Shown piece by piece: positions 1 to 64,000 of a stretch of DNA of 64,000 bases; position 1 is the stretch's first letter, and every line of letters begins with the position of its first letter. Origin of the DNA: Myxococcota bacterium (GTDB taxonomy: Bacteria > Myxococcota_A > Polyangia > Nannocystales > Nannocystaceae); NCBI GenBank assembly GCA_039028615.1, contig JBCCHT010000014.1:96001-160000 (forward strand). Reading direction: 5' to 3'. The position numbers and the translations under genes were made by a program. The notes under the pieces are model-generated. The model was not told where the DNA came from. It made no database searches and saw nothing but the letters and a program-made list of their open reading frames with translations.

Positions 1-1037
1 GCTCCGTCGCCGAGCAGCGACCGCGCTGCAGTGGTGGCCGAGCGCGTCGACGAGCCGCTGTCTCGCCACAACAGCGGCGGCACGGGCCCGGTGGATGCGA
101 CGTCGACGGTGGCCATGGCCGCGGCGAGGTGTTGGTCGGCAAACGCGGAAAAAGGGCCGCTGCGGGGCAGCAAGATCCCGATCCCGGCCGATACGCTCCC
201 GCAGTCTTCGACCCACGTCGGGCTGCCCTCGGGTACGGGCTCACCCAGGCGCGCGGCCAAGCAGTCGCGGCCGGGCGAGCTGGGCATGTCGGCCACGACC
301 TCGGCCAGCTCGGGGGGCGGCACGCTGTCGGCCAAGAGCGCCAGGCGGTGCTCGACCCAAAGCGCCGTGGGCTGCCCGTCGTCGAGCCCCGCGCGCCACT
401 GGCCCAAGCCCACGAGCGCACCCGGGAGGTCACCGTTGCGATCGGCCGCGATGGCCCGCAGGCCCTGCTCTTCCACCGGATCGAGACCGCCGCCCGCGTG
501 CACCAATGGCTCCTCTAGCGCTTCCAGCGCCAAGGTCGGATCACCCCCTCGCACGAGGGCTCTCACTCGCAGCCGTGCGAGCTCGATCATCACGGCCGGA
601 GGCTGCGGGCCAGGGTCCGGCTCGGCCTGACCGAGCTCCAGCCCTTCTTCCGCCGACACGATCGCCTCGGCATCGGATCCGTTGAGATACGCGTGCTCGG
701 CCTTGGCCCGAAACGCGGCCCGGTGAACGTTGGCGGGAGCCTCCGTCGCCAGCAGCCGTTCGGCGGCTGCGCGCACGCCCTCCCCCGCCGGATCGGCCTG
801 CCACTGCGAGTCCATCTCGTCCCAGGCCGCTCGCACGGCTGGATCCATCGCATGGCGATTGACGGTGGGGTCATCGGTGGGCCGGGTCACCACCGGGGTC
901 GGCTGCGATGCGCGACAGTTGGCGCCTCCGCCCGCGACACAGACCAGGGCGAGCACCGCGAGGGTGCGGGCCCGGGCGAAGCGGCGAAACGGACCGGAGG
1001 CTCGGCGGGGTGCGAAAATGGGAGGGAGAACCGACAA
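1..1037 (-). CDS. LpoA/periplasmic-binding-protein-like exported protein, N-terminal part (runs off the left edge)
   Basis: Not in the ORF track because it is truncated. Manual minus-strand translation from TTG 1037 is open to base 1: signal-like RRFARARTLAVLALVCVAGGGANC, a helical region, then IGILLPRSGPFSAF..LLWRDSG, typical of type I periplasmic-binding/LpoA domains. Start uncertain. Confidence 0.6.
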   Translation of the reverse strand, partial: MSVLPPIFAPRRASGPFRRFARARTLAVLALVCVAGGGANCRASQPTPVVTRPTDDPTVNRHAMDPAVRAAWDEMDSQWQADPAGEGVRAAAERLLATEAPANVHRAAFRAKAEHAYLNGSDAEAIVSAEEGLELGQAEPDPGPQPPAVMIELARLRVRALVRGGDPTLALEALEEPLVHAGGGLDPVEEQGLRAIAADRNGDLPGALVGLGQWRAGLDDGQPTALWVEHRLALLADSVPPPELAEVVADMPSSPGRDCLAARLGEPVPEGSPTWVEDCGSVSAGIGILLPRSGPFSAFADQHLAAAMATVDVASTGPVPPLLWRDSGSSTRSATTAARSLLGDG

Positions 1038-1088
1038 TGACGCGCCTCGAAGCGACCCCGTGGCCAGCGGCCCAGGCATCGGGAGGGC

Positions 1089-2462
1089 ATGTTATATGAA
1101 GTTCGAATGAAGGGCCGCGACGCGGAACAGTTCGAGGATCTCGGCTTCGGCGAGACCAGCCGGTACGCGGCACACCTGGACCGTGGCTGGGCCATGCTGG
1201 AACGCGGAGATCCCGCAGCCGCGCGAAGCTCGGCCGAGCACGCCCAAGAGGCGCGCCCCGACGATCCCGATGCCGTGGTGCTGCTGGGCGCGGTCGCGCT
1301 CGCCGAGGGCGACGCCGAGGAGAGCCTGCGCAGCTACGACCGAGCCGTCGAGCTCGACCCCGAGTATCTCGAGCCCTACACCGCGGCCGCCCAGGTCTGC
1401 CTGTTCGAGCTCGACGATCCCAACCGTGGTCTGCGTTACTGCCTCGACGCGCTCGAGCTCGACACGCTGGGGCCCTTCGAGCGCCTCGACGTGCACCTGG
1501 TCGCGGCCGAGTGCGAGATCGCGGGGCAGCTCGACGCCGACGCCCAGCGCCGGGTGGCCAGCCTCGACGAAGAATCCGTGCTGATGAGCACCCTGCGGCT
1601 CAGCGTGCGCCCCGACCTGCTCGAAGAGGTCGATCGCGACGATCCGCAGAGCGTGGAGGCGGTGGCCTGGGCGTACCTGTGCCTCGACCCCGAGGGCGAC
1701 GAGCTCGACGAAGAGGAGCGCACCGAGCGGGTGGCGCGGGCCCTCGGCCTCGCGTTCCGCCTCGCTCGCACCCGGCTCGATCTCGGCGACGTCGAGACCA
1801 CCACCGAGACGCTCGACGAGCTGCTGCGCTGGTACCCGGGCGAGGCCGATGCCTGGTACCTCGCCAGCGAGGCCCATCACCGCGCCGGTCGCCTGCCCGA
1901 AGCGTGCGTGTCGGCGGTCAAGACCCTCGAGCTCGACCACGAACTGGAGCTGCCCGAGTGGGTGCCCTCGTTTACGCTGGTGCATCGCCGGGTGGTGCAG
2001 CTGCTCAAGGACTCGCCCGAGCCCGCGCTCGAGGCCCTGGTCGACACCGGTCATCCGGTCACGGTGATGGTGCGCGACACCCCTGCCCCCGAGCTGGTGA
2101 TGGAGGGGGTCGATCCGCGAGCCCCCGTGCTGGCCCTCGCCGCGCGGCCCATCCCGCTGACGGAGGCCGAGGCCAAGCAAGACCCCGGCCCGCCCCAGCT
2201 GACGGGCATGGCGGTGTACCGCCGCAACCTCGCCCGCTTCGCTCGCAACGCGGAGCACTTCGAGCAGGAGCTGCGCCACACCGTGCTCGACGAGCTGGCC
2301 GCCTTCGTCGGCCTGGGTGACTCGGCCCGCGAACGACTCGGCCTGCCCTCGCTCGGGCTCGACGAAGACGATCCCATGGCCCCGCCCGTGCCCGAAGAAC
2401 CCGACGACGGCTCGAGCAAGCGCAAGCGCGGCCGCAGACGACGTTCCCGGGCGCTGAACTAG
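1089..2462 (+). CDS. TPR-repeat protein with C-terminal degenerate zincin-like (DUF1025-type) domain
   Basis: TPR-like repeats (PDDPDAVVLLG, YDRAVELDPEY, PGEADAWYLAS). C-terminal VYRRNL..ELRHTVLDELAAFVGL resembles the minimal zincin signature but lacks HExxH. Confidence 0.7.
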   Translation: MLYEVRMKGRDAEQFEDLGFGETSRYAAHLDRGWAMLERGDPAAARSSAEHAQEARPDDPDAVVLLGAVALAEGDAEESLRSYDRAVELDPEYLEPYTAAAQVCLFELDDPNRGLRYCLDALELDTLGPFERLDVHLVAAECEIAGQLDADAQRRVASLDEESVLMSTLRLSVRPDLLEEVDRDDPQSVEAVAWAYLCLDPEGDELDEEERTERVARALGLAFRLARTRLDLGDVETTTETLDELLRWYPGEADAWYLASEAHHRAGRLPEACVSAVKTLELDHELELPEWVPSFTLVHRRVVQLLKDSPEPALEALVDTGHPVTVMVRDTPAPELVMEGVDPRAPVLALAARPIPLTEAEAKQDPGPPQLTGMAVYRRNLARFARNAEHFEQELRHTVLDELAAFVGLGDSARERLGLPSLGLDEDDPMAPPVPEEPDDGSSKRKRGRRRRSRALN

Positions 2463-2582
2463 CCGTTTCGGGTCCGCGCGCCGACACTGAAATGTCGTGA
2501 AAGAAAGCCGGCTGCAGGGCCGCTTTTGAATGGATTGCTCGATACAGCCGCTGTGCCGCCATTGCTACGGTCGCCGCGCCCG

Positions 2583-2765
2583 ATGACGCAGTCCGAGACG
2601 ACGCTCGAAGACCTGTTTCCCGGAATCCAAGGACGCATGGAGCTGGTGCGGGTCATGCTGCATCTGCGCATGCCCCAGCTGGCCGATCTGCCCCGCGACA
2701 CGCCGCTCGACGCCGAGATGGTGATGCGGCTGGAGACGGCGCGCGAGCTGGTGGCCCGGGGCTGA
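2583..2765 (+). CDS. small hypothetical protein
   Basis: ATG 2583 (MTQSETTLEDLFPG), GC3-rich codons, fills the gap before the convergent dnaE. Confidence 0.5.
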   Translation: MTQSETTLEDLFPGIQGRMELVRVMLHLRMPQLADLPRDTPLDAEMVMRLETARELVARG

Positions 2766-2795
2766 CCCGAGCCGACCAGGCCCCTGCCCCCCGGG

Positions 2796-6434
<3,639 letters not shown>

Positions 6435-6714
6435 CGGCCCCAACCTACCCGAACGCCGCAGGGCGCACGAGCCGGACACCGGCCCGAAGGTCGCCCGACG
6501 ATCCCCCGCAGACGGCCGCCATCGCCGGTCTCGCAGCGATCGAGCAAAACCGCGGGCCGCGCTGCGCCGCGGCGTGCGAACGACCCCACGACAGTGAGTG
6601 GAGATCGCATCGAGGGACGTCCGGCCCCGGTGACACCCGTCGAGGGCTCTGCTAGCGTCCCCGCGCTCGCGCAACGCGCGGCATTTCCTCCTCACTCGAC
6701 AGCTGTATTTTCCG

Positions 6715-7128
6715 ATGCAACGGACACTCGCTCTCATCAAGCCCGACGCCTACGCCGCTGGACACCAGGGCGCCATCATCGCCCGGATCCAGGAGTCTGG
6801 ACTCAAGGTCATCGGGCTCAAGGTCCTGCACCTGACCGAGGCCCAAGCCCAGGGCTTCTACCACGTGCACAAGGAGCGCCCCTTCTTCGGCGACCTGGTC
6901 AAGTTCATGACCGAGGGCAAGATCGTGGCCATGGTTCTCGAGGGTGACGGCGCCATCAAGCGCTGGCGCGACCTCATGGGCCCCACCGACGCCACCAAGG
7001 CCGAAAAGGGCACCATCCGTGGTGACTTCGGCACCAGCATCGAGCGCAACGCCAGCCACGGCTCCGACGCCGTGGACACGGCTGCCTTCGAGGTCGGCTA
7101 CTACTTCGCGGGCCTCGAGCTCGCCTGA
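6715..7128 (+). CDS. ndk: nucleoside diphosphate kinase
   Basis: RTLALIKPDA, FYHVHKERPFF, GTIRGDFG, RNASHGSD with the catalytic His. Confidence 0.97.
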   Translation: MQRTLALIKPDAYAAGHQGAIIARIQESGLKVIGLKVLHLTEAQAQGFYHVHKERPFFGDLVKFMTEGKIVAMVLEGDGAIKRWRDLMGPTDATKAEKGTIRGDFGTSIERNASHGSDAVDTAAFEVGYYFAGLELA

Positions 7129-7164
7129 ACCCCGCGAACCTTCGCGGCAACGAAAGGGCCGAGC

Positions 7165-8292
7165 ATGGGTGCCTCCTCGCTAGTGGCGATACGTCCGCCT
7201 CGCGAGGGGCTGCCCAAGCCGGCCCTTCCCAATTTGCGCGGCCTCGACCGCGACGAGCTCGGCGAATGGATGGCCGAGCACCGCCCGGGACCCCGCTTTC
7301 GTGCCACCCAGGTCTTCGAATGGCTGCACCGTCACCGGGCGCAGCGCTTCGAGGACATGAGCAACGTGGCCCGGGCCGACCGGACCCACCTCGCCGAGGC
7401 CACGAGCCTCGATGCGCTCACCGTCGACACCGTGCAGCGCTCGAGCGACGGCACCCGCAAGCTGCGGCTGCGCACCCTCGACGGCCACGCCATCGAGAGC
7501 GTGCTGATCCCCAACGAGGGCCGCGGGCTGACCCAGTGCATCTCCTCCATGGTCGGCTGCTCGCTGACCTGCCGCTTTTGCGCCACCGCGACCCTGGGCT
7601 TCATTCGCAACCTCGCCACGTGGGAAATCGTGGACCAGGTCTATCGCGCCCAGGACATGCTGGCCCAAGAGGCCGCGGACGCGCAGGCCGAGTACACCGC
7701 CCGGATCACCAACGTGGTGTTCATGGGCATGGGCGAGCCACTACACAACTACGCCCAGGTCCGCCGCGCGCTGTCGATCCTCACCGACGAGCACGGGGCC
7801 GCCATCGCCGGGCGCCGGATTACCGTGTCCACCGCGGGCCTGGTCCCCGCCATCGAACGCTTCGGCCGTGAGGGTCTCGGGCAAGAGGTCGGCCTGGCGA
7901 TTTCGCTCAACGCCACCACCGACACGGTCCGCGACCACGTCATGCCGATCAACACGCGCTGGAAGATCGGCGAGCTGCTGGCCGCCGTGCGCAACGTGCC
8001 CATCAACCGGCGGCGGCGGATTACCTTCGAGTATGTCTTACTGGCCGGGGTCAACGACGATCCAGCCGATGCACGCCGCCTCGGCGGCTTGTTGCGCGAT
8101 ACTGGAGGCCAGCTCAACGTGATTCCGTTCAATCCGCACCCCGGGGCCCCCTTTGCCCGTCCCGAACCGGCCCGCGTTCAGGCATTCGTCCAACAATGCC
8201 GTCGTCAGGGCCTACAGGTGCACGTGCGAACGCCCCGAGGTGACGACATTGCGGCCGCGTGCGGTCAGCTGGCTCTGGAGGACTCCAAGTGA
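7165..8292 (+). CDS. rlmN: 23S rRNA (adenine-2503-C2) methyltransferase RlmN
   Basis: CISSMVGCSLTCRFCAT radical SAM motif, NVVFMGMGEP, TFEYVLL, DIAAACGQL; ndk-rlmN order is conserved. Confidence 0.95.
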   Translation: MGASSLVAIRPPREGLPKPALPNLRGLDRDELGEWMAEHRPGPRFRATQVFEWLHRHRAQRFEDMSNVARADRTHLAEATSLDALTVDTVQRSSDGTRKLRLRTLDGHAIESVLIPNEGRGLTQCISSMVGCSLTCRFCATATLGFIRNLATWEIVDQVYRAQDMLAQEAADAQAEYTARITNVVFMGMGEPLHNYAQVRRALSILTDEHGAAIAGRRITVSTAGLVPAIERFGREGLGQEVGLAISLNATTDTVRDHVMPINTRWKIGELLAAVRNVPINRRRRITFEYVLLAGVNDDPADARRLGGLLRDTGGQLNVIPFNPHPGAPFARPEPARVQAFVQQCRRQGLQVHVRTPRGDDIAAACGQLALEDSK

Positions 8293-9353
8293 TGGTCAGC
8301 GCTGCCAACCTCGCCCTTGCCGCCGCCCTCGCGACCCCAACGGGCCAGCCCCTACCGCTGCGCCCGCGCGCCACCGTGACTCCGGCCCCGGCCCCTGCCC
8401 GGCTGGCGCAGTCCTGGGCGATGAACACCCTCGCCGAGCCCTCGCTGCAGTCTCGTGGCTCCGGGGCGCTGTCGGCCGATGAACAGGCCCGTCGCGACGC
8501 CGTGGCCCAGGCCCTGCTCGACGCCGAAGCGGCCGCCACCGAGCATCCCGAGACGGCCGAGGACGCGCTGCACGACGCCCTCGACCGCTTCTCCGAGGTC
8601 GCGCCGCTGGTCGGCGACGACGCCGACGCCCAAAAGGCCCGCACCTTCGCCCTGCTCGCGCTCGCCCGCACCTACCTCGTGCTCGAGCGCCCCGACGACG
8701 CCGCCGCCGTCATCGACGATGCGCTGCGGGCCGCCAGGGGCCAGGCCGTGCCCGCCAAGCAGTTCGGGCCCCAGCTCGGCGCTCTGCACGATGCGCGGAT
8801 GAAAGCGCTCGGGGGCCAGGCCAAGGCCACGCTCGTGCTCGACTGCACCAGTCCCTGCCGCGCGTGGGTCGACGAGCGCCCCTTCGACCCCGAATCGCCC
8901 GAACTGCTGCCCGGTGCGCACCGCGTCTGGGTCGAGTCCACCACCGCCGGCCAGCCCGTCGTCCGCGAAGACCTCGACCTCGCCGCCGGGCAAGAGGCGA
9001 CCGTGCGCTACGAGGTCGAGCTCCCGCCCGAGCCCGGGTCCGCCACCGCGACCCGTGCCGACGAGCCGCGACGGCTGCTGCCCCGCTGGGCGTCCGTGCT
9101 CGCGCTTTCGCTGGGCACTGGCCTCGCTGGAGCGGGGGGTGCCCTCGTAGCCATCGACCACCGCTGCCCCAGCACCCTGGCCGACCCGCGCAGCACCGAC
9201 TGCCTGAACATCCTGAACACCGACAGCGGCGGCTTCGCCCTCATCGGCTTCGGCAGCGTCACCGCCATCACCGCGGCGGTCATCCTCATCGTCGACGAAA
9301 TTCGCGACCGCCGGGCCGGCCCTTCGGGGTACGCGCACCTGCGGTCGCGGTGA
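8292..9353 (+). CDS. exported/membrane hypothetical protein (helical plus PEGA-like region, two C-terminal TM segments)
   Basis: ATG overlaps the rlmN stop (TGATG); N-terminal hydrophobic signal; C-terminal hydrophobic helices. Confidence 0.65.
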   Translation: MVSAANLALAAALATPTGQPLPLRPRATVTPAPAPARLAQSWAMNTLAEPSLQSRGSGALSADEQARRDAVAQALLDAEAAATEHPETAEDALHDALDRFSEVAPLVGDDADAQKARTFALLALARTYLVLERPDDAAAVIDDALRAARGQAVPAKQFGPQLGALHDARMKALGGQAKATLVLDCTSPCRAWVDERPFDPESPELLPGAHRVWVESTTAGQPVVREDLDLAAGQEATVRYEVELPPEPGSATATRADEPRRLLPRWASVLALSLGTGLAGAGGALVAIDHRCPSTLADPRSTDCLNILNTDSGGFALIGFGSVTAITAAVILIVDEIRDRRAGPSGYAHLRSR

Positions 9354-9355
9354 CA

Positions 9356-9775
9356 ATGCCGACCATGGCGACCCCCGAGTCGATCGAAGCCGAACTCGAC
9401 GCAATCGAACGACGCTGCCAGGCCTGGCGCGAGGCCTGGGCCGAACGAGACCGCACGCCCAGCGCCTCCATCTCCGAGGTCCTGTCCGCCCTCCACCTCG
9501 GCGAGCCGCTCACCGAGCGCCTCAACGTCCGCCTCACCGAAGGCCGCCGCGAAATCGAAAACTCCATCGCCCGTCTCGCCGCCACCACGGCCGGGGCCCT
9601 GGCCAAGCTCGCCCGCGACGGTGACACCCAGGCCATCGAGCGCCGCAGCCACGAGACGTTCCTGCGCATCGGTCAGCACGAAGAGCACTTCGACACCAAG
9701 CTGTCGGAGCTACGACCGCTCGTGCAGCGCTACCTGAGGCTCGCCCGGGCCCTGCAGCGCACGCCCGGCGCGTAG
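9356..9775 (+). CDS. hypothetical helical/coiled-coil protein
   Basis: ATG 2 nt after the previous stop; strong GC3 bias (MPTMATPESIEAELDAIE...). Confidence 0.65.
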   Translation: MPTMATPESIEAELDAIERRCQAWREAWAERDRTPSASISEVLSALHLGEPLTERLNVRLTEGRREIENSIARLAATTAGALAKLARDGDTQAIERRSHETFLRIGQHEEHFDTKLSELRPLVQRYLRLARALQRTPGA

Positions 9776-9872
9776 GCGTCTCGAGGTCGTCCAAGGCCGC
9801 CCACGTGGCGAGTCCGCGGTCCCGCCGCCCTCCACAACTGCTCAACACGCGGTCCGTAGGGTTGCGATCGAT

Positions 9873-11660
9873 ATGATCCTCCTGCCGGCCGTAGACATAA
9901 AACGAGACCTCCTCCCCGCCGCGCTGCTGCTCGCGACCACCACGGGCACGCTGTCGGCCTGCTCGGACGACGCGAGTACGACGGAGACTCCGCGGGCCTG
10001 CGATGCCGAACCCGAGCTGCGGACTACCCCCGATGGCGTCGAGTTCGTGCGCACTCCCGACACGTGCTTCGACGACCTGCCCGACTGGCCCTATGAACCG
10101 CACTATGTCGAGCTCGACGGCCTGCGGCAGGCCTATGTCGACGAAGGACCCGCGGACGGCCCCGTCGTGCTGCTGCTCCACGGGCAACCCTCCTGGTCCT
10201 ATCTGTATCGAACGATGATTCCCGTGCTCGCGGACGCCGGGTTCCGCGTCATCGCCATGGACCACCTGGGCATGGGCCGCTCCGACAAGCCCACCGACAT
10301 CTCTTCGTACAGCTATGTGGGCCACGCCGATCGCCTGACCTCGTTCATCGAGGCGCTGGATCTGCGGGACATCAACCTGTTCGTGCAGGACTGGGGCAGC
10401 CTCATCGGGCTGCGCGTCGCGGGGCTCCACGCCGATCGCTTCGCTCGCATCGCGGTCGGCAACGGCACCCTGCCCAACATCCCCGACGGAATCACCCCCT
10501 ACCCGCCGGTCGAAGACCCCGACGTGGAGGACGACCTGCCCTCCCCGTTCGTGGGCACGCCGGACCAGCAGCTCCCCTACTACGACGGTTGCGAGCCGCT
10601 GCGGGAGGCGGACCCGAACTTCTTCGGCGACTGGATGACCTACGCCATGAAGGGCTCGTCGTTCCGTCCCTCGGAGGTCCTCGAAGCCTTGACCTGGTTC
10701 CCCGTCCCGCCCGAGCAGGAAGCGGCCTACGACGCGCCCTTCCCCAGCCGCATCTACCTGGCGGGCGCGCGGACCTTCCCCTCGCTCGTCAACGAGCTGC
10801 CCGGGGCCAACGTCGAGGCCTGGGCGGGGCTCACGAGTTTCGAGCGTCCGTTCCTCACGATCTGGGCGGACAACGACGAGGGCAACCTGGGTCGCTGCGA
10901 GACGCAGCAGCAGCTCATCATGTCCGTGCCGGGCGCGGCCGGCCTTCCCCACGCTCGTCTGCCCGAGGCCAGCCACTTCCTGCAGGACGACCAAGGCGTC
11001 GAGATCGCCGAGCGCTTGGTCCCGTTCTTCGGCGACGAGATCGAGCCGATCGCCCCCTTCGGCGCCGGCGATCGGTACTGCGAGATTCTCCTGGTGCACC
11101 TGAACGACGGCGATGTCGAAGCCGAGGTCTGGGGCACACAGAACTTGAACACCTGCCCCGCCGAGACCTGGGAGGCCATCGATCCCGACGCGATTCAGAT
11201 GGAGACCGGCGCCCTGGCGGTGACCATGAACGGCCCGCGAGTGTGGCTCGCACCGATCTCCGAAGCGAGCGGCATGGACATCTCCGATCGCCAGCGCTTT
11301 GGAGACCTCGAGATGCGACGCCTGGCCACGGTCGCCCTCGAACCCTCCGATCTCGAGATGGAGCGGGGCCCCTACATCGAAGCGACCGTCATGCGCACGA
11401 CGACCTACCGCTTCGAAACCGGGACCGAGGTCTATGAGCTGACCGCGCCCGACGGCAGCGTCTACGTCATGCAGTCGATGTCTCAAATCGTCGACCCCGA
11501 TCTGACGGTCGACCAGCTCCCCGACCTGGGTCAGGCCCTGACGCTCCCCGACGGCTGGAGCTACGCGGCACGCACCGTGGAGGAGCCCCTCGAGGTGGCC
11601 TCGGAGGGGGCCGCCACCGTCATCGAGGATGACCTGAACAACGTCTACCAGCGCCGATGA
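9873..11660 (+). CDS. haloalkane dehalogenase-family lipoprotein with extra C-terminal domain
   Basis: FVRTPD..F, LLLHGQPSWSYLYR, GMGRSDKP, nucleophile VQDWG, ASHFLQDD, lipobox LSAC, and about 200 aa of extra C-terminal sequence. Confidence 0.85.
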   Translation: MILLPAVDIKRDLLPAALLLATTTGTLSACSDDASTTETPRACDAEPELRTTPDGVEFVRTPDTCFDDLPDWPYEPHYVELDGLRQAYVDEGPADGPVVLLLHGQPSWSYLYRTMIPVLADAGFRVIAMDHLGMGRSDKPTDISSYSYVGHADRLTSFIEALDLRDINLFVQDWGSLIGLRVAGLHADRFARIAVGNGTLPNIPDGITPYPPVEDPDVEDDLPSPFVGTPDQQLPYYDGCEPLREADPNFFGDWMTYAMKGSSFRPSEVLEALTWFPVPPEQEAAYDAPFPSRIYLAGARTFPSLVNELPGANVEAWAGLTSFERPFLTIWADNDEGNLGRCETQQQLIMSVPGAAGLPHARLPEASHFLQDDQGVEIAERLVPFFGDEIEPIAPFGAGDRYCEILLVHLNDGDVEAEVWGTQNLNTCPAETWEAIDPDAIQMETGALAVTMNGPRVWLAPISEASGMDISDRQRFGDLEMRRLATVALEPSDLEMERGPYIEATVMRTTTYRFETGTEVYELTAPDGSVYVMQSMSQIVDPDLTVDQLPDLGQALTLPDGWSYAARTVEEPLEVASEGAATVIEDDLNNVYQRR

Positions 11661-11722
11661 CGACGGGGCGTGAAACAGAGGATGCGAGGCCGAGCGGAAT
11701 CCCTCATCGTTGGAAGGCGAGC

Positions 11723-12406
11723 ATGAGCGAAGAGCCCCACATTCTCATCGTGGAGGACGACCACGGCGTCGTGCAGGGGCTCGTGCGGGGCCTGCAGCAG
11801 GCGGGCTTTCGAACGAGCCTCGCGATGTCGGGAGACGAGGGCCTCGAGCACATCCTGACCGCGCAGTACGACCTCGTGCTGCTCGACCTCATGCTGCCCG
11901 AGCGGACCGGATTCGAGGTGCTCGAAGCCATGCGGACCCGGGTGTCCGTGCCCGTCATCGTGCTCTCCGCCCGCACCGACCTGCCCGCGCGGTTGCGGAG
12001 CTTCGAGACGGGCGCCGTCGACTTCGTCTCCAAGCCCTTCTTCATGGAGGAGCTCGTCGCCCGCATTCACTCGCGCCTCGATCGCGGGCGAAGTCAGGAG
12101 CGCAGGCGGCTCGTGCTGGCCGATACCGTCCTCGATCTCGATGCTCGCGTGGTGCGACGCGACGACGACGATCTGGGCCTGACCGGCTACGAGTTCAACG
12201 TGCTGGCGTTGCTTCGTCAGCGCGCCGGCCGAGCGCAGACGCGGGCCCAGATCGCCGAAGACGCGCTGTCCGAAGACGGCGATTGCGGTGCCCGGACCGT
12301 CGACAGCCACATCTCCCGGATCCGCAAGAAGCTCGGTCCCCAGGCCGCGCAGCGGATCAAGACCGTCTGGGGCATCGGCTATCGGTGCGATCCGGAGGGC
12401 GCGTGA
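11723..12406 (+). CDS. OmpR-family response regulator
   Basis: ILIVEDD, LLDLMLP, KPF, winged helix RTVDSHISRIRKK..TVWGIGY. Confidence 0.93.
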   Translation: MSEEPHILIVEDDHGVVQGLVRGLQQAGFRTSLAMSGDEGLEHILTAQYDLVLLDLMLPERTGFEVLEAMRTRVSVPVIVLSARTDLPARLRSFETGAVDFVSKPFFMEELVARIHSRLDRGRSQERRRLVLADTVLDLDARVVRRDDDDLGLTGYEFNVLALLRQRAGRAQTRAQIAEDALSEDGDCGARTVDSHISRIRKKLGPQAAQRIKTVWGIGYRCDPEGA

Positions 12407-13734
12407 ACCCGCCCTTCCTCCGCCGGCTGCTCATCGGGGCCGCTGCGGTGTGCGCGATGGTGGGCCTGCTGTTCATCGTCACCCTGAACACGGTGCGGCC
12501 GGCCATTCACAGCGCCTCCGTGAAGCACCAGCTCGGCAGTATCGACCACACCACGTGCAACGCAGATCCCGAGTCGTGGGGATGGGCGTCCGGCGACCTT
12601 TCGTTCTTCGCCTACGATCGCGACGGGCGGTCGCTCAACCCCGCTGCCCCCCCGATCGAGCCGCATCTCCTGAGCCAGGCGCTCGCCACAGACGGGGTGG
12701 GAATGGAGACTTCACCGGACCGGATCTCGTTCGTCATGCGGCGCGCATCGGAGGGGCCCTGCGCGGTGCTGCGGGCCACGTCGAGGAATCTGGACGCCAC
12801 CATCTCGTCACGGATCCGCGGCGCGCTCGCGATCGCCATCGTCGTCGCGATGTCGGCCGCCGTGCTCGGCACCTACCTGCTCGTCGTGCGACCGCTGCGG
12901 TCTCGGATCGAGGAGGTCGCCACCGCGGCTCGAAGTGTGGGCAGCGACTCGTTCGAGCCCCGACCGAGGGCCACCGACGCGCTGGGCCACATCGCCGACG
13001 TGCTCGCGCGAAGCCACGAACGGCTCACGGATGCACGCGGCGCGCTCGAGGCTCGAAACCAAGCGCTCGAGCAACACCTCGCGGGCGTGGCCCACGACCT
13101 GCGGACACCGCTGGCCAGCATGCACCTCGCGCTGGAAGCCCTGGCGACCGAATCGCGCGGGGCCGTCCGGGACGACGCTCGACGTGCGCTCGCCGACGCC
13201 GTGTTCCTGTCCTCGATGGTCGAGAACCTCCACCAAGCCGCGCGGCTGCGCCACGAGGTCGACGTCACCTCCGGCCGCGTCGAGCTGTCCGACCTCGTCC
13301 GCCGCGTGGAGAAGCGATTCGCCATCGTCGGTCGCCATGCCGGAGTCGAGGTCGCCGCCAACACCCCCGAGCGAGAGGTCTGGGTCGCCTGTACTCCGGC
13401 CCTGGCCGAGCGCGCCGTCGCGAACCTCGTGCAGAACGCGGTCGAGCACAACGACGAGACGGGACATGTCGCCGTCGCGCTCTCGCTCGAAGACTCGGGG
13501 CGTCGGTTCCGGTTGGTGGTCACGGACGACGGCCCCGGCATGCCGCAGGAGGCCATGGCCGACCTGCACACCGAGTCGTTTCTCCTCGACGAGGCTCGCC
13601 CGCGCGGACCGGGGATGGGCACGCTCATCACCAAGGAGGTCGCGCGTCGAGCCGGATGGTCCGTCCGCTACGCGCCCGTGGACCCGACGGGGCTCGAGGT
13701 CCAGCTCGAAGGACCCGTGCTCGATGGGGAGTGA
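12403..13734 (+). CDS. membrane sensor histidine kinase
   Basis: GTG overlaps the regulator stop; two TM segments; H-box AHDLRTPL, N-box NLVQNAVEH, DDGPG, GPGMG. Confidence 0.9.
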   Translation: MNPPFLRRLLIGAAAVCAMVGLLFIVTLNTVRPAIHSASVKHQLGSIDHTTCNADPESWGWASGDLSFFAYDRDGRSLNPAAPPIEPHLLSQALATDGVGMETSPDRISFVMRRASEGPCAVLRATSRNLDATISSRIRGALAIAIVVAMSAAVLGTYLLVVRPLRSRIEEVATAARSVGSDSFEPRPRATDALGHIADVLARSHERLTDARGALEARNQALEQHLAGVAHDLRTPLASMHLALEALATESRGAVRDDARRALADAVFLSSMVENLHQAARLRHEVDVTSGRVELSDLVRRVEKRFAIVGRHAGVEVAANTPEREVWVACTPALAERAVANLVQNAVEHNDETGHVAVALSLEDSGRRFRLVVTDDGPGMPQEAMADLHTESFLLDEARPRGPGMGTLITKEVARRAGWSVRYAPVDPTGLEVQLEGPVLDGE

Positions 13735-13769
13735 CCCGGAGGCTCGAGCTCGAGGACACGCCAATAGGG

Positions 13770-13921
<152 letters not shown>

Positions 13922-14044
13922 AAAAGTGAGAACGGACTCTAGCCGAGGCCGGGACTCCGGTCCACCGCCAAAGGTCTGGAGGTCACCGGGTGTTTCGATG
14001 CCGCGGGACCGAGAGATCGCGTTGCACCCGGGTAAACCCGAGGC

Positions 14045-14698
14045 CTACCCGCGCAGCCACGCGAGCAGGCCGCGCATGGCGTGGCCCCGATGGGACTGAG
14101 CGGCCTTCTCTTCGTCGGCGAGCTCGGCCACGGTGCGGCCATCACCGAGCCACGCGTGAGGATCGTAGCCGAATCCGCCCGTGCCCTGGCGTGTGGTCCG
14201 CAGCTGTACGTCCCAGCGGCCGTCGAACGCACACAGGGTCTGCTGGGCCTCGGCGAAGGGCTGGGCGTCCACCCGCACCAACGCGAGCACGCAGCGGTAG
14301 TGCCCCTCGCTGGCGGTCAGGCCGAGCGCCTCCAGCTCGCGAACGAGCCGGGCGTTGTTGGCCTCGTCGTCGCACGGCTCGCCGGCAAATCGAGCGCTGC
14401 GCACTCCCGGGCCACCGCCCAAGGCGTCGACGCACACGCCGGAGTCGTCGGCGAGCACCACGGTATCCCCGGCCTCCCCCTGCCCTCGCAGCCACGCGGC
14501 GATGCCCTCGGCCTTGAGCCGGGCGTTGCCGACGAAGGTGTCCTCGGTCTCCTCGATCTCGGGGGGGTCGCCGAAGTCCCGCTGGCCCACGACCTCGAGG
14601 CCCGAGACGTCGCTCAGCATCTGCCGCAGCTCGCGAACTTTGTGGGCGTTGCCGCTGGCCACGACCAACCGACGGGGGCGCCACGTGGCGTCGATCAT
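14045..14698 (-). CDS. rdgB: non-canonical purine NTP pyrophosphatase (RdgB/HAM1)
   Basis: ASGNAHKVRE, TFVGNARLKA, ADDSG, PGVRSAR, GFGYDP, SHRG. Confidence 0.93.
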   Translation of the reverse strand: MIDATWRPRRLVVASGNAHKVRELRQMLSDVSGLEVVGQRDFGDPPEIEETEDTFVGNARLKAEGIAAWLRGQGEAGDTVVLADDSGVCVDALGGGPGVRSARFAGEPCDDEANNARLVRELEALGLTASEGHYRCVLALVRVDAQPFAEAQQTLCAFDGRWDVQLRTTRQGTGGFGYDPHAWLGDGRTVAELADEEKAAQSHRGHAMRGLLAWLRG

Positions 14699-15417
14699 CG
14701 CAGGGCCTCCTGCTGCGTGGCGTGGAGCTTGGCGATGCCTTCGTCCGCGAGATCGAGCATGGCGTTGAGCTGGGCGCGCGAGTAGGTCCCGTGCTCCCCC
14801 GTGCCCTGCACCTCGACCAAGCCGCCCCCGGTCATGGCGACGACGTTGAGGTCGACGACGGCGTCGCGGTCCTCGGGATAGTCGAGGTCGAGCACGGCCT
14901 GCGGGGGGCCGCCCTTGCCCTCGAGCAGCCCGACGCTCACTGCAGCCACGGCCGCGCGCACCGGGTCGGCCGGGAGCCGGCCCTGCTCTTGCAGCTTGCT
15001 CAACGCGATTTTCAGGGCGACGTAGGCCCCGGTGATCGAGGCGGTACGCGTGCCCCCGTCGGCCTCGATCACGTCGCAGTCACACATGACCGAGATCGGG
15101 TTGCCCTCGGGGTCGACCAGGGCGCTCAGGTCGACGCTCGCGCGCAGCGACCGGGCGATGAGGCGCTGGATTTCCTGGCCGCGCCCGCCCGAGTCTCGTC
15201 GCCCTCGCGGGGTCGTCGCGCCCGGGAGCATCGCGTACTGGGCCGAGACCCAGCCGCCTTCCTTGAGCCACGAGGGTGCACGCTCTTGCACGCTCGCCGT
15301 GCAAATCACTCGCGTCACCCCGGTCTGCACCAAGGCCGAGCCGAGCGCCCGCGTGATGAAGCCCGGCTCGATCGAGCAGGGTCGGAGCTGATTGGGAGCA
15401 CGACCGTCGTGACGCAT
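14695..15417 (-). CDS. rph: ribonuclease PH
   Basis: MRHDGR..QLRP, YAMLPGAT, GRGQEIQRLIARSLR, ADGGTRTASITG, EVQGTGE; rph-rdgB-tRNA-Pro synteny. Confidence 0.95.
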   Translation of the reverse strand: MRHDGRAPNQLRPCSIEPGFITRALGSALVQTGVTRVICTASVQERAPSWLKEGGWVSAQYAMLPGATTPRGRRDSGGRGQEIQRLIARSLRASVDLSALVDPEGNPISVMCDCDVIEADGGTRTASITGAYVALKIALSKLQEQGRLPADPVRAAVAAVSVGLLEGKGGPPQAVLDLDYPEDRDAVVDLNVVAMTGGGLVEVQGTGEHGTYSRAQLNAMLDLADEGIAKLHATQQEALR

Positions 15418-15482
15418 CGGCGCGCACCGTAGCAGCCCGGTGGGCGAACGACACCCGCAGGGTGTGCCGCCCCAAACGCGCA

Positions 15483-15536
15483 AACGGGCGCCCCCCAGAA
15501 GGAGACGCCCGTTCGCAAGGATCGGCGAAAGCCGAA
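15483..15536 (-). terminator. double hairpin / intrinsic terminator after the small lipoprotein gene
   Basis: Minus strand TCGGC-TTTC-GCCGA hairpin, then AACGGGCG..CGCCCGTT stem followed by T. Confidence 0.55.
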
Positions 15537-15543
15537 AAGAAGA

Positions 15544-15711
15544 TTACTTCTTCTCGTCCTTCTTCTCGTCCTTCTTCTCGTCTTTCTTCTCGTCCTTCTT
15601 GGCGTCCTTCTTGTCCTCTTTCTTGGCCTCTTCCTTCTTGTCGCAAGCGGGGGCCGCGAAGGAGAAGCCCACGGTGAGGGCAGCGACGAGGGCAACTTTG
15701 CTGAACTTCAT
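15544..15711 (-). CDS. 55-aa lipoprotein with Lys/Asp/Glu repeat tail
   Basis: MKFSKVALVAALTVGFSFAAPAC lipobox, then KKDE-type repeats; GGAG upstream. Confidence 0.8.
   Translation of the reverse strand: MKFSKVALVAALTVGFSFAAPACDKKEEAKKEDKKDAKKDEKKDEKKDEKKDEKK
15547..15640. repeat. 12-bp coding tandem repeat (CTTCTTCTCGTC-like)
   Basis: Four near-identical units, followed by degenerate ones, encoding KKDE. Confidence 0.85.
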
Positions 15712-15902
15712 TGTTGTCTGTCTCCGGTGGTGTTGTCCGGGGGAGCGCCGTCCCCCTGTCCGAGTATCGGAGTGCCGACAGGCGTTTGAATCCTGGGCGG
15801 CGCTCACATGGACCGAGATAACATCTCTCGAGCCGCTCGATTCCCAAAAATCCTCGGATTCGATGTTTTTGCGCGACGGTCGCGAAGCCGCGCCTTTGCC
15901 TC

Positions 15903-15918
15903 AGCAGGCCCCGTTCCA
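15903..15918 (-). promoter_or_regulatory. sigma54-type promoter (-24/-12)
   Basis: Minus strand TGGAACGGGGCCTGCT (GG-N10-GC), with an AT-rich IHF-like TTCAAGTCATTG just upstream. Confidence 0.55.
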
Positions 15919-16132
15919 GGTTTCAAGAATCGCAATTAGGTACGAATTTTCAATGACTTGAAGCGATTTCAAACGCGTTCATCCACCACTGAATCACGCA
16001 TCGAGACCCTCGACGACGCTGTCCCCCCCGGGCCTTTCGATCTCGTCCGATCGGCGGCGACAACGGCCGCGAGCCGGGGGGCCGTGCACGGTTGACATCG
16101 GACGCAGCAAAAGGCAGCGGCGGAGCCGACCC

Positions 16133-16202
16133 CCAAAGAACGAAAGGCAAGCGTCCCAAGGATCGGAACACTTGCCTCGTCGCGCACGCGACCGAAGGTC
16201 GC
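16133..16202 (-). terminator. double hairpin / intrinsic terminator
   Basis: Minus strand GCGACCTTCGGTCGC hairpin, then AGGCAAG..CTTGCCT stem followed by TTCGTTCTTT. Confidence 0.55.
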
Positions 16203-16219
16203 CGCACACGTCGTCGAGT

Positions 16220-16717
16220 TCACTTCGTGAAGCAGCCCGGGTACGCACGCTCGGCCGCTTGCCGGGCCGCATTGCAACCCACGGACAATCCAGCCTTGGC
16301 GTCGGGGTTGGCCTTGATGGCCTCGGACCAGCCCTTGACCGTGGTCTCGAAGCCCTCTTTTTGGGCGGCGCGCTGCTCGGCCGGGACACCGGCCTCGTTC
16401 TCGAAGCAGGCGCGCATGACCTCGATGTACTCGTCGCACTCGGGTACGCCGATCTTGCTGATCGCCCCGGCGTCGGCCTCGGGCTTGGCTTCGGCCTTCG
16501 CGTCGTCCGCCTTGGGCTCGGCCTTCGCGTCGTCCGCGGTCTTGTCGGCGTCGGCCTTGGCGTCCTTCGCCTCGTCCTTGGCGCCCGCCTTGTCGGCGTC
16601 GGCCTTGGCCGGCGCGGCCTCTTTCTTCGCGTCCTTCTTGGCGTCGTCGCAGGCAGGCACGGCGAGCAGGCACAGCGCCGCCGCGGCGCCAATCCATCGG
16701 TGAGCGGAAATCATCAT
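16220..16717 (-). CDS. lipoprotein with Ala/Lys/Asp low-complexity linker and 4-Cys helical C-terminal domain
   Basis: Lipobox VPAC, AKAD repeats, IGVPECDEYI..C..C..C domain. Confidence 0.8.
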   Translation of the reverse strand: MMISAHRWIGAAAALCLLAVPACDDAKKDAKKEAAPAKADADKAGAKDEAKDAKADADKTADDAKAEPKADDAKAEAKPEADAGAISKIGVPECDEYIEVMRACFENEAGVPAEQRAAQKEGFETTVKGWSEAIKANPDAKAGLSVGCNAARQAAERAYPGCFTK

Positions 16718-16928
16718 TGGGGGTCCTTTCGGGGACACGACGCGGCGTGGGGCGAGCGTCGAATCCGTCGATCGCCGACTGTACGTCAGGTCACGCAGGC
16801 CCTCAACGCACGCAGGCTGCGCCCCCCCCTCTGCGGGCTGTTCTAGAGCAGTAGTGGGGCAAATCAGTGAAGAACCTCAATCTCGGCCGACCCCTCCACG
16901 GGCCGAGGGTGCTCGTATCCTGCGGTTC

Positions 16929-18992
16929 ATGTCGTCGATCTCGGATGCCACGCTCCGCCCCTTGTTCCAGCCGCAGCCCGAGTCGCCGGTGCGTGCGCTC
17001 GTCGTGGCCGGTGCATGCGGCAACGTCGGTTTCGGCAAGCTCGGTCAGTTCGCTCGCCTCTTGGTCAAGCACGGCGTCCCCGTCGTCGCCCTCGACTTGT
17101 CCCCCGCCGTGAACGAGGTCGGTGACAAGCTCCGCAAGGCCTTCGGCAAGCGCTTCTCCACCGAGCAGGTCGACGCGATCCTCGACAACGTCCGCATCGT
17201 GCAGGGCGGCATCAACGATCTGCCCAAGGAGCTGCAGGTCGGCTTCGTGTTCGAGGCCATCCCCGAGCGCCTGAACATCAAGCACGCCTTCTACCGGGAG
17301 ATTCGCGCCCGCGACCCCGAGGCCTTCATCTTCTCGGCCACCAGCGGCTTCCCCTCGACCATGCTCTTCGAGGGCCTGCCCGGGGCCGAGCGCTGCGGCG
17401 TGATGCACCCCTTCTTCCCGCACCTGACCAACAAGCTGTGGGAGGTCCCCACCACGGGCGCGGTCACGGGCAACGGCGAGCTCAAGACGGTCCGCAAGTT
17501 CCTCGGTGGGCTGGGCATGAACCTCATCCCGGTCAAGGACGTGCCCTCCTTCGCCGCCGACCGCCTGTTCTGCGGGATGATGCTCGAGGCCGTCCGCATC
17601 CACGTGGACACGGGCCTGTCTCCCGCGCAGGTCGACGACGTCTGCAAGAAGGTGCTCGGCACCTCGCCGTTCTTCGTCCACAACCTGATCCCGGGCGCCA
17701 ACTACCTTTCGGCCCACTGCATGGAGCTGATGAAGAGCGAGGTCGACTCCACGCTCTTTTCCATCCCCGAGGCCTGGCAGCCCTATATCGAGGACGCGCA
17801 CAAGCAGTGGCCCTACGAGCGCGGCCAGAAATGCCCGCCCGAGCAGTTCGGCATCGTCCGCGACCGCATGCTCGGCATGCTGCTGTCGCTGACCACGTAC
17901 ATGATCGAGCACGAGGTCGCGCCGGTCGACTCGCTCAACTTCCTCTGTGAAAACGCCCTCGCCTTCCGCTCGGGCATGCCGGCCATGGTCTACGAGCTGG
18001 GCTTCGACAAGGTCCGCGAGCTCATCCAGGGCTTCTGCGACTCGCAGGGCATCACCAAGGCCGACGAGGTCGCGCCCGTCGGCGTGCTGAAGGCCGACGC
18101 CGCGCCGTGGCACGAGGTCTACGTGGGCACCTCGGTGCACGGCAAGGTCGGCCTGCTCTCGCTCAAGCGCGGCACCATCAACCACACCTTCGTCGCTCAG
18201 CTCGACGAGGCCTACGAGCGCTTCGCCGCCGACGATGCGGTCGAGGCCATCGTCATCGCGCCCGACGGCACCTATAGCCGCGAGTTCGGGCACGGGGCCG
18301 ACCTGGGGGCGTTCGTGCCCGTGCTCGGCAAGCAAGACGCGGCGCTGGGTCTCATCCAGAAGTGGAAGCAGACGCTCGGCAAGCTGCGCGCGGGCAAGCC
18401 CACCGTGGCCGCGCTCGTCGGTCGGGTGCTCGGCGGAGGCTTCGAGCTCGCCGTCGCCTGCCACGCTCGCATCGCCGGCCAGGGCACGCGCCTGGCCTTC
18501 CCCGAGACCACCGTCGGGGTCATCCCCGGCCTGGGCGGCTGCCACAACGCGCATCGCCTGGCCAATGAAGAGGCCTGGCCGCGCATCAACGAGATCCTGC
18601 TGACCGGCCACGGCATCAAGGTCGACGAAGCCGCGCAGTGGGGCCTCGTCTCCGAAATCGTGCCCATCCCCGAGCTGCCCGGTGCCAGCATGAAGCTCGC
18701 CGCCGCGCTGGCCAGCGGCGCCACGCCCATGCCCAGCTACCGCGAGGGCCCGGCGCAGATCAGCGTGAACACGGACGTGGCCACCACCAACGAGGCCGGC
18801 GTGGCGCTGGACGCCAAGCTCCGCGAGCTGTTGGTGTCCACCATCGTCGACGCCAACGGAGCCACCGCGGCCGAGGGCGGCGCCATCGAGGAACAACGCG
18901 CGGCGCAGAGCCTGGCGATGAGTTCCTCCGCGATCGGAGTCAAGGCGATGATGCGGGGCAAGCCGCCCCAATTCGAAAACCCCCTGGGCTAA
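16929..18992 (+). CDS. 3-hydroxyacyl-CoA dehydrogenase / enoyl-CoA hydratase fusion (dehydrogenase first)
   Basis: FEAIPERLNIK, SATSG, MHPFFP..LWEV, KDVPSFAADRL; C-terminal crotonase GADL, GGGFELAVAC, FPETTVGVIPG. Confidence 0.85.
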   Translation: MSSISDATLRPLFQPQPESPVRALVVAGACGNVGFGKLGQFARLLVKHGVPVVALDLSPAVNEVGDKLRKAFGKRFSTEQVDAILDNVRIVQGGINDLPKELQVGFVFEAIPERLNIKHAFYREIRARDPEAFIFSATSGFPSTMLFEGLPGAERCGVMHPFFPHLTNKLWEVPTTGAVTGNGELKTVRKFLGGLGMNLIPVKDVPSFAADRLFCGMMLEAVRIHVDTGLSPAQVDDVCKKVLGTSPFFVHNLIPGANYLSAHCMELMKSEVDSTLFSIPEAWQPYIEDAHKQWPYERGQKCPPEQFGIVRDRMLGMLLSLTTYMIEHEVAPVDSLNFLCENALAFRSGMPAMVYELGFDKVRELIQGFCDSQGITKADEVAPVGVLKADAAPWHEVYVGTSVHGKVGLLSLKRGTINHTFVAQLDEAYERFAADDAVEAIVIAPDGTYSREFGHGADLGAFVPVLGKQDAALGLIQKWKQTLGKLRAGKPTVAALVGRVLGGGFELAVACHARIAGQGTRLAFPETTVGVIPGLGGCHNAHRLANEEAWPRINEILLTGHGIKVDEAAQWGLVSEIVPIPELPGASMKLAAALASGATPMPSYREGPAQISVNTDVATTNEAGVALDAKLRELLVSTIVDANGATAAEGGAIEEQRAAQSLAMSSSAIGVKAMMRGKPPQFENPLG

Positions 18993-19011
18993 TCGCTACG
19001 ACGTTCCTCGC

Positions 19012-19053
19012 ACGAAGGGCCCACGCCACGCGGCGCGGGCCCTTCGTTCGTTT
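19012..19053 (+). terminator. intrinsic terminator
   Basis: ACGAAGGGCCC..GGGCCCTTCGT stem followed by TCGTTT. Confidence 0.7.
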
Positions 19054-19098
19054 CCGAACTGCCACCCCGTCGCGGCCCCACGATACACTGGTAGTGGT

Positions 19099-19680
19099 AT
19101 GTGGAAGTCCAAGGCGCTCGCGGGCGGCGGTCATCGTCATCAGTGGATCGAGGACGGTGAACCGGTCGACTGGGAGCGCTACGCGGGTCGGCTCGCCTGC
19201 GACGAGAGCACTCGGTCTGCCTTGACCACGCTACTGGCCGACAGCGAGCACGAGGCGCTGTACTGGGAGACCGTGCCCTCTTCCTTCGAGACACGCGACC
19301 GTGCGTTCGAGATGGTGGTACTTCCCAGCAAGAGTCTCGGGCGTCGGACTGCATCCTCCGATGCCTTCGCTGCCGAGCTCGGCGGGTCGGGCCCCAGCAT
19401 CCGTAGCTTCCCCAACCTCGGTCGCGACGCGCTGCTCGTCGTGCCCACGCCCATGGGTGATGAGCGGGTCTACGGACACCTCGCCGCGTTCGTTCGCGGC
19501 GCTCCGCCCGACCAAGTCGATGCCCTGTGGGAAGCGGTGGGCGAGGCGATCGAAGAGCGCTGGGCCGAGAACCCGCGGCCGCTGTGGGTCAGCACCGCGG
19601 GTGATGGCGTTCCGTGGCTGCACGTGCGGCTCGACCAGCGTCCGAAGTACTACGGTCACACGCCCTTTCGCCGCCCCTGA
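19099..19680 (+). CDS. conserved hypothetical protein (DUF6940-like)
   Basis: FPNLGRDALLVVP, YGHLAAFVR, WVSTAGDGVPWLHVRLDQRPKYY; family name is from memory, unverified. Confidence 0.65.
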   Translation: MWKSKALAGGGHRHQWIEDGEPVDWERYAGRLACDESTRSALTTLLADSEHEALYWETVPSSFETRDRAFEMVVLPSKSLGRRTASSDAFAAELGGSGPSIRSFPNLGRDALLVVPTPMGDERVYGHLAAFVRGAPPDQVDALWEAVGEAIEERWAENPRPLWVSTAGDGVPWLHVRLDQRPKYYGHTPFRRP

Positions 19681-19692
19681 CTCGTGGGTGAG

Positions 19693-20610
19693 TCAGGGTC
19701 CGAAGCACCGGCTCAACGCTCGCTCGACCTCGCCTCTAAACCACGACAGCGCAGGATCGGACGCTGACAGTCGGCTCTCGTAGACGGCCAAGCGGAGCGG
19801 CGGAACCTCGACCGGACAGGGGAGCTCGACGAGTTCGAATCGCTCGGCCACCCCGGCGAGCACCCCCCGCGGCACGGTCAGCAGCATGTCGGTGGCAGCC
19901 AGCAACGCGGGCGCAAGCATGAAGTGGGGCAGCAAGGGACCGAGCCGACGCCGAAGACCGAGTCGTTCCAGCACCTCGTCGATGGGTCCCGCCCCAGCGG
20001 CGGGCGTGCGCACGCGGACGTGCGAGTACGCGAGCCAGCCTTCCAGCCCCCACTCCTCCGTCGCGGGGTGGTCACGGCGCGCAAACACGGACCAGGGGAG
20101 CACGAGCGAGCCTCGCCGGACGACCCCTTCCTCCAGCGGCAGGCGCTGTGGCGCGACCGCCAAGTCGAAGCGCCCCAGCGCGATGTCTCGCAGCAGCCCC
20201 CGCGCGGGCGCGACCAGCTCGAGCTGAGCATCGGGGGCCACGGCGCTCATCGAAGCGGCCAGCTCCGGCAGGATGGCCGCCAGGAAATCCGGGGCGACGA
20301 GACGAAAGGTCCGAGTCGAAGCGGCGGGGTCCCAGCCGAGATCGGAGGTGAGGATGCGGTCGAGCGTTTGAAGCACGCGCTTGAGCTCAGGAGCGAGCTG
20401 CCGCCCTCGCGGTGTGGGCTCCATGCGTCCGCCGACCCGAGCCAGGATTGGATCGCCCAGGTGCTCGCGAAGCCGCGCCAAGGCATGGCTGACCGCGGAC
20501 TGCGAGCGGCCGAGACGAGCCGCGGCCTTGGTCACGTGCTGCTCCTCGAGCAGCACATCGAGTGCCACCAGCAGGTTCAGGTCCAGGTTCCGAACATCTA
20601 TCTCATGCAT
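19693..20610 (-). CDS. LysR-family transcriptional regulator
   Basis: LDLNLLVALD..HVTKAAARLGRSQSAVSHALARLR HTH plus substrate-binding domain. Confidence 0.93.
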   Translation of the reverse strand: MHEIDVRNLDLNLLVALDVLLEEQHVTKAAARLGRSQSAVSHALARLREHLGDPILARVGGRMEPTPRGRQLAPELKRVLQTLDRILTSDLGWDPAASTRTFRLVAPDFLAAILPELAASMSAVAPDAQLELVAPARGLLRDIALGRFDLAVAPQRLPLEEGVVRRGSLVLPWSVFARRDHPATEEWGLEGWLAYSHVRVRTPAAGAGPIDEVLERLGLRRRLGPLLPHFMLAPALLAATDMLLTVPRGVLAGVAERFELVELPCPVEVPPLRLAVYESRLSASDPALSWFRGEVERALSRCFGP

Positions 20611-20640
20611 GCCCAATGCAGCTAACCCATTGGATGCATG
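20604..20640. promoter_or_regulatory. imperfect inverted repeat, probable LysR operator
   Basis: CATGCAT-GC-CCAATG..CATTGG-ATGCATG overlapping the lysR start in the divergent intergenic region. Confidence 0.5.
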
Positions 20641-20703
20641 ATGCCGTGGGGCCTAGGTTGTGGGCAACGAGCCGCGGTCGCGGCCGGGCGAACGGACGCC
20701 ACC

Positions 20704-21702
20704 ATGCGAGCCTACGTGCTGAAAAAGCCCAACAATCCCCTCCAATTACGCGATCTTTCGCCGCCGAATCCCGGCCCCTCCGAGGTCCGAGTTCAGACCA
20801 CGGCCGTGGCGATTCACCCGGTCGATGTGGAGACCAGCACGGGCAAGAACGGGATGCTCCTGCCGCAGCGACGGCCCTTCGTACCGGGGGTCGACTTCGT
20901 GGGTCGGGTGACGGCGGTGGGCTCGGCGGTCGCCGATCTGTCCGTCGGGGCGCGGGTGTTCGGCTACCGCGGACTGGCCGATATGGGGGCGTTCGCGGAG
21001 CAAGCGTGTGTCTCCCGCGATGTGGTGGCAGCCGTCCCCGCGACGCTCACCGACGTGGAAGCGGCCACCCTCCCCCTTCCCGCTCTGTGCACATTGCAGG
21101 CTCTGGACGCAACCGCGGGCGAAGGTCGCAAGCGGGTGCTGGTCCACGGTGGCGCGGGCGGGGTGGGCAGCGTGGCCGTGCAGCTGCTGGCCGGTCTCGG
21201 TCACGAGGTGGCTGCCACCGCCAACGGTCGAGACGCCGCGTGGGTGCAAGCGCTCGGGGCTCACGAGGTCATCGACTACACCACCACGCGTTTCGAGGAG
21301 CGGGTGCAGCAGGTCGACCTGGTGCTCGACACGGTCGGCGGCGACACCCTGTCGCGCTCGTTCTCGGTCGTGGCCGATGGCGGCACGGTGGCTTCGCTCG
21401 CCGCGATGCCCACGGCCGCGGCCCTGCGTGAAGCAGGACTACGGGTGCCCGGCCCCATGGCGCTGCTGCTGCCCGTGCTCGGGTGGTCGCTGCGCCGACG
21501 CTCCCGGGCGGCCGGTGTCGTGTTCATCCCGCAGGTGACCGTCCCCAGCGGCGAGCGATTGCGTCGAGCGGCCCGCGTCGTGAAAGCCCATGGTCTGTCG
21601 CCCCGCATCGCCCAGACCTTCCCCTTCGAAGCCCTCAACGACGCCATCACGATGGCGAGCCAAGGCACGGCCCGCGGCCGCGTCGTGGTCACCACGGACT
21701 GA
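20704..21702 (+). CDS. NADP-dependent MDR oxidoreductase (quinone reductase-like)
   Basis: AIHPVD, PGVDFVG, VLVHGGAGGVG, VIDY, RGRVVV. Confidence 0.88.
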   Translation: MRAYVLKKPNNPLQLRDLSPPNPGPSEVRVQTTAVAIHPVDVETSTGKNGMLLPQRRPFVPGVDFVGRVTAVGSAVADLSVGARVFGYRGLADMGAFAEQACVSRDVVAAVPATLTDVEAATLPLPALCTLQALDATAGEGRKRVLVHGGAGGVGSVAVQLLAGLGHEVAATANGRDAAWVQALGAHEVIDYTTTRFEERVQQVDLVLDTVGGDTLSRSFSVVADGGTVASLAAMPTAAALREAGLRVPGPMALLLPVLGWSLRRRSRAAGVVFIPQVTVPSGERLRRAARVVKAHGLSPRIAQTFPFEALNDAITMASQGTARGRVVVTTD

Positions 21703-21707
21703 ACACC

Positions 21708-22475
21708 ATGAACAACGCCCAACAACTCCGAGACCTCGTACAAACCGCCATGGATGCCATTCTCGTGCGTCACGATCGTGAGGAGGTGCGAGCTCACTTC
21801 CACCCGGATTTCGTGCAGCACAACCCCTGGGCCGACGATGGCGGTGCCCACGTGGAAGCGATGTGCGACTTCACCTTCGGCGTCGACATGCGCCGATGGA
21901 TCGTGCAAGGGGACCTCGTCGCCTACCACGGGCTGTACACCGCTCCGAACCCACTCGGCGAACACCCGCTGCTGTGCGTGGACATCTGGCGCGTGCAGGG
22001 AGATCAGATCGTCGAGCACTGGGATGCGCTGATGCCCACACCACCCGATGTCGCCGAGATCATGCTCGCCGGCCCGGGAGATGGCTTCGCCGACGTGGCC
22101 CCCGCCCAGGTGGCGAGCCATGCCGCACGAGCGCGACGCCTGTTGGAGGTTGGCGTCCGCGGGGTCGATCGAGAGGTCATCCGCTCCATCCTCGCGCCGG
22201 GCTCGACGCTCCATCGCCCCGACGTCGAGCCGGGCACGGCGAACGACCTGTTCGTCCAGTGGGTCGAGTCCAAGCGGCCGACCGTCGAGGTACGGCACAC
22301 GCTGGCCTCCGGCGATCTGGTGCTGATTCAGGCGGTCATCACCATCGCAGGCCACGAACAGGTCGCGTACCACCTGTATCGCTTCGATGGCGAGGGACGA
22401 GTCAGCGACCTTTGGCAGGTCGCGCAGGACCGGCTGCCGCTGGCGGACGCCGCCAACCCGCACCCGCACTTTTGA
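21708..22475 (+). CDS. tandem SnoaL/NTF2-like domain protein
   Basis: FVQHNP, GDLVAYH, DIWRVQGDQIVEHWD; second copy GDLVLI..YRFDGEGRVSDLWQ. Confidence 0.8.
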   Translation: MNNAQQLRDLVQTAMDAILVRHDREEVRAHFHPDFVQHNPWADDGGAHVEAMCDFTFGVDMRRWIVQGDLVAYHGLYTAPNPLGEHPLLCVDIWRVQGDQIVEHWDALMPTPPDVAEIMLAGPGDGFADVAPAQVASHAARARRLLEVGVRGVDREVIRSILAPGSTLHRPDVEPGTANDLFVQWVESKRPTVEVRHTLASGDLVLIQAVITIAGHEQVAYHLYRFDGEGRVSDLWQVAQDRLPLADAANPHPHF

Positions 22476-22498
22476 GCCGTGCGGGCCGCCCCGCGGAG

Positions 22499-25435
22499 TC
22501 AGGCCGTGGGGCGCGGCCGCGGGGTACTCGGGGGACGAGGGCAGATGCCCGCGTCGCCGATGCTGACCAGCTCTCCGTCCTTCCGCACGAGCACGCACTC
22601 GCGAACCATGCGGTGGTCGGGGATGCGCTCGCCGAGCAGCGCCTCGACCACCTCGCGGGGACGCGCCCCGCCCTCTCCGTCGAGGCACAGACGAAACGCC
22701 AACGAGCGCTCGCGCAGCTGCACGTCGAGGAGCTTGGGCTTGATGTCCACGTCCTTGACCGCGGGCGGCGGCGCAGCGCGACGCTTGCCTTTGCCCTTGC
22801 CCTTGCTGCGGCGCGACTTCTTGTGCCGCACGCGTTGCACGATGATCTCGGGCTCGGCCAGCCGCGACTGCAGGTTCTCGGCCAGGTGCTCGGCCTGCTC
22901 CTCCGTGAGCGCGACCGCGTAGTCGGCCCCCGCCACGAGCTGTCCGAGCCGCATCTCCGAGGGCCCCACGATCCGCGCCGACTGCAGGCCCAGTCCCGGA
23001 GGCGCGACCGCCCGCAGCCGCTGCAGCAGCTCGGCGGCCATTTGCTCGCGCTCGGAGTCGTCGAGCATGTCCGCCAGGTCCTCGTCGGAGCGCGGCAGCA
23101 ACACGTCCACGTCGACGACCTCGGCGTGCGCCCCGACGCCCAGCGCCAACGCCGGGCCGAAGCTCATGCGCGGCAGCGGGTTGAAGCCCCGCGAGAACGC
23201 CTGCTCGATACCCGCCCGCCGGAACATCCGCGGGAGCACGCGCAGCAGGTCACGATGCCCCAAAAAGCGCAGCGTGCCGTACTTGCCGAAGACCAGCCGC
23301 AGCCGCGAGTGCGGCGCTTCGGCGTTGGCCTTGAACGCGGAATCCTCGTCGTGGTTGCTCGGCGCCAGGTGGCCGCGCAGCCGCGAGATGTTCACCAGCT
23401 CGGGGTTCGGCACCACGGGCTGCGGGTCGTCGTCCCCCGCCCGGTCGCGCAGCGTCGACAAGGTGCGCAGCGAGTCGATCCTCTCGCTGCGCATCTGGGT
23501 CATGTCGCAGGCGATGCCGCAGTCGTAGCAGACCAAGCGGCGCTCGTCGGCCTCGGCCGCCGCGAGCTCGCGGTGGTGCACCTGGTCCCCTGCCGCCTTG
23601 CCGCAGGGCGGGCTGATGCGGCTGCCCAGCGCCTTGCGGTACTCGTCGGCCAGGAACCCATCGTCGATGCCGACGTCGATGTGGTCCCAGGGCAGCTTGG
23701 CGTCCACGGGCAGCGTGCGGGTGTAGATGGTCGGATCGATGTCCGCGGCCTCGAGCGCGTCGAGCCAGCGCTCGAAGGAGAAGCACTCGCGCCAGCCCTC
23801 GAAGCGCGCGCCCGCCAGGTAGGCGTGCTCGAGCGCCTCGCCGAGCTTGCGGTCGCCCCGGGCAAACAGGCACTCGAGCCAGCTCTCGCGTACCTCGTGG
23901 GTCTTGAGCCCCACCCGCGAGCGCCGGGTCATCTCGCGCAGCAGCTGCACCTTGGAGTGCAGGTCTTCCATGGAGTCCATGGCCGCCCACTGGAAGGGCG
24001 TATGCGGCTTGGGCACGTGCTGCGAGACGCTGACCGTGATCCCGGGAAGCCGCGACAGCTCCATGGTCTTGGCCATCTCGAGCACGCGCTCGCCGGTCTG
24101 CACGATCCCGGCGACATCGGCTTCGGTCTCGGTGGGCAAGCCCATGATGAAGTACATCTTCATGCGGTCGTAGCCGCGCTCGAAGATGCGACGCGCCGAG
24201 GCCATGATGTCCTCCTCGGAGACGTTCTTGTTGATCACGTTGCGCATGCGCTGCGTGCCGGCCTCGGGGGCGAAGGTCAGCCCCGAGATGCCCACGCGCT
24301 TGATCTCGTCGAGCAGGCCGCCGGTCAGGCCGTAGGCGCGAAGGCTCGCCACGCCGAGCTTGGCCTTGCGCTTGACCAGCTCGGGCACCAGCGTCTTGAT
24401 GAGCGGGTCGATGCACGACACGTCCGCGGTGGACAGCGCGGTCAGGCTCGTCTCGGAGAACCCGGCCGCATCCACCCCGCCGAGCACCGCGTCGACCACC
24501 GCCTCGGGGCTGCGCTCGCGAACCGGCCGATAGATGATGCCCGCCTGGCAGAAGCGACAGCCCTCGGTGCAGCCCCGGGTGATCTCCACCGACGCGCGGT
24601 CGAAGATGGCCTCCGCGTAGGGCACGGGAAAGCGCTGCGGGAACGGGAACTTGTCGAGGTCGCGGACCCAGATCCGCTCGATCCGCTCGGGCGCACCGAC
24701 CTCCACGCCGCGCTCGGTCCGACCGACCACCACCTGCATGCCCGTCCGCTCGTCGGTCTCCACCCGATACAACGAGGGCACGTAGATCCCCGGCATGGTG
24801 GCCAGGGCCGCGAGCTGGTCCGCGCGCGAGCGTCCGTCGCGACGCATCTGGCCGATGGTGCGCAGCAGCGAGGGCAGCAGCTCCTCCGCCTCGCCCACCA
24901 TCACTGCGTCGACGAAGGGCGTCAGCGGCTCGGGATGGGTGGCGGTCGGGCCTCCCGCGATCACGATGGGATCGTCCTCGCCTCGGTCCGCGCTCCGCAG
25001 CGGAATGCCGCCCAAGTCGAGGTTGAGCAGCACGTTGCTGTAACACAGCTCGTACTGGAGGCTGACCCCGACCACGTCGAAGTCCCGCAGCGCCGTATAC
25101 GTCTCGAGGCTCACCAGCGGCAGGTCGTGCTCGCGCAGGCCCTGCTCGAGATCCGTCCACGGGCTGAAGGCACGCTCGCAGACCAAGTCGTCGTGGCCGT
25201 TGACCAGGTCGTAGATGATCCGCGTGCCGAGGTGGCTCATCCCGACCTCGTAGAGATCGGGGAAGGCCAGGACGAAGGTGCACGCCAGACCGTCGTGGTC
25301 CTTGACGATGCGCTGCTCTTCGCCGCCGAGGTAACGCCCCGGTTTTTGGACCGAGGTCAGCAGCTCCGCGTAGGGATGCTCGCGCAGGACGGCGGGGTCC
25401 TCCGGCATCTCGGGAATCGGGGCGTGAGCGTCCAT
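22499..25435 (-). CDS. TIGR03960-type B12-binding radical SAM protein fused to TIGR03936/DUF2344 domain
   Basis: [54 protein letters not shown]-terminal [24 protein letters not shown]. Confidence 0.9.
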
Positions 25436-25551
25436 GCTGGCCTTGTCCACGTCATTGGCCCAAGTGCCATAAAAGCGAGAGAAGGAAAAGCCACCCCGCG
25501 GAGAACGCGGCCTTGCGCGAGGCTCGCGCGTGCTTATCATGCGGGGCCGAC

Positions 25552-26484
25552 GTGAAGGACCTGTATCAGCACCTGGGCGTAGCCAAAGACGCCAGCGCCA
25601 CTGACGTCAAGAAGGCCTATCGCAAGCTCGCCAAGCAGTATCACCCTGATCGCAACCCGGGTGACGCCGCGGCCGAGGAGAAATTCAAGAACGTCTCCTC
25701 CGCCTACGAGGTCCTGGGCGACGCCGACAAGCGGTCGCTGTACGACGAATTCGGCGAGATGAGCCTCACCCAGGGCTTCGACGCGGACAAGGCCCGGGCC
25801 TACCGATCCGCGCGCTCGAGCGGCTTCGGGGGCGGCGGCGGCATGCCCGGCATGGGCCCCGACGTGTTCCAGGATTTCGGCGACGCTCGCGCAACGAGCT
25901 TCGAGGACCTGCTGCACGCTCTGTTCCGGGGCCAAAGCAAGGCCCAGTCCGCCCGCGGCAGCGATGTCAACGGAGACATCACCGTCAGCCTCATGGACGC
26001 CCTGCATGGCGTGACCGTGCCGCTGCGCCTCGACATGGGCGGCAAGAGCCGCACCGTCAAGGTCAAGGTGCCGCAGGGCATGCCCGACGGCGGCAAGCTG
26101 CGGCTGCGCGGCCAGGGGGGCGCGGGCCAGCCTCCCGGCGACGTCATCCTCGCGGTGCGCGTCAAACCCCACGATTCGATGCGCCGCGACGGTCAGAACC
26201 TCCGGCTCACCCTGCCCATCACGGCGTACGAGGCCTACCGCGGCGGGCCCATCGACAACGTGCCCACGCCCTGGGGGCCAGTCACGCTCAAGCTCCCCGC
26301 CGGGGCGAAAACCGGCCAGCGGTTGCGTCTGCGCGGCAAAGGCGTGCAAGTGCCCGGTCGCGATCCCGGCGATCTGTACGTGCAGCTCGAAGTGCAGATG
26401 CCCAAGGCGGGCGACCAAGCCCTGCTCGAGGCGCTCGAGCGCCTGCAGGGCAAGGACGACGCCCGCAGCGAGATGACGTTGTAG
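25552..26484 (+). CDS. DnaJ-class co-chaperone (CbpA-like, no zinc finger)
   Basis: J-domain with HPD (YHPDRNPGD), G/F-rich linker, KLRLRGQG and RLRLRGKG C-terminal domains. Confidence 0.9.
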
Positions 26485-26487
26485 GCG

Positions 26488-28575
26488 TCAGTCGACGCCT
26501 TCCAGCAGCATCAGCTCCTGGCAGGCCGCCCCGTCGCGGCCGCCGTCGGGACAACGGCTCTGCAACACCGCCCGAGCGGTGGAGGCCTCACGTTCGCTCA
26601 CCAGGAACCGGGCCATGAGCACCGCCGCGGTATCGGCCAGTTGCTTCGCCGCCGCGCCCAAGGCAGGGTCCTTTGCGGCGCAGGCGACCCAGTTTCGCAT
26701 CGCGGCCACGTGTTTGCGCGCCACCGCGCCGCGATCGGCCGGGTGGAACGCCACCACCGCCCCCACGCTCTGGTTGAACTCCAGGGCCAGCGAGTGCAGG
26801 CAGGTCGCCGCCCTCGAAGCGGGCGCCGATCCCATCGGGGGGTCCCACTGCGCCTCGGAGTAGTCCGGGGCGAAGCTCGGCTCGCGATCCCCCACAACGA
26901 CCTCGAGGGTCAGCGCGGGTCCGGCCGTCCGCACCCGCGCCTCGACCGGGTTGGACTGCGTGAGCGCGCGACCCAGGCCCTCCCCTCGCATCCACAGCGA
27001 CATCAGGGCGTCTGGAGCGGCCCCCTCGGCCGACAGATCGAACGCGGCCGCCGGATCGACCCCTTGGCTCACGACCAGCGCGGGCCGGCCCCCGATCGGC
27101 TCCGACGACGACCGAAACGCGCCTTGCCCTCCCATGTCCCGCATCACCGCCTCCACGACCTCCGATGCGGGGAGCTGCGCGCCCGTCATCGCGACCGCCA
27201 TTCCGCCGGTTTGATCGACCGACGGGACCACCAAGTGCAGCGCATCCACGCCGAACCCGTCCGCCACCACGCCGGGGGACAACGTCTTCATCGCCGCCAT
27301 CGGCCAGCGCAGCGCGGCGAAGGCCGGGCACGTGTCGCCGCAGTCGTAGAACACCTCGGCCAGCTGCCCCGGGCGCATTCCGTGCAGGTCGTGCGCCTGT
27401 GCCCGCTCCAGCGTACCGGCCAGGTCCCCCGCCAGCGCGAGCGCCAGGTCGACATCGGGTCGACGGGGCGCCACGACGCCGGGATTGGCCGCAAAGGCAC
27501 CCCACAGCTCGCGCCCCCGCGGGGTCAGGCTCGCCACCACGGTCATCTGCAGCCCGGCCGCGTCACTGCTCACGCCCACCGACCAATCGTCGAACTCCGC
27601 GAGATCATCGGGGGTCGCGACATCGACGGTGGCCGCGATGGAGGCCCCCTTGGCGATGATCGAGGGGCGGTCCTTGGCCTCCACGAAGTCTGCGGCCTGC
27701 CCCATGTAGTACAGGCCGATCCACACGCCCGTCGCTCGCAGTCGCCACGGCCGGACCAAGGCCGCGGCCGCATGTCGCTCGTCGAGCGCGTGACGCATCG
27801 CCGGGGTGTCGACCCGCGGGTGCTCATCGACGTCCAGGTGGGATCGAAGCTCGCCCGCATCCCGGATGCCTCGCCCCTCGTGCAGCACGACCATGCGCAC
27901 GTGCTCCTCCTCGGGCACCAGGGCGACGAAGCTCTGAAACGGGGCCCGCGGCGACAGCTCCAAGCCGACCGCGCCCGGCAACCCCTCCACCAACGCGGGC
28001 GCGGGGCGACTGCTCGCCGACCACCACTGCTCCAGGCTGGCCATCAGCGCGTCCCGATCGGTCGCGGGCACCACCACCTGGTGTCGCATCGGGGGCATCG
28101 CGAGCTCGAGCGACACGAGCCCGGCCGTCGCGACACCCGGCGGGCCGTCCACCGGGGCCTCGTAGGCAGAGACCACGATGGGGCGACTCGTGTCCCGCCC
28201 CTCCCACTGCGGCCGCGGCAGCGCCTGCGGTAGCTCCAGCCGCGGGGTCATGCCCCACACGAAGTCGGCGCCGTCCTCCGCGTCCACCAGGGCTCCCGCC
28301 GCGCCGATGACGGGCGGCGACAGGAACTGGGGGATCCGCTCTCGGGTCTCGCCCCACGCCTGGTCGTGCAGCACGATCACCAGGGGCGCGCCGTCGCCGA
28401 CCGCGTGCACGAGCGTCTCGGTGGTCGTGCGGGCGTCCTTCGCCCCTTCCGCCTCCACTGCGGCCTCGGGTTCTTCTCGGTGCAGAGGCCCGCGACTGAG
28501 CCCCAGCCCGCCCGGCCGACACCCGGCTGCGAGCGTGAAAACGACGAGGGCTCCAAGCGTTGTCCGGCGACGCAC
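26488..28575 (-). CDS. large hypothetical lipoprotein
   Basis: MRRRTTLGALVVFTLAAGC lipobox; 695-aa ORF. Confidence 0.7.
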   Translation of the reverse strand: MRRRTTLGALVVFTLAAGCRPGGLGLSRGPLHREEPEAAVEAEGAKDARTTTETLVHAVGDGAPLVIVLHDQAWGETRERIPQFLSPPVIGAAGALVDAEDGADFVWGMTPRLELPQALPRPQWEGRDTSRPIVVSAYEAPVDGPPGVATAGLVSLELAMPPMRHQVVVPATDRDALMASLEQWWSASSRPAPALVEGLPGAVGLELSPRAPFQSFVALVPEEEHVRMVVLHEGRGIRDAGELRSHLDVDEHPRVDTPAMRHALDERHAAAALVRPWRLRATGVWIGLYYMGQAADFVEAKDRPSIIAKGASIAATVDVATPDDLAEFDDWSVGVSSDAAGLQMTVVASLTPRGRELWGAFAANPGVVAPRRPDVDLALALAGDLAGTLERAQAHDLHGMRPGQLAEVFYDCGDTCPAFAALRWPMAAMKTLSPGVVADGFGVDALHLVVPSVDQTGGMAVAMTGAQLPASEVVEAVMRDMGGQGAFRSSSEPIGGRPALVVSQGVDPAAAFDLSAEGAAPDALMSLWMRGEGLGRALTQSNPVEARVRTAGPALTLEVVVGDREPSFAPDYSEAQWDPPMGSAPASRAATCLHSLALEFNQSVGAVVAFHPADRGAVARKHVAAMRNWVACAAKDPALGAAAKQLADTAAVLMARFLVSEREASTARAVLQSRCPDGGRDGAACQELMLLEGVD

Positions 28576-28722
28576 CGGACGATGGTGCCACGGCTCCGCG
28601 CTCGACTCCGAACGCGTATTGCGCGGGTTTCCGACCGTGCAACGCCCTACTCAGGCCTCGGTCACAGGACGGGTCCGGCCGGCGTCGCGGCGCGAGGGCT
28701 CGCTGCGTGGTATCTCGTGCAG

Positions 28723-29679
<957 letters not shown>

Positions 29680-29688
29680 ACCCCTCGG

Positions 29689-31278
29689 CTACTTCGAGAA
29701 CTCGAGGTTGTCGAGCATCCAGCGGGTGCCGGTCTCGTTGAGTCCGGCGTAGTGGATGGAGACGGCCTCGACGTCGGTGACGTCGGCGTCGAAGGCCTCG
29801 AGCGGGATGCGCACGGTGTTCATCGGCGACTTGCTGTAGTCGCCAACCGGCTCGTAGAGGGGCTTGAACACCGCATAGTCGGGCTCGGGGATCTCGACGT
29901 AGTCCTCGGAATCGACGAAGTCGGACCACACCCCGTTGGACTTGATTCGGAAGCTCAGAGACACCGAACCGGCCAGCCCATATCCCTGAATCTTGCCGGC
30001 TCGCACGGACAGCACATCGAACCAGCTCATGTCCTGGACGTTGGCGGGAATGTCCCAGGTGAGGTGCTCACCGATGAACTCTGGCTGCACCACCAAGACC
30101 TGGGTGTCGCCGTGCGGCACGGTCTCGTCCAGGGTGTACGCCGGCTGGCCATACAGGACTTCGCCATTGCCGAAGGTGCTCACGCTCCCCCCAATGGTGC
30201 TCGTCTCGAGAGTCGGCCCTTCGAAGTTGTCGACCACCCGACGACTTTGCCACTGACCGTCTTGGTATTGCGTGTAGGGGGTCCAGTTGCCAGCGGTGGA
30301 CGGCGGCACGAGGTTGTCGGTGACCCAGGGCTTGTATTCGTCCTGCCCCCACAACCGCCAACGCAAGGCCGCATTGATATAGCCGCTGGTCGCCTTCATT
30401 TGCTTTGACACGATCGAGGTCGGCGGGGCGGAGAACTGCTGATGTCGCCAGCCGTGGACGAACTTCATGCTCTTGGTCACGGAGGGCCAGAAGGTGGGGC
30501 TGTACTCGCTCCCAATGGCATCGTACTGACCGAAGACGGTCGCCTGAACATCGTTGGGTTCCGCGGGGAGTCGTCGACCGGTGATGTCCTCGTCCCGCGA
30601 TCCGTAAAGCGCCATGAAGAACGGACTCGCGTCGTGGGAGAACGTCGCCGACTCGAGGTAGGCCGGGGCCATCGCGATGACCGCCTGCACCACGTAGGGC
30701 AGGCCTTGCTGGTGAATCAGGCGTGCCGTGTAGCTGGCCGTGAGCCCGCCTTGGCTGTGCCCTGCGCTGACGATCGAGTCGGCATCCAGGGCGAAGGCCA
30801 AGGGCCACTCGGCGAATACGTAGTCCAGATACCCGATGACGCGTTGCGCTCGTTCCGTGATCCACTCGTGATCGATCGAGTTGCTACCCGGGCTGAGCAC
30901 GGCCACAGCAAAGCCGTGGCTCGCGAGGTGGTTACCGATATGGTGGTAGGACTCCTCCGTGTACACAGGGAGCCCTCCCGCGGCCTTGTCGAGCAGGATG
31001 AGCGGCGAGTCCATGATCGGCATCCCGGCCACGCAATCGACGGGCCAGAAGATCCGCCCGCGAACGAGCGGGTCGGTGCGGGACTCCGGGCGATCGAAGT
31101 CCTCGTGCATCTGACAGTACGGGCCATCCAGCGCCGGGTCGTCGACATAGGACACATCCCGGAACGACACGGGATCCACCTGCTCGTCCCACAGCTCGGG
31201 CTCGGCTTCGTCGCAGGAGACGACTCCGAGCGCAAGGGGAAGCAGCAGACCCAGGGTCGACAAACGGGAGCGTGGCAT
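29689..31278 (-). CDS. secreted alpha/beta hydrolase lipoprotein with C-terminal beta-sandwich domain
   Basis: Lipobox VVSC; HLASHGFAV, GHSQGG nucleophile elbow, YGSRDED, WRHQQF; C-terminal TVRIPLEAF..LDNLEF resembles a CBM. Confidence 0.75.
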   Translation of the reverse strand: MPRSRLSTLGLLLPLALGVVSCDEAEPELWDEQVDPVSFRDVSYVDDPALDGPYCQMHEDFDRPESRTDPLVRGRIFWPVDCVAGMPIMDSPLILLDKAAGGLPVYTEESYHHIGNHLASHGFAVAVLSPGSNSIDHEWITERAQRVIGYLDYVFAEWPLAFALDADSIVSAGHSQGGLTASYTARLIHQQGLPYVVQAVIAMAPAYLESATFSHDASPFFMALYGSRDEDITGRRLPAEPNDVQATVFGQYDAIGSEYSPTFWPSVTKSMKFVHGWRHQQFSAPPTSIVSKQMKATSGYINAALRWRLWGQDEYKPWVTDNLVPPSTAGNWTPYTQYQDGQWQSRRVVDNFEGPTLETSTIGGSVSTFGNGEVLYGQPAYTLDETVPHGDTQVLVVQPEFIGEHLTWDIPANVQDMSWFDVLSVRAGKIQGYGLAGSVSLSFRIKSNGVWSDFVDSEDYVEIPEPDYAVFKPLYEPVGDYSKSPMNTVRIPLEAFDADVTDVEAVSIHYAGLNETGTRWMLDNLEFSK

Positions 31279-31342
31279 CTCGATCGACAGGGTCCACATC
31301 CCCCCCGATCGGATCACGACCGATGAGCCACCGCGGCGAAGC

Positions 31343-32248
31343 TCAGGCCTTGGCCCGGCGCACGAGTTCGGCGCGAATCAGCTCGAGTGCGGCCGGCAGG
31401 CGCTTGCGCGGGATGTTGACCCGGGTCGGCATGCCGCCGCCCAGCTCCAGCATCTGCACGAAATCCAGCCCGCTCTCGAAGGGCGCGGCGATGGTGGCGT
31501 TGCCCGAGTCGAGCACCACGCTGACGGTGGCCTTGGTCTGCCCCAGCAGCAGCAGCTCGGTCTTGTCGAAGGGCGGCGTAGACCCGCCGACCTCGATGAA
31601 CGCCACGTCGCCCTCGATCTCGTAGCCCTCGGACAGCTCGACCGCCACCCGGGCCATGCGCTCGAAGTCCTCGGCGGCGGCGATGATGCTGTCGCGCTCG
31701 ACGCCCGGCTTCATCCCGCTCACGAGGTAGCGAACGATGCGCAGCTTGAGGGTGTGGTCGACCCAGTGGGCCCGCAGGGCCTTGTCGATGCGGTTGGCCT
31801 CGGACGAGGCCTCGCCGATGCGAGTGTCGATGGCCCGCGCGTCGTCGTCGGCCCCTGCGTAGGGCTCGCGCCCGCCGAGGATCCACTTGGCGGCGGCGTA
31901 CAGACCATCGAGATCGAAGTGACAGACGATGGTGTCGACGGGGCCCGTGGCCTGGACCATGGCCGGGTCGATCATCTCGGGGCACGCCCCGTGCTCGGCC
32001 TTGGTGCACAGGGTAAAGCGCTCGTCGGCGGCGTAGCGCTCGTGGAACGGGTGATCGTGGTGATCGACCCACCGGGCCAGGCGCGGACCGAGCTGCTCGA
32101 TGAAGCGCCCGGTGGTCTTTTCGAAGCCGCGACCGAGCCCGACCGAAGCAAAGGCGATGTCGAGCACCACCACCCGCCCCTCCAGGGCTCCGATCCGCGG
32201 CAGCTTGCGCGGGCTGGCGAAGACCAGGTTGGGCAGGGCGTCGCTCAT
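31343..32248 (-). CDS. DHH-family phosphoesterase-like protein (permuted motif order)
   Basis: VVLDIAF, WVDHHDH, then CHFDLDGL; C-terminal GGG as in DHHA1. Confidence 0.7.
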   Translation of the reverse strand: MSDALPNLVFASPRKLPRIGALEGRVVVLDIAFASVGLGRGFEKTTGRFIEQLGPRLARWVDHHDHPFHERYAADERFTLCTKAEHGACPEMIDPAMVQATGPVDTIVCHFDLDGLYAAAKWILGGREPYAGADDDARAIDTRIGEASSEANRIDKALRAHWVDHTLKLRIVRYLVSGMKPGVERDSIIAAAEDFERMARVAVELSEGYEIEGDVAFIEVGGSTPPFDKTELLLLGQTKATVSVVLDSGNATIAAPFESGLDFVQMLELGGGMPTRVNIPRKRLPAALELIRAELVRRAKA

Positions 32249-32553
32249 GACAGCTCCGCTCGGGCGGCCGACAGCTCGCCCAGTGCGTGGTCGTCCCCGG
32301 CCGCCTCGGCGGCTCGGATGCCCGCGTCGAGCACTCCCGCCGCGGCCTCTCGCTCGCCCATCTCGACGAGCAGGTTGCCGAACATCAAGTAGCTCGGCAC
32401 GTAGCCTGGGTGGGCCGCGATCAATCCGTCGAAGGTCGTGCGGGCCTCGTCGTGCAGCCCCTGCTTGCGCAGCTCCATGGCCAGGCCGTAGCTCGGGAAC
32501 GGGTCGTCCGGGCGAGCCGCCGCCATTTGGCGAAGCAGGGGCAGGCGATCCAT
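32245..32553 (-). CDS. small TPR protein
   Basis: PDDPFPSYGLAME, PGYVPSYLMFG; stop overlaps the next start (ATGA). Confidence 0.8.
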   Translation of the reverse strand: MDRLPLLRQMAAARPDDPFPSYGLAMELRKQGLHDEARTTFDGLIAAHPGYVPSYLMFGNLLVEMGEREAAAGVLDAGIRAAEAAGDDHALGELSAARAELS

Positions 32554-32560
32554 CGTCCCG

Positions 32561-33112
32561 CTACTCCGCCTTCGAGCCGGCTTCGCCGTGCTGCTCGATG
32601 CTGGCGGCCGCGAGCGCCTTGGCATCGGCCTCGGCCATGCCCAGCGCGACCAGAACTTCGCTGGTCTGCTCGAAGACCCGAGTCTCCTGGAGGTGCCCCA
32701 CCAGCAGCAGGTACGTGGCCACGTGGTGGTGCTCGTACTTGCCCAGCAGCATCTGCGCCCCTTCGCGCAGCTTCTCGGGGGGGTTGGTCTCGCAGAAGTC
32801 CTCGTCGGTCTCGCCGTTGCGATGCTCGACCTCGAGGAAGTCGAGAAAATCGACGAGCATCTCTCGGTGGTGGCGCATGAGCCACTCGATGAGCAGGGCG
32901 AGGGCCAGCTGCCCGTTGGCTCCCGCGAACTCCCTGTCGAAGCGCTTACGCCAGACCTTCAGTCGGGCGGCCCTGGTGTAGGCGGTCTTGGGCACGCTGC
33001 TGGAAACGCCGCCCGCCTTGAGCACGGAGCGAACCTCCTTCGCGGACAGCTCGCCGTAGTAGGCGTCGATGTGTTCGTTTCCCAGGTGCTGGCAGATCTC
33101 GATCGGCGTCAC
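32561..33112 (-). CDS. conserved hypothetical protein
   Basis: GTG with GAGGA SD; MLVDFLDFLEVEH..GE motif; first gene of a three-gene unit. Confidence 0.75.
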   Translation of the reverse strand: MTPIEICQHLGNEHIDAYYGELSAKEVRSVLKAGGVSSSVPKTAYTRAARLKVWRKRFDREFAGANGQLALALLIEWLMRHHREMLVDFLDFLEVEHRNGETDEDFCETNPPEKLREGAQMLLGKYEHHHVATYLLLVGHLQETRVFEQTSEVLVALGMAEADAKALAAASIEQHGEAGSKAE

Positions 33113-33258
33113 GTCGGTTCCTCAATCCTCAGTGGGCGCGGAGAGTAGCTCGGATTGCCCAGCGGGGACATCCGGCGGGGACAGACGAGACGAATCGCGG
33201 ACAATCGCCCCATAGCAGCACGCTAGAGGCCACTTGGCCCCACGGGGCGCGCGTGCGG

Positions 33259-35088
33259 CTACCGGAAGCGGACGTGAATGTGGTCCTGGTGCGGTGGCCA
33301 CGAGCCGCCGCTGCCGTACGCACCGGAGCCCGAGCCATCGCCGATGAACTTGCCCGCAGGCGCCTGAATGTCGGCCCGTGTGGCCGGCCCCGGGCCCCAG
33401 CTCGCCTTCCAGCCGGGCACCGAGCCACCGGTGCCGGCCGCCACCACCGAGTCCCATGCGGCCTGGGCCGCGGTCACGGCATCGCTGCGCAGCCGCCGGG
33501 CGCCGTGCCAGACCACCGCCGACAACAGGCCATGCGTCGCGGCGCAGTACGCCAGCATGTTGACCCAGATCGCCTTGACCCGATCGTTGTCGATGCCCGT
33601 CAGCCGAGTCATGCCCGAGGTGTTGTACGCCGGCCGGGCGGCGGTGGGATCGGGCTCGCCCATGCGGTCGAAGACCACGTTGCCCGAGCTGACCTCCGTC
33701 CAGTAGCCCCGAGCGTAGTTGCTACCGGCCGCAGGCGCCTCGACGCCGTAGATGTCGACGTCGACCCCGCGCTCGTGAGAGCCGTGATCGGTGATGTCCT
33801 CGCCCACGATGTGGCTGATGTCGCCGATGCCGACCTGCTCACCGCTGCGCTCGAGACAGAAGGCGGCCAGGCCCTGCAACCACTGGATGGTGGCTTCCTT
33901 GCCCCACTGCCGATGAAAGCTGGCCTCGAAGTAGCGGCGCTTGAACAGCCGAAAGTCGGTATTCGGGGTGGCCTCGATGGCGATGTTCTTCCAGACGTCG
34001 GTCCCGATGATGGCCTCGACCCGACGGGTGCTCTCGCGGCCGAAGTGCACCTCGCGATCGTCGTTGTTGTTGCGCAGCCCCACGAAGCTGACGCTGGCCG
34101 CGGGGGACTGGGTGGGCAGGGCCTGCACGGACGCCGACGCCCGCGCGCCCTGACTGCCGAGCGAGCGCAGGTCCTTGCCCCACAGCCCGGCCAGCTCCAC
34201 CACGCGAATGCCGGCCCGCGACAGCGAATCGAGGTGCCCGGCGTCTCCGGTCGGGTGCAGGTTCTGGTGGGTGCCCACGCAGTTCGAGGGCGTGTTGCGG
34301 CACAGGCCGCTGGCGGACTGGCTCTCGCTGCTGCGCGTCCAGGTGTGACGCATCGCGTAGGTGACCGCGTCGTGCAGCATGACCTCGTCGCGATTGGTGC
34401 AGCGCAGGCGCTCGCGATCGGCCTGGATCTGCGCGTAGGTCTGACCGTCGTCGTAGGTGGCGGACGCGGTGGTGAGCACGGGAGCGTCATGCCGCGCGGG
34501 GGTGATGGGACTGTTGGGGGTCAGCCCCGCCACCGCCCGGAAGAAGCACAAGTGGTGATAGCGGGTCTGCGCCGGATCGATGCGCACGAAGTAGACGATG
34601 TGGCTGTTGAGCGTGGTGCCCGACGGCCGCAAGTGCAGCAGGATGTCGATCATCGGGTGCCCGGCCGGCGTCACCGTGGTGTAGGGCACCCGCGCGAGCA
34701 GGTAGTACTCGCCCTCGACCAGCTTGACCTCCTTGACGACCGACGGAGTCACGCTGGTGTCGACGAGCGTGAGCAGCTCGGGGTTGAAGTCGGTATGCGG
34801 GAAGCAGTGGGAACCCGGGCCGCCCGACGAGCCGCGCGCGGTGGGGCATGCCGTGCCCGCCCAGGCGGTGGCGACCTGGGCCGGATCGCTGACGGCGGTC
34901 GACAGCACCTTGACCGCGAAGCCAGGGCGCACGCCCTGGCTGTTTCGCTGCACGGTGGGGCCCGGATAGGTGTCGTAGACGCCGGCCAAGATCGACAGGT
35001 TCGTCAGCGACGAGTGGTTGATCCCGGTGGTGCGGAAGAAGCTCGTGACGAGCGCGGGGAGCTGCGGGTCGATGGAAATCTGTGACAT
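33259..35088 (-). CDS. unknown N-terminal domain fused to MepA-like (LAS) murein endopeptidase domain
   Basis: RQWG, VGIGDIS, HGSHERGVDVD, C-terminal HQDHIHVR; no signal peptide seen. Confidence 0.75.
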   Translation of the reverse strand: MSQISIDPQLPALVTSFFRTTGINHSSLTNLSILAGVYDTYPGPTVQRNSQGVRPGFAVKVLSTAVSDPAQVATAWAGTACPTARGSSGGPGSHCFPHTDFNPELLTLVDTSVTPSVVKEVKLVEGEYYLLARVPYTTVTPAGHPMIDILLHLRPSGTTLNSHIVYFVRIDPAQTRYHHLCFFRAVAGLTPNSPITPARHDAPVLTTASATYDDGQTYAQIQADRERLRCTNRDEVMLHDAVTYAMRHTWTRSSESQSASGLCRNTPSNCVGTHQNLHPTGDAGHLDSLSRAGIRVVELAGLWGKDLRSLGSQGARASASVQALPTQSPAASVSFVGLRNNNDDREVHFGRESTRRVEAIIGTDVWKNIAIEATPNTDFRLFKRRYFEASFHRQWGKEATIQWLQGLAAFCLERSGEQVGIGDISHIVGEDITDHGSHERGVDVDIYGVEAPAAGSNYARGYWTEVSSGNVVFDRMGEPDPTAARPAYNTSGMTRLTGIDNDRVKAIWVNMLAYCAATHGLLSAVVWHGARRLRSDAVTAAQAAWDSVVAAGTGGSVPGWKASWGPGPATRADIQAPAGKFIGDGSGSGAYGSGGSWPPHQDHIHVRFR

Positions 35089-35092
35089 GGCC

Positions 35093-37543
35093 TCAGGTGA
35101 AATCGGGGTGCAGCAACAACGCTTGGTTGTTCGTGGTGATCGGTCCGACTGGGGTCGCGCCGTCGCGGCGAATCCAGGTCACGGTGTAGCGGTACTCGGT
35201 GCCACCGCGGGTCTTCAGGGGCACCCGGATCTTCACCGGGTCGGGCTGCGGCGCGGTCCAGATGTGCTGAACCGGTGCCTCGAAGCCCGCCGCCGCCTCG
35301 GGGACCTCGAGCGTGAGCCGAGCGGCCACGATGCCCTCCGCCGCAAAGTCGTCCACCAACATGATCGCCTCCAGATCGAGCAGCCCCGCGAACAGATCGC
35401 CCAATAGCAGCATCCGCTGCGAGGTCTCCTTCCACTCGCCCTCGGCCACCGTACCGTCCTTGAACATGGAGGTCGCTCGGTAGTGGAAGACGGGCTCCTC
35501 CCCCGCATCGAGCCGGTTGACGCGCCAGTGGGCCCGCGGCTCGGCCGTGCTCAGCTCGAACTTCTCTTCGAGGGTGACGTCGCCTCGCTGGCACCGAAGC
35601 TCGACCATGACGCGCTCGTGGCGATCGAGCGGGTCCACCATCTGCACGTCGATGCGGGCCATCCCCGCAGGCACCCCGTTGAGGATCTCGAGGCCAGCCC
35701 CGTGCCGAGGCTGCGAGCGCACGGCGTTGCGCGTGCCGTCGGCGTAGTGCCAGGTCGTCTCCACGTGCCACTCGTCGGTGCCCTCGGGCCCCGGGCGGAT
35801 GGGCACGACGGCCGACTCGTGCTCGGCGTCGATGGTCACCGCGCGGCGCGTCTGCATGCCCGAGTCGGCCGCGACGGCGTCATAGACCACCTCGCACTCC
35901 ACCCGATCCACCAGGTCCCAGTCGACCAGGCCCACCGTGACCCGAGCCAAGAACATGGGGAAGTACTCGCGCGGGGAGACGTGGACGAAGTAGCTGCCGA
36001 GCGGGCGCCACTCCGATCGCATGGAAGTCGCAGGGTCGCCCAGCGCGACCTTCGTATCCAAGTTCAGCACCACCTGGAGCTCGACCTCCCGGCTGCGCTG
36101 GTGGTCGGTGGCAAACTCGTAGGCGCCCCCCTGCCCTTCGCCGTCGAGCACGACCTCGGTCATGTGCAGCGGCCGCGACCCGTCGGGCTGCTCGCCGTAG
36201 CGGAGCTTGGCCACCATCGACACGATGCCCAGCGGGCCGAACTCCACCGAGGTCGCCACCTCGCCGCGAACCGTGCTGAAGAACGCGTCGGCCAGGTCGA
36301 TGAACTGCACCAGGCCTTCGGTGTCCGTGTCCCGCGTCAGCAGAGCCAGCGTGCCCTGCGGGGCGATGCTGCGGAGCACGGCCGAGGCCTGCTTGGTCTC
36401 GTAGGTCACCCGTCGCAGCTCGCTCTGATCGAGCTGCCGCAGCAGGTAGCCGGCTTGGGGCCGCCCCGCCTGGTTCCAGCGCTCGACCGCCGTCAGCGGC
36501 CGCTCCCCCGCCGCTGGAGCCGGCTCGGGCTCGGAGGCGGGTGCCGGTTGCGGGGCAGCCACCGCCACCCCGCCCAGCCCACCGCTGGCCTCCGAGGTCC
36601 CGCTGAGCACGGCGTCGGACGTATCGGCCATGACCGCGGCCGTCAGCGGCGAGGTGAAGCCTGCCGTGTTCTCGGTGGCCTCTTCGGTGGGATCGTAGAC
36701 CGTCAACGTCCCCCGATCGGCGGCGATGGCCTCGCCCGGCTTGAGGCTCGGCGAGAACATCGAGCCCGACGCCAGGTCCCGCGCCAGCTGCTCGAGCCGC
36801 GTGCGCTCGGTGGCCTGGTCCTCGGGGCTCATGCCCACGAAGTCCTCCTGCTCGATCACGATGGCCTCCTCGCGCATCAACGACTCGAACTCGCGATCGA
36901 GATCGGCCTTGAACACCAGCGTGTTGGAGGTGAAGCGGTTTCGCAGGTGGCGATAGGTCTGCTCGAAATCGATGGTGATGTTGGCCCGGTACGCGGGCAT
37001 CATGCCGCGGAACTGGAGATCGTAGACCACGGAGACCGGGGTGGCTCCACTCTTGGTCAGTGCCGCCGACATCAGGCTCGCCCCCGCCATGCTCAGCTGC
37101 ATGGAGAAGGTGGCCCGGTTGTCCCCGTACAGCGCGGGGCGAGAGGAGCCGATGATCTTCTCGACGAAGCGGCCCGTGTTCGCGCCGTCGGCGTCTCCGC
37201 CGCTCTGCTCCCCCAGCGTCACGATGCGCACGCTGCCGTTTTCCAGCGGCAGCGGGGCGAGGATGACGTCGGCGGCCCCGCCCGTGGACAGCTCGTCCCG
37301 GATGCGCTGCTTGGTCTCCTCGGGCACCCCCAAGTCGACGGTGAGGTCCAAGAAGCCGCCGCCCGAAGCCCGCGACCCCGCCACCAGGGCATCGCGATAG
37401 ACGATGAGCTTGAGCGCCAGGCGGCCGCCCTCGTCACGGGCGATGCGAGGGGCGGCCGGGCAATAGTAGTAGCGCCGAGGATCACCGTGATCGCGGTACA
37501 AGAGCACGCGGTGAAGCTCTCGGGGTTCGTCGAGAGAAAGCAT
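35093..37543 (-). CDS. 816-aa uncharacterised multi-domain protein
   Basis: ATG 37543 with GGAG SD; N-terminal DHGDPRRYYYCP..GGGFLDLTVDLG; Pro/Ala linker; repeated beta-rich C-terminal modules. Confidence 0.75.
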   Translation of the reverse strand: MLSLDEPRELHRVLLYRDHGDPRRYYYCPAAPRIARDEGGRLALKLIVYRDALVAGSRASGGGFLDLTVDLGVPEETKQRIRDELSTGGAADVILAPLPLENGSVRIVTLGEQSGGDADGANTGRFVEKIIGSSRPALYGDNRATFSMQLSMAGASLMSAALTKSGATPVSVVYDLQFRGMMPAYRANITIDFEQTYRHLRNRFTSNTLVFKADLDREFESLMREEAIVIEQEDFVGMSPEDQATERTRLEQLARDLASGSMFSPSLKPGEAIAADRGTLTVYDPTEEATENTAGFTSPLTAAVMADTSDAVLSGTSEASGGLGGVAVAAPQPAPASEPEPAPAAGERPLTAVERWNQAGRPQAGYLLRQLDQSELRRVTYETKQASAVLRSIAPQGTLALLTRDTDTEGLVQFIDLADAFFSTVRGEVATSVEFGPLGIVSMVAKLRYGEQPDGSRPLHMTEVVLDGEGQGGAYEFATDHQRSREVELQVVLNLDTKVALGDPATSMRSEWRPLGSYFVHVSPREYFPMFLARVTVGLVDWDLVDRVECEVVYDAVAADSGMQTRRAVTIDAEHESAVVPIRPGPEGTDEWHVETTWHYADGTRNAVRSQPRHGAGLEILNGVPAGMARIDVQMVDPLDRHERVMVELRCQRGDVTLEEKFELSTAEPRAHWRVNRLDAGEEPVFHYRATSMFKDGTVAEGEWKETSQRMLLLGDLFAGLLDLEAIMLVDDFAAEGIVAARLTLEVPEAAAGFEAPVQHIWTAPQPDPVKIRVPLKTRGGTEYRYTVTWIRRDGATPVGPITTNNQALLLHPDFT

Positions 37544-37758
37544 GGGGGCTCCGAGCTTTGGGCGGCAACCGAAGTCGCGCGCAGGCGGGGTAGCTTCAGG
37601 TTCGCAGGCGCATCCGTCGGACTCAAGGCCTCGGGAGGCACAGCCGCACGGAATCGCGTTCACGTGCGGCCCCGTTCGTCGCCACGGCCCCGCCGCCCGG
37701 AGAAACGCTCGGGGTCACTTCGATTTTCGGTGCGCGGGCCGTGGTGCGGCCGGCCGCC

Positions 37759-38631
37759 CTACCCGGCCGCGTTGGCGACGTACTCGGTGTACGCGACATG
37801 CAGCCGTCGCGTCATCGGGCCCGCCGTGCCGTCACCGACCTTCGTCCCGTCGAGCGTGGTCACGGGCATGATCCCGCGCACCGAGCTGGTCAGGAACACC
37901 TCGTCGGCGGCCCGCAGATCGTCGGGCATCAGCGTGGTCTCTTCCACGGGCGCGCCCGTGGTGCTCGCCAGCTCGCACACCACCTGCCGCGTGATGCCGG
38001 GCAGCAACCCCGTGCGCAGGTGCGGCGTCTGGAGCTTGCCTTCGCGCACGATGAACACGTTGCTCGTCGCCCCCTCCGAGACCGCGCCTTCGGGGTTGCA
38101 CATGATCGCGTCGTCGCCCCCGCGCGCGAACGCCTGTCGCAGGGCGAGGATGTTGGTCAGGTAGTTGCCCGACTTGATGGTCGGGTCGAGCGAGGTCCCG
38201 GCGTTCTTGGTGATCCCCACGATCACCGCCGACAAGCCCTTTTCGTACGCGTCGTCCTTGGGCAGCTCGAGCGGCTTGACCAGGATCACGAGCAGCGGGT
38301 CTTCGGACACGCGCGGATCCAGTGCCACCGGCCCCGACCCGCGCGTCACCATCATCCGCACGTAGCTCTCGGTGTTGCCGGACGCCTCATGGGTGCGCGC
38401 GATCGACTCGGAGAGCATCTGGTCGGAGAACGGAATCGCCAGGCCGATGCCGTCGCCGCTCCGCCGCAGCCGCTGCAGGTGCCGCGACAATTCCAGCGGC
38501 CTGCCCCCGGCCGTACGCATGGTCTCGTACACGCTGTCGCCGTACAAAAAGCCGCGATCGAACACGCTGATCTTGGCCTCGTGAGGGTCGAGGGGCTCGG
38601 GCTGGGTGGACAGGAAGACCTTGGTCGTCAT
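37759..38631 (-). CDS. class IV PLP aminotransferase (IlvE/PabC-like)
   Basis: DRGFLYGDSVYET, HLQRL, KSGNY (PLP Lys), EGATSN, LPGITR, DEVFLTSS. Confidence 0.92.
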   Translation of the reverse strand: MTTKVFLSTQPEPLDPHEAKISVFDRGFLYGDSVYETMRTAGGRPLELSRHLQRLRRSGDGIGLAIPFSDQMLSESIARTHEASGNTESYVRMMVTRGSGPVALDPRVSEDPLLVILVKPLELPKDDAYEKGLSAVIVGITKNAGTSLDPTIKSGNYLTNILALRQAFARGGDDAIMCNPEGAVSEGATSNVFIVREGKLQTPHLRTGLLPGITRQVVCELASTTGAPVEETTLMPDDLRAADEVFLTSSVRGIMPVTTLDGTKVGDGTAGPMTRRLHVAYTEYVANAAG

Positions 38632-38686
38632 GGCGATCGAAGCGTCCATGCTTCGGTTACCAGAGCCCGGCCCGGCAGGCCAGACC

Positions 38687-39442
38687 TCAGCCCGGCGGAC
38701 GCGGCAGACCGCGTCGCATCCACCACACCGAGCTGGCGCCCTCCAAGAAGATCTTCATGGACATCTTGCTCTGCCCGCGGACACGATCGGGGAACACGAT
38801 GGGGTGCTCGACCACCCGAAATCCCGCGACGAGGGCGCGGTATTTCATCTCGATCTGGAAGCCGTAGCCGCGGCTGCGCACCTCGTCGAGCGGCAGGGTC
38901 TCGAGCACCTCGCGACGCCAGCACACGTAGCCCGCGGTCAGGTCGCGCAGGCGGACGCCGAGCACCATGCGCGAGTAGCAAGAGCCGCCCCAGCTGATGC
39001 CGAGCCGCCACGCGCTCCAGCCCTGAATGCCGCCGCCGGGCATCCATCGCGAGCCCACCACCACGTCACCATCGGTCGTCGCCCGCTCGAGCATCGGGCC
39101 GAGGTACTGCGGATCGTGCGAGAAGTCGGCGTCCATCTCGAACACGTGGGTGTAGCCGGCGTCCTGCGCCAGCGCCCAACGGAATCCGTGCAGGTACGCC
39201 GGGCCCAGGCCCTCCTTACCCGCTCGATGCACGACGTGAATGCGAGGGTCTTCGGCCGCGCGCGCATCGGCGATGGCGCCCGTGCCGTCGGGACTCGCAT
39301 CGTCGACCACCACGATGTTGAAGCGCGGCTGAGCCTCGAGGATGACGTCGAGAATCGCGTCGAGGTTCTCGCGCTCCTCATAGGTCGGCACGATCACCAA
39401 CGGGCGAGTCGCATCGGGGGCGGATGAACCGGATTGACGCAC
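38687..39442 (-). CDS. polyprenol-phosphate mannosyltransferase (GT2, DPM1-like)
   Basis: VPTYEEREN, VDDASPDGTG, GLGPAY, MDADFSHDP, GYGFQIE, DRVRGQSKM. Confidence 0.9.
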   Translation of the reverse strand: MRQSGSSAPDATRPLVIVPTYEERENLDAILDVILEAQPRFNIVVVDDASPDGTGAIADARAAEDPRIHVVHRAGKEGLGPAYLHGFRWALAQDAGYTHVFEMDADFSHDPQYLGPMLERATTDGDVVVGSRWMPGGGIQGWSAWRLGISWGGSCYSRMVLGVRLRDLTAGYVCWRREVLETLPLDEVRSRGYGFQIEMKYRALVAGFRVVEHPIVFPDRVRGQSKMSMKIFLEGASSVWWMRRGLPRPPG

Positions 39443-39548
39443 GCGGCAAGTTCCTCAGCACGGGTAATACCCGCAACGGCGGGCACTATACTAATGGCTT
39501 GCCGCTTGTCCTACATCACCCGTAATGTAGGTCCACGGAATGGGACGG

Positions 39549-40991
39549 ATGAAGACGAAATTGACCCTTGGAGGGGCCGTGGGGGCGGCACTTCTCCTGG
39601 CGAGCCCTGCCCTGCAGGCGGAGGAACCCACGCCTTCGGACGGGCTTTCACCGGTCGACCACACCGACCACCACCATCGGCCGGCCGAATACGACGACCC
39701 GGACTACGCGGTGCCGCCCGTCTCGGGCGAGGCCGCCGAGTACCCGCTGGCCGTGGGCTTCACGCCCGCGCACTCGTCGAACTTCACCAACGGGGGCATC
39801 AACTCGTACGACTACGTCGTCGTGCACACGATGCAGGGCTACTACGGGGGCAGCATCTCGTGGTTCCAGAACCCCGACGCCAACGTCTCCGCGCACTACG
39901 TGATGCGCTCGGAGGACGGCGAAGTCACCCAGATGGTGCGCAACGACGACCGCGCCTGGCACGTGGGCGGCTCCAACTCGCAGGCGCTGGGCATCGAGCA
40001 CGAGGGCTTCATCGACGATGCCAGCTGGTACACGTGGGAGACCTACCTGAGCTCGGCCCGGCTCGCCCGCTGGCTGTGCGAAGAGTTCGAGATCCCCGTC
40101 GATCGCGATCACATCGTGGGGCATGTGGAGCTGCCCGCCCAGTCGCATACCGATCCGGGGCCGCTGTGGGATTGGGACATGTACATGGCGCTCATCCGCG
40201 ATGTCGTGCCCGAGGGTGAGATTCACGGGGTCGTGGTCGACGACACCCTCGCCTGCGAGCTGACGGCCACCGAGGACACGTGGATCAAGACCACCCTCGA
40301 GAACTCGGCCGACCTCAGCGACGCCGAGCGCTGCCTGGTCCCGGCCGGCACCGTCGTTGGGGCGCTGCATCGCAGCGACGACATGATCGGCCACGCCCGA
40401 CTGCACTTCGACGCCGAGGACACGCCCTGCGACGGTGCGCTCGCGACCGAGGGCTTCGCGTTCCTCAGCCACTACGACGGGGCCTGCTCGCCCGCCGACA
40501 TGGCGGCCGTGGGGGCGTGGGTCAGCGTGGACGGTGGAGATCCGATCGACGTCGATGCCGAGGGCCGGTTCGTGGTCTCCGGGGTCGCTCCGGGCGAGCA
40601 CAGCCTCGAGATCGGCGCCGACGGGTACTCGTCCCAAAGCGGCTCGGTCGACGTGGACGTCTATCCGGGCGCCCGGGTGGTGATCTCCTTGGACCCCGTG
40701 CCGGGGGGTGCCGACAGCGAGGGCGACGGCAATCCGGACCCCGACTCGGGGACCGGCGGCGAGCCTCCGCCCGGGGGTACGGGGGGCGAAGATGGCCCAG
40801 AACCCGAGCCTACGAGCGGTGGAACGGCGGCGGACGATGACGGAGGCGGCGACGATCGGGCCCTACCGCCCGGCTTCGGCGAGGACGACGGCGAGGGCTG
40901 CGGGTGCTCCGAAAACGGCCGCCCGGCTCGTTTGGCCTGGCTGCTGCCGCTTCTCCTCGTCGGTTTGCGTCGGCGGGCTTCGCGAAAATAA
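39549..40991 (+). CDS. N-acetylmuramoyl-L-alanine amidase (Amidase_2) with MYXO-CTERM anchor
   Basis: Signal peptide; VVVHT, SAHYV, AWHVG, GIEHEG, IVGH, HTDPG; C-terminal GCGC..LAWLLPLLLVGLRRR. Confidence 0.9.
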   Translation: MKTKLTLGGAVGAALLLASPALQAEEPTPSDGLSPVDHTDHHHRPAEYDDPDYAVPPVSGEAAEYPLAVGFTPAHSSNFTNGGINSYDYVVVHTMQGYYGGSISWFQNPDANVSAHYVMRSEDGEVTQMVRNDDRAWHVGGSNSQALGIEHEGFIDDASWYTWETYLSSARLARWLCEEFEIPVDRDHIVGHVELPAQSHTDPGPLWDWDMYMALIRDVVPEGEIHGVVVDDTLACELTATEDTWIKTTLENSADLSDAERCLVPAGTVVGALHRSDDMIGHARLHFDAEDTPCDGALATEGFAFLSHYDGACSPADMAAVGAWVSVDGGDPIDVDAEGRFVVSGVAPGEHSLEIGADGYSSQSGSVDVDVYPGARVVISLDPVPGGADSEGDGNPDPDSGTGGEPPPGGTGGEDGPEPEPTSGGTAADDDGGGDDRALPPGFGEDDGEGCGCSENGRPARLAWLLPLLLVGLRRRASRK

Positions 40992-41068
40992 TCGCGCACC
41001 GGTTCTTTTCGTGCAGTCTACGTGTGCTAGCCTGCACTACACGCCCCCTCACGGAGTTGTACTCCACC

Positions 41069-41686
41069 TTGCGGAAAATTCGCTGCCATTACTCCTCCGC
41101 GGACTCCTTCACCGAGGCTGTCACCTCGGGTGAACCGAACGCGATCCAGGTGTTCACCACCGACGCATTCGAACCCGGCGAAGAGGTCCTGCTCGAGATC
41201 TACTTCCCCGAACTGCCGGGCAAGATGATGGTGCGGGCCATCGGCCAGGAGTGGCATCCCGCTCGGCCTCGCCTGCGGGTGCGCGCGGGCGGCGTGTTGC
41301 GCTGCACGGGCACGGAACAGCGAAAGCTCGCGTTCTTGGGCAGTGTGGCCAGCGGTGAGCTCAAGCTCACCGCCCGTCGCAAGCACGTGCGGCTGCCCGT
41401 GCTGGTCGAGGTCAGCTGGCGTTGCCAGGGCAGCACCGAATCCACGGTGGCCGCGCTGTCCGAAATCTCCGAGGGCGGCGCGCTGCTGCTGACCCCCGTG
41501 CCTCCGGAGGCCGGCACCGAGGTGATCGTCGAGATTACCCCGCCCGGCAGCGCTCGCGCGCTCGAGGTGCTGGCCATCGTACGCAACACGAGCAACCCCG
41601 ACGGGGTCGGTCTCGAGTTCCTGGCCCGCGACATGGGCGGCGTGCATCGGCTCCGCGAGGTCATTCGCCGGCTCGTCGAGCAATAG
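41069..41686 (+). CDS. PilZ-domain protein (tandem PilZ-like)
   Basis: RRKHVRLP and EISEGG motifs, GVGLEF; start uncertain (TTG). Confidence 0.8.
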   Translation: MRKIRCHYSSADSFTEAVTSGEPNAIQVFTTDAFEPGEEVLLEIYFPELPGKMMVRAIGQEWHPARPRLRVRAGGVLRCTGTEQRKLAFLGSVASGELKLTARRKHVRLPVLVEVSWRCQGSTESTVAALSEISEGGALLLTPVPPEAGTEVIVEITPPGSARALEVLAIVRNTSNPDGVGLEFLARDMGGVHRLREVIRRLVEQ

Positions 41687-41693
41687 CTCGCCC

Positions 41694-43268
41694 ATGCGCG
41701 TGACCCTGGGCCCGGCGACGCGCCGATGGCTGACGGTCGGTTTTGCCGCGGCAACGTTGTTGCTGGGCAGCTGGCTGTGGTTTCGCACGCGCGCGACACC
41801 TCCGGCCGAGACCGCGGCTGCCCCCGCGAGCCCCGAGCCGGCCGAGGTCGCCGACGAACCTGCGGCCGAGCCAGAACCCGAGCCCGCCCTCCCCTCCGAC
41901 TGCGATGCGCTGGCTCGACGCGCGGTCGACCACGACGCCGACGCGACGCTGCTGGCGTGGCTGTGCCCCTCGCATCCGCTCGATCCGGTCACGGCTCGGG
42001 CGTTGTTGCTGTCGGTCCGCAGCGCCGATGAGGCGGCCGCCGTCGCGCCTCGGCTCGCCGACTTCCCCTCGTTGCAGGGGCTGGCGCAGTTGGTGGCGCA
42101 GACGCGAGCGCCCCCCGTGCCAGGGCTGCTGCCCAACCCCAATCGAGCGGTGGTCAATCCGGTCGACGCGCGCGTGTTGGCCCGCGTTCAACAGGCGCAA
42201 GCGCTCATCACCGAGCCGGGACTGCCGCTGGCGGAGCGGACTCGGGCGCGAGCCTATGTCGCCAAGGTCTACCTGCAGGCGACGCAGCAGCTCGGCGTCA
42301 CGGTGGGGCGACCGCCCGGGCCCTTTGCTCGGCTGCTCACCGGACGCGCGCTGTACTACGGCCGCAGCTTCACGCTGTCGTACTGGCGCAACCGCGTGGC
42401 GGGACTCGCCCGGCTCTTCGCCGAGATCGAGACCCGGCTGCTGGAGCTGTGCCTGGCGCTGGAAGGCGGCCCCTGGTCGGGCGACGGAGCCCGGCTGGCG
42501 GTGGAGCTCGAGCGAACCCGGCGGTATCTGCAGCTGGAGGGACCCACCGCCCGCATCGAGCGTCGGCTCGCCGAGCGCGGCACGACGCCCTGGAGCCTCG
42601 AACGACTGCTGCCGCCGCCCAACGCCATCGAGCGCCTGCTCGGTCACGGCTTCGTCGACCTGGCCATTGCGCGGGCGCTGGACGAAGGCCGACGCGCGGA
42701 TGGACCGGGCCTGGCCCCCACCGAGCAGCTACTGCGCGACACCCTCGCTCGTGCCGAACAGGGCGAGTACCTCGCGCTGATGGAGCGTCGTTTCGCTCGC
42801 GTGCGGGCCCGCAGCTCGGCCCCGGCCGAGCACGCGGCGGGCGAGATGACCCACGCGGCAGAACGAGCGTGGCCCGGGGCCAGCCAGGTCGCGGACGAAG
42901 CTGCGCACTGGCTGGTGCGGGCCCCCGCACGCGGGTTCGCCCGGCACTACGCCCTGGGGCGCGCGCTGCTGCTCGTGCGCGACCGACCCGATGCTCTGGT
43001 GCAGCTGCTCGATCGAGCCAGCGATGCCGCCGCGCCGCCGTCGTTGGCTGCCGCCGAGCCGTGGCTGCTCGAGGAGCTCGACGCCCGTGACGACGGGCGA
43101 CGCAGCTGGCTGAGGCGCCGGGTCGCGGCCGAGTCTGCCACCACAGGCCCGGAGGCACTCGCGACCATGGACGCCGAAGAGACCCACCGTCGACGCAGTT
43201 TCGCCCTGCGGCTCCGCGAGGCGGACCGGCTCCCCCGCGGGCCGGGCATGCTCCCTCGCGCCGGTTGA
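41694..43268 (+). CDS. hypothetical membrane-anchored helical protein
   Basis: N-terminal TM helix, Pro/Glu linker, Ala/Leu/Arg-rich body; starts 7 nt after the PilZ gene. Confidence 0.65.
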   Translation: MRVTLGPATRRWLTVGFAAATLLLGSWLWFRTRATPPAETAAAPASPEPAEVADEPAAEPEPEPALPSDCDALARRAVDHDADATLLAWLCPSHPLDPVTARALLLSVRSADEAAAVAPRLADFPSLQGLAQLVAQTRAPPVPGLLPNPNRAVVNPVDARVLARVQQAQALITEPGLPLAERTRARAYVAKVYLQATQQLGVTVGRPPGPFARLLTGRALYYGRSFTLSYWRNRVAGLARLFAEIETRLLELCLALEGGPWSGDGARLAVELERTRRYLQLEGPTARIERRLAERGTTPWSLERLLPPPNAIERLLGHGFVDLAIARALDEGRRADGPGLAPTEQLLRDTLARAEQGEYLALMERRFARVRARSSAPAEHAAGEMTHAAERAWPGASQVADEAAHWLVRAPARGFARHYALGRALLLVRDRPDALVQLLDRASDAAAPPSLAAAEPWLLEELDARDDGRRSWLRRRVAAESATTGPEALATMDAEETHRRRSFALRLREADRLPRGPGMLPRAG

Positions 43269-43287
43269 GCGGGTCCGCAGCGGGGGT

Positions 43288-43323
43288 TTGCACAAACTGT
43301 GCACCGTTGCACGAACTGTGTAC
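43288..43323. promoter_or_regulatory. tandem palindromic direct repeat (candidate enhancer/UAS)
   Basis: TTGCACAAACTGTGCAC and TTGCACGAACTGTGTAC with 19-bp period; TGCAC-N5-GTGCA palindrome. Confidence 0.7.
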
Positions 43324-43366
43324 TCGAACTCGGGTCGGCCGGCGTCCAGGTATGTGGAAGTAGGTC

Positions 43367-43381
43367 CGGCACGGCTCTTGC
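43367..43381 (+). promoter_or_regulatory. sigma54 promoter
   Basis: CGGCACGGCTCTTGC matches TGGCACG-N4-TTGC; GGAGG SD and ATG 43413 follow. Confidence 0.75.
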
Positions 43382-43412
43382 GATGTCTCCTCCGCAGGGA
43401 GGCGACGAGACT

Positions 43413-44540
43413 ATGCAGATTTCCACGTGGCGAGCAGCGATCCATGTCGGAGCACTCGGGGTGCTCATCGGGGGCTGTGGCCCCGCAGCGCGAGGGACGG
43501 GCGGCGCACTCTCGGGTGGGTTCACCGGAGACGACGCCGCATCCACCGGGCCCATCGACGGCACCGACGACGGTCATGAATCGGGCGAGGACGACGGCGA
43601 GGCCACCGACGGCGACGAGCCCTGGCCGCCCGACTCCGGCTCCGATTCCGACGGCGACGACACCGAAGGCGCCGACGCGGGCCCCATCGCGTGCGCGTAC
43701 ACGTCGACCACCTTCGGCCAGCCGCTGCAGCACCTGGACGTGATGGACCCCGACTCGCCCGTGCGGCTGACCTTCTCCGTGCCGGGCCTGCCCGACCCCG
43801 CCCTCATCGAGTCCGTGCGCCTGCGCTTCGACAGCTACGACGCCGATCACCCCGGCGAGGAGGGCTACATCTACGTCGGCGACGGCGTGTTCGACATCCC
43901 CGCCGACACCGACTGGGAAGAGCAACCGTCGACCGGCGACATCGACATCACGGGGCACACGGTGGCCGGCGCCAACCTCATCGAGTTCGGTCCGGGCCCC
44001 CTGCCCCGCTCCTACTTCTTCATCGGTCAGGTGCAGCTCGACGTGATCGCGTACATCGACACCTGCGACGACGCCGGCGACATGGACAACGACTGGGACG
44101 GCGTGGAGCAGACCATCGGCTATCGCGACGCCGAGTACACCGGTCGCCACAACTGGGTGTTGCGCTGCGACGGGCCCGAGTATGCGTTCACGGCCGCCAA
44201 CGGCAAGCATGCCGACAAGGACTGCGACGGTCTCTATGCCCCCGACGGCAGCGCCCACGGCACGGCCACCTTCCACTTCGAGGACGTGGTCGAGGACGAC
44301 TACCTCGTGCAGGTGCACGCCTACCACACGTGGAATCGCAACCCGAACGGCGCGCTGGTGTGGGTCGAGGGCGTGTCCGGGCGCGTGCACCAGCGCAGCG
44401 AGGCGGAAGGCGTCTCCTCGTTCGAGACGGTGGACTGGGGCATCGCCCACCTGTCCGGCGACGTGGACATCGTGATGGACAGCGCCGAAGGGGGCTACGC
44501 CAGCGATGCGGTCAGCTGGATCCGCATCGTGCCCCAATGA
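43413..44540 (+). CDS. lipoprotein with acidic linker and two beta-sandwich (CBM-like) domains
   Basis: Lipobox IGGC, Asp/Gly-rich spacer, C-terminal ATFHF..YLVQV..YASDAVSWIRIV. Confidence 0.75.
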   Translation: MQISTWRAAIHVGALGVLIGGCGPAARGTGGALSGGFTGDDAASTGPIDGTDDGHESGEDDGEATDGDEPWPPDSGSDSDGDDTEGADAGPIACAYTSTTFGQPLQHLDVMDPDSPVRLTFSVPGLPDPALIESVRLRFDSYDADHPGEEGYIYVGDGVFDIPADTDWEEQPSTGDIDITGHTVAGANLIEFGPGPLPRSYFFIGQVQLDVIAYIDTCDDAGDMDNDWDGVEQTIGYRDAEYTGRHNWVLRCDGPEYAFTAANGKHADKDCDGLYAPDGSAHGTATFHFEDVVEDDYLVQVHAYHTWNRNPNGALVWVEGVSGRVHQRSEAEGVSSFETVDWGIAHLSGDVDIVMDSAEGGYASDAVSWIRIVPQ

Positions 44541-44541
44541 G

Positions 44542-47265
44542 CTAGTGCTCGGCGGGGTCGTGCGCCTGCTGCCATCGCGTCAGCCGCTCGAGCTGCGACG
44601 CGGAGGCCCCTGCCTTCATCCCCGCGGCTTTGGCTTCGGCCACCAGCTGCGCGGCGCGATGGCGGTCGCCTCCGCCGTCCCACAGGGCCCGGGCGAGCGC
44701 GAACCGAGCCCGCAGGGCGAGCATGCCCACGTCGGGTCGTTGCTCGAGCGCGACGAGGGCCGGCTCGAGCAACGGCAACGCCTGCGACGACCGCCCCAGC
44801 TCGATCCGCAGCTCCGCCACGTCCACCGCCGACTCCAGCGACTCCGGGTGCTCCGCCCCGTACAGGTCGACCCGAAGCTTCAGGGCCTGCTGCTGCAGAT
44901 CCAGCGCCTCGTCCCGGCGTCCGTAGTGCGCGTGCACGCGGGCCATGCTGCCGAGCGTGGCCGCCAACGCAGGGTGCTGAGAGGCCCCCTGCCCCCGCTC
45001 GATGGTCAACGCCTGCTCGAAGCGCTGCATGGCCTCGTCCCAGCGCCCGTCCTCGAGCAAGGCGTGGCCCGTGTTGTGGAGCAGAAAGCCGACGTCGGGG
45101 TGCTCGTCGCCCAGGATCCGTCGCGTGACCTCGAGGGCGTGGTCGAGCAGCGGCAGCGCCCGGTCGGGGCGCCCGCGCTGGTTCTCCAGCGTGCCGAGTC
45201 GGCTCAGGGCCGTGGCCACGCTCAGGTGGTCCTCCCCGAGGTGCTCCGTGGCGATCTGCAGGGCTCGGGTCAACGACGACTGGGCCCCTTCGATGTCCCC
45301 CACCGTGGCCTGCACGATTCCGAGGTTCGTGAAGCTGCCCATGAGGTCGAGGTGGTCTTCACCCAAGGCCGCCGCCTTGATGGCCAGCACCGCCTCGTGC
45401 CCCGCTCGGGCTTCGTCGTAGGCCCCGCGCGCCCAGTGCACCACCGCCACGTTGTTCAGCAGTGCGGTGCGCCTCGGGTCGTCGTCGGCCAAGCCCATTC
45501 GACGTGCGATGGCGACGCCCAGATCGTGGATCCGCAGCGCTTCGTCGTGCCGACTCCGGCCGTAGCCCACCACGTAGACCAGGCGCGCCACGGATCGGAG
45601 CGCGGCCGCGTCGTCCCCCGCCCCCACCGCGAGGGTCAGGGCTTCGGACGCAGCCTCCTCCGCCTCGTCGTAGCGCCCGAGCGCTTCGAGGGCCTCCGCC
45701 CGATCGAGCTGAACCTCGGCGATTTCGGGCGACCACGCCACAGTGCGGGCGTGGTCCAGCGTCTCGTCCGCGCGTTCCATCGCCTGCGCGACGCGGCCGG
45801 CCGCGAGCTTGGCCGTGGTCTCCGATCGGGCTTGCCGAAGCGCGGCCACGGACTCACGGGTGGCCGCGTCGGGCGGGAGCGAGGGCCGTGCCCGCAGCCA
45901 CTCCGCGTCCGTGCACAGCGACGCGTCCGGCAGGTTGATGGCCGCCCGCACCGCTCGCCGCACCATCGTGTCGTCGGCTCGCTGCAGCTCCGTCAGCAAC
46001 GCCGCGACCGCGAGCCGTCGCTCCTCCAGGCACTCCAGCGCGACCGGAGACTCGGCCTCCACCCCGGCTGGGTTCGGCGTGGACTCGCACACGGCCGCCC
46101 GGGCCTCGGACCACCGCCGCGCGTGCTCGTCGATCCAGCGCGAGGCCTGCTCGAACGCAAACTCCGAGCCCGCGCCACCCGAGGACTCGAAGTTCTGCCG
46201 CAGCCGTTGCCGGGCGTCGGCGCTCCAGACCTCCGCGATCGCGCTCGAGTGGGCCTGGCAGTCGGCGTCTCGTCGTTGTTGGTCTCGCCACTGAAGGCCC
46301 TGCCACCCTAGCAGCCCCGCGATGCCCACCACCCCGAAGGCCAGCGATCGGCGTCGACGAGCCGGGTCGCGACGCAAGTGCTCGAGCAGCTCTTCCATCG
46401 AGCCGAAGCGCTCGTCGGCATCGGGTCGCAGGCCCCGACGCAGCGGCGCCTGCAGGTGTCGCGGGATCTTCCGCGGGGCGTCGTCGGTCCCCAGCTCCAT
46501 CCGTTGCTTGGCCCCGTACAGGTCACGAAGGTCGAACGGCCGCCCCCCGGTCAGCGCCTCCCACAGCGAGACACAAAACGCGTACTGGTCACTCTTGGCG
46601 TCGGCGGGCCGCCCCTCGTGCTGCTCGGGCGCCAATTAGGCGGGCGTCCCCGTGACCATGCCGGTCCGGGTCCGCGACAAGTCGTCGGTCGGCTCCGGCT
46701 CGTCGGAACCGACCGGCTGCGTTCCCTCGAGCTCGCGCGCGATCCCGAAGTCGGTCACCAGGACCTGCCCCGCCTCGCTGCGCATGACATTGGCGGGCTT
46801 GAAGTCGCGATGCACCAGGCCGGCCCGATGCGCCGCCGCGAGCCCCCGCCCCGCCGCATCGAACACGGCCAGGGTCTCCCGCCAGCCCGGCTCCTGCTCC
46901 TGCAGCCAGGTCCGCAGCGACGCCCCTTCGACGTACTCCATCACCATGAAGGGCTGCCGGTCCTCCTCCTCGACGTCGTACACGGCCACGATGTTGGGGT
47001 GCGAGAGCTTGGCCATGGCTCGGGCCTCTCGCACGATGGCCTGCCGCCCTCGCTCGTCTTGCGCTCCGAACAGCAGCTTGATCGCGACCTCTCGACGCAG
47101 CCTCGGATCGTAGGCACGAAACACCTGCCCCATCGCGCCGCTGCCCGCCGAGCCCAGCACCGCGTAGCGACCGATTCGAACCCGCTCACGGCTTTGCCTT
47201 CGATCTCCGCCGACGTCGTCACCGACCACCGTGGGTGCGGTGTCCATGTCGGTGGCCGACGTCAC
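44542..47265 (-). pseudogene. Ser/Thr protein kinase-TM-TPR gene interrupted by one in-frame TAA
   Basis: [32 protein letters not shown] (TAA at 46636-46638); same frame continues through the C-lobe, TM and kinesin-light-chain-like TPRs (LGEDH). Confidence 0.85.
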
Positions 47266-47297
47266 CCTTCGATCTTCTCAGCTGCGCCCCGGCCTGC

Positions 47298-47312
47298 GCA
47301 AACCCGATGCCT
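47298..47312 (-). promoter_or_regulatory. sigma54-type promoter for the kinase gene
   Basis: Minus strand AGGCATCGGGTTTGC (GG-N10-GC), about 33 nt upstream of GTG 47265. Confidence 0.6.
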
Positions 47313-47336
47313 GCTACACTCGTCGCGGTAGCCGGG

Positions 47337-48626
47337 ATGAGCGACGAGATCGAGACCCTTCCGCTCGGCCATCACGAGGCTCGGATCGAGCTGCTCGTGA
47401 TCGTGGGGGGACAGACCCAGTCGCATACCGTAGACGCTGCCGACCGGGTCGTACTGGGACGCTCTCGCTCCGCGACCATCACCGTCGATCACCCTTCCAT
47501 CTCGCGGGAGCACGCCCGGATCGAGTTCGGCGACCGCACGATGTTCACCGACCTGGGCAGCTCCAACGGCTCCCGCGTCCGCGGCGACCGGGTCCCGCCG
47601 AACACCCCGGTGCCGGTCGGGGACGGCGAGCTGATCGAGCTGGGTTCCGCCCTCGTCGTCGTGCACGACCATCGACTGCGCGAGCCCGCCGATCGCTCCA
47701 TCCGCATCGAGATTCCCCCGGACGAATCGGCCATGGACACCGTGCGGGCGGCGGCCAGTCGCGCCGCGCTGCACGGGCTCAACGTCCTCATCCAAGGCGA
47801 GACCGGCGTGGGCAAGGGGGTCATCGCCCGCGAGCTGCACGAGCGCTCGCCTCGCGCCCGCGGGCCCTTCGTGGTCGTCGATTGCACCTCCATCGCGCCC
47901 GAGCTGGCCGAGAGCGAGCTTTTTGGGCACGAAGCGGGCGCGTTCACCAGCGCCCGCGCGCCCAAGCCCGGCCTGCTCGAGACGGGCAACGGCGGCACGG
48001 TGTTCCTCGACGAGATCGGCGACCTCGATCCGCGCACCCAGGCCAAGCTCCTGCGGGTCATCGAGGAGCGACGGGCGCGGAGGGTCGGCAGCGTCACCGA
48101 GCACGACATCGACATTCGCATCGTGGCCGCGACCCACCGCGATCTCGAGGCCGAGGTCGTGGCCGGCAAGTTTCGCAAGGACCTGCTGTACCGGCTCAAC
48201 GCGGTGGTCATCGAGATCCCGCCGCTGCGCGCCCGTCGGTCCGAGATCATGCCGCTGGCGCAGCAGTTCCTCGCCGAGATGGCCCCCGGTCAGCCCTCGC
48301 CGACCTTCTCGGCCGACGCCCGACGCTGGCTGCTCGCCCACGACTGGCCCGGCAACGTCCGCGAGCTCCGCAATGTGATCGAGCGAGCCTTCGCCACCAT
48401 GACGGGCACGACGATCGAGCTCGAGCACGTGCGCCGCGACGGAGCCCCGACGCCTCCGCCCACCGCCGAGCAGATGTCCGAGCGAGACCGCATCGTCGAC
48501 GCCCTGGAGCGCTGCGTGGGCAACCAGACCAAGGCCGCCAAGATGCTCGGCATCTCGCGGCGGACCCTGATCTACCGCCTCGACATGTACGGCCTGCCGC
48601 GGCCCCGCAAAAAACGCCCTGGTTGA
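47337..48626 (+). CDS. FHA-domain sigma54 enhancer-binding protein
   Basis: FHA (LGR..SISREHA..DLGSSNG), GETGVGK, ESELFGHEAGAFTSA, FLDEIG, WPGNVREL, Fis-type HTH. Confidence 0.92.
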   Translation: MSDEIETLPLGHHEARIELLVIVGGQTQSHTVDAADRVVLGRSRSATITVDHPSISREHARIEFGDRTMFTDLGSSNGSRVRGDRVPPNTPVPVGDGELIELGSALVVVHDHRLREPADRSIRIEIPPDESAMDTVRAAASRAALHGLNVLIQGETGVGKGVIARELHERSPRARGPFVVVDCTSIAPELAESELFGHEAGAFTSARAPKPGLLETGNGGTVFLDEIGDLDPRTQAKLLRVIEERRARRVGSVTEHDIDIRIVAATHRDLEAEVVAGKFRKDLLYRLNAVVIEIPPLRARRSEIMPLAQQFLAEMAPGQPSPTFSADARRWLLAHDWPGNVRELRNVIERAFATMTGTTIELEHVRRDGAPTPPPTAEQMSERDRIVDALERCVGNQTKAAKMLGISRRTLIYRLDMYGLPRPRKKRPG

Positions 48627-48659
48627 CCGGCTGCGCGCGCTGCCGCATCGTCGGGGCGC

Positions 48660-49877
48660 ATGGAGGTCGCCGTCATCGGGGCCGGCGCGGCCGGGTTGGT
48701 CACCGCCCGTGAGCTCATGCGCGCGGGGCTGAGCGTCACCGTGTTCGAGCGGGCCGCCCACCCCACGGGGACGTGGGTCTACGGCGACAGCCCGCTGTAC
48801 GCCTCGCTGCGCACCAACCTCCCGCGCGACCTCATGGCGTTCGACGACTTCGCCTTCGAGGATGCGGGAGACCCTCGGCGCTTCCCCGGGCACGAGGAAG
48901 TGCGGCGCTACCTCGAGCGCTTCGCCCAGGCGCATGCCATCGGCCCACGCATGCGCACCGAGACCACCGTGACCGCGGTTGCCCCTCACACGATCCAGGG
49001 CCTGCGTTGGCGCGTCGCGTGGCGCGATGCCCAAGGCCCGGCCGAGGCCGACTTCGACGCGGTCGCCGTCTGCAACGGCCACTACCTCGAGCCCGAGATC
49101 CCGCGTCTACCCGGCACGGAGACCTTCGGCGGCCGCATCGTGCACAGCCGGCAGTACCGCGAGCCGAGTGCCTTCGCCGATCGCCATGTCGTGCTGTGGG
49201 GCGCCAAGTCCTCTGGCATCGACCTTTCGCGGGAGCTGTCGACCGTGGCCCGACGCGTGGTGCTGTGCAGCCGCGACTCGCCCCGTGTCGACGGGCTCGG
49301 CCCGCGGGGCAACCTCAATTTGCGGCCGAACATCACCGCCCTCGAGCCCGGAGGCATGCGCCTGTCCGACGGCAGCCGCGAAGCGGGGATCGATACGCTC
49401 ATCCTGTGCACGGGCTATCGCTATGCGTTCCCCTTCCTGGACCCGAGCGCGGGCGTGCTCGAGCCCGGCCCTGCGCGCGTGTTCCCGCTGCACCTCGATC
49501 TGCTGAGCACACGCTCGCTTCGCCTGGCCTTCGTGGGGCTGCCCTACCAGGTCGTGCCCTTTCCCCTGATGCATCGCCAGGCCCGCCTGTGGGCCACCGC
49601 GCTCACGGGCACGGCCGCGCTCCCCGAGGCTCCCGTCCGCCACTCCATGGCGCTCGAACGCGACGCCCGCTTCGCCGCCGCGGGCGTGCCTCCCCGGCAC
49701 CGCCTGCGCTACGGCCCCCGCCAGTTCCGCTACAACGCCCTGCTCGCCGAGCTGGCCGGAGACCCTCCGCCCCCGGCCTGGCGCGCGCAGCTCAATCGCA
49801 TCGTCGCCGAGCATCGCCGCCGCGACCCCGAGGGCTACCGCGACTTCGTATTCCCCACCGCGAGCGAGCTGGGCTAG
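48660..49877 (+). CDS. flavin-containing monooxygenase (class B FMO)
   Basis: GAGAAG, LYASLRTNLP, FGGRIVHSRQYR fingerprint, GAKSSG, CTGY. Confidence 0.88.
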   Translation: MEVAVIGAGAAGLVTARELMRAGLSVTVFERAAHPTGTWVYGDSPLYASLRTNLPRDLMAFDDFAFEDAGDPRRFPGHEEVRRYLERFAQAHAIGPRMRTETTVTAVAPHTIQGLRWRVAWRDAQGPAEADFDAVAVCNGHYLEPEIPRLPGTETFGGRIVHSRQYREPSAFADRHVVLWGAKSSGIDLSRELSTVARRVVLCSRDSPRVDGLGPRGNLNLRPNITALEPGGMRLSDGSREAGIDTLILCTGYRYAFPFLDPSAGVLEPGPARVFPLHLDLLSTRSLRLAFVGLPYQVVPFPLMHRQARLWATALTGTAALPEAPVRHSMALERDARFAAAGVPPRHRLRYGPRQFRYNALLAELAGDPPPPAWRAQLNRIVAEHRRRDPEGYRDFVFPTASELG

Positions 49878-49890
49878 TGCTCGTCGTTGG

Positions 49891-51009
49891 TCACTGCGTG
49901 GCCGAGACGGTCACGGGCTGATACGCGGCCTTCATGCACACCGAGACGTCCTCGAGGATCGACGGGCCGAAATCGGCCCCCATCGCCCCCTCCCACTCGC
50001 GGATGACGTCCTCGTCGATCGCGTGGTTGTCGACGCTGATGCTCGGCGTCTTCGCGGGCAGCTGCGCGTGCGGGCAATAGCCGATGGGGCGGCCGCGCAG
50101 GAACGGATCGAGGTCGTTGGGCTGATCGATGAACCCCAGCCAATGGATGAACGGCGCCCAGGTGCTCACCGGGTCCTTGTCCCGCGTGAAGTTGAACGGG
50201 ATGAAGGCCGCTCCGACGTTGTCGGCGAACTCTCCCACGAACACGCAGTCCCCGGTCTTCGGCGAGTTGAAGGCAAAATTGAAGACGCGGAAGCGGCTCC
50301 GGTCGTAGCCCCGGAAGGTCAGGTATCGATACGCGTACATCGAAAACAGCTGCGACGAGATACCGCCCAGGCTGTGCCCCGTGACGTGTACGTCGAGCCT
50401 CGCGTTGGGGTCGTCCAAGATATCGGCGATGACGGTGCGCAGGCGCATGCCGCAGCCGTCCCCGCAGCCATCGGCTTCGCCCCACATATAGTCGGACACG
50501 CGCTGGTGAAAGCCCTTGCCCACTTGCCCCGGGATCAGGGCGTCCGCCCCCGGGTGCTGCTCGATCCACGGGTTGCTCGCCTGAATTCGGCTCGTCATGC
50601 CGCTCGCGTTGGCGTTCCAATCCCGCCACGAAGTCTCCGCCGTGCCGCGAAACCCGATGATGATGCTGTGCTCGTTGCCGTTGGCGTATTGATAGACCTG
50701 GACCTTGCGCGCGCTCAGGTCCGCCCGATGCACGTGCCGTTTGCCGCCCAGGTCCACGGGCTGCGAGATCGACGGTACGTCGAGGGTGGGGTCGGTGGCG
50801 TAGGTCCGCAGCGCCACCATCGCCATGTCCCCCACGCGCAAGGCGAAGTCCGACGTCAGGATGCTGGCGCGGAAGGTGGAGCCCACCTCGTCGACGCCCG
50901 CCGTCTCCGTATCGCACGCGGTCGCGGCCATGCTCAGGGCCAGACCCAATCCCAGCAGCGAGGCCTTCGCAGTGGACCCATGACGTTGATTAGCACTGTC
51001 TCGTTGCAT
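49891..51009 (-). CDS. class 3 lipase-family lipoprotein
   Basis: Lipobox ATAC; IGFRGT, VGKGF, VTGHSLGG, SPKTGD, DPV, NH. Confidence 0.85.
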   Translation of the reverse strand: MQRDSANQRHGSTAKASLLGLGLALSMAATACDTETAGVDEVGSTFRASILTSDFALRVGDMAMVALRTYATDPTLDVPSISQPVDLGGKRHVHRADLSARKVQVYQYANGNEHSIIIGFRGTAETSWRDWNANASGMTSRIQASNPWIEQHPGADALIPGQVGKGFHQRVSDYMWGEADGCGDGCGMRLRTVIADILDDPNARLDVHVTGHSLGGISSQLFSMYAYRYLTFRGYDRSRFRVFNFAFNSPKTGDCVFVGEFADNVGAAFIPFNFTRDKDPVSTWAPFIHWLGFIDQPNDLDPFLRGRPIGYCPHAQLPAKTPSISVDNHAIDEDVIREWEGAMGADFGPSILEDVSVCMKAAYQPVTVSATQ

Positions 51010-51205
51010 CGATATCTCCGCGTCCGCGCTCGTCGAGCACGCCCCCGCGCGATGCCAAGCGAATACGCACCCGACTTCGGGCCTCGCTCGTCGCGACGCA
51101 GGCGAACTCCCGCCGATCCCTAAGTCCGCTTGCGGGCGCGAATCTCTTCACCCGCCGCGGGATTTTTCCAGACGCGGGCCGCGGTGATTCCCCGACCCGG
51201 TGGCG

Positions 51206-52939
51206 CTATGGGCACTCGACGTCGGACTCGACCACGCCCTCGCGCCCCACGATGGTCGCGATGTCGGCACAATCGTCGGCGTCGAGCGCCGTTCCGGTCG
51301 CGATCACGGTGTCGCCACGACGGAAGGTTTCATTGGCCACCAGCGGCGCGAGATCGGACACCGTGGTGTCGCGAACGTCGAGCTCGGTGAGGATCTCGTG
51401 CATCTCGACCCCCTCGAGGCTGGTCAGCGGGTTGCCCGAGACGATCGCCGTGTTGAGCGAGGGCCAGCTGGCGAAGGCGTCGATGCGCTCGAGCATGTTG
51501 TCGCGCGCGGTGATCACCTCGATGAGGGGCAAGGCCGCCAGCGGGCTCAGGTCGGTGAGGCCCGCCGAGTCGATGCGCAGCGTCTGCAGGGTGGGCGCCA
51601 GGGCGATGTTGCCGAGGTCCTCGGCAGAAAGCGGCGTGCCGTTGAAGTTGACCGCCTCGATACCCGGCAGCTCGGCGAAGAACGCCAGGTCGACCACCTC
51701 GGCCTCGGTGAAGTTCAGCGAGCGAAGGACCTGCCTCCCCGCCAGCGCGGACATGTCCTGCCGCTGGCCGTAGCCGCCCGCGCCAAAGAAACCCAACAGC
51801 GGCAGCGTGCCCACGACGCTGAGGTCGGTGAGCCCTTCGTTGAAGCGCAGGTCGAGGTCGCGAAGCTCCGGCAAGCCGGCGATGGGCGACAGATCGGTGA
51901 CCTGATTGAGCGCCACCTGCAGGCGCTGCAGCTCCACCGCCCCGTCGACGTCCTCCAAGGAGGTGAGCGCGTTGTCCCCCAGGTCCAGCGTGCTCAGGGC
52001 GACCAGGTTCCGTACCCCGGCCGTGCTGGTGATCTGGTTTTCCTGGGCGACGATCCGGGTGATGCCGACCATCTGCTCGACGCCGGCCAGGCTCGTCAGC
52101 GCGTTGCGCGAGGCCTCGATCTCCTGCATGTCGACCGCGTCGCTCAGCGGCTCGAGGCTCGTGATCATGTTGCCGTCGAGGTCGACGAAGCGCAGGTTCA
52201 CCAGGCCCTCGAGGGGCTCGAGGCTGCGGATGGCGTTGTCGTCGAGCTCGAGGCCGATGAGGCGCTCGAGCCCCGCCAGGGCCTCGACGTCGGTCAGCTG
52301 ATTGCGCGACAGCACCAACACCGCCAGCTGGTCGAGGTCGCGGAGCGCCGACACGTCGGTCAGCTCGTTGCCCGACAGATCGAGGGTCTCCAGCTGCGTC
52401 AGGTTGGCCAGGGGCGACGCATTGGTGACCCCGTTCTCGTCGACCGCCAGGCGCGTGAGCCGATGCAGGGTGCCCAGCGCGGACAGGTCGGTGATCTGGT
52501 TGCCCGAAAGCTCGAGCTGCTCGAGCCCGGTCAGGTGCAGCAGCGGCTCGATGTTCGTGATCTCGTTGTCGGCCAGGCCGAGGCTCAGCAGGCCCTGCGC
52601 ACACTCGAGGCCGGACAGGTCCTGGATGCCCGCGCCCGGCAGGTTCAAGCCCCGCATCGATCGCAACAGCTCGGCCATGATGACCGGCTCGGGCTCTTCG
52701 GGGGGGTCTTCACCGTCGGGCGGCTCGGGCTGCGGCACGCGGGCCAGCAACGCCTCGCGCAGCACGGGATCGGGCACGTCGACCTCGCCGAGGCACAGCT
52801 CGATCTGATCGCCGCCCGCCAAGAAACCGGGGCCAGGCTCGGACGAGCACGCGGTGAGCATCGGGCCCATCGAGGCGAGCGCCACCACCATCGAACGGCT
52901 GAGGTTGCGCCCGTGTCTCGTACGACTGGTCCCGGTCAC
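51206..52939 (-). CDS. internalin-like leucine-rich-repeat lipoprotein
   Basis: Lipobox LTAC, cap VPDPVLREAL, many 22-aa repeats LxxLxLxxNxITDLSxL; start uncertain. Confidence 0.88.
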   Translation of the reverse strand: MTGTSRTRHGRNLSRSMVVALASMGPMLTACSSEPGPGFLAGGDQIELCLGEVDVPDPVLREALLARVPQPEPPDGEDPPEEPEPVIMAELLRSMRGLNLPGAGIQDLSGLECAQGLLSLGLADNEITNIEPLLHLTGLEQLELSGNQITDLSALGTLHRLTRLAVDENGVTNASPLANLTQLETLDLSGNELTDVSALRDLDQLAVLVLSRNQLTDVEALAGLERLIGLELDDNAIRSLEPLEGLVNLRFVDLDGNMITSLEPLSDAVDMQEIEASRNALTSLAGVEQMVGITRIVAQENQITSTAGVRNLVALSTLDLGDNALTSLEDVDGAVELQRLQVALNQVTDLSPIAGLPELRDLDLRFNEGLTDLSVVGTLPLLGFFGAGGYGQRQDMSALAGRQVLRSLNFTEAEVVDLAFFAELPGIEAVNFNGTPLSAEDLGNIALAPTLQTLRIDSAGLTDLSPLAALPLIEVITARDNMLERIDAFASWPSLNTAIVSGNPLTSLEGVEMHEILTELDVRDTTVSDLAPLVANETFRRGDTVIATGTALDADDCADIATIVGREGVVESDVECP

Positions 52940-53177
52940 GGCCACAACGCTAGCTCGGATCGCCCGTGGGGAAAATGGCGGTTGCGTCGCTTCTGCCACC
53001 GAGGGACCCATGCTCCGTGCCGGCCCCGCCGAGATCGGCCACGACCGGGGGTCCAACGCCCCCTAGGGCCACGATTGAACGGAGCCCCTCGCCCGGCGAT
53101 CGTGGCGACCCGGTGGTGCACGCGCAGCGTAATGAAACCGGGGCAGCCGGCAACAAGGATTCGTAGCGGTGCTGCCC

Positions 53178-53729
53178 ATGCTCGAGACTTCCGGTCCTTC
53201 ACTCCATCGCCAAAGCAATCCTCGCTGGCTCCGTCGCCGTGTGCCCCTGGCCTTGGCCCTGGGCGGCGTGATGCTCGGCGAACCCGCCTTGGGCACGACG
53301 CGGGCCGCCCTGGCCAACGCCGACGCCACCGAGGAATCGAAGGCCGTGCTGCTCGATGTCGTGAACCTGCGGCTGGACATCGCGGTCGAGGGACGCCGGG
53401 TCGGCCGCATCAACCGCCTGGTCGCCTTCGACACCACCACCGTGATGGCGTTGGAGGCGGGGCAGCGCCACGAGGTCACCGTGCTCGTGCACCGGGTCGA
53501 CGACGGCGACCAGCTCGAGGTCACCGTGGCCTATCGCCGCGACGACGAATCGATGATCCAGCGGCGCACGGTGCAAACGACGGCGGACCGCCTCGAGGTG
53601 GTCCGCAACCGAGACGCGCGCCTGCGGCTCAAGATGTACGAGACCAAGGTCCCGCCGAGCGAGCTACCGCCCGCGCGACCGCGACTCGAGTACGAGCAGG
53701 GCTCCGACGATCCGCTCGCCGGCTTGTGA
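53178..53729 (+). CDS. exported hypothetical protein
   Basis: Signal-like RRRVPLALALGGV, beta-rich body, DDPLAGL tail. Confidence 0.6.
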   Translation: MLETSGPSLHRQSNPRWLRRRVPLALALGGVMLGEPALGTTRAALANADATEESKAVLLDVVNLRLDIAVEGRRVGRINRLVAFDTTTVMALEAGQRHEVTVLVHRVDDGDQLEVTVAYRRDDESMIQRRTVQTTADRLEVVRNRDARLRLKMYETKVPPSELPPARPRLEYEQGSDDPLAGL

Positions 53730-53738
53730 GCGGCCCGC

Positions 53739-55901
53739 TCAGACGGGCACGGTGACCAGCGTGGATCCCTCGAGGCGCTCTTGCAGCGCCTGCACGTCCT
53801 CGGTAGAGACGCCGTAGTCGCCGATCATCACGATGTGCCCGCGGAAGCCGTGGCGCTCGTGGAATGCCACCAGCGTGTCCATGGCCTGGTGTAACCGGCT
53901 CTGCGTCGGGTCTCCCGTCTGCGGCGCCAGGGCCAGGAACATGCGGATGTCGTCGGGGGCCAGCTCGGTGAGCTCGGTATGGATGCGCACCGCGTTGCCC
54001 TCGATCCCCGCGGGCCGCAGCGAGTCGCGATCGATGCGATAGACGTACTCCCGCCCGACCGATCCGGTCATGTGGAAGACCACGACCTGTTTGTAGGGAA
54101 TGCCAGTGGTGCGGCTCTGGGCGCGGGCCAGGTCGAGGGCATGCTGGATGAGCCGCCCCATGCGGACGCCACCCACCGCCACCACGATGGTGCGGGCCCC
54201 CGTCTCGATCTCGTCGCCTTCGACCGTCTCGATGACCCGCCGGAAGTAGCGATAGCCCGTGCGGATGAGCTGGCGATGGTTGTAGCTGAGCAGCACCACG
54301 CCCACCATCACGCCGACCACGGTGAGCAGGGCCTGGAGGCTGCGGATCTGCTCGGCGTAGCGCGCGTAGAGGCCGAGCAGCGCAAAGGACAGGAAGGCGA
54401 TGCCGACGATCGCCCCTACGGGCACGCGGGTGCCGGAGATCTTGACGTTGACGGGCGCCCAGTAGATCCGCGGGTCGGCGGCCTTGAAGCGGCGCAGCAG
54501 GATGAACGCGACCACGCCCGAGAACATCACCAGGCCGAAGGTCGCCCCGTACCAGCGCTCGAGGATCTCGACGTCGGCGTCGCCCTCCCAGCACAGCGCG
54601 AAGATGGCCACCAGCATCAGGATGTTGACCCGCGAGAACGCGCCGCGCTCGTTGGTGTCGAGCACCCGTCGCGGGAGCAGGCTGTCGCGCGCCATCGTGA
54701 CCCACAGGCCGCGAGCGCCCGCGAAGCCGGTATTGGTCGCGCCCAGCAGCATCAGCGCCGCGTTGGCCACGATGACCACGTTCCAGATCTCGCCCAGCGT
54801 CTCCGAGCCCGTGACCCCCGTGACCGAGACCTTGCCCAGCACGGCGAGCAGGTAGCCGGAGGCGCCCACCAGCTGGGCCGGCGGCAGCACGAGGAACACC
54901 AGCAGGGACAGCGAGCCGCCGATGACCAGCAGGATGCCGAGCATCCAGTAGTAGATCCGCCGCACGTCGCGACGCGGTCGCTCGAGCTCCTCGGGAATGT
55001 TCATCACCGACTCGACCCCGGAGGCGCCGAGGATGGACGAGCCCAGGGCGGCGGGAATGAGCGCCGCGCCGAGGGTGGCGAAGCCGGGCAGGTAGCTCGC
55101 GGTGCTGTGGCCCAGGCCGTGCTCGGCCGCGGCGCGGTGGGGCGAGACGTCGGCCGACAGATCGAGCTGGGCCCCCTGCACGAAGGCCTCGAAGTTCCCG
55201 CCGTGCATCGCCACGTACACCGCCCCCATCGCGATGGTGATGCCCATGACCGCCAGGTTGAACAGGAAGATGGTGCGGCTGACCTGGACGCTCTCGCGCA
55301 GTCCGTAGTTGTTGAGCGTGTACAGCAGCATCAGCGGGGCGAGCATCACCACCACCCCGGCCGGGAACACGGCCGACAGCGCCAACGCGATCAACGAGGT
55401 CAGCAGCACGGTGACCACCGTGCGTCGCCACTGGCCGGGCATGACCCAGATGCCGAAACCCAGCGCGGGAATGGCCGACAGCCCGATCGCCGCCGCCACC
55501 TGGCCCCACGGCAAGGCCGAGGCCAACGAGGTCACGTAGTCGCTGAAGCTCAGCAGGCTGACGATGGCCGTGGCCACATAGGAAAACGAGATGATGACGC
55601 CGACCAGCGCCGCGGCCCCGATGGCCAGCTTGCCCAGGTGCGACAGGGCGTAGCGGGTCATCACGTAGGTGCCGCCGTTGCTCAGCGTCAGCAGCACCGC
55701 CTCGATGTACAGCGGCGCCAGCAGAAACAGCAGGCCATACAGGCCGATCTGAAACGCGGGCGTGGCATAGCCGACCCCGGCCACGATGAGCGCGCCCGAC
55801 GAGTAGTAGGGCGAGGTCAGCGGGTCGGGGCCGACGAGATAGAGCCCCTCCTTCCAGGAGAGCTTGGGCTGCTCGTGGGTCGAGGGGCTCGATTCGGCCA
55901 T
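53739..55901 (-). CDS. APC-family permease (YdaO/KimA-like) with cytoplasmic C-terminal domain
   Basis: DPLTSPYY, NGGTY, NNYGLRES, SGVESVMN, MARDSLLP; many TM segments. Confidence 0.85.
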   Translation of the reverse strand: MAESSPSTHEQPKLSWKEGLYLVGPDPLTSPYYSSGALIVAGVGYATPAFQIGLYGLLFLLAPLYIEAVLLTLSNGGTYVMTRYALSHLGKLAIGAAALVGVIISFSYVATAIVSLLSFSDYVTSLASALPWGQVAAAIGLSAIPALGFGIWVMPGQWRRTVVTVLLTSLIALALSAVFPAGVVVMLAPLMLLYTLNNYGLRESVQVSRTIFLFNLAVMGITIAMGAVYVAMHGGNFEAFVQGAQLDLSADVSPHRAAAEHGLGHSTASYLPGFATLGAALIPAALGSSILGASGVESVMNIPEELERPRRDVRRIYYWMLGILLVIGGSLSLLVFLVLPPAQLVGASGYLLAVLGKVSVTGVTGSETLGEIWNVVIVANAALMLLGATNTGFAGARGLWVTMARDSLLPRRVLDTNERGAFSRVNILMLVAIFALCWEGDADVEILERWYGATFGLVMFSGVVAFILLRRFKAADPRIYWAPVNVKISGTRVPVGAIVGIAFLSFALLGLYARYAEQIRSLQALLTVVGVMVGVVLLSYNHRQLIRTGYRYFRRVIETVEGDEIETGARTIVVAVGGVRMGRLIQHALDLARAQSRTTGIPYKQVVVFHMTGSVGREYVYRIDRDSLRPAGIEGNAVRIHTELTELAPDDIRMFLALAPQTGDPTQSRLHQAMDTLVAFHERHGFRGHIVMIGDYGVSTEDVQALQERLEGSTLVTVPV

Positions 55902-55913
55902 GGGCCAGGGCGC

Positions 55914-57368
55914 CTAGAGACCGGGGATGACCGGGGGCGCACCACCAGGGGCGCCAGCCGGGGCGGCACCGCCAGCGTCGGCCGGCGCGTCCTTGAACAG
56001 CTCGTCGCGCTCCTTGTGCATCTGCGTGAAGCTCGAGTCCGAGATCACGTAAAACCACTGGTTGAAGCGGGCCTGGAGCTTGCCGGCCTTCTCTTGCGAC
56101 TCGGCCATCTTGGCCTTGTCACCCTCGGCGTCGATGGGCTCGCTGGCCCCCTCGCCTTCCCCGGCGGGATCGGTGAGCCCGGCCAGGCGCGTGTCCATGG
56201 CCGGGTTGTAGCCCACGTCCACGAACATGTAGCGGCTGGCGACCTTCTTGTCGTCGGCCTCCTCGTCCTTGCCCTGCTCCTCGACGCCCTCTTCCACGAC
56301 GCCCTTGTCGTCGTCGGGCGAGCCGGTGGGTGCCCCGGCGGTCAGGTCGATGCCCGTCTCGTAGGTCACCTCGCCGAAGTACAGCGTGTACTCGACCCCG
56401 TCGTCGGTGGCCGCGCTCAGCTTCCCCTCGTTGCCGAAGATCGCCTGCTCGCCGCTGGGACCGGTGGCGACGAAGAAGCCCTTGCGCGCCATGTCCTGGC
56501 GGGCGATCTGCTGCTGGAGCAGGCCCTGGACCTGGGGCCGCGGGCGCACGCCCACGATCTTGAGGTTGGCCATGGCCGTGAGCACCTGACGCAGCTTGGT
56601 GCTGTCGAGCACTTTGCCCTCGGGCACCTCGATGCCCTCGAGCAGCGCCCACTCGCGGCGGTTGGCGGGGTCGATGACCTTGGCCGCAACCGGCTGGAAG
56701 CCGGTCACGCGCCCCTCGACCTCGTCGACGGTGTAGGGGTCGTAGATCATCAGGTGGAACTCGTCGCGCTCCACCCCGAGCAAGTCTTTTTCGATCCAGT
56801 CCTCGAAGCTCGTGGAGATGTCGAGCTCGAGCTTGGATCCGTAGACCCGCTTGCTGTCCTCGCCCGGCTCGCGGACGTAGTAGTAGCCCGACCTCCCCTC
56901 GATCTCATTGCCCACGATGATGTCGACGAGCACCGTGTCGGCGGCGTCTTTGATCGTGATGCGCTGGCCCTTCTCGTCGGCCTCGCCCTCGGTCGCCTCG
57001 GGATCGATGACCCCGTACGCGCCGTGGTTGGCGGGGTTGTCCCCGTAGTAGCGGTCCTTCTTCACGTCGATGAAGGAGGCGGCCGCCTTGCCCATGCGAG
57101 CGGTGCCGTCGGCGGGATAGTCGTTGTGGCTGGGGATGACCCAGCGCCCCTCGGTCTGGCTGACCGAGAAGCTCACGACCCGCGCCTCGTCCTCGTTCCA
57201 CGCGACGATCTCGAGCTGAGTCGCCGTGGTGGGGTCGGTGAAGTCGGGGAACAGCGCCTCGCCCGTGTCCTCGAACTGGACGTCGGGGAGGGGCTGGGGA
57301 CGCATGCTGTAGGCCGCCCCGGCGCTACCCAGGGCGAGGACGACCATGATGATGGTGTTGCGATTCAT
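55914..57368 (-). CDS. DUF4340-like periplasmic partner of Gld-like ABC system
   Basis: N-terminal anchor, WVIPSHNDYPAD, YGV, YYVR, WIEKDLL; last gene of the operon. Confidence 0.75.
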   Translation of the reverse strand: MNRNTIIMVVLALGSAGAAYSMRPQPLPDVQFEDTGEALFPDFTDPTTATQLEIVAWNEDEARVVSFSVSQTEGRWVIPSHNDYPADGTARMGKAAASFIDVKKDRYYGDNPANHGAYGVIDPEATEGEADEKGQRITIKDAADTVLVDIIVGNEIEGRSGYYYVREPGEDSKRVYGSKLELDISTSFEDWIEKDLLGVERDEFHLMIYDPYTVDEVEGRVTGFQPVAAKVIDPANRREWALLEGIEVPEGKVLDSTKLRQVLTAMANLKIVGVRPRPQVQGLLQQQIARQDMARKGFFVATGPSGEQAIFGNEGKLSAATDDGVEYTLYFGEVTYETGIDLTAGAPTGSPDDDKGVVEEGVEEQGKDEEADDKKVASRYMFVDVGYNPAMDTRLAGLTDPAGEGEGASEPIDAEGDKAKMAESQEKAGKLQARFNQWFYVISDSSFTQMHKERDELFKDAPADAGGAAPAGAPGGAPPVIPGL

Positions 57369-57389
57369 CGTTTCGTCTCCGTCCCCGGC

Positions 57390-59366
57390 TCAGGCCTTGG
57401 CACTGCGGCTTTTCGGGATGGTCTCGGTTTCGCGGCGACGCCGACGAACCAGGATGACGAGCGCGAGCAACAGCGCCGGGATCGGGGGCAGCACGACCGC
57501 CAGCAAGCGGATGCGGTCCTGGACCTCGTCGATGGTGCGCTTGTGCTCGGTCTCGATGCGATTGATCGACTTGGCCTTGTCGCGGTTGATGCGGGCCTCT
57601 TTGACCTTGAGGCGCCGCGACTCGGCCGCCTGCGCGCTCTCGGCCATGATCTCTTTGGTGTTCTCGTCGAGATCGGTGCGCGCGCGGATCTTGTCGACCA
57701 TCGCGTCGAGCGCCTTCTGGGCCTCGTCGAGCTCCTCGTCCGCCTTCTTGTTGGCCTCCTCGCGCTCCTTCTGGAGCGTGTCGTGGGCCTCTTGAGTTTG
57801 CTCGTCGACCCAGGTCAGGCGGCGGAACTTCTGCTGCCGCTTGCGCAGCTCGATGAAGCGATCGTCGCCCGCGAGCGAGTCGACCGCGTTGAGCAGGAAG
57901 GTGACGTTGTCGAAGCGCAGGTCGATGAGACCGTCGCCGTTGGTGTCGCCGCCGCGCTCGCGCAGCTGGAAGAACTGGTCGTGGAACAGGTCGAGGTCGG
58001 CGACCACGATGACGTTGCGGTCTTTGGGTGCCGTCTCGCCCTCGGCCGCCTGGCCCCCGCCGCCGCCGGAGATGCGCGCCGCCATGACGGTGCTGGTCCC
58101 GGTGATGGGGGAGCCCTTGGCCCGCGGGTTCATCTGCAGCCCGAACAGCGGGTGCGAGCTGACCATCTCCTCGAACAGGAAGTAGCCCGAGCTGCGGCCC
58201 GTCTGGAGCAGCGGCGTGAACTGACCGGTGAAGCTCGCCGACTTGCGAAGCTCACCGCCGAAGAGCACGACGATCTCGCTGAGGCCGGCCACCACCGGGT
58301 CCACGCCTTCGCCCTCGAAGGGGTCGAAGCCGCCCGGTCGCTCGCCCACGAACACCACCCGGTTGGGCACCTCGGAGAAGCTCGGGTGCGGGTTGTAGGT
58401 GTCGTAGACGATGTGGTCGTCGGCCCAGTCGACGCCGATGCCCGCGAGCATGCCGCGGAAGTCACCCTTGGGCTGGGCCGGGGGCTGACCGCCCATCATG
58501 CCGCCCATGCCTCCGCCTTGCGGGTTGGGCTTGGGCTGGCTGGGCGCGAGCCCGGGGTTGAAGGTGGGGAACGGGTCGACGGTGAGCAAGGCCGGACGGC
58601 CTGCGTCGACGTACTCGCGCACCTTGTCCAGCTCGGCCTGGGTCAGGCTGGCCAGCTGCGGGACCAGCAGCACGTCCACGTCCTCGGGAATGGCGGCCGT
58701 GGGGTTGAGGCTGCGGACCTCGTACTGCTTGCGCAGCTCGGCCACGATGGCCCACGCGGGCTGCTGCTGCCGGGTCTGCATGTCGAAGTTGCCCATGATG
58801 GGCGCGTCCGTGCGCAGGATGCCGACGACTCGCTTCTTCTCCTCGGTGACGACCTGGAGCGCGCGGATGATCTCGTACTCGACGGACAGACCGGCGCTGA
58901 GGAAGGGCACCACCTCTTCACGCGGACCGCTGACGAAGGCCAGGCCCAGGAAGGTGGGGATGAAGTCGAGGCGGCCGCCCTCTTGGTTGGGCAGCTCGCG
59001 GGGGAAGATGCCGTACTTCTCGAGCGCCTCCTCGGCGTCGAGCGAGTACTCCTTGGGCTCCACGATGCGAACCTGGAGGCCGGGGCCGCCGGAGCTCTCC
59101 ATCTCGCGCAGGATGTTGAGCAGGCGCGAGCGGACCTCGACGTAGTCGCGAGGCACCTCTTTGGACACGTAGGCGTGCACCGTGACCGGGCGATCGGTCT
59201 CGATGCCCTCGATGAGCTTCAGCGTGTCCGGAGTGAGCTGGGACAGCCCCTCCTCGGTCAGGTCGCTCCGTACGTGGGAGCGCTGCCCCATGAACGCGAC
59301 CGAGACCGTAATGACGATCAGCGCCAGCAGGCGGATCAATCGATGATGGCGTGCAGTGAGAGCCAT
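57390..59366 (-). CDS. GldG-family ABC auxiliary component
   Basis: RSDLTEE..LT, EYEIIRAL, VVADLDLF, DNVTFLLNAVDSL, coiled coil, C-terminal TM. Confidence 0.85.
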   Translation of the reverse strand: MALTARHHRLIRLLALIVITVSVAFMGQRSHVRSDLTEEGLSQLTPDTLKLIEGIETDRPVTVHAYVSKEVPRDYVEVRSRLLNILREMESSGGPGLQVRIVEPKEYSLDAEEALEKYGIFPRELPNQEGGRLDFIPTFLGLAFVSGPREEVVPFLSAGLSVEYEIIRALQVVTEEKKRVVGILRTDAPIMGNFDMQTRQQQPAWAIVAELRKQYEVRSLNPTAAIPEDVDVLLVPQLASLTQAELDKVREYVDAGRPALLTVDPFPTFNPGLAPSQPKPNPQGGGMGGMMGGQPPAQPKGDFRGMLAGIGVDWADDHIVYDTYNPHPSFSEVPNRVVFVGERPGGFDPFEGEGVDPVVAGLSEIVVLFGGELRKSASFTGQFTPLLQTGRSSGYFLFEEMVSSHPLFGLQMNPRAKGSPITGTSTVMAARISGGGGGQAAEGETAPKDRNVIVVADLDLFHDQFFQLRERGGDTNGDGLIDLRFDNVTFLLNAVDSLAGDDRFIELRKRQQKFRRLTWVDEQTQEAHDTLQKEREEANKKADEELDEAQKALDAMVDKIRARTDLDENTKEIMAESAQAAESRRLKVKEARINRDKAKSINRIETEHKRTIDEVQDRIRLLAVVLPPIPALLLALVILVRRRRRETETIPKSRSAKA

Positions 59367-59368
59367 GG

Positions 59369-60286
59369 CTACCAGTGCCTCCGTCCGAGAAGGAATGCGC
59401 AGAAGTAGAGCAGCACGACCACTCCACCCAAGAAGTAGGAGACGTCGCCGAGGCGCATGACGCCCTCGCCGAAGCTCTCGAAGTGGTCACCGACCGACAG
59501 GGACGCGAAGAACTCCTGGAACTGGCTGCTGAGGTCGGTGATGGCCTCGCCGTTCTCGTAGTACTCCTCGTCGCTGGTGGTGAAGCGCCGCGACTGCCAC
59601 ATCAGGGCACCAGCGGCGAGACCCACCACGCCGAACAGCACGGTGGACAGCGACCCGCGACCGGCCAGTACGTAGCCGATGAGGGTGAACAGGACGCCGA
59701 TGATGGTCACGCCCACCAGGCCGGACGCCCAGGGAGTGGAGCCGGCGACGACCAGCGACAGGCACCCGGTCGCGCCCAGGATGAACGCCACCGTGGTGTT
59801 GAGGGTGAGCATCGAGCCCACCAGGCCGATGGCCGCGAACAGCAGGCCGATGAACCAGTACCCGGCGAAGGTCGAGAACATCAGGCCCTTGTCGGGCTCA
59901 CCGAGCACGCTCAGCACCGTCAGCTGGGCCACCGAGGTCAGCGCCAGCGACAGGGTGAACATGCCGACCACGCCGAGATACTTACCCAGCACCACCTCGC
60001 CGTCGCGGATGGGCAGGGTCATGAGCAGCTCGTCGGTGCCCGCCTGCCGCTCCCGCGCCCACGCATCCATCGTGATGGCGGGCACGAAGAACATCAGAAT
60101 GAGCGGCATGATGGGGTTCAGCGTCGCCAGGTCGGCGAGGTTGCGGGAGAAGAACCCCTCCTGCAGGAACGCCGCCGAGCCCGTGGCGAGGATGAACAAC
60201 GTGATGAACACGTAGCCGGTGGGATTGCCGAGGTAGGCGCGCATGTCCTTGCGGAAGATCGCGCTCACCACCTTGAAGTCGAGCAT
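59369..60286 (-). CDS. GldF-like ABC-2 permease
   Basis: FRKDMRAYLGNPTGY, PAITM..ARERQAGTDELLMTLP, LGKYL. Confidence 0.88.
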   Translation of the reverse strand: MLDFKVVSAIFRKDMRAYLGNPTGYVFITLFILATGSAAFLQEGFFSRNLADLATLNPIMPLILMFFVPAITMDAWARERQAGTDELLMTLPIRDGEVVLGKYLGVVGMFTLSLALTSVAQLTVLSVLGEPDKGLMFSTFAGYWFIGLLFAAIGLVGSMLTLNTTVAFILGATGCLSLVVAGSTPWASGLVGVTIIGVLFTLIGYVLAGRGSLSTVLFGVVGLAAGALMWQSRRFTTSDEEYYENGEAITDLSSQFQEFFASLSVGDHFESFGEGVMRLGDVSYFLGGVVVLLYFCAFLLGRRHW

Positions 60287-61050
60287 CAGGCCACCTCCTT
60301 GTCTTCGTCTTGCGTCTTGCCGCCGGCCAGGTCGACGAAGCGCTCCTCGAGGGTGCCGTCGGCCGAAAGCTCGTCTTTGGTGCCCGTGAAGACCACGCGA
60401 CCTTCGCTGATCATCACGACCTCGCTGGCGACCGCCTCGACCTCCTGGAGGATGTGGGTCGACAGCAAGATGGTCTTGTTCTGCCCCAGCTCGATGATGA
60501 GGTCCCGGACCTCCCGGATCTGTAGAGGATCCAGACCGGAGGTGGGCTCATCGAGGATCAGCACGTCGGGGTCGTGCAGCAGGGCCTGAGCCATGCCCAC
60601 GCGCTGCCGATAACCCTTCGAGAGCTTGTGGATGGGCTTGTGCAGGACATCCCCCACCGCGCATTGCTGGACCACGCGGTCGATGGCGGCCAGGGGCTTG
60701 TCCACCGCCCGGATGTCGGAGAAGAAGCTGAGCGCCTCGAACGGCGTCATGTCGCGGTACAGCGGTCCGCTCTCGGGCAGATACCCGAGGGACCGTGCGA
60801 GCTCGCGACGCTGCTCCCCGTCGGAAGGGTCCCGCCCCATGACCTCGGCGCTGCCCGAAGTCGCCGAAGAAAACCCGGTCAGGATCTTCATCGTGGTGGA
60901 CTTGCCCGCGCCGTTGGGCCCGAGGAACGCACAGACCGTGCCTTTGCGTACCTCGAAGCTGACCTTGGAGAGCGCGGCAAACTCCCCGTACAGCTTGGTG
61001 ATCTCGTTCGCCCGGATGGTTACCGGACGTGCCTTTTGGTCTTTGGCCAT
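60286..61050 (-). CDS. GldA-like ABC transporter ATP-binding protein
   Basis: GPNGAGKSTT, LSKGYRQRVG, ILDEPTSGLDP, LSTH. Confidence 0.92.
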   Translation of the reverse strand: MAKDQKARPVTIRANEITKLYGEFAALSKVSFEVRKGTVCAFLGPNGAGKSTTMKILTGFSSATSGSAEVMGRDPSDGEQRRELARSLGYLPESGPLYRDMTPFEALSFFSDIRAVDKPLAAIDRVVQQCAVGDVLHKPIHKLSKGYRQRVGMAQALLHDPDVLILDEPTSGLDPLQIREVRDLIIELGQNKTILLSTHILQEVEAVASEVVMISEGRVVFTGTKDELSADGTLEERFVDLAGGKTQDEDKEVA

Positions 61051-61297
61051 GAATCGGTCTGCCTCGTTCGTCCCGCCCGGCCGAAGGTCCCCGATGGACG
61101 GGCCAGCGACGGGATTGCGTCTGGTCCGCGCCATTGGCGCAGGACACGCGGCGCATAGTTTTGTCGGGTCGGCGAATGTACGCAAGGGGCCGCGCGCAGG
61201 AGATGTCCCACAAACAAAGCGGGATCGTCGCGGCGTGCCTCGCGGGCCCTCGCGAACAATTTCGGCGAATGCGACGCGAGGGCTAGGGTGCGAGGCA

Positions 61298-62488
61298 ATG
61301 GTCTCGGCTGCCTTCGCTCGCCATGTGGCGCTCATGACGCTACTCGTCGGATCTGCCGCCTGTTCGGAGGGTTCCGCCGCCGAACCGAGAGCTGCGGTGT
61401 CTGTTTCGGCGGACGCCGAAGCCCCCGCGCCCGCGGTGAAGGCCCCGGCCGTCCCTTCCCCGGCCGCCACGACCACGCTGGCCGCCGCGCAAGCCGCGAA
61501 CGTGGCTCCGAGCCGGGCCGTCGTCGCCGACCCGATCGAGCCCGCCGATCCCCTGCGTCCGCTCTCGGCCGACGAGCGCACACGCTTCGCCGCGGGGGAT
61601 CGAGACGAGCCGATCCCGGTCGAGATCCACTACATCCAGAGCAACGAGACCCGACACGACCTGTTCTTCCCGTTCCTCGAGCAGCTCGGGGGAGCGTTCG
61701 TCGGCGTCGGCTCGGACCAGAGCTTCACCATGGCCGCCGCGGCTCGGGCCGAGCTGCTGATCATGATGGACATCGATCACCGCGTGGTCGACCTGCACCA
61801 GATCTACGCCGTGCTGATCCCCGAGGCACACAGCCCTCGAGCGCTCGTGGACGCGTTCGAGAGCGACGCCCAGGCCGCCGTGCTCGCGCGACTCGAAGAC
61901 GCGTTCGCCGACCGGACCCCGGCCGAGCGCCGTCGCCTGCTGCAGGGCTATCGCGCCAGCCGAGAGACCGTGCTCCGACACCTGCACCGGGTGATCGACC
62001 GTCGCGTCGACGGCGAGCCCGCGTCGTGGCTGTCCGACCCCGCCATGTTCGAGCACCTGCAGACGCTGTATCGCAGCGGTCGGGTGCGGGTCCTGCCCGG
62101 CAACCTCGCGGGCGAGTCCAGCATGCAGACCATCGGGGCCGTCACCCGAGACCTCGGCATCCCCGTGCGTGCGCTGTACCTGAGCAACGCCGAGGAGTAC
62201 TTCATGTACACGCCGCAGTTCGTCGCCAACATCCAGGCCCTGCCCGTGGACGAGCGCAGCATCGTGCTGCGGACCATCTACGCCAAGACCTGGGAGCACG
62301 CCGACCTTTGGGCGTACCAGGTGCAGTCCGCCGCCGATTTCGTCGAGCGCCTGGGCGATCGAAGCCGCGCCAGCGGGCGGAAGGCCATGCTCCGCCACGC
62401 CGTCAAGGACGGCGTCATCGACCACGCACCAGGTCCCAAGGGCCTGTCGCTGCTGGCGATGGAGCGCGCCCTGACCGACGACGAGTGA
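61298..62488 (+). CDS. lipoprotein with LIC_10091-like, possibly Rossmann-type domain
   Basis: Lipobox SAAC, Ala/Pro linker, YIQSNE, GGAFVGVGSDQ, MMDID, LYLSNAEEY; family name is from memory. Confidence 0.7.
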   Translation: MVSAAFARHVALMTLLVGSAACSEGSAAEPRAAVSVSADAEAPAPAVKAPAVPSPAATTTLAAAQAANVAPSRAVVADPIEPADPLRPLSADERTRFAAGDRDEPIPVEIHYIQSNETRHDLFFPFLEQLGGAFVGVGSDQSFTMAAAARAELLIMMDIDHRVVDLHQIYAVLIPEAHSPRALVDAFESDAQAAVLARLEDAFADRTPAERRRLLQGYRASRETVLRHLHRVIDRRVDGEPASWLSDPAMFEHLQTLYRSGRVRVLPGNLAGESSMQTIGAVTRDLGIPVRALYLSNAEEYFMYTPQFVANIQALPVDERSIVLRTIYAKTWEHADLWAYQVQSAADFVERLGDRSRASGRKAMLRHAVKDGVIDHAPGPKGLSLLAMERALTDDE

Positions 62489-62537
62489 TCCAGATCCCTG
62501 GCGAAGGCCGCGGGCCCGCCGATACCGTGCGCTCGCC

Positions 62538-63020
62538 ATGTCCGTAAAGAGCGCGCGACCCGGTCATTGGGTCTTGGTCATCACCCTCCTGGCAATGGCT
62601 TTGGCCGCGTTCACCATGGATCGCTCGGCCGCGCTCGACCTGTGCGGGCCCGACTCGCCCGACCCCTTCGGCCGCGCGCTGTGGGACTACGGGCAGCGCT
62701 ACGATCCGCTCGTGTCCGACAACCCGTTCTTCTTGCGGGTGATGTCGGGCCTGAGCGCGTTCGTGTTCGGCCCCCTCGAGCTGCTCATCGCCTACGGCCT
62801 GTGGAAGGGCCGCGCCTGGGTCCGCCTGCCCGCCATCGTGTGGTCGGTGGCCATGCTCTACTCGATGGTCGTGCACACCATCGCCGAGCTGTGGGGACCC
62901 CTGCCCCCGCCCAACCCGGTCATCGCCGTGGCGGCCTATACCGCGTACATCATCGTGCCGCTCGTGCTGCTGTGGCGCTTCCGCGAGGGGCTCGTCGGTC
63001 CCGCGAGCCCCTCCGCATGA
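62538..63020 (+). CDS. EXPERA/EBP-like 4-TM membrane protein
   Basis: Four hydrophobic helices; WDYGQRYDPL..NPFFLR..FVFGP motif. Confidence 0.7.
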   Translation: MSVKSARPGHWVLVITLLAMALAAFTMDRSAALDLCGPDSPDPFGRALWDYGQRYDPLVSDNPFFLRVMSGLSAFVFGPLELLIAYGLWKGRAWVRLPAIVWSVAMLYSMVVHTIAELWGPLPPPNPVIAVAAYTAYIIVPLVLLWRFREGLVGPASPSA

Positions 63021-63072
63021 GCGCGGTGCGTCGACGCGACCGAAGCCGCGCCGACACTCCGTCACGATCCAC

Positions 63073-63762
63073 CTAGCCGCACACGCCCGGGCACGGGCAC
63101 GTGAAGCAGTACTGGGGCTGGCAGGCCTGGCCGTAGCCGCAGTCATTGTCGTCGTGGCAGCCCGCCACGCACTCCATCTGGTCGGTGCCGCAGCCGGGGA
63201 ACGACGGCTCGCACACCGTGCCCGGACCGCAGTCGTAGTCGCTCTCGCAGCTGGTGTCGTCGGGGATGCAGTTGCCCGGGCACGGGCAGGTCACGCACAC
63301 CACCGGGTCGCAGATTTCGCCGGAGCCGCAGTCGGCATCCTCGTGGCAGCCCGCCACGCACTGCATGTCGTCGAGGTCGCAGCTGGGACCGCCCGGCTCG
63401 CACACCGTGCCCTGCCCGCAATCGTCGTCGTCTTCGCAGCCGTCGCCGCCCTCGGGCTGACAGCTGCCCGGACACGGACACGTCACGCAGTCGACCTGCT
63501 CGCAGAACTCGCCCGAGCCGCAGTCGGCGTCCTCGTGACAGCCGGGCACGCACGAGCTCTTGTTCACGTTGCAAAGAGGCCCGGAGGGTTCGCAGACCGT
63601 GCCGTCGTTGCAGTCGGTATCGTCCTCACAGGGGGCCTTTTGCTCTGCGGCCGCGGACAGCTTGCGGTAGCTCAGATCGTCGGTGGGCTCCTCACCGAGA
63701 TCGCAGCCGACCGCGATGCCGAAGGCCATGGACAGAGCGAGGGGAATCGTCAAAAAGCGCAT
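63073..63762 (-). CDS. Cys-rich repeat lipoprotein
   Basis: Lipobox AVGC; three repeats of about 60 aa with 12 Cys each, ending CxTCPCPGxC. Confidence 0.85.
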   Translation of the reverse strand: MRFLTIPLALSMAFGIAVGCDLGEEPTDDLSYRKLSAAAEQKAPCEDDTDCNDGTVCEPSGPLCNVNKSSCVPGCHEDADCGSGEFCEQVDCVTCPCPGSCQPEGGDGCEDDDDCGQGTVCEPGGPSCDLDDMQCVAGCHEDADCGSGEICDPVVCVTCPCPGNCIPDDTSCESDYDCGPGTVCEPSFPGCGTDQMECVAGCHDDNDCGYGQACQPQYCFTCPCPGVCG

Positions 63763-63858
63763 GGGGTCTCGTTTCGTCGTCGTGGTCGCGATGCACGACC
63801 ACGAAGTGACAAGCGCAAACGAGACGAGAACCTGATCAGCCTCGCGTCGATTTTTTTC

Positions 63859-64000
63859 TCACTGGCAAACGCCGAGCGATTCGAAACCTTCGGGGGCCAC
63901 GCCGACGAAGTACGGCAAGCACACCGTGCCCGGGTTCGCGCTCGCGCAGCCATCGTCGGCGCCCGGGTCGTCGTGGTCGCACCACGGCGTGCAGCAGGCG
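63859..64000 (-). CDS. C-terminus of a Cys-rich myxobacterial protein (truncated by the right edge)
   Basis: Manual translation ACCTPWCDHDDPGADDGCASANPGTVCLPYFVGVAPEGFESLGVCQ*, TGA at 63859-63861. Confidence 0.7.
   Translation of the reverse strand, partial: ACCTPWCDHDDPGADDGCASANPGTVCLPYFVGVAPEGFESLGVCQ

What the first reader, a model, noticed from the sequence alone, without database searches (positions are those of the whole stretch)
33259..37543. Candidate carrier + cell-wall-lytic effector system with no signal peptides
Seen: two co-oriented genes only 4 nt apart (TGA-GGCC-ATG), inserted between housekeeping-type genes. Gene 1 (816 aa) has an N-terminal alpha/beta region (DHGDPRRYYYCP..GGGFLDLTVDLG..VVYDLQFRG), a segment with alternating hydrophobic pattern (RHLRNRFTSNTLVFKADL), a Pro/Ala linker and about three to four beta-rich modules. 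Gene 2 (609 aa) has about 330 aa of unknown sequence and then an intact LAS zinc motif set (HGSHERGVDVD..HQDHIH). Established: MepA/M74 enzymes cut peptidoglycan and normally carry Sec signals. Neither protein shows one, so a wall-lytic enzyme here needs another export route. Inference: gene 1 is a structural, translocator or pore-forming (possibly MACPF/CDC-like) carrier with Ig-like binding modules, and gene 2 is its cargo. That would be an uncharacterised antibacterial or predation system. No immunity gene is evident.
Basis: partly seen in the sequence, partly recalled or inferred. Interest (0 to 1): 0.8.

Follow-up and report, generated by a model that had tools for sequence, protein, structure and literature searches.

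The report
Unnamed carrier–cargo protein system, wall-peptidase variant
These two genes are an outlying module of a widespread, apparently unnamed bacterial system in which one member of a family of related beta-rich proteins sits beside a partner with a shared N-terminal domain and a swappable enzyme, here a probable cell-wall peptidase; it may be a new kind of protein delivery or lysis machine.

Summary
Gene 1 belongs to an unnamed family (1,133 representatives at 50% identity; 18 copies in this genome) found in arrays of distinct paralogues. Its 'core' clade is followed by a partner gene with a shared N-terminal domain (PN) in 14 of 16 informative metagenome loci. Gene 2 is PN (aa 1-190) fused to a mobile M74-like module with intact LAS motifs. 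In most relatives PN carries an S8 subtilase instead; amidase, PN-only and unknown C-termini also occur. This genome has four dispersed core genes, each near a different PN partner. Gene 1 models as an Ig-like core with long protruding strands, one amphipathic segment (aa 193-226) predicted as helices in one model and a beta-hairpin in another, and four Ig/FN3 modules. It lacks MACPF/CDC motifs, and fold searches gave no clear match. No signal peptide is apparent (heuristic). Best reading: a Sec-independent carrier-cargo assembly with interchangeable enzymes. Binding, pore formation, export and antibacterial action are all inferred, not shown. Ten literature searches found no description.

The parts
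35093..37543 (-). Gene 1 (P0001, 816 aa): 'core'-clade member of an unnamed multi-paralogue family; proposed carrier or channel subunit
   Evidence: No Pfam, NCBIfam or PADLOC family and no PDB sequence hit.
36296..37543 (-). Gene 1 N-terminal domain (aa 1-416): Ig-like beta-sandwich core with long protruding strands (aa 167-192, 378-393) and a helical insertion
36866..36967 (-). Candidate switch segment (aa 193-226): helix-turn-helix in one model, extended beta-hairpin in the other; alternating face at aa 200-216 with a hydrophobic tip (L209-V210-F211; LWF in most relatives)
   Evidence: The membrane role is inferred.
36488..36706 (-). Low-complexity, disordered Ala/Pro/Thr linker (aa 280-352). 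In 12 other family members this position holds an inserted domain with an OmpA-like motif.
   Evidence: pLDDT under 50. The OmpA-like motif is a recalled pattern tested; Pfam OmpA did not match the three inserts tested.
35096..36274 (-). Four FN3/Ig-like beta-sandwich modules (aa 424-527, 529-623, 624-717, 718-816)
33259..35088 (-). Gene 2 (P0002, 609 aa): partner or cargo; PN domain plus M74-like module
34519..35088 (-). PN domain (aa 1-190): conserved partner N-domain, here a compact form lacking the helical insertion of the S8-bearing relatives; proposed docking domain
   Evidence: A profile built without any sequence of this genome finds it at E 1.5e-9 among 46,167 ORFs. Alignment. No Pfam or PDB match.
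33262..34419 (-). Mobile C-terminal module (aa 224-609): Cys/His-rich subdomain plus M74-like LAS zinc peptidase
   Evidence: 48-58% identical module fused to four unrelated N-termini (P0230-P0233).
33754..33786 (-). LAS motif 1, HGSHERGVDVD (H438 and D445 predicted zinc ligands)
   Evidence: H435, H438 and D445 invariant in 7 of 7 homologues. Ligand roles are recalled from MepA.
33274..33291 (-). LAS motif 2, HQDHIH (H605 predicted zinc ligand)
37759..38649 (-). Upstream flank: class IV aminotransferase (not part of the system)
   Evidence: Pfam PF01063, E 4e-59; marks the empty site.
32561..33112 (-). Downstream flank: conserved 183-aa gene, present at the empty site in relatives, so not an immunity gene of the cassette
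   Evidence: 82-83% identical and directly after the aminotransferase in G046 and G050.

Best explanation
The pair is an orphan carrier-cargo module of a larger unnamed system. Shown: genomes with the system carry an array of gene-1 paralogues, usually one from each of several subfamilies. The core paralogue is followed by a partner whose N-domain (PN) is conserved while its C-terminal enzyme varies. Here the enzyme is an M74-like zinc peptidase with intact motifs. Inferred: (1) PN docks the enzyme on the core subunit. (2) Core and non-core paralogues, encoded elsewhere in this genome (contigs C4, C2), co-assemble into an oligomer through the long strands of the N-domain. (3) The aa 193-226 segment refolds into a membrane-inserting beta-hairpin. 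(4) The assembly brings the signal-less enzyme to peptidoglycan, most likely that of a prey or competitor cell. Odds by step: physical partnership about 0.65; hetero-oligomer about 0.55; membrane pore or translocation about 0.35-0.4; gene 2 cleaves peptidoglycan peptides about 0.7.
For: Linkage: with a PN profile built from GTDB loci only, 14 of 16 metagenome core loci with downstream DNA have PN next. In the GTDB loci it is 24 of 26 (profile built from these, so not independent). Co-occurrence in 73 genomes of the order: 6 have PN and all 6 have a core gene; 1 has only non-core paralogues and no PN; 66 have neither. Co-inheritance: core and PN identities correlate over 40 pairs (rho 0.65, shuffle maximum 0.32). 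The window's nearest core relatives are also its nearest PN relatives, yet carry S8 or nothing. Variable C-termini: S8, S8 plus PG_binding_1, Amidase_2, M74, PN-only, unknown. Wall theme: muramidase/lysozyme and Tae4/PG-binding genes beside PN-only loci. Arrays hold mostly one member per subfamily. Two modelled conformations and conserved alternation at aa 200-216. The conserved domain starts at residue 1, and only 3 of 225 homologues exceed the hydropathy threshold that three signal-bearing controls pass.
Against: The commonest partner is an S8 subtilase (19 of 22), which could be a processing enzyme and not cargo. Only 3 of 7 full-length hits to gene 2 have the PN+M74 layout. Core genes without PN exist (L022, L027, L090, L091), as do PN genes with no gene-1 relative nearby (own C8; three in G047). 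Linked genes co-vary through shared descent alone, so rho 0.65 does not show binding. The conserved alternating stretch is short (16 residues) and flanked by charged helices, and long strands in an AlphaFold model may be oligomer contacts and not membrane-spanning. No immunity gene flanks the pair. The genome also encodes T6SS and eCIS components that could export gene 2.
Confidence: 0.5

Rival explanations
1. Self-lysis or defence system. The paralogues form a protease-activated pore in the producer's own inner membrane, like a holin or gasdermin. PN-bearing enzymes (S8 activator, wall hydrolases) trigger or complete lysis of an infected or sacrificed cell, so no export to another cell is needed.
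For: All parts lack signal peptides. No immunity gene. S8 partners keep the catalytic triad wherever the gene is complete, and have small adjacent genes with weak I9 inhibitor hits, E 0.003 and 0.04 in 2 of 4 tested. The Paracoccus array adjoins EAD1, trypsin and ATPase genes, the kind of conflict genes described in PMC7159879. Distribution is patchy: 7 of 73 genomes of the order.
Against: No PADLOC match for six gene-1 proteins or gene 2. No phage hit. Four outward-type Ig modules and 6-10 distinct paralogues seem excessive for a suicide pore (inference). The EAD1 neighbourhood was seen in 1 of 2 annotated plasmid arrays.
Confidence: 0.2
2. Non-pore scaffold. The paralogues build a filament, cage or surface/matrix lattice, released by lysis or in vesicles, that displays PN-anchored hydrolases for digesting prey or biomass, cellulosome-like.
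For: Five Ig-type domains per chain, with best structural matches to adhesin and fibronectin repeats. Partner enzymes are largely digestive (S8; nearby M64, M10/M12-like). No transmembrane helix pattern in most members (16 of 225 pass the threshold).
Against: It does not explain the conserved alternating hairpin with an aromatic tip or its two modelled states. Export remains unexplained.
Confidence: 0.2
3. Gene 2 is an effector of the genome's T6SS or eCIS, PN is its loading signal, and gene 1 is a co-exported or merely neighbouring protein.
For: VipB and two Pvc16_N matches in the genome. Wall amidases and peptidases are common T6SS cargo (own knowledge).
Against: PN tracks gene-1 core genes across genomes. 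The neighbours scanned or annotated showed no T6SS or eCIS structural gene (only part of the neighbours was scanned).
Confidence: 0.06
4. Gene 1 is a divergent MACPF/CDC-superfamily pore-former.
For: One helix-to-hairpin candidate. Multi-paralogue, protease-linked operons recall two-component CDCLs.
Against: YGR in 2 of 226 and the MACPF motif in 0 of 226 family proteins. One hairpin, where MACPF/CDC have two helical bundles on a twisted sheet (PMC11952106). The core of the N-domain aligns as an Ig-type sandwich.
Confidence: 0.04

Closest known systems
CDC-like (CDCL) two-component toxins and the MACPF membrane attack complex (PMC7527733, PMC11952106: passages; PMC11169675: search listing only)
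   Same: Several paralogous subunits, proteolytic activation possible, a helix-to-beta-hairpin switch, appended beta-sandwich domains.
   Different: No YGR or MACPF motif, one candidate hairpin, Ig-type core, no signal peptide, 6-10 paralogues and a dedicated enzyme partner.
S8-PTS polymorphic toxin system of Gram-positive bacteria (PMC9424270: abstract only)
   Same: S8 peptidase linked to a polymorphic cassette; conserved N-domain with variable C-terminal enzyme.
   Different: S8-PTS toxins have a signal peptide, a BetaH domain and immunity genes, with S8 as a separate processor. Here S8 itself fills the variable slot behind PN, and the constant part is the gene-1 family.
T6SS orphan vgrG/PAAR-effector islands (own knowledge)
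   Same: One main cluster plus dispersed carrier-cargo modules, each with a different enzyme, including wall hydrolases; no Sec signals.
   Different: No sequence or fold match to phage-tail parts; no immunity gene.
MepA / peptidase M74 (Pfam PF03411; NCBIfam PRK09429)
   Same: HxxHxxGxD-x-D and HxxHxH motifs; Pfam score 34.3 over the 25-bit cut-off.
   Different: Matches only profile positions 29-100 of 240. Scores 32.5 bits against the MepA equivalog cut-off of 272. Longer spacing between motifs, extra Cys/His subdomain, PN fusion, no signal peptide.
EAD1/trypsin/NucA multi-peptidase conflict systems of multicellular bacteria (PMC7159879: passages)
   Same: Similar host range; S8 and trypsin peptidases; peptidoglycan-attacking effectors; adjacency in one Paracoccus plasmid.
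   Different: The passages read do not describe the gene-1 family or PN. The supplements were not read.

Membership tests
Peptidase M74 (Pfam PF03411), LAS metallopeptidases | Pfam score above the gathering cut-off | tested here: met
   34.3 bits against 25, aa 390-459.
Peptidase M74 (Pfam PF03411), LAS metallopeptidases | H-x6-D and HxH zinc motifs (spacing recalled from MepA; HXH for M23/LAS read in PMC8269130) | tested here: met
   H438-D445 and H603/H605, invariant in 7 of 7 homologues; same pattern in the 16 other M74 ORFs of the genome.
Peptidase M74 (Pfam PF03411), LAS metallopeptidases | Murein endopeptidase activity | not testable with these tools
   Needs a muropeptide assay.
MepA equivalog (PRK09429) | NCBIfam cut-off 272 bits | tested here: not met
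   32.5 bits.
CDC / CDCL | F/Y-F/Y-Xn-YGR motif (PMC7527733) | tested here: not met
   YGR absent from P0001 and present in the first 420 aa of 2 of 226 family proteins.
MACPF | Y/W-G-T/S-H-x-GG signature (recalled) | tested here: not met
   0 of 226.
MACPF/CDC | Twisted core sheet with two helical bundles that become hairpins (PMC11952106) | tested here: inconclusive
Beta-pore-forming proteins in general | Amphipathic hairpin that refolds and inserts | tested here: inconclusive
   Conserved alternation at aa 200-216 and two modelled states; insertion untested.
Polymorphic toxin systems | Conserved N-domain with exchangeable C-terminal enzymes | tested here: met
Polymorphic toxin systems | Adjacent cognate immunity gene | tested here: not met
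   Both flanks of the pair are housekeeping-type genes present at the empty site. Weak I9-like genes occur only beside some S8 partners.
Polymorphic toxin systems | Export to and toxicity in another cell | not testable with these tools
   Needs experiments.
S8-PTS | Signal peptide plus BetaH domain on the toxin | tested here: not met
   No signal peptide by heuristic; BetaH itself was not tested.
Known anti-phage systems (PADLOC 2.0) | Match to a system protein model | tested here: not met
   None for six gene-1 proteins or P0002; only generic subtilase hits for the C35 partner. The library dates from 2023.

The most novel reading that the evidence does not exclude
A new class of Sec-independent delivery machine: a hetero-oligomeric ring or tube built from 6-10 paralogous single-hairpin beta-pore subunits of a new architecture, with dispersed orphan core-cargo modules that load interchangeable enzymes (proteases, wall hydrolases) through the PN domain, used by myxobacteria, cyanobacteria, actinobacteria, acidobacteria and others against prey or competitors.
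Probability: 0.3. Interest if true: 0.92.

Novelty: categorically new. Interest (0 to 1): 0.76.

Why it matters
A large family across many phyla with no Pfam, NCBIfam or PADLOC model and no close solved fold occurs in stereotyped multi-paralogue arrays with a dedicated docking-type domain and swappable enzymes. If it is a pore or translocon, it is a new protein export or killing route and a candidate for unexplained contact killing and wall lysis by predatory and multicellular bacteria. If it is a self-lysis system or scaffold, it is still an undescribed machine. The two-gene module here is the smallest unit to test, and named records carry arrays (Leptolyngbya sp. CCNP1308 locus L014; Paracoccus NZ_CP102356.1; Pararhizobium NZ_CP119567.1).

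Full report
Observation. Both ORFs are as described: gene 1 at 35093-37543 (816 aa) and gene 2 at 33259-35088 (609 aa), minus strand, four bases apart. Codon bias matches the neighbours. The pair is an insertion relative to two of five same-genus genomes, where the class IV aminotransferase directly precedes the 183-aa gene; two others are arranged differently and one is cut off. The host is a 12.3-Mb high-GC genome, probably a myxobacterium (inference).

Gene 1 is one member of a large unnamed family. It has no Pfam, NCBIfam or PADLOC match and no PDB sequence match. Yet 1,133 representatives at 50% identity match at E up to 0.001, and 77 full-length relatives of 35-72% identity were listed besides itself. 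Titled loci include Myxococcota, Acidobacteriota, Cyanobacteria, Actinomycetota, Planctomycetes, Verrucomicrobia, Nitrospirales and Proteobacteria. This genome has 18 members. A tree of 185 N-domains (of 248 sequences given; the rest lacked enough N-domain or were not family members) splits the family into subfamilies. Arrays mostly hold one member of each of several subfamilies, and the window gene falls in a single 'core' clade of 61 sequences, support 0.987. Annotated plasmid arrays have about seven paralogues, all 'hypothetical protein'. In this genome the non-core set lies mainly on contigs C4 and C2, while four core genes are dispersed (C14, C30, C35, C6).

Gene 2 is two modules. Residues 1-190 are homologous to the N-terminus of the gene that follows core genes elsewhere (PN). 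A profile made from 21 other-genome sequences finds it at E 1.5e-9 among 46,167 ORFs of this genome, along with four other PN genes. The window form lacks a helical insertion found in the S8-bearing forms. Residues 224-609 form a module that is 48-58% identical in four proteins with unrelated N-termini, so it is mobile. It passes Pfam M74 but is far below the MepA equivalog cut-off. Its motifs HGSHERGVDVD and HQDHIH match the pattern of the 16 other M74 ORFs in the genome. Ligand roles are recalled from MepA; PMC8269130 (passages) gives HXH for the related M23/LAS enzymes.

Linkage. In GTDB loci, 24 of 26 core genes with downstream DNA are followed by PN (L007 dropped as truncated; L022 and the broken L027 lack it), but the profile came from these loci. 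In metagenome loci not used to build it, the figure is 14 of 16 (nine truncated or fragmentary core loci dropped; L090 and L091 lack PN; some loci are near duplicates, one of them of GTDB locus L002). Among 73 genomes of the order, six have PN and all six have a core gene; one has only non-core paralogues and no PN; 66 have neither, within the search's candidate limits. Over 40 pairs, core and PN identities correlate (rho 0.65), which shows co-inheritance, not binding. The C-terminus behind PN was therefore swapped. It is S8 in 19 of 22 partners, and S8 plus PG_binding_1, Amidase_2, PN-only or unknown in others; the C6 partner has a sub-threshold OmpA hit. PN-only loci have muramidase/lysozyme and Tae4/PG-binding genes nearby. 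Against a strict rule: PN genes without a nearby gene-1 relative exist (own C8, three in G047).

Signal peptides. The family's conserved domain begins at residue 1. A hydropathy heuristic gives 0.2 and 1.65 for the two proteins against 2.2-2.7 for three window proteins with apparent signals; 3 of 225 homologues exceed 2.0. This is not SignalP. The argument 'M74 normally has a signal' is weaker than stated, since Atlas clusters show M74 fused to STAND and HEAT domains and several M74 ORFs in this genome show no hydrophobic N-terminus at their called starts. The genome also has T6SS and eCIS markers.

Mechanism. Most likely PN docks an enzyme on the core subunit, the paralogues co-assemble, and the assembly brings signal-less enzymes to a membrane or wall; this locus supplies a wall-peptidase cargo (0.5). 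Rivals are a self-lysis or defence pore (0.2), supported by the lack of immunity genes, weak I9-like genes beside S8 partners and EAD1/trypsin neighbours in Paracoccus; a non-pore hydrolase scaffold (0.2); T6SS/eCIS cargo (0.06); and a divergent MACPF/CDC (0.04).

Novelty. Ten full-text searches found analogues (S8-PTS, abstract only; CDCLs; EAD1 conflict systems, passages) but no description of this family or of PN. Subscription papers and all supplements were unseen. I rate the system as categorically new in its parts and layout, with the mechanism open, and this locus as a rare M74 variant of it.

Noticed in passing
Model mb56dd4776071 (window 36284-37543) against BFVD: The only viral hit below E 0.001 is an uncharacterised 417-aa Medusavirus stheno T3 protein (A0A7S7YF07; E 3.5e-6, 18% identity, TM 0.23), a possible relative in an amoebal giant virus.
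   Followed up: partly
L062 (NZ_CP102356.1 119012-144864): Paracoccus plasmid array with paralogues around a phospholipase D-like gene, then tyrosinase and trypsin genes, downstream of trypsin, EAD1 and ATP-binding genes; no PN found.
   Followed up: partly
L029:7840-9378; L061:18222-19988; L028: A second, unrelated partner family (about 510-590 aa, no Pfam) sits beside non-core paralogues in arrays that lack PN.
   Followed up: partly
L002:18838-19317; L013:12414-12746; L074, L082, L085, L087, L089: Small 110-187 aa genes beside S8 partners, mutually homologous, with weak I9 inhibitor hits; possible trans-acting propeptide or inhibitor.
   Followed up: partly
L060:13444-15051 and equivalents in L023, L025, L026: Divergently transcribed 535-566 aa gene with a long Ser/Thr-rich alternating C-terminal region, reminiscent of a beta-pore stem; no Pfam match.
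   Followed up: no
G000:C4:115981-118785; L060:3580-6093; L011:15201-17801; L028:16209-19490: More divergent 830-1090 aa proteins in the arrays that look like further relatives of gene 1 but fall below the profile threshold.
   Followed up: no
G000:C30:38711-40612; C6:40185-41690; C8:272378-274288: Neighbours of the other modules in this genome: a PLAT-repeat metallopeptidase between core and PN (C30), a hemopexin-repeat protein (C6), and an unknown 636-aa protein after the orphan PN (C8).
   Followed up: partly
P0230-P0233: The same M74-like module is fused to other N-termini; three begin with acidic repeats followed by apparent hydrolase or peptidase domains, suggesting another polymorphic family.
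   Followed up: no
window 34255-34401 (gene 2 aa 230-278): Invariant C230, C263, C270, H274, H278 (and H285) ahead of the peptidase domain; possible second metal site.
   Followed up: no
G000 whole genome: 17 M74-family matches, all over the Pfam cut-off, an unusually large set.
   Followed up: partly
window 39540-40991 (+): Signal-bearing Amidase_2 protein with a myxobacterial-type C-terminal sorting tail (tail type recalled), 2 kb from the pair; no evidence of a link.
   Followed up: no
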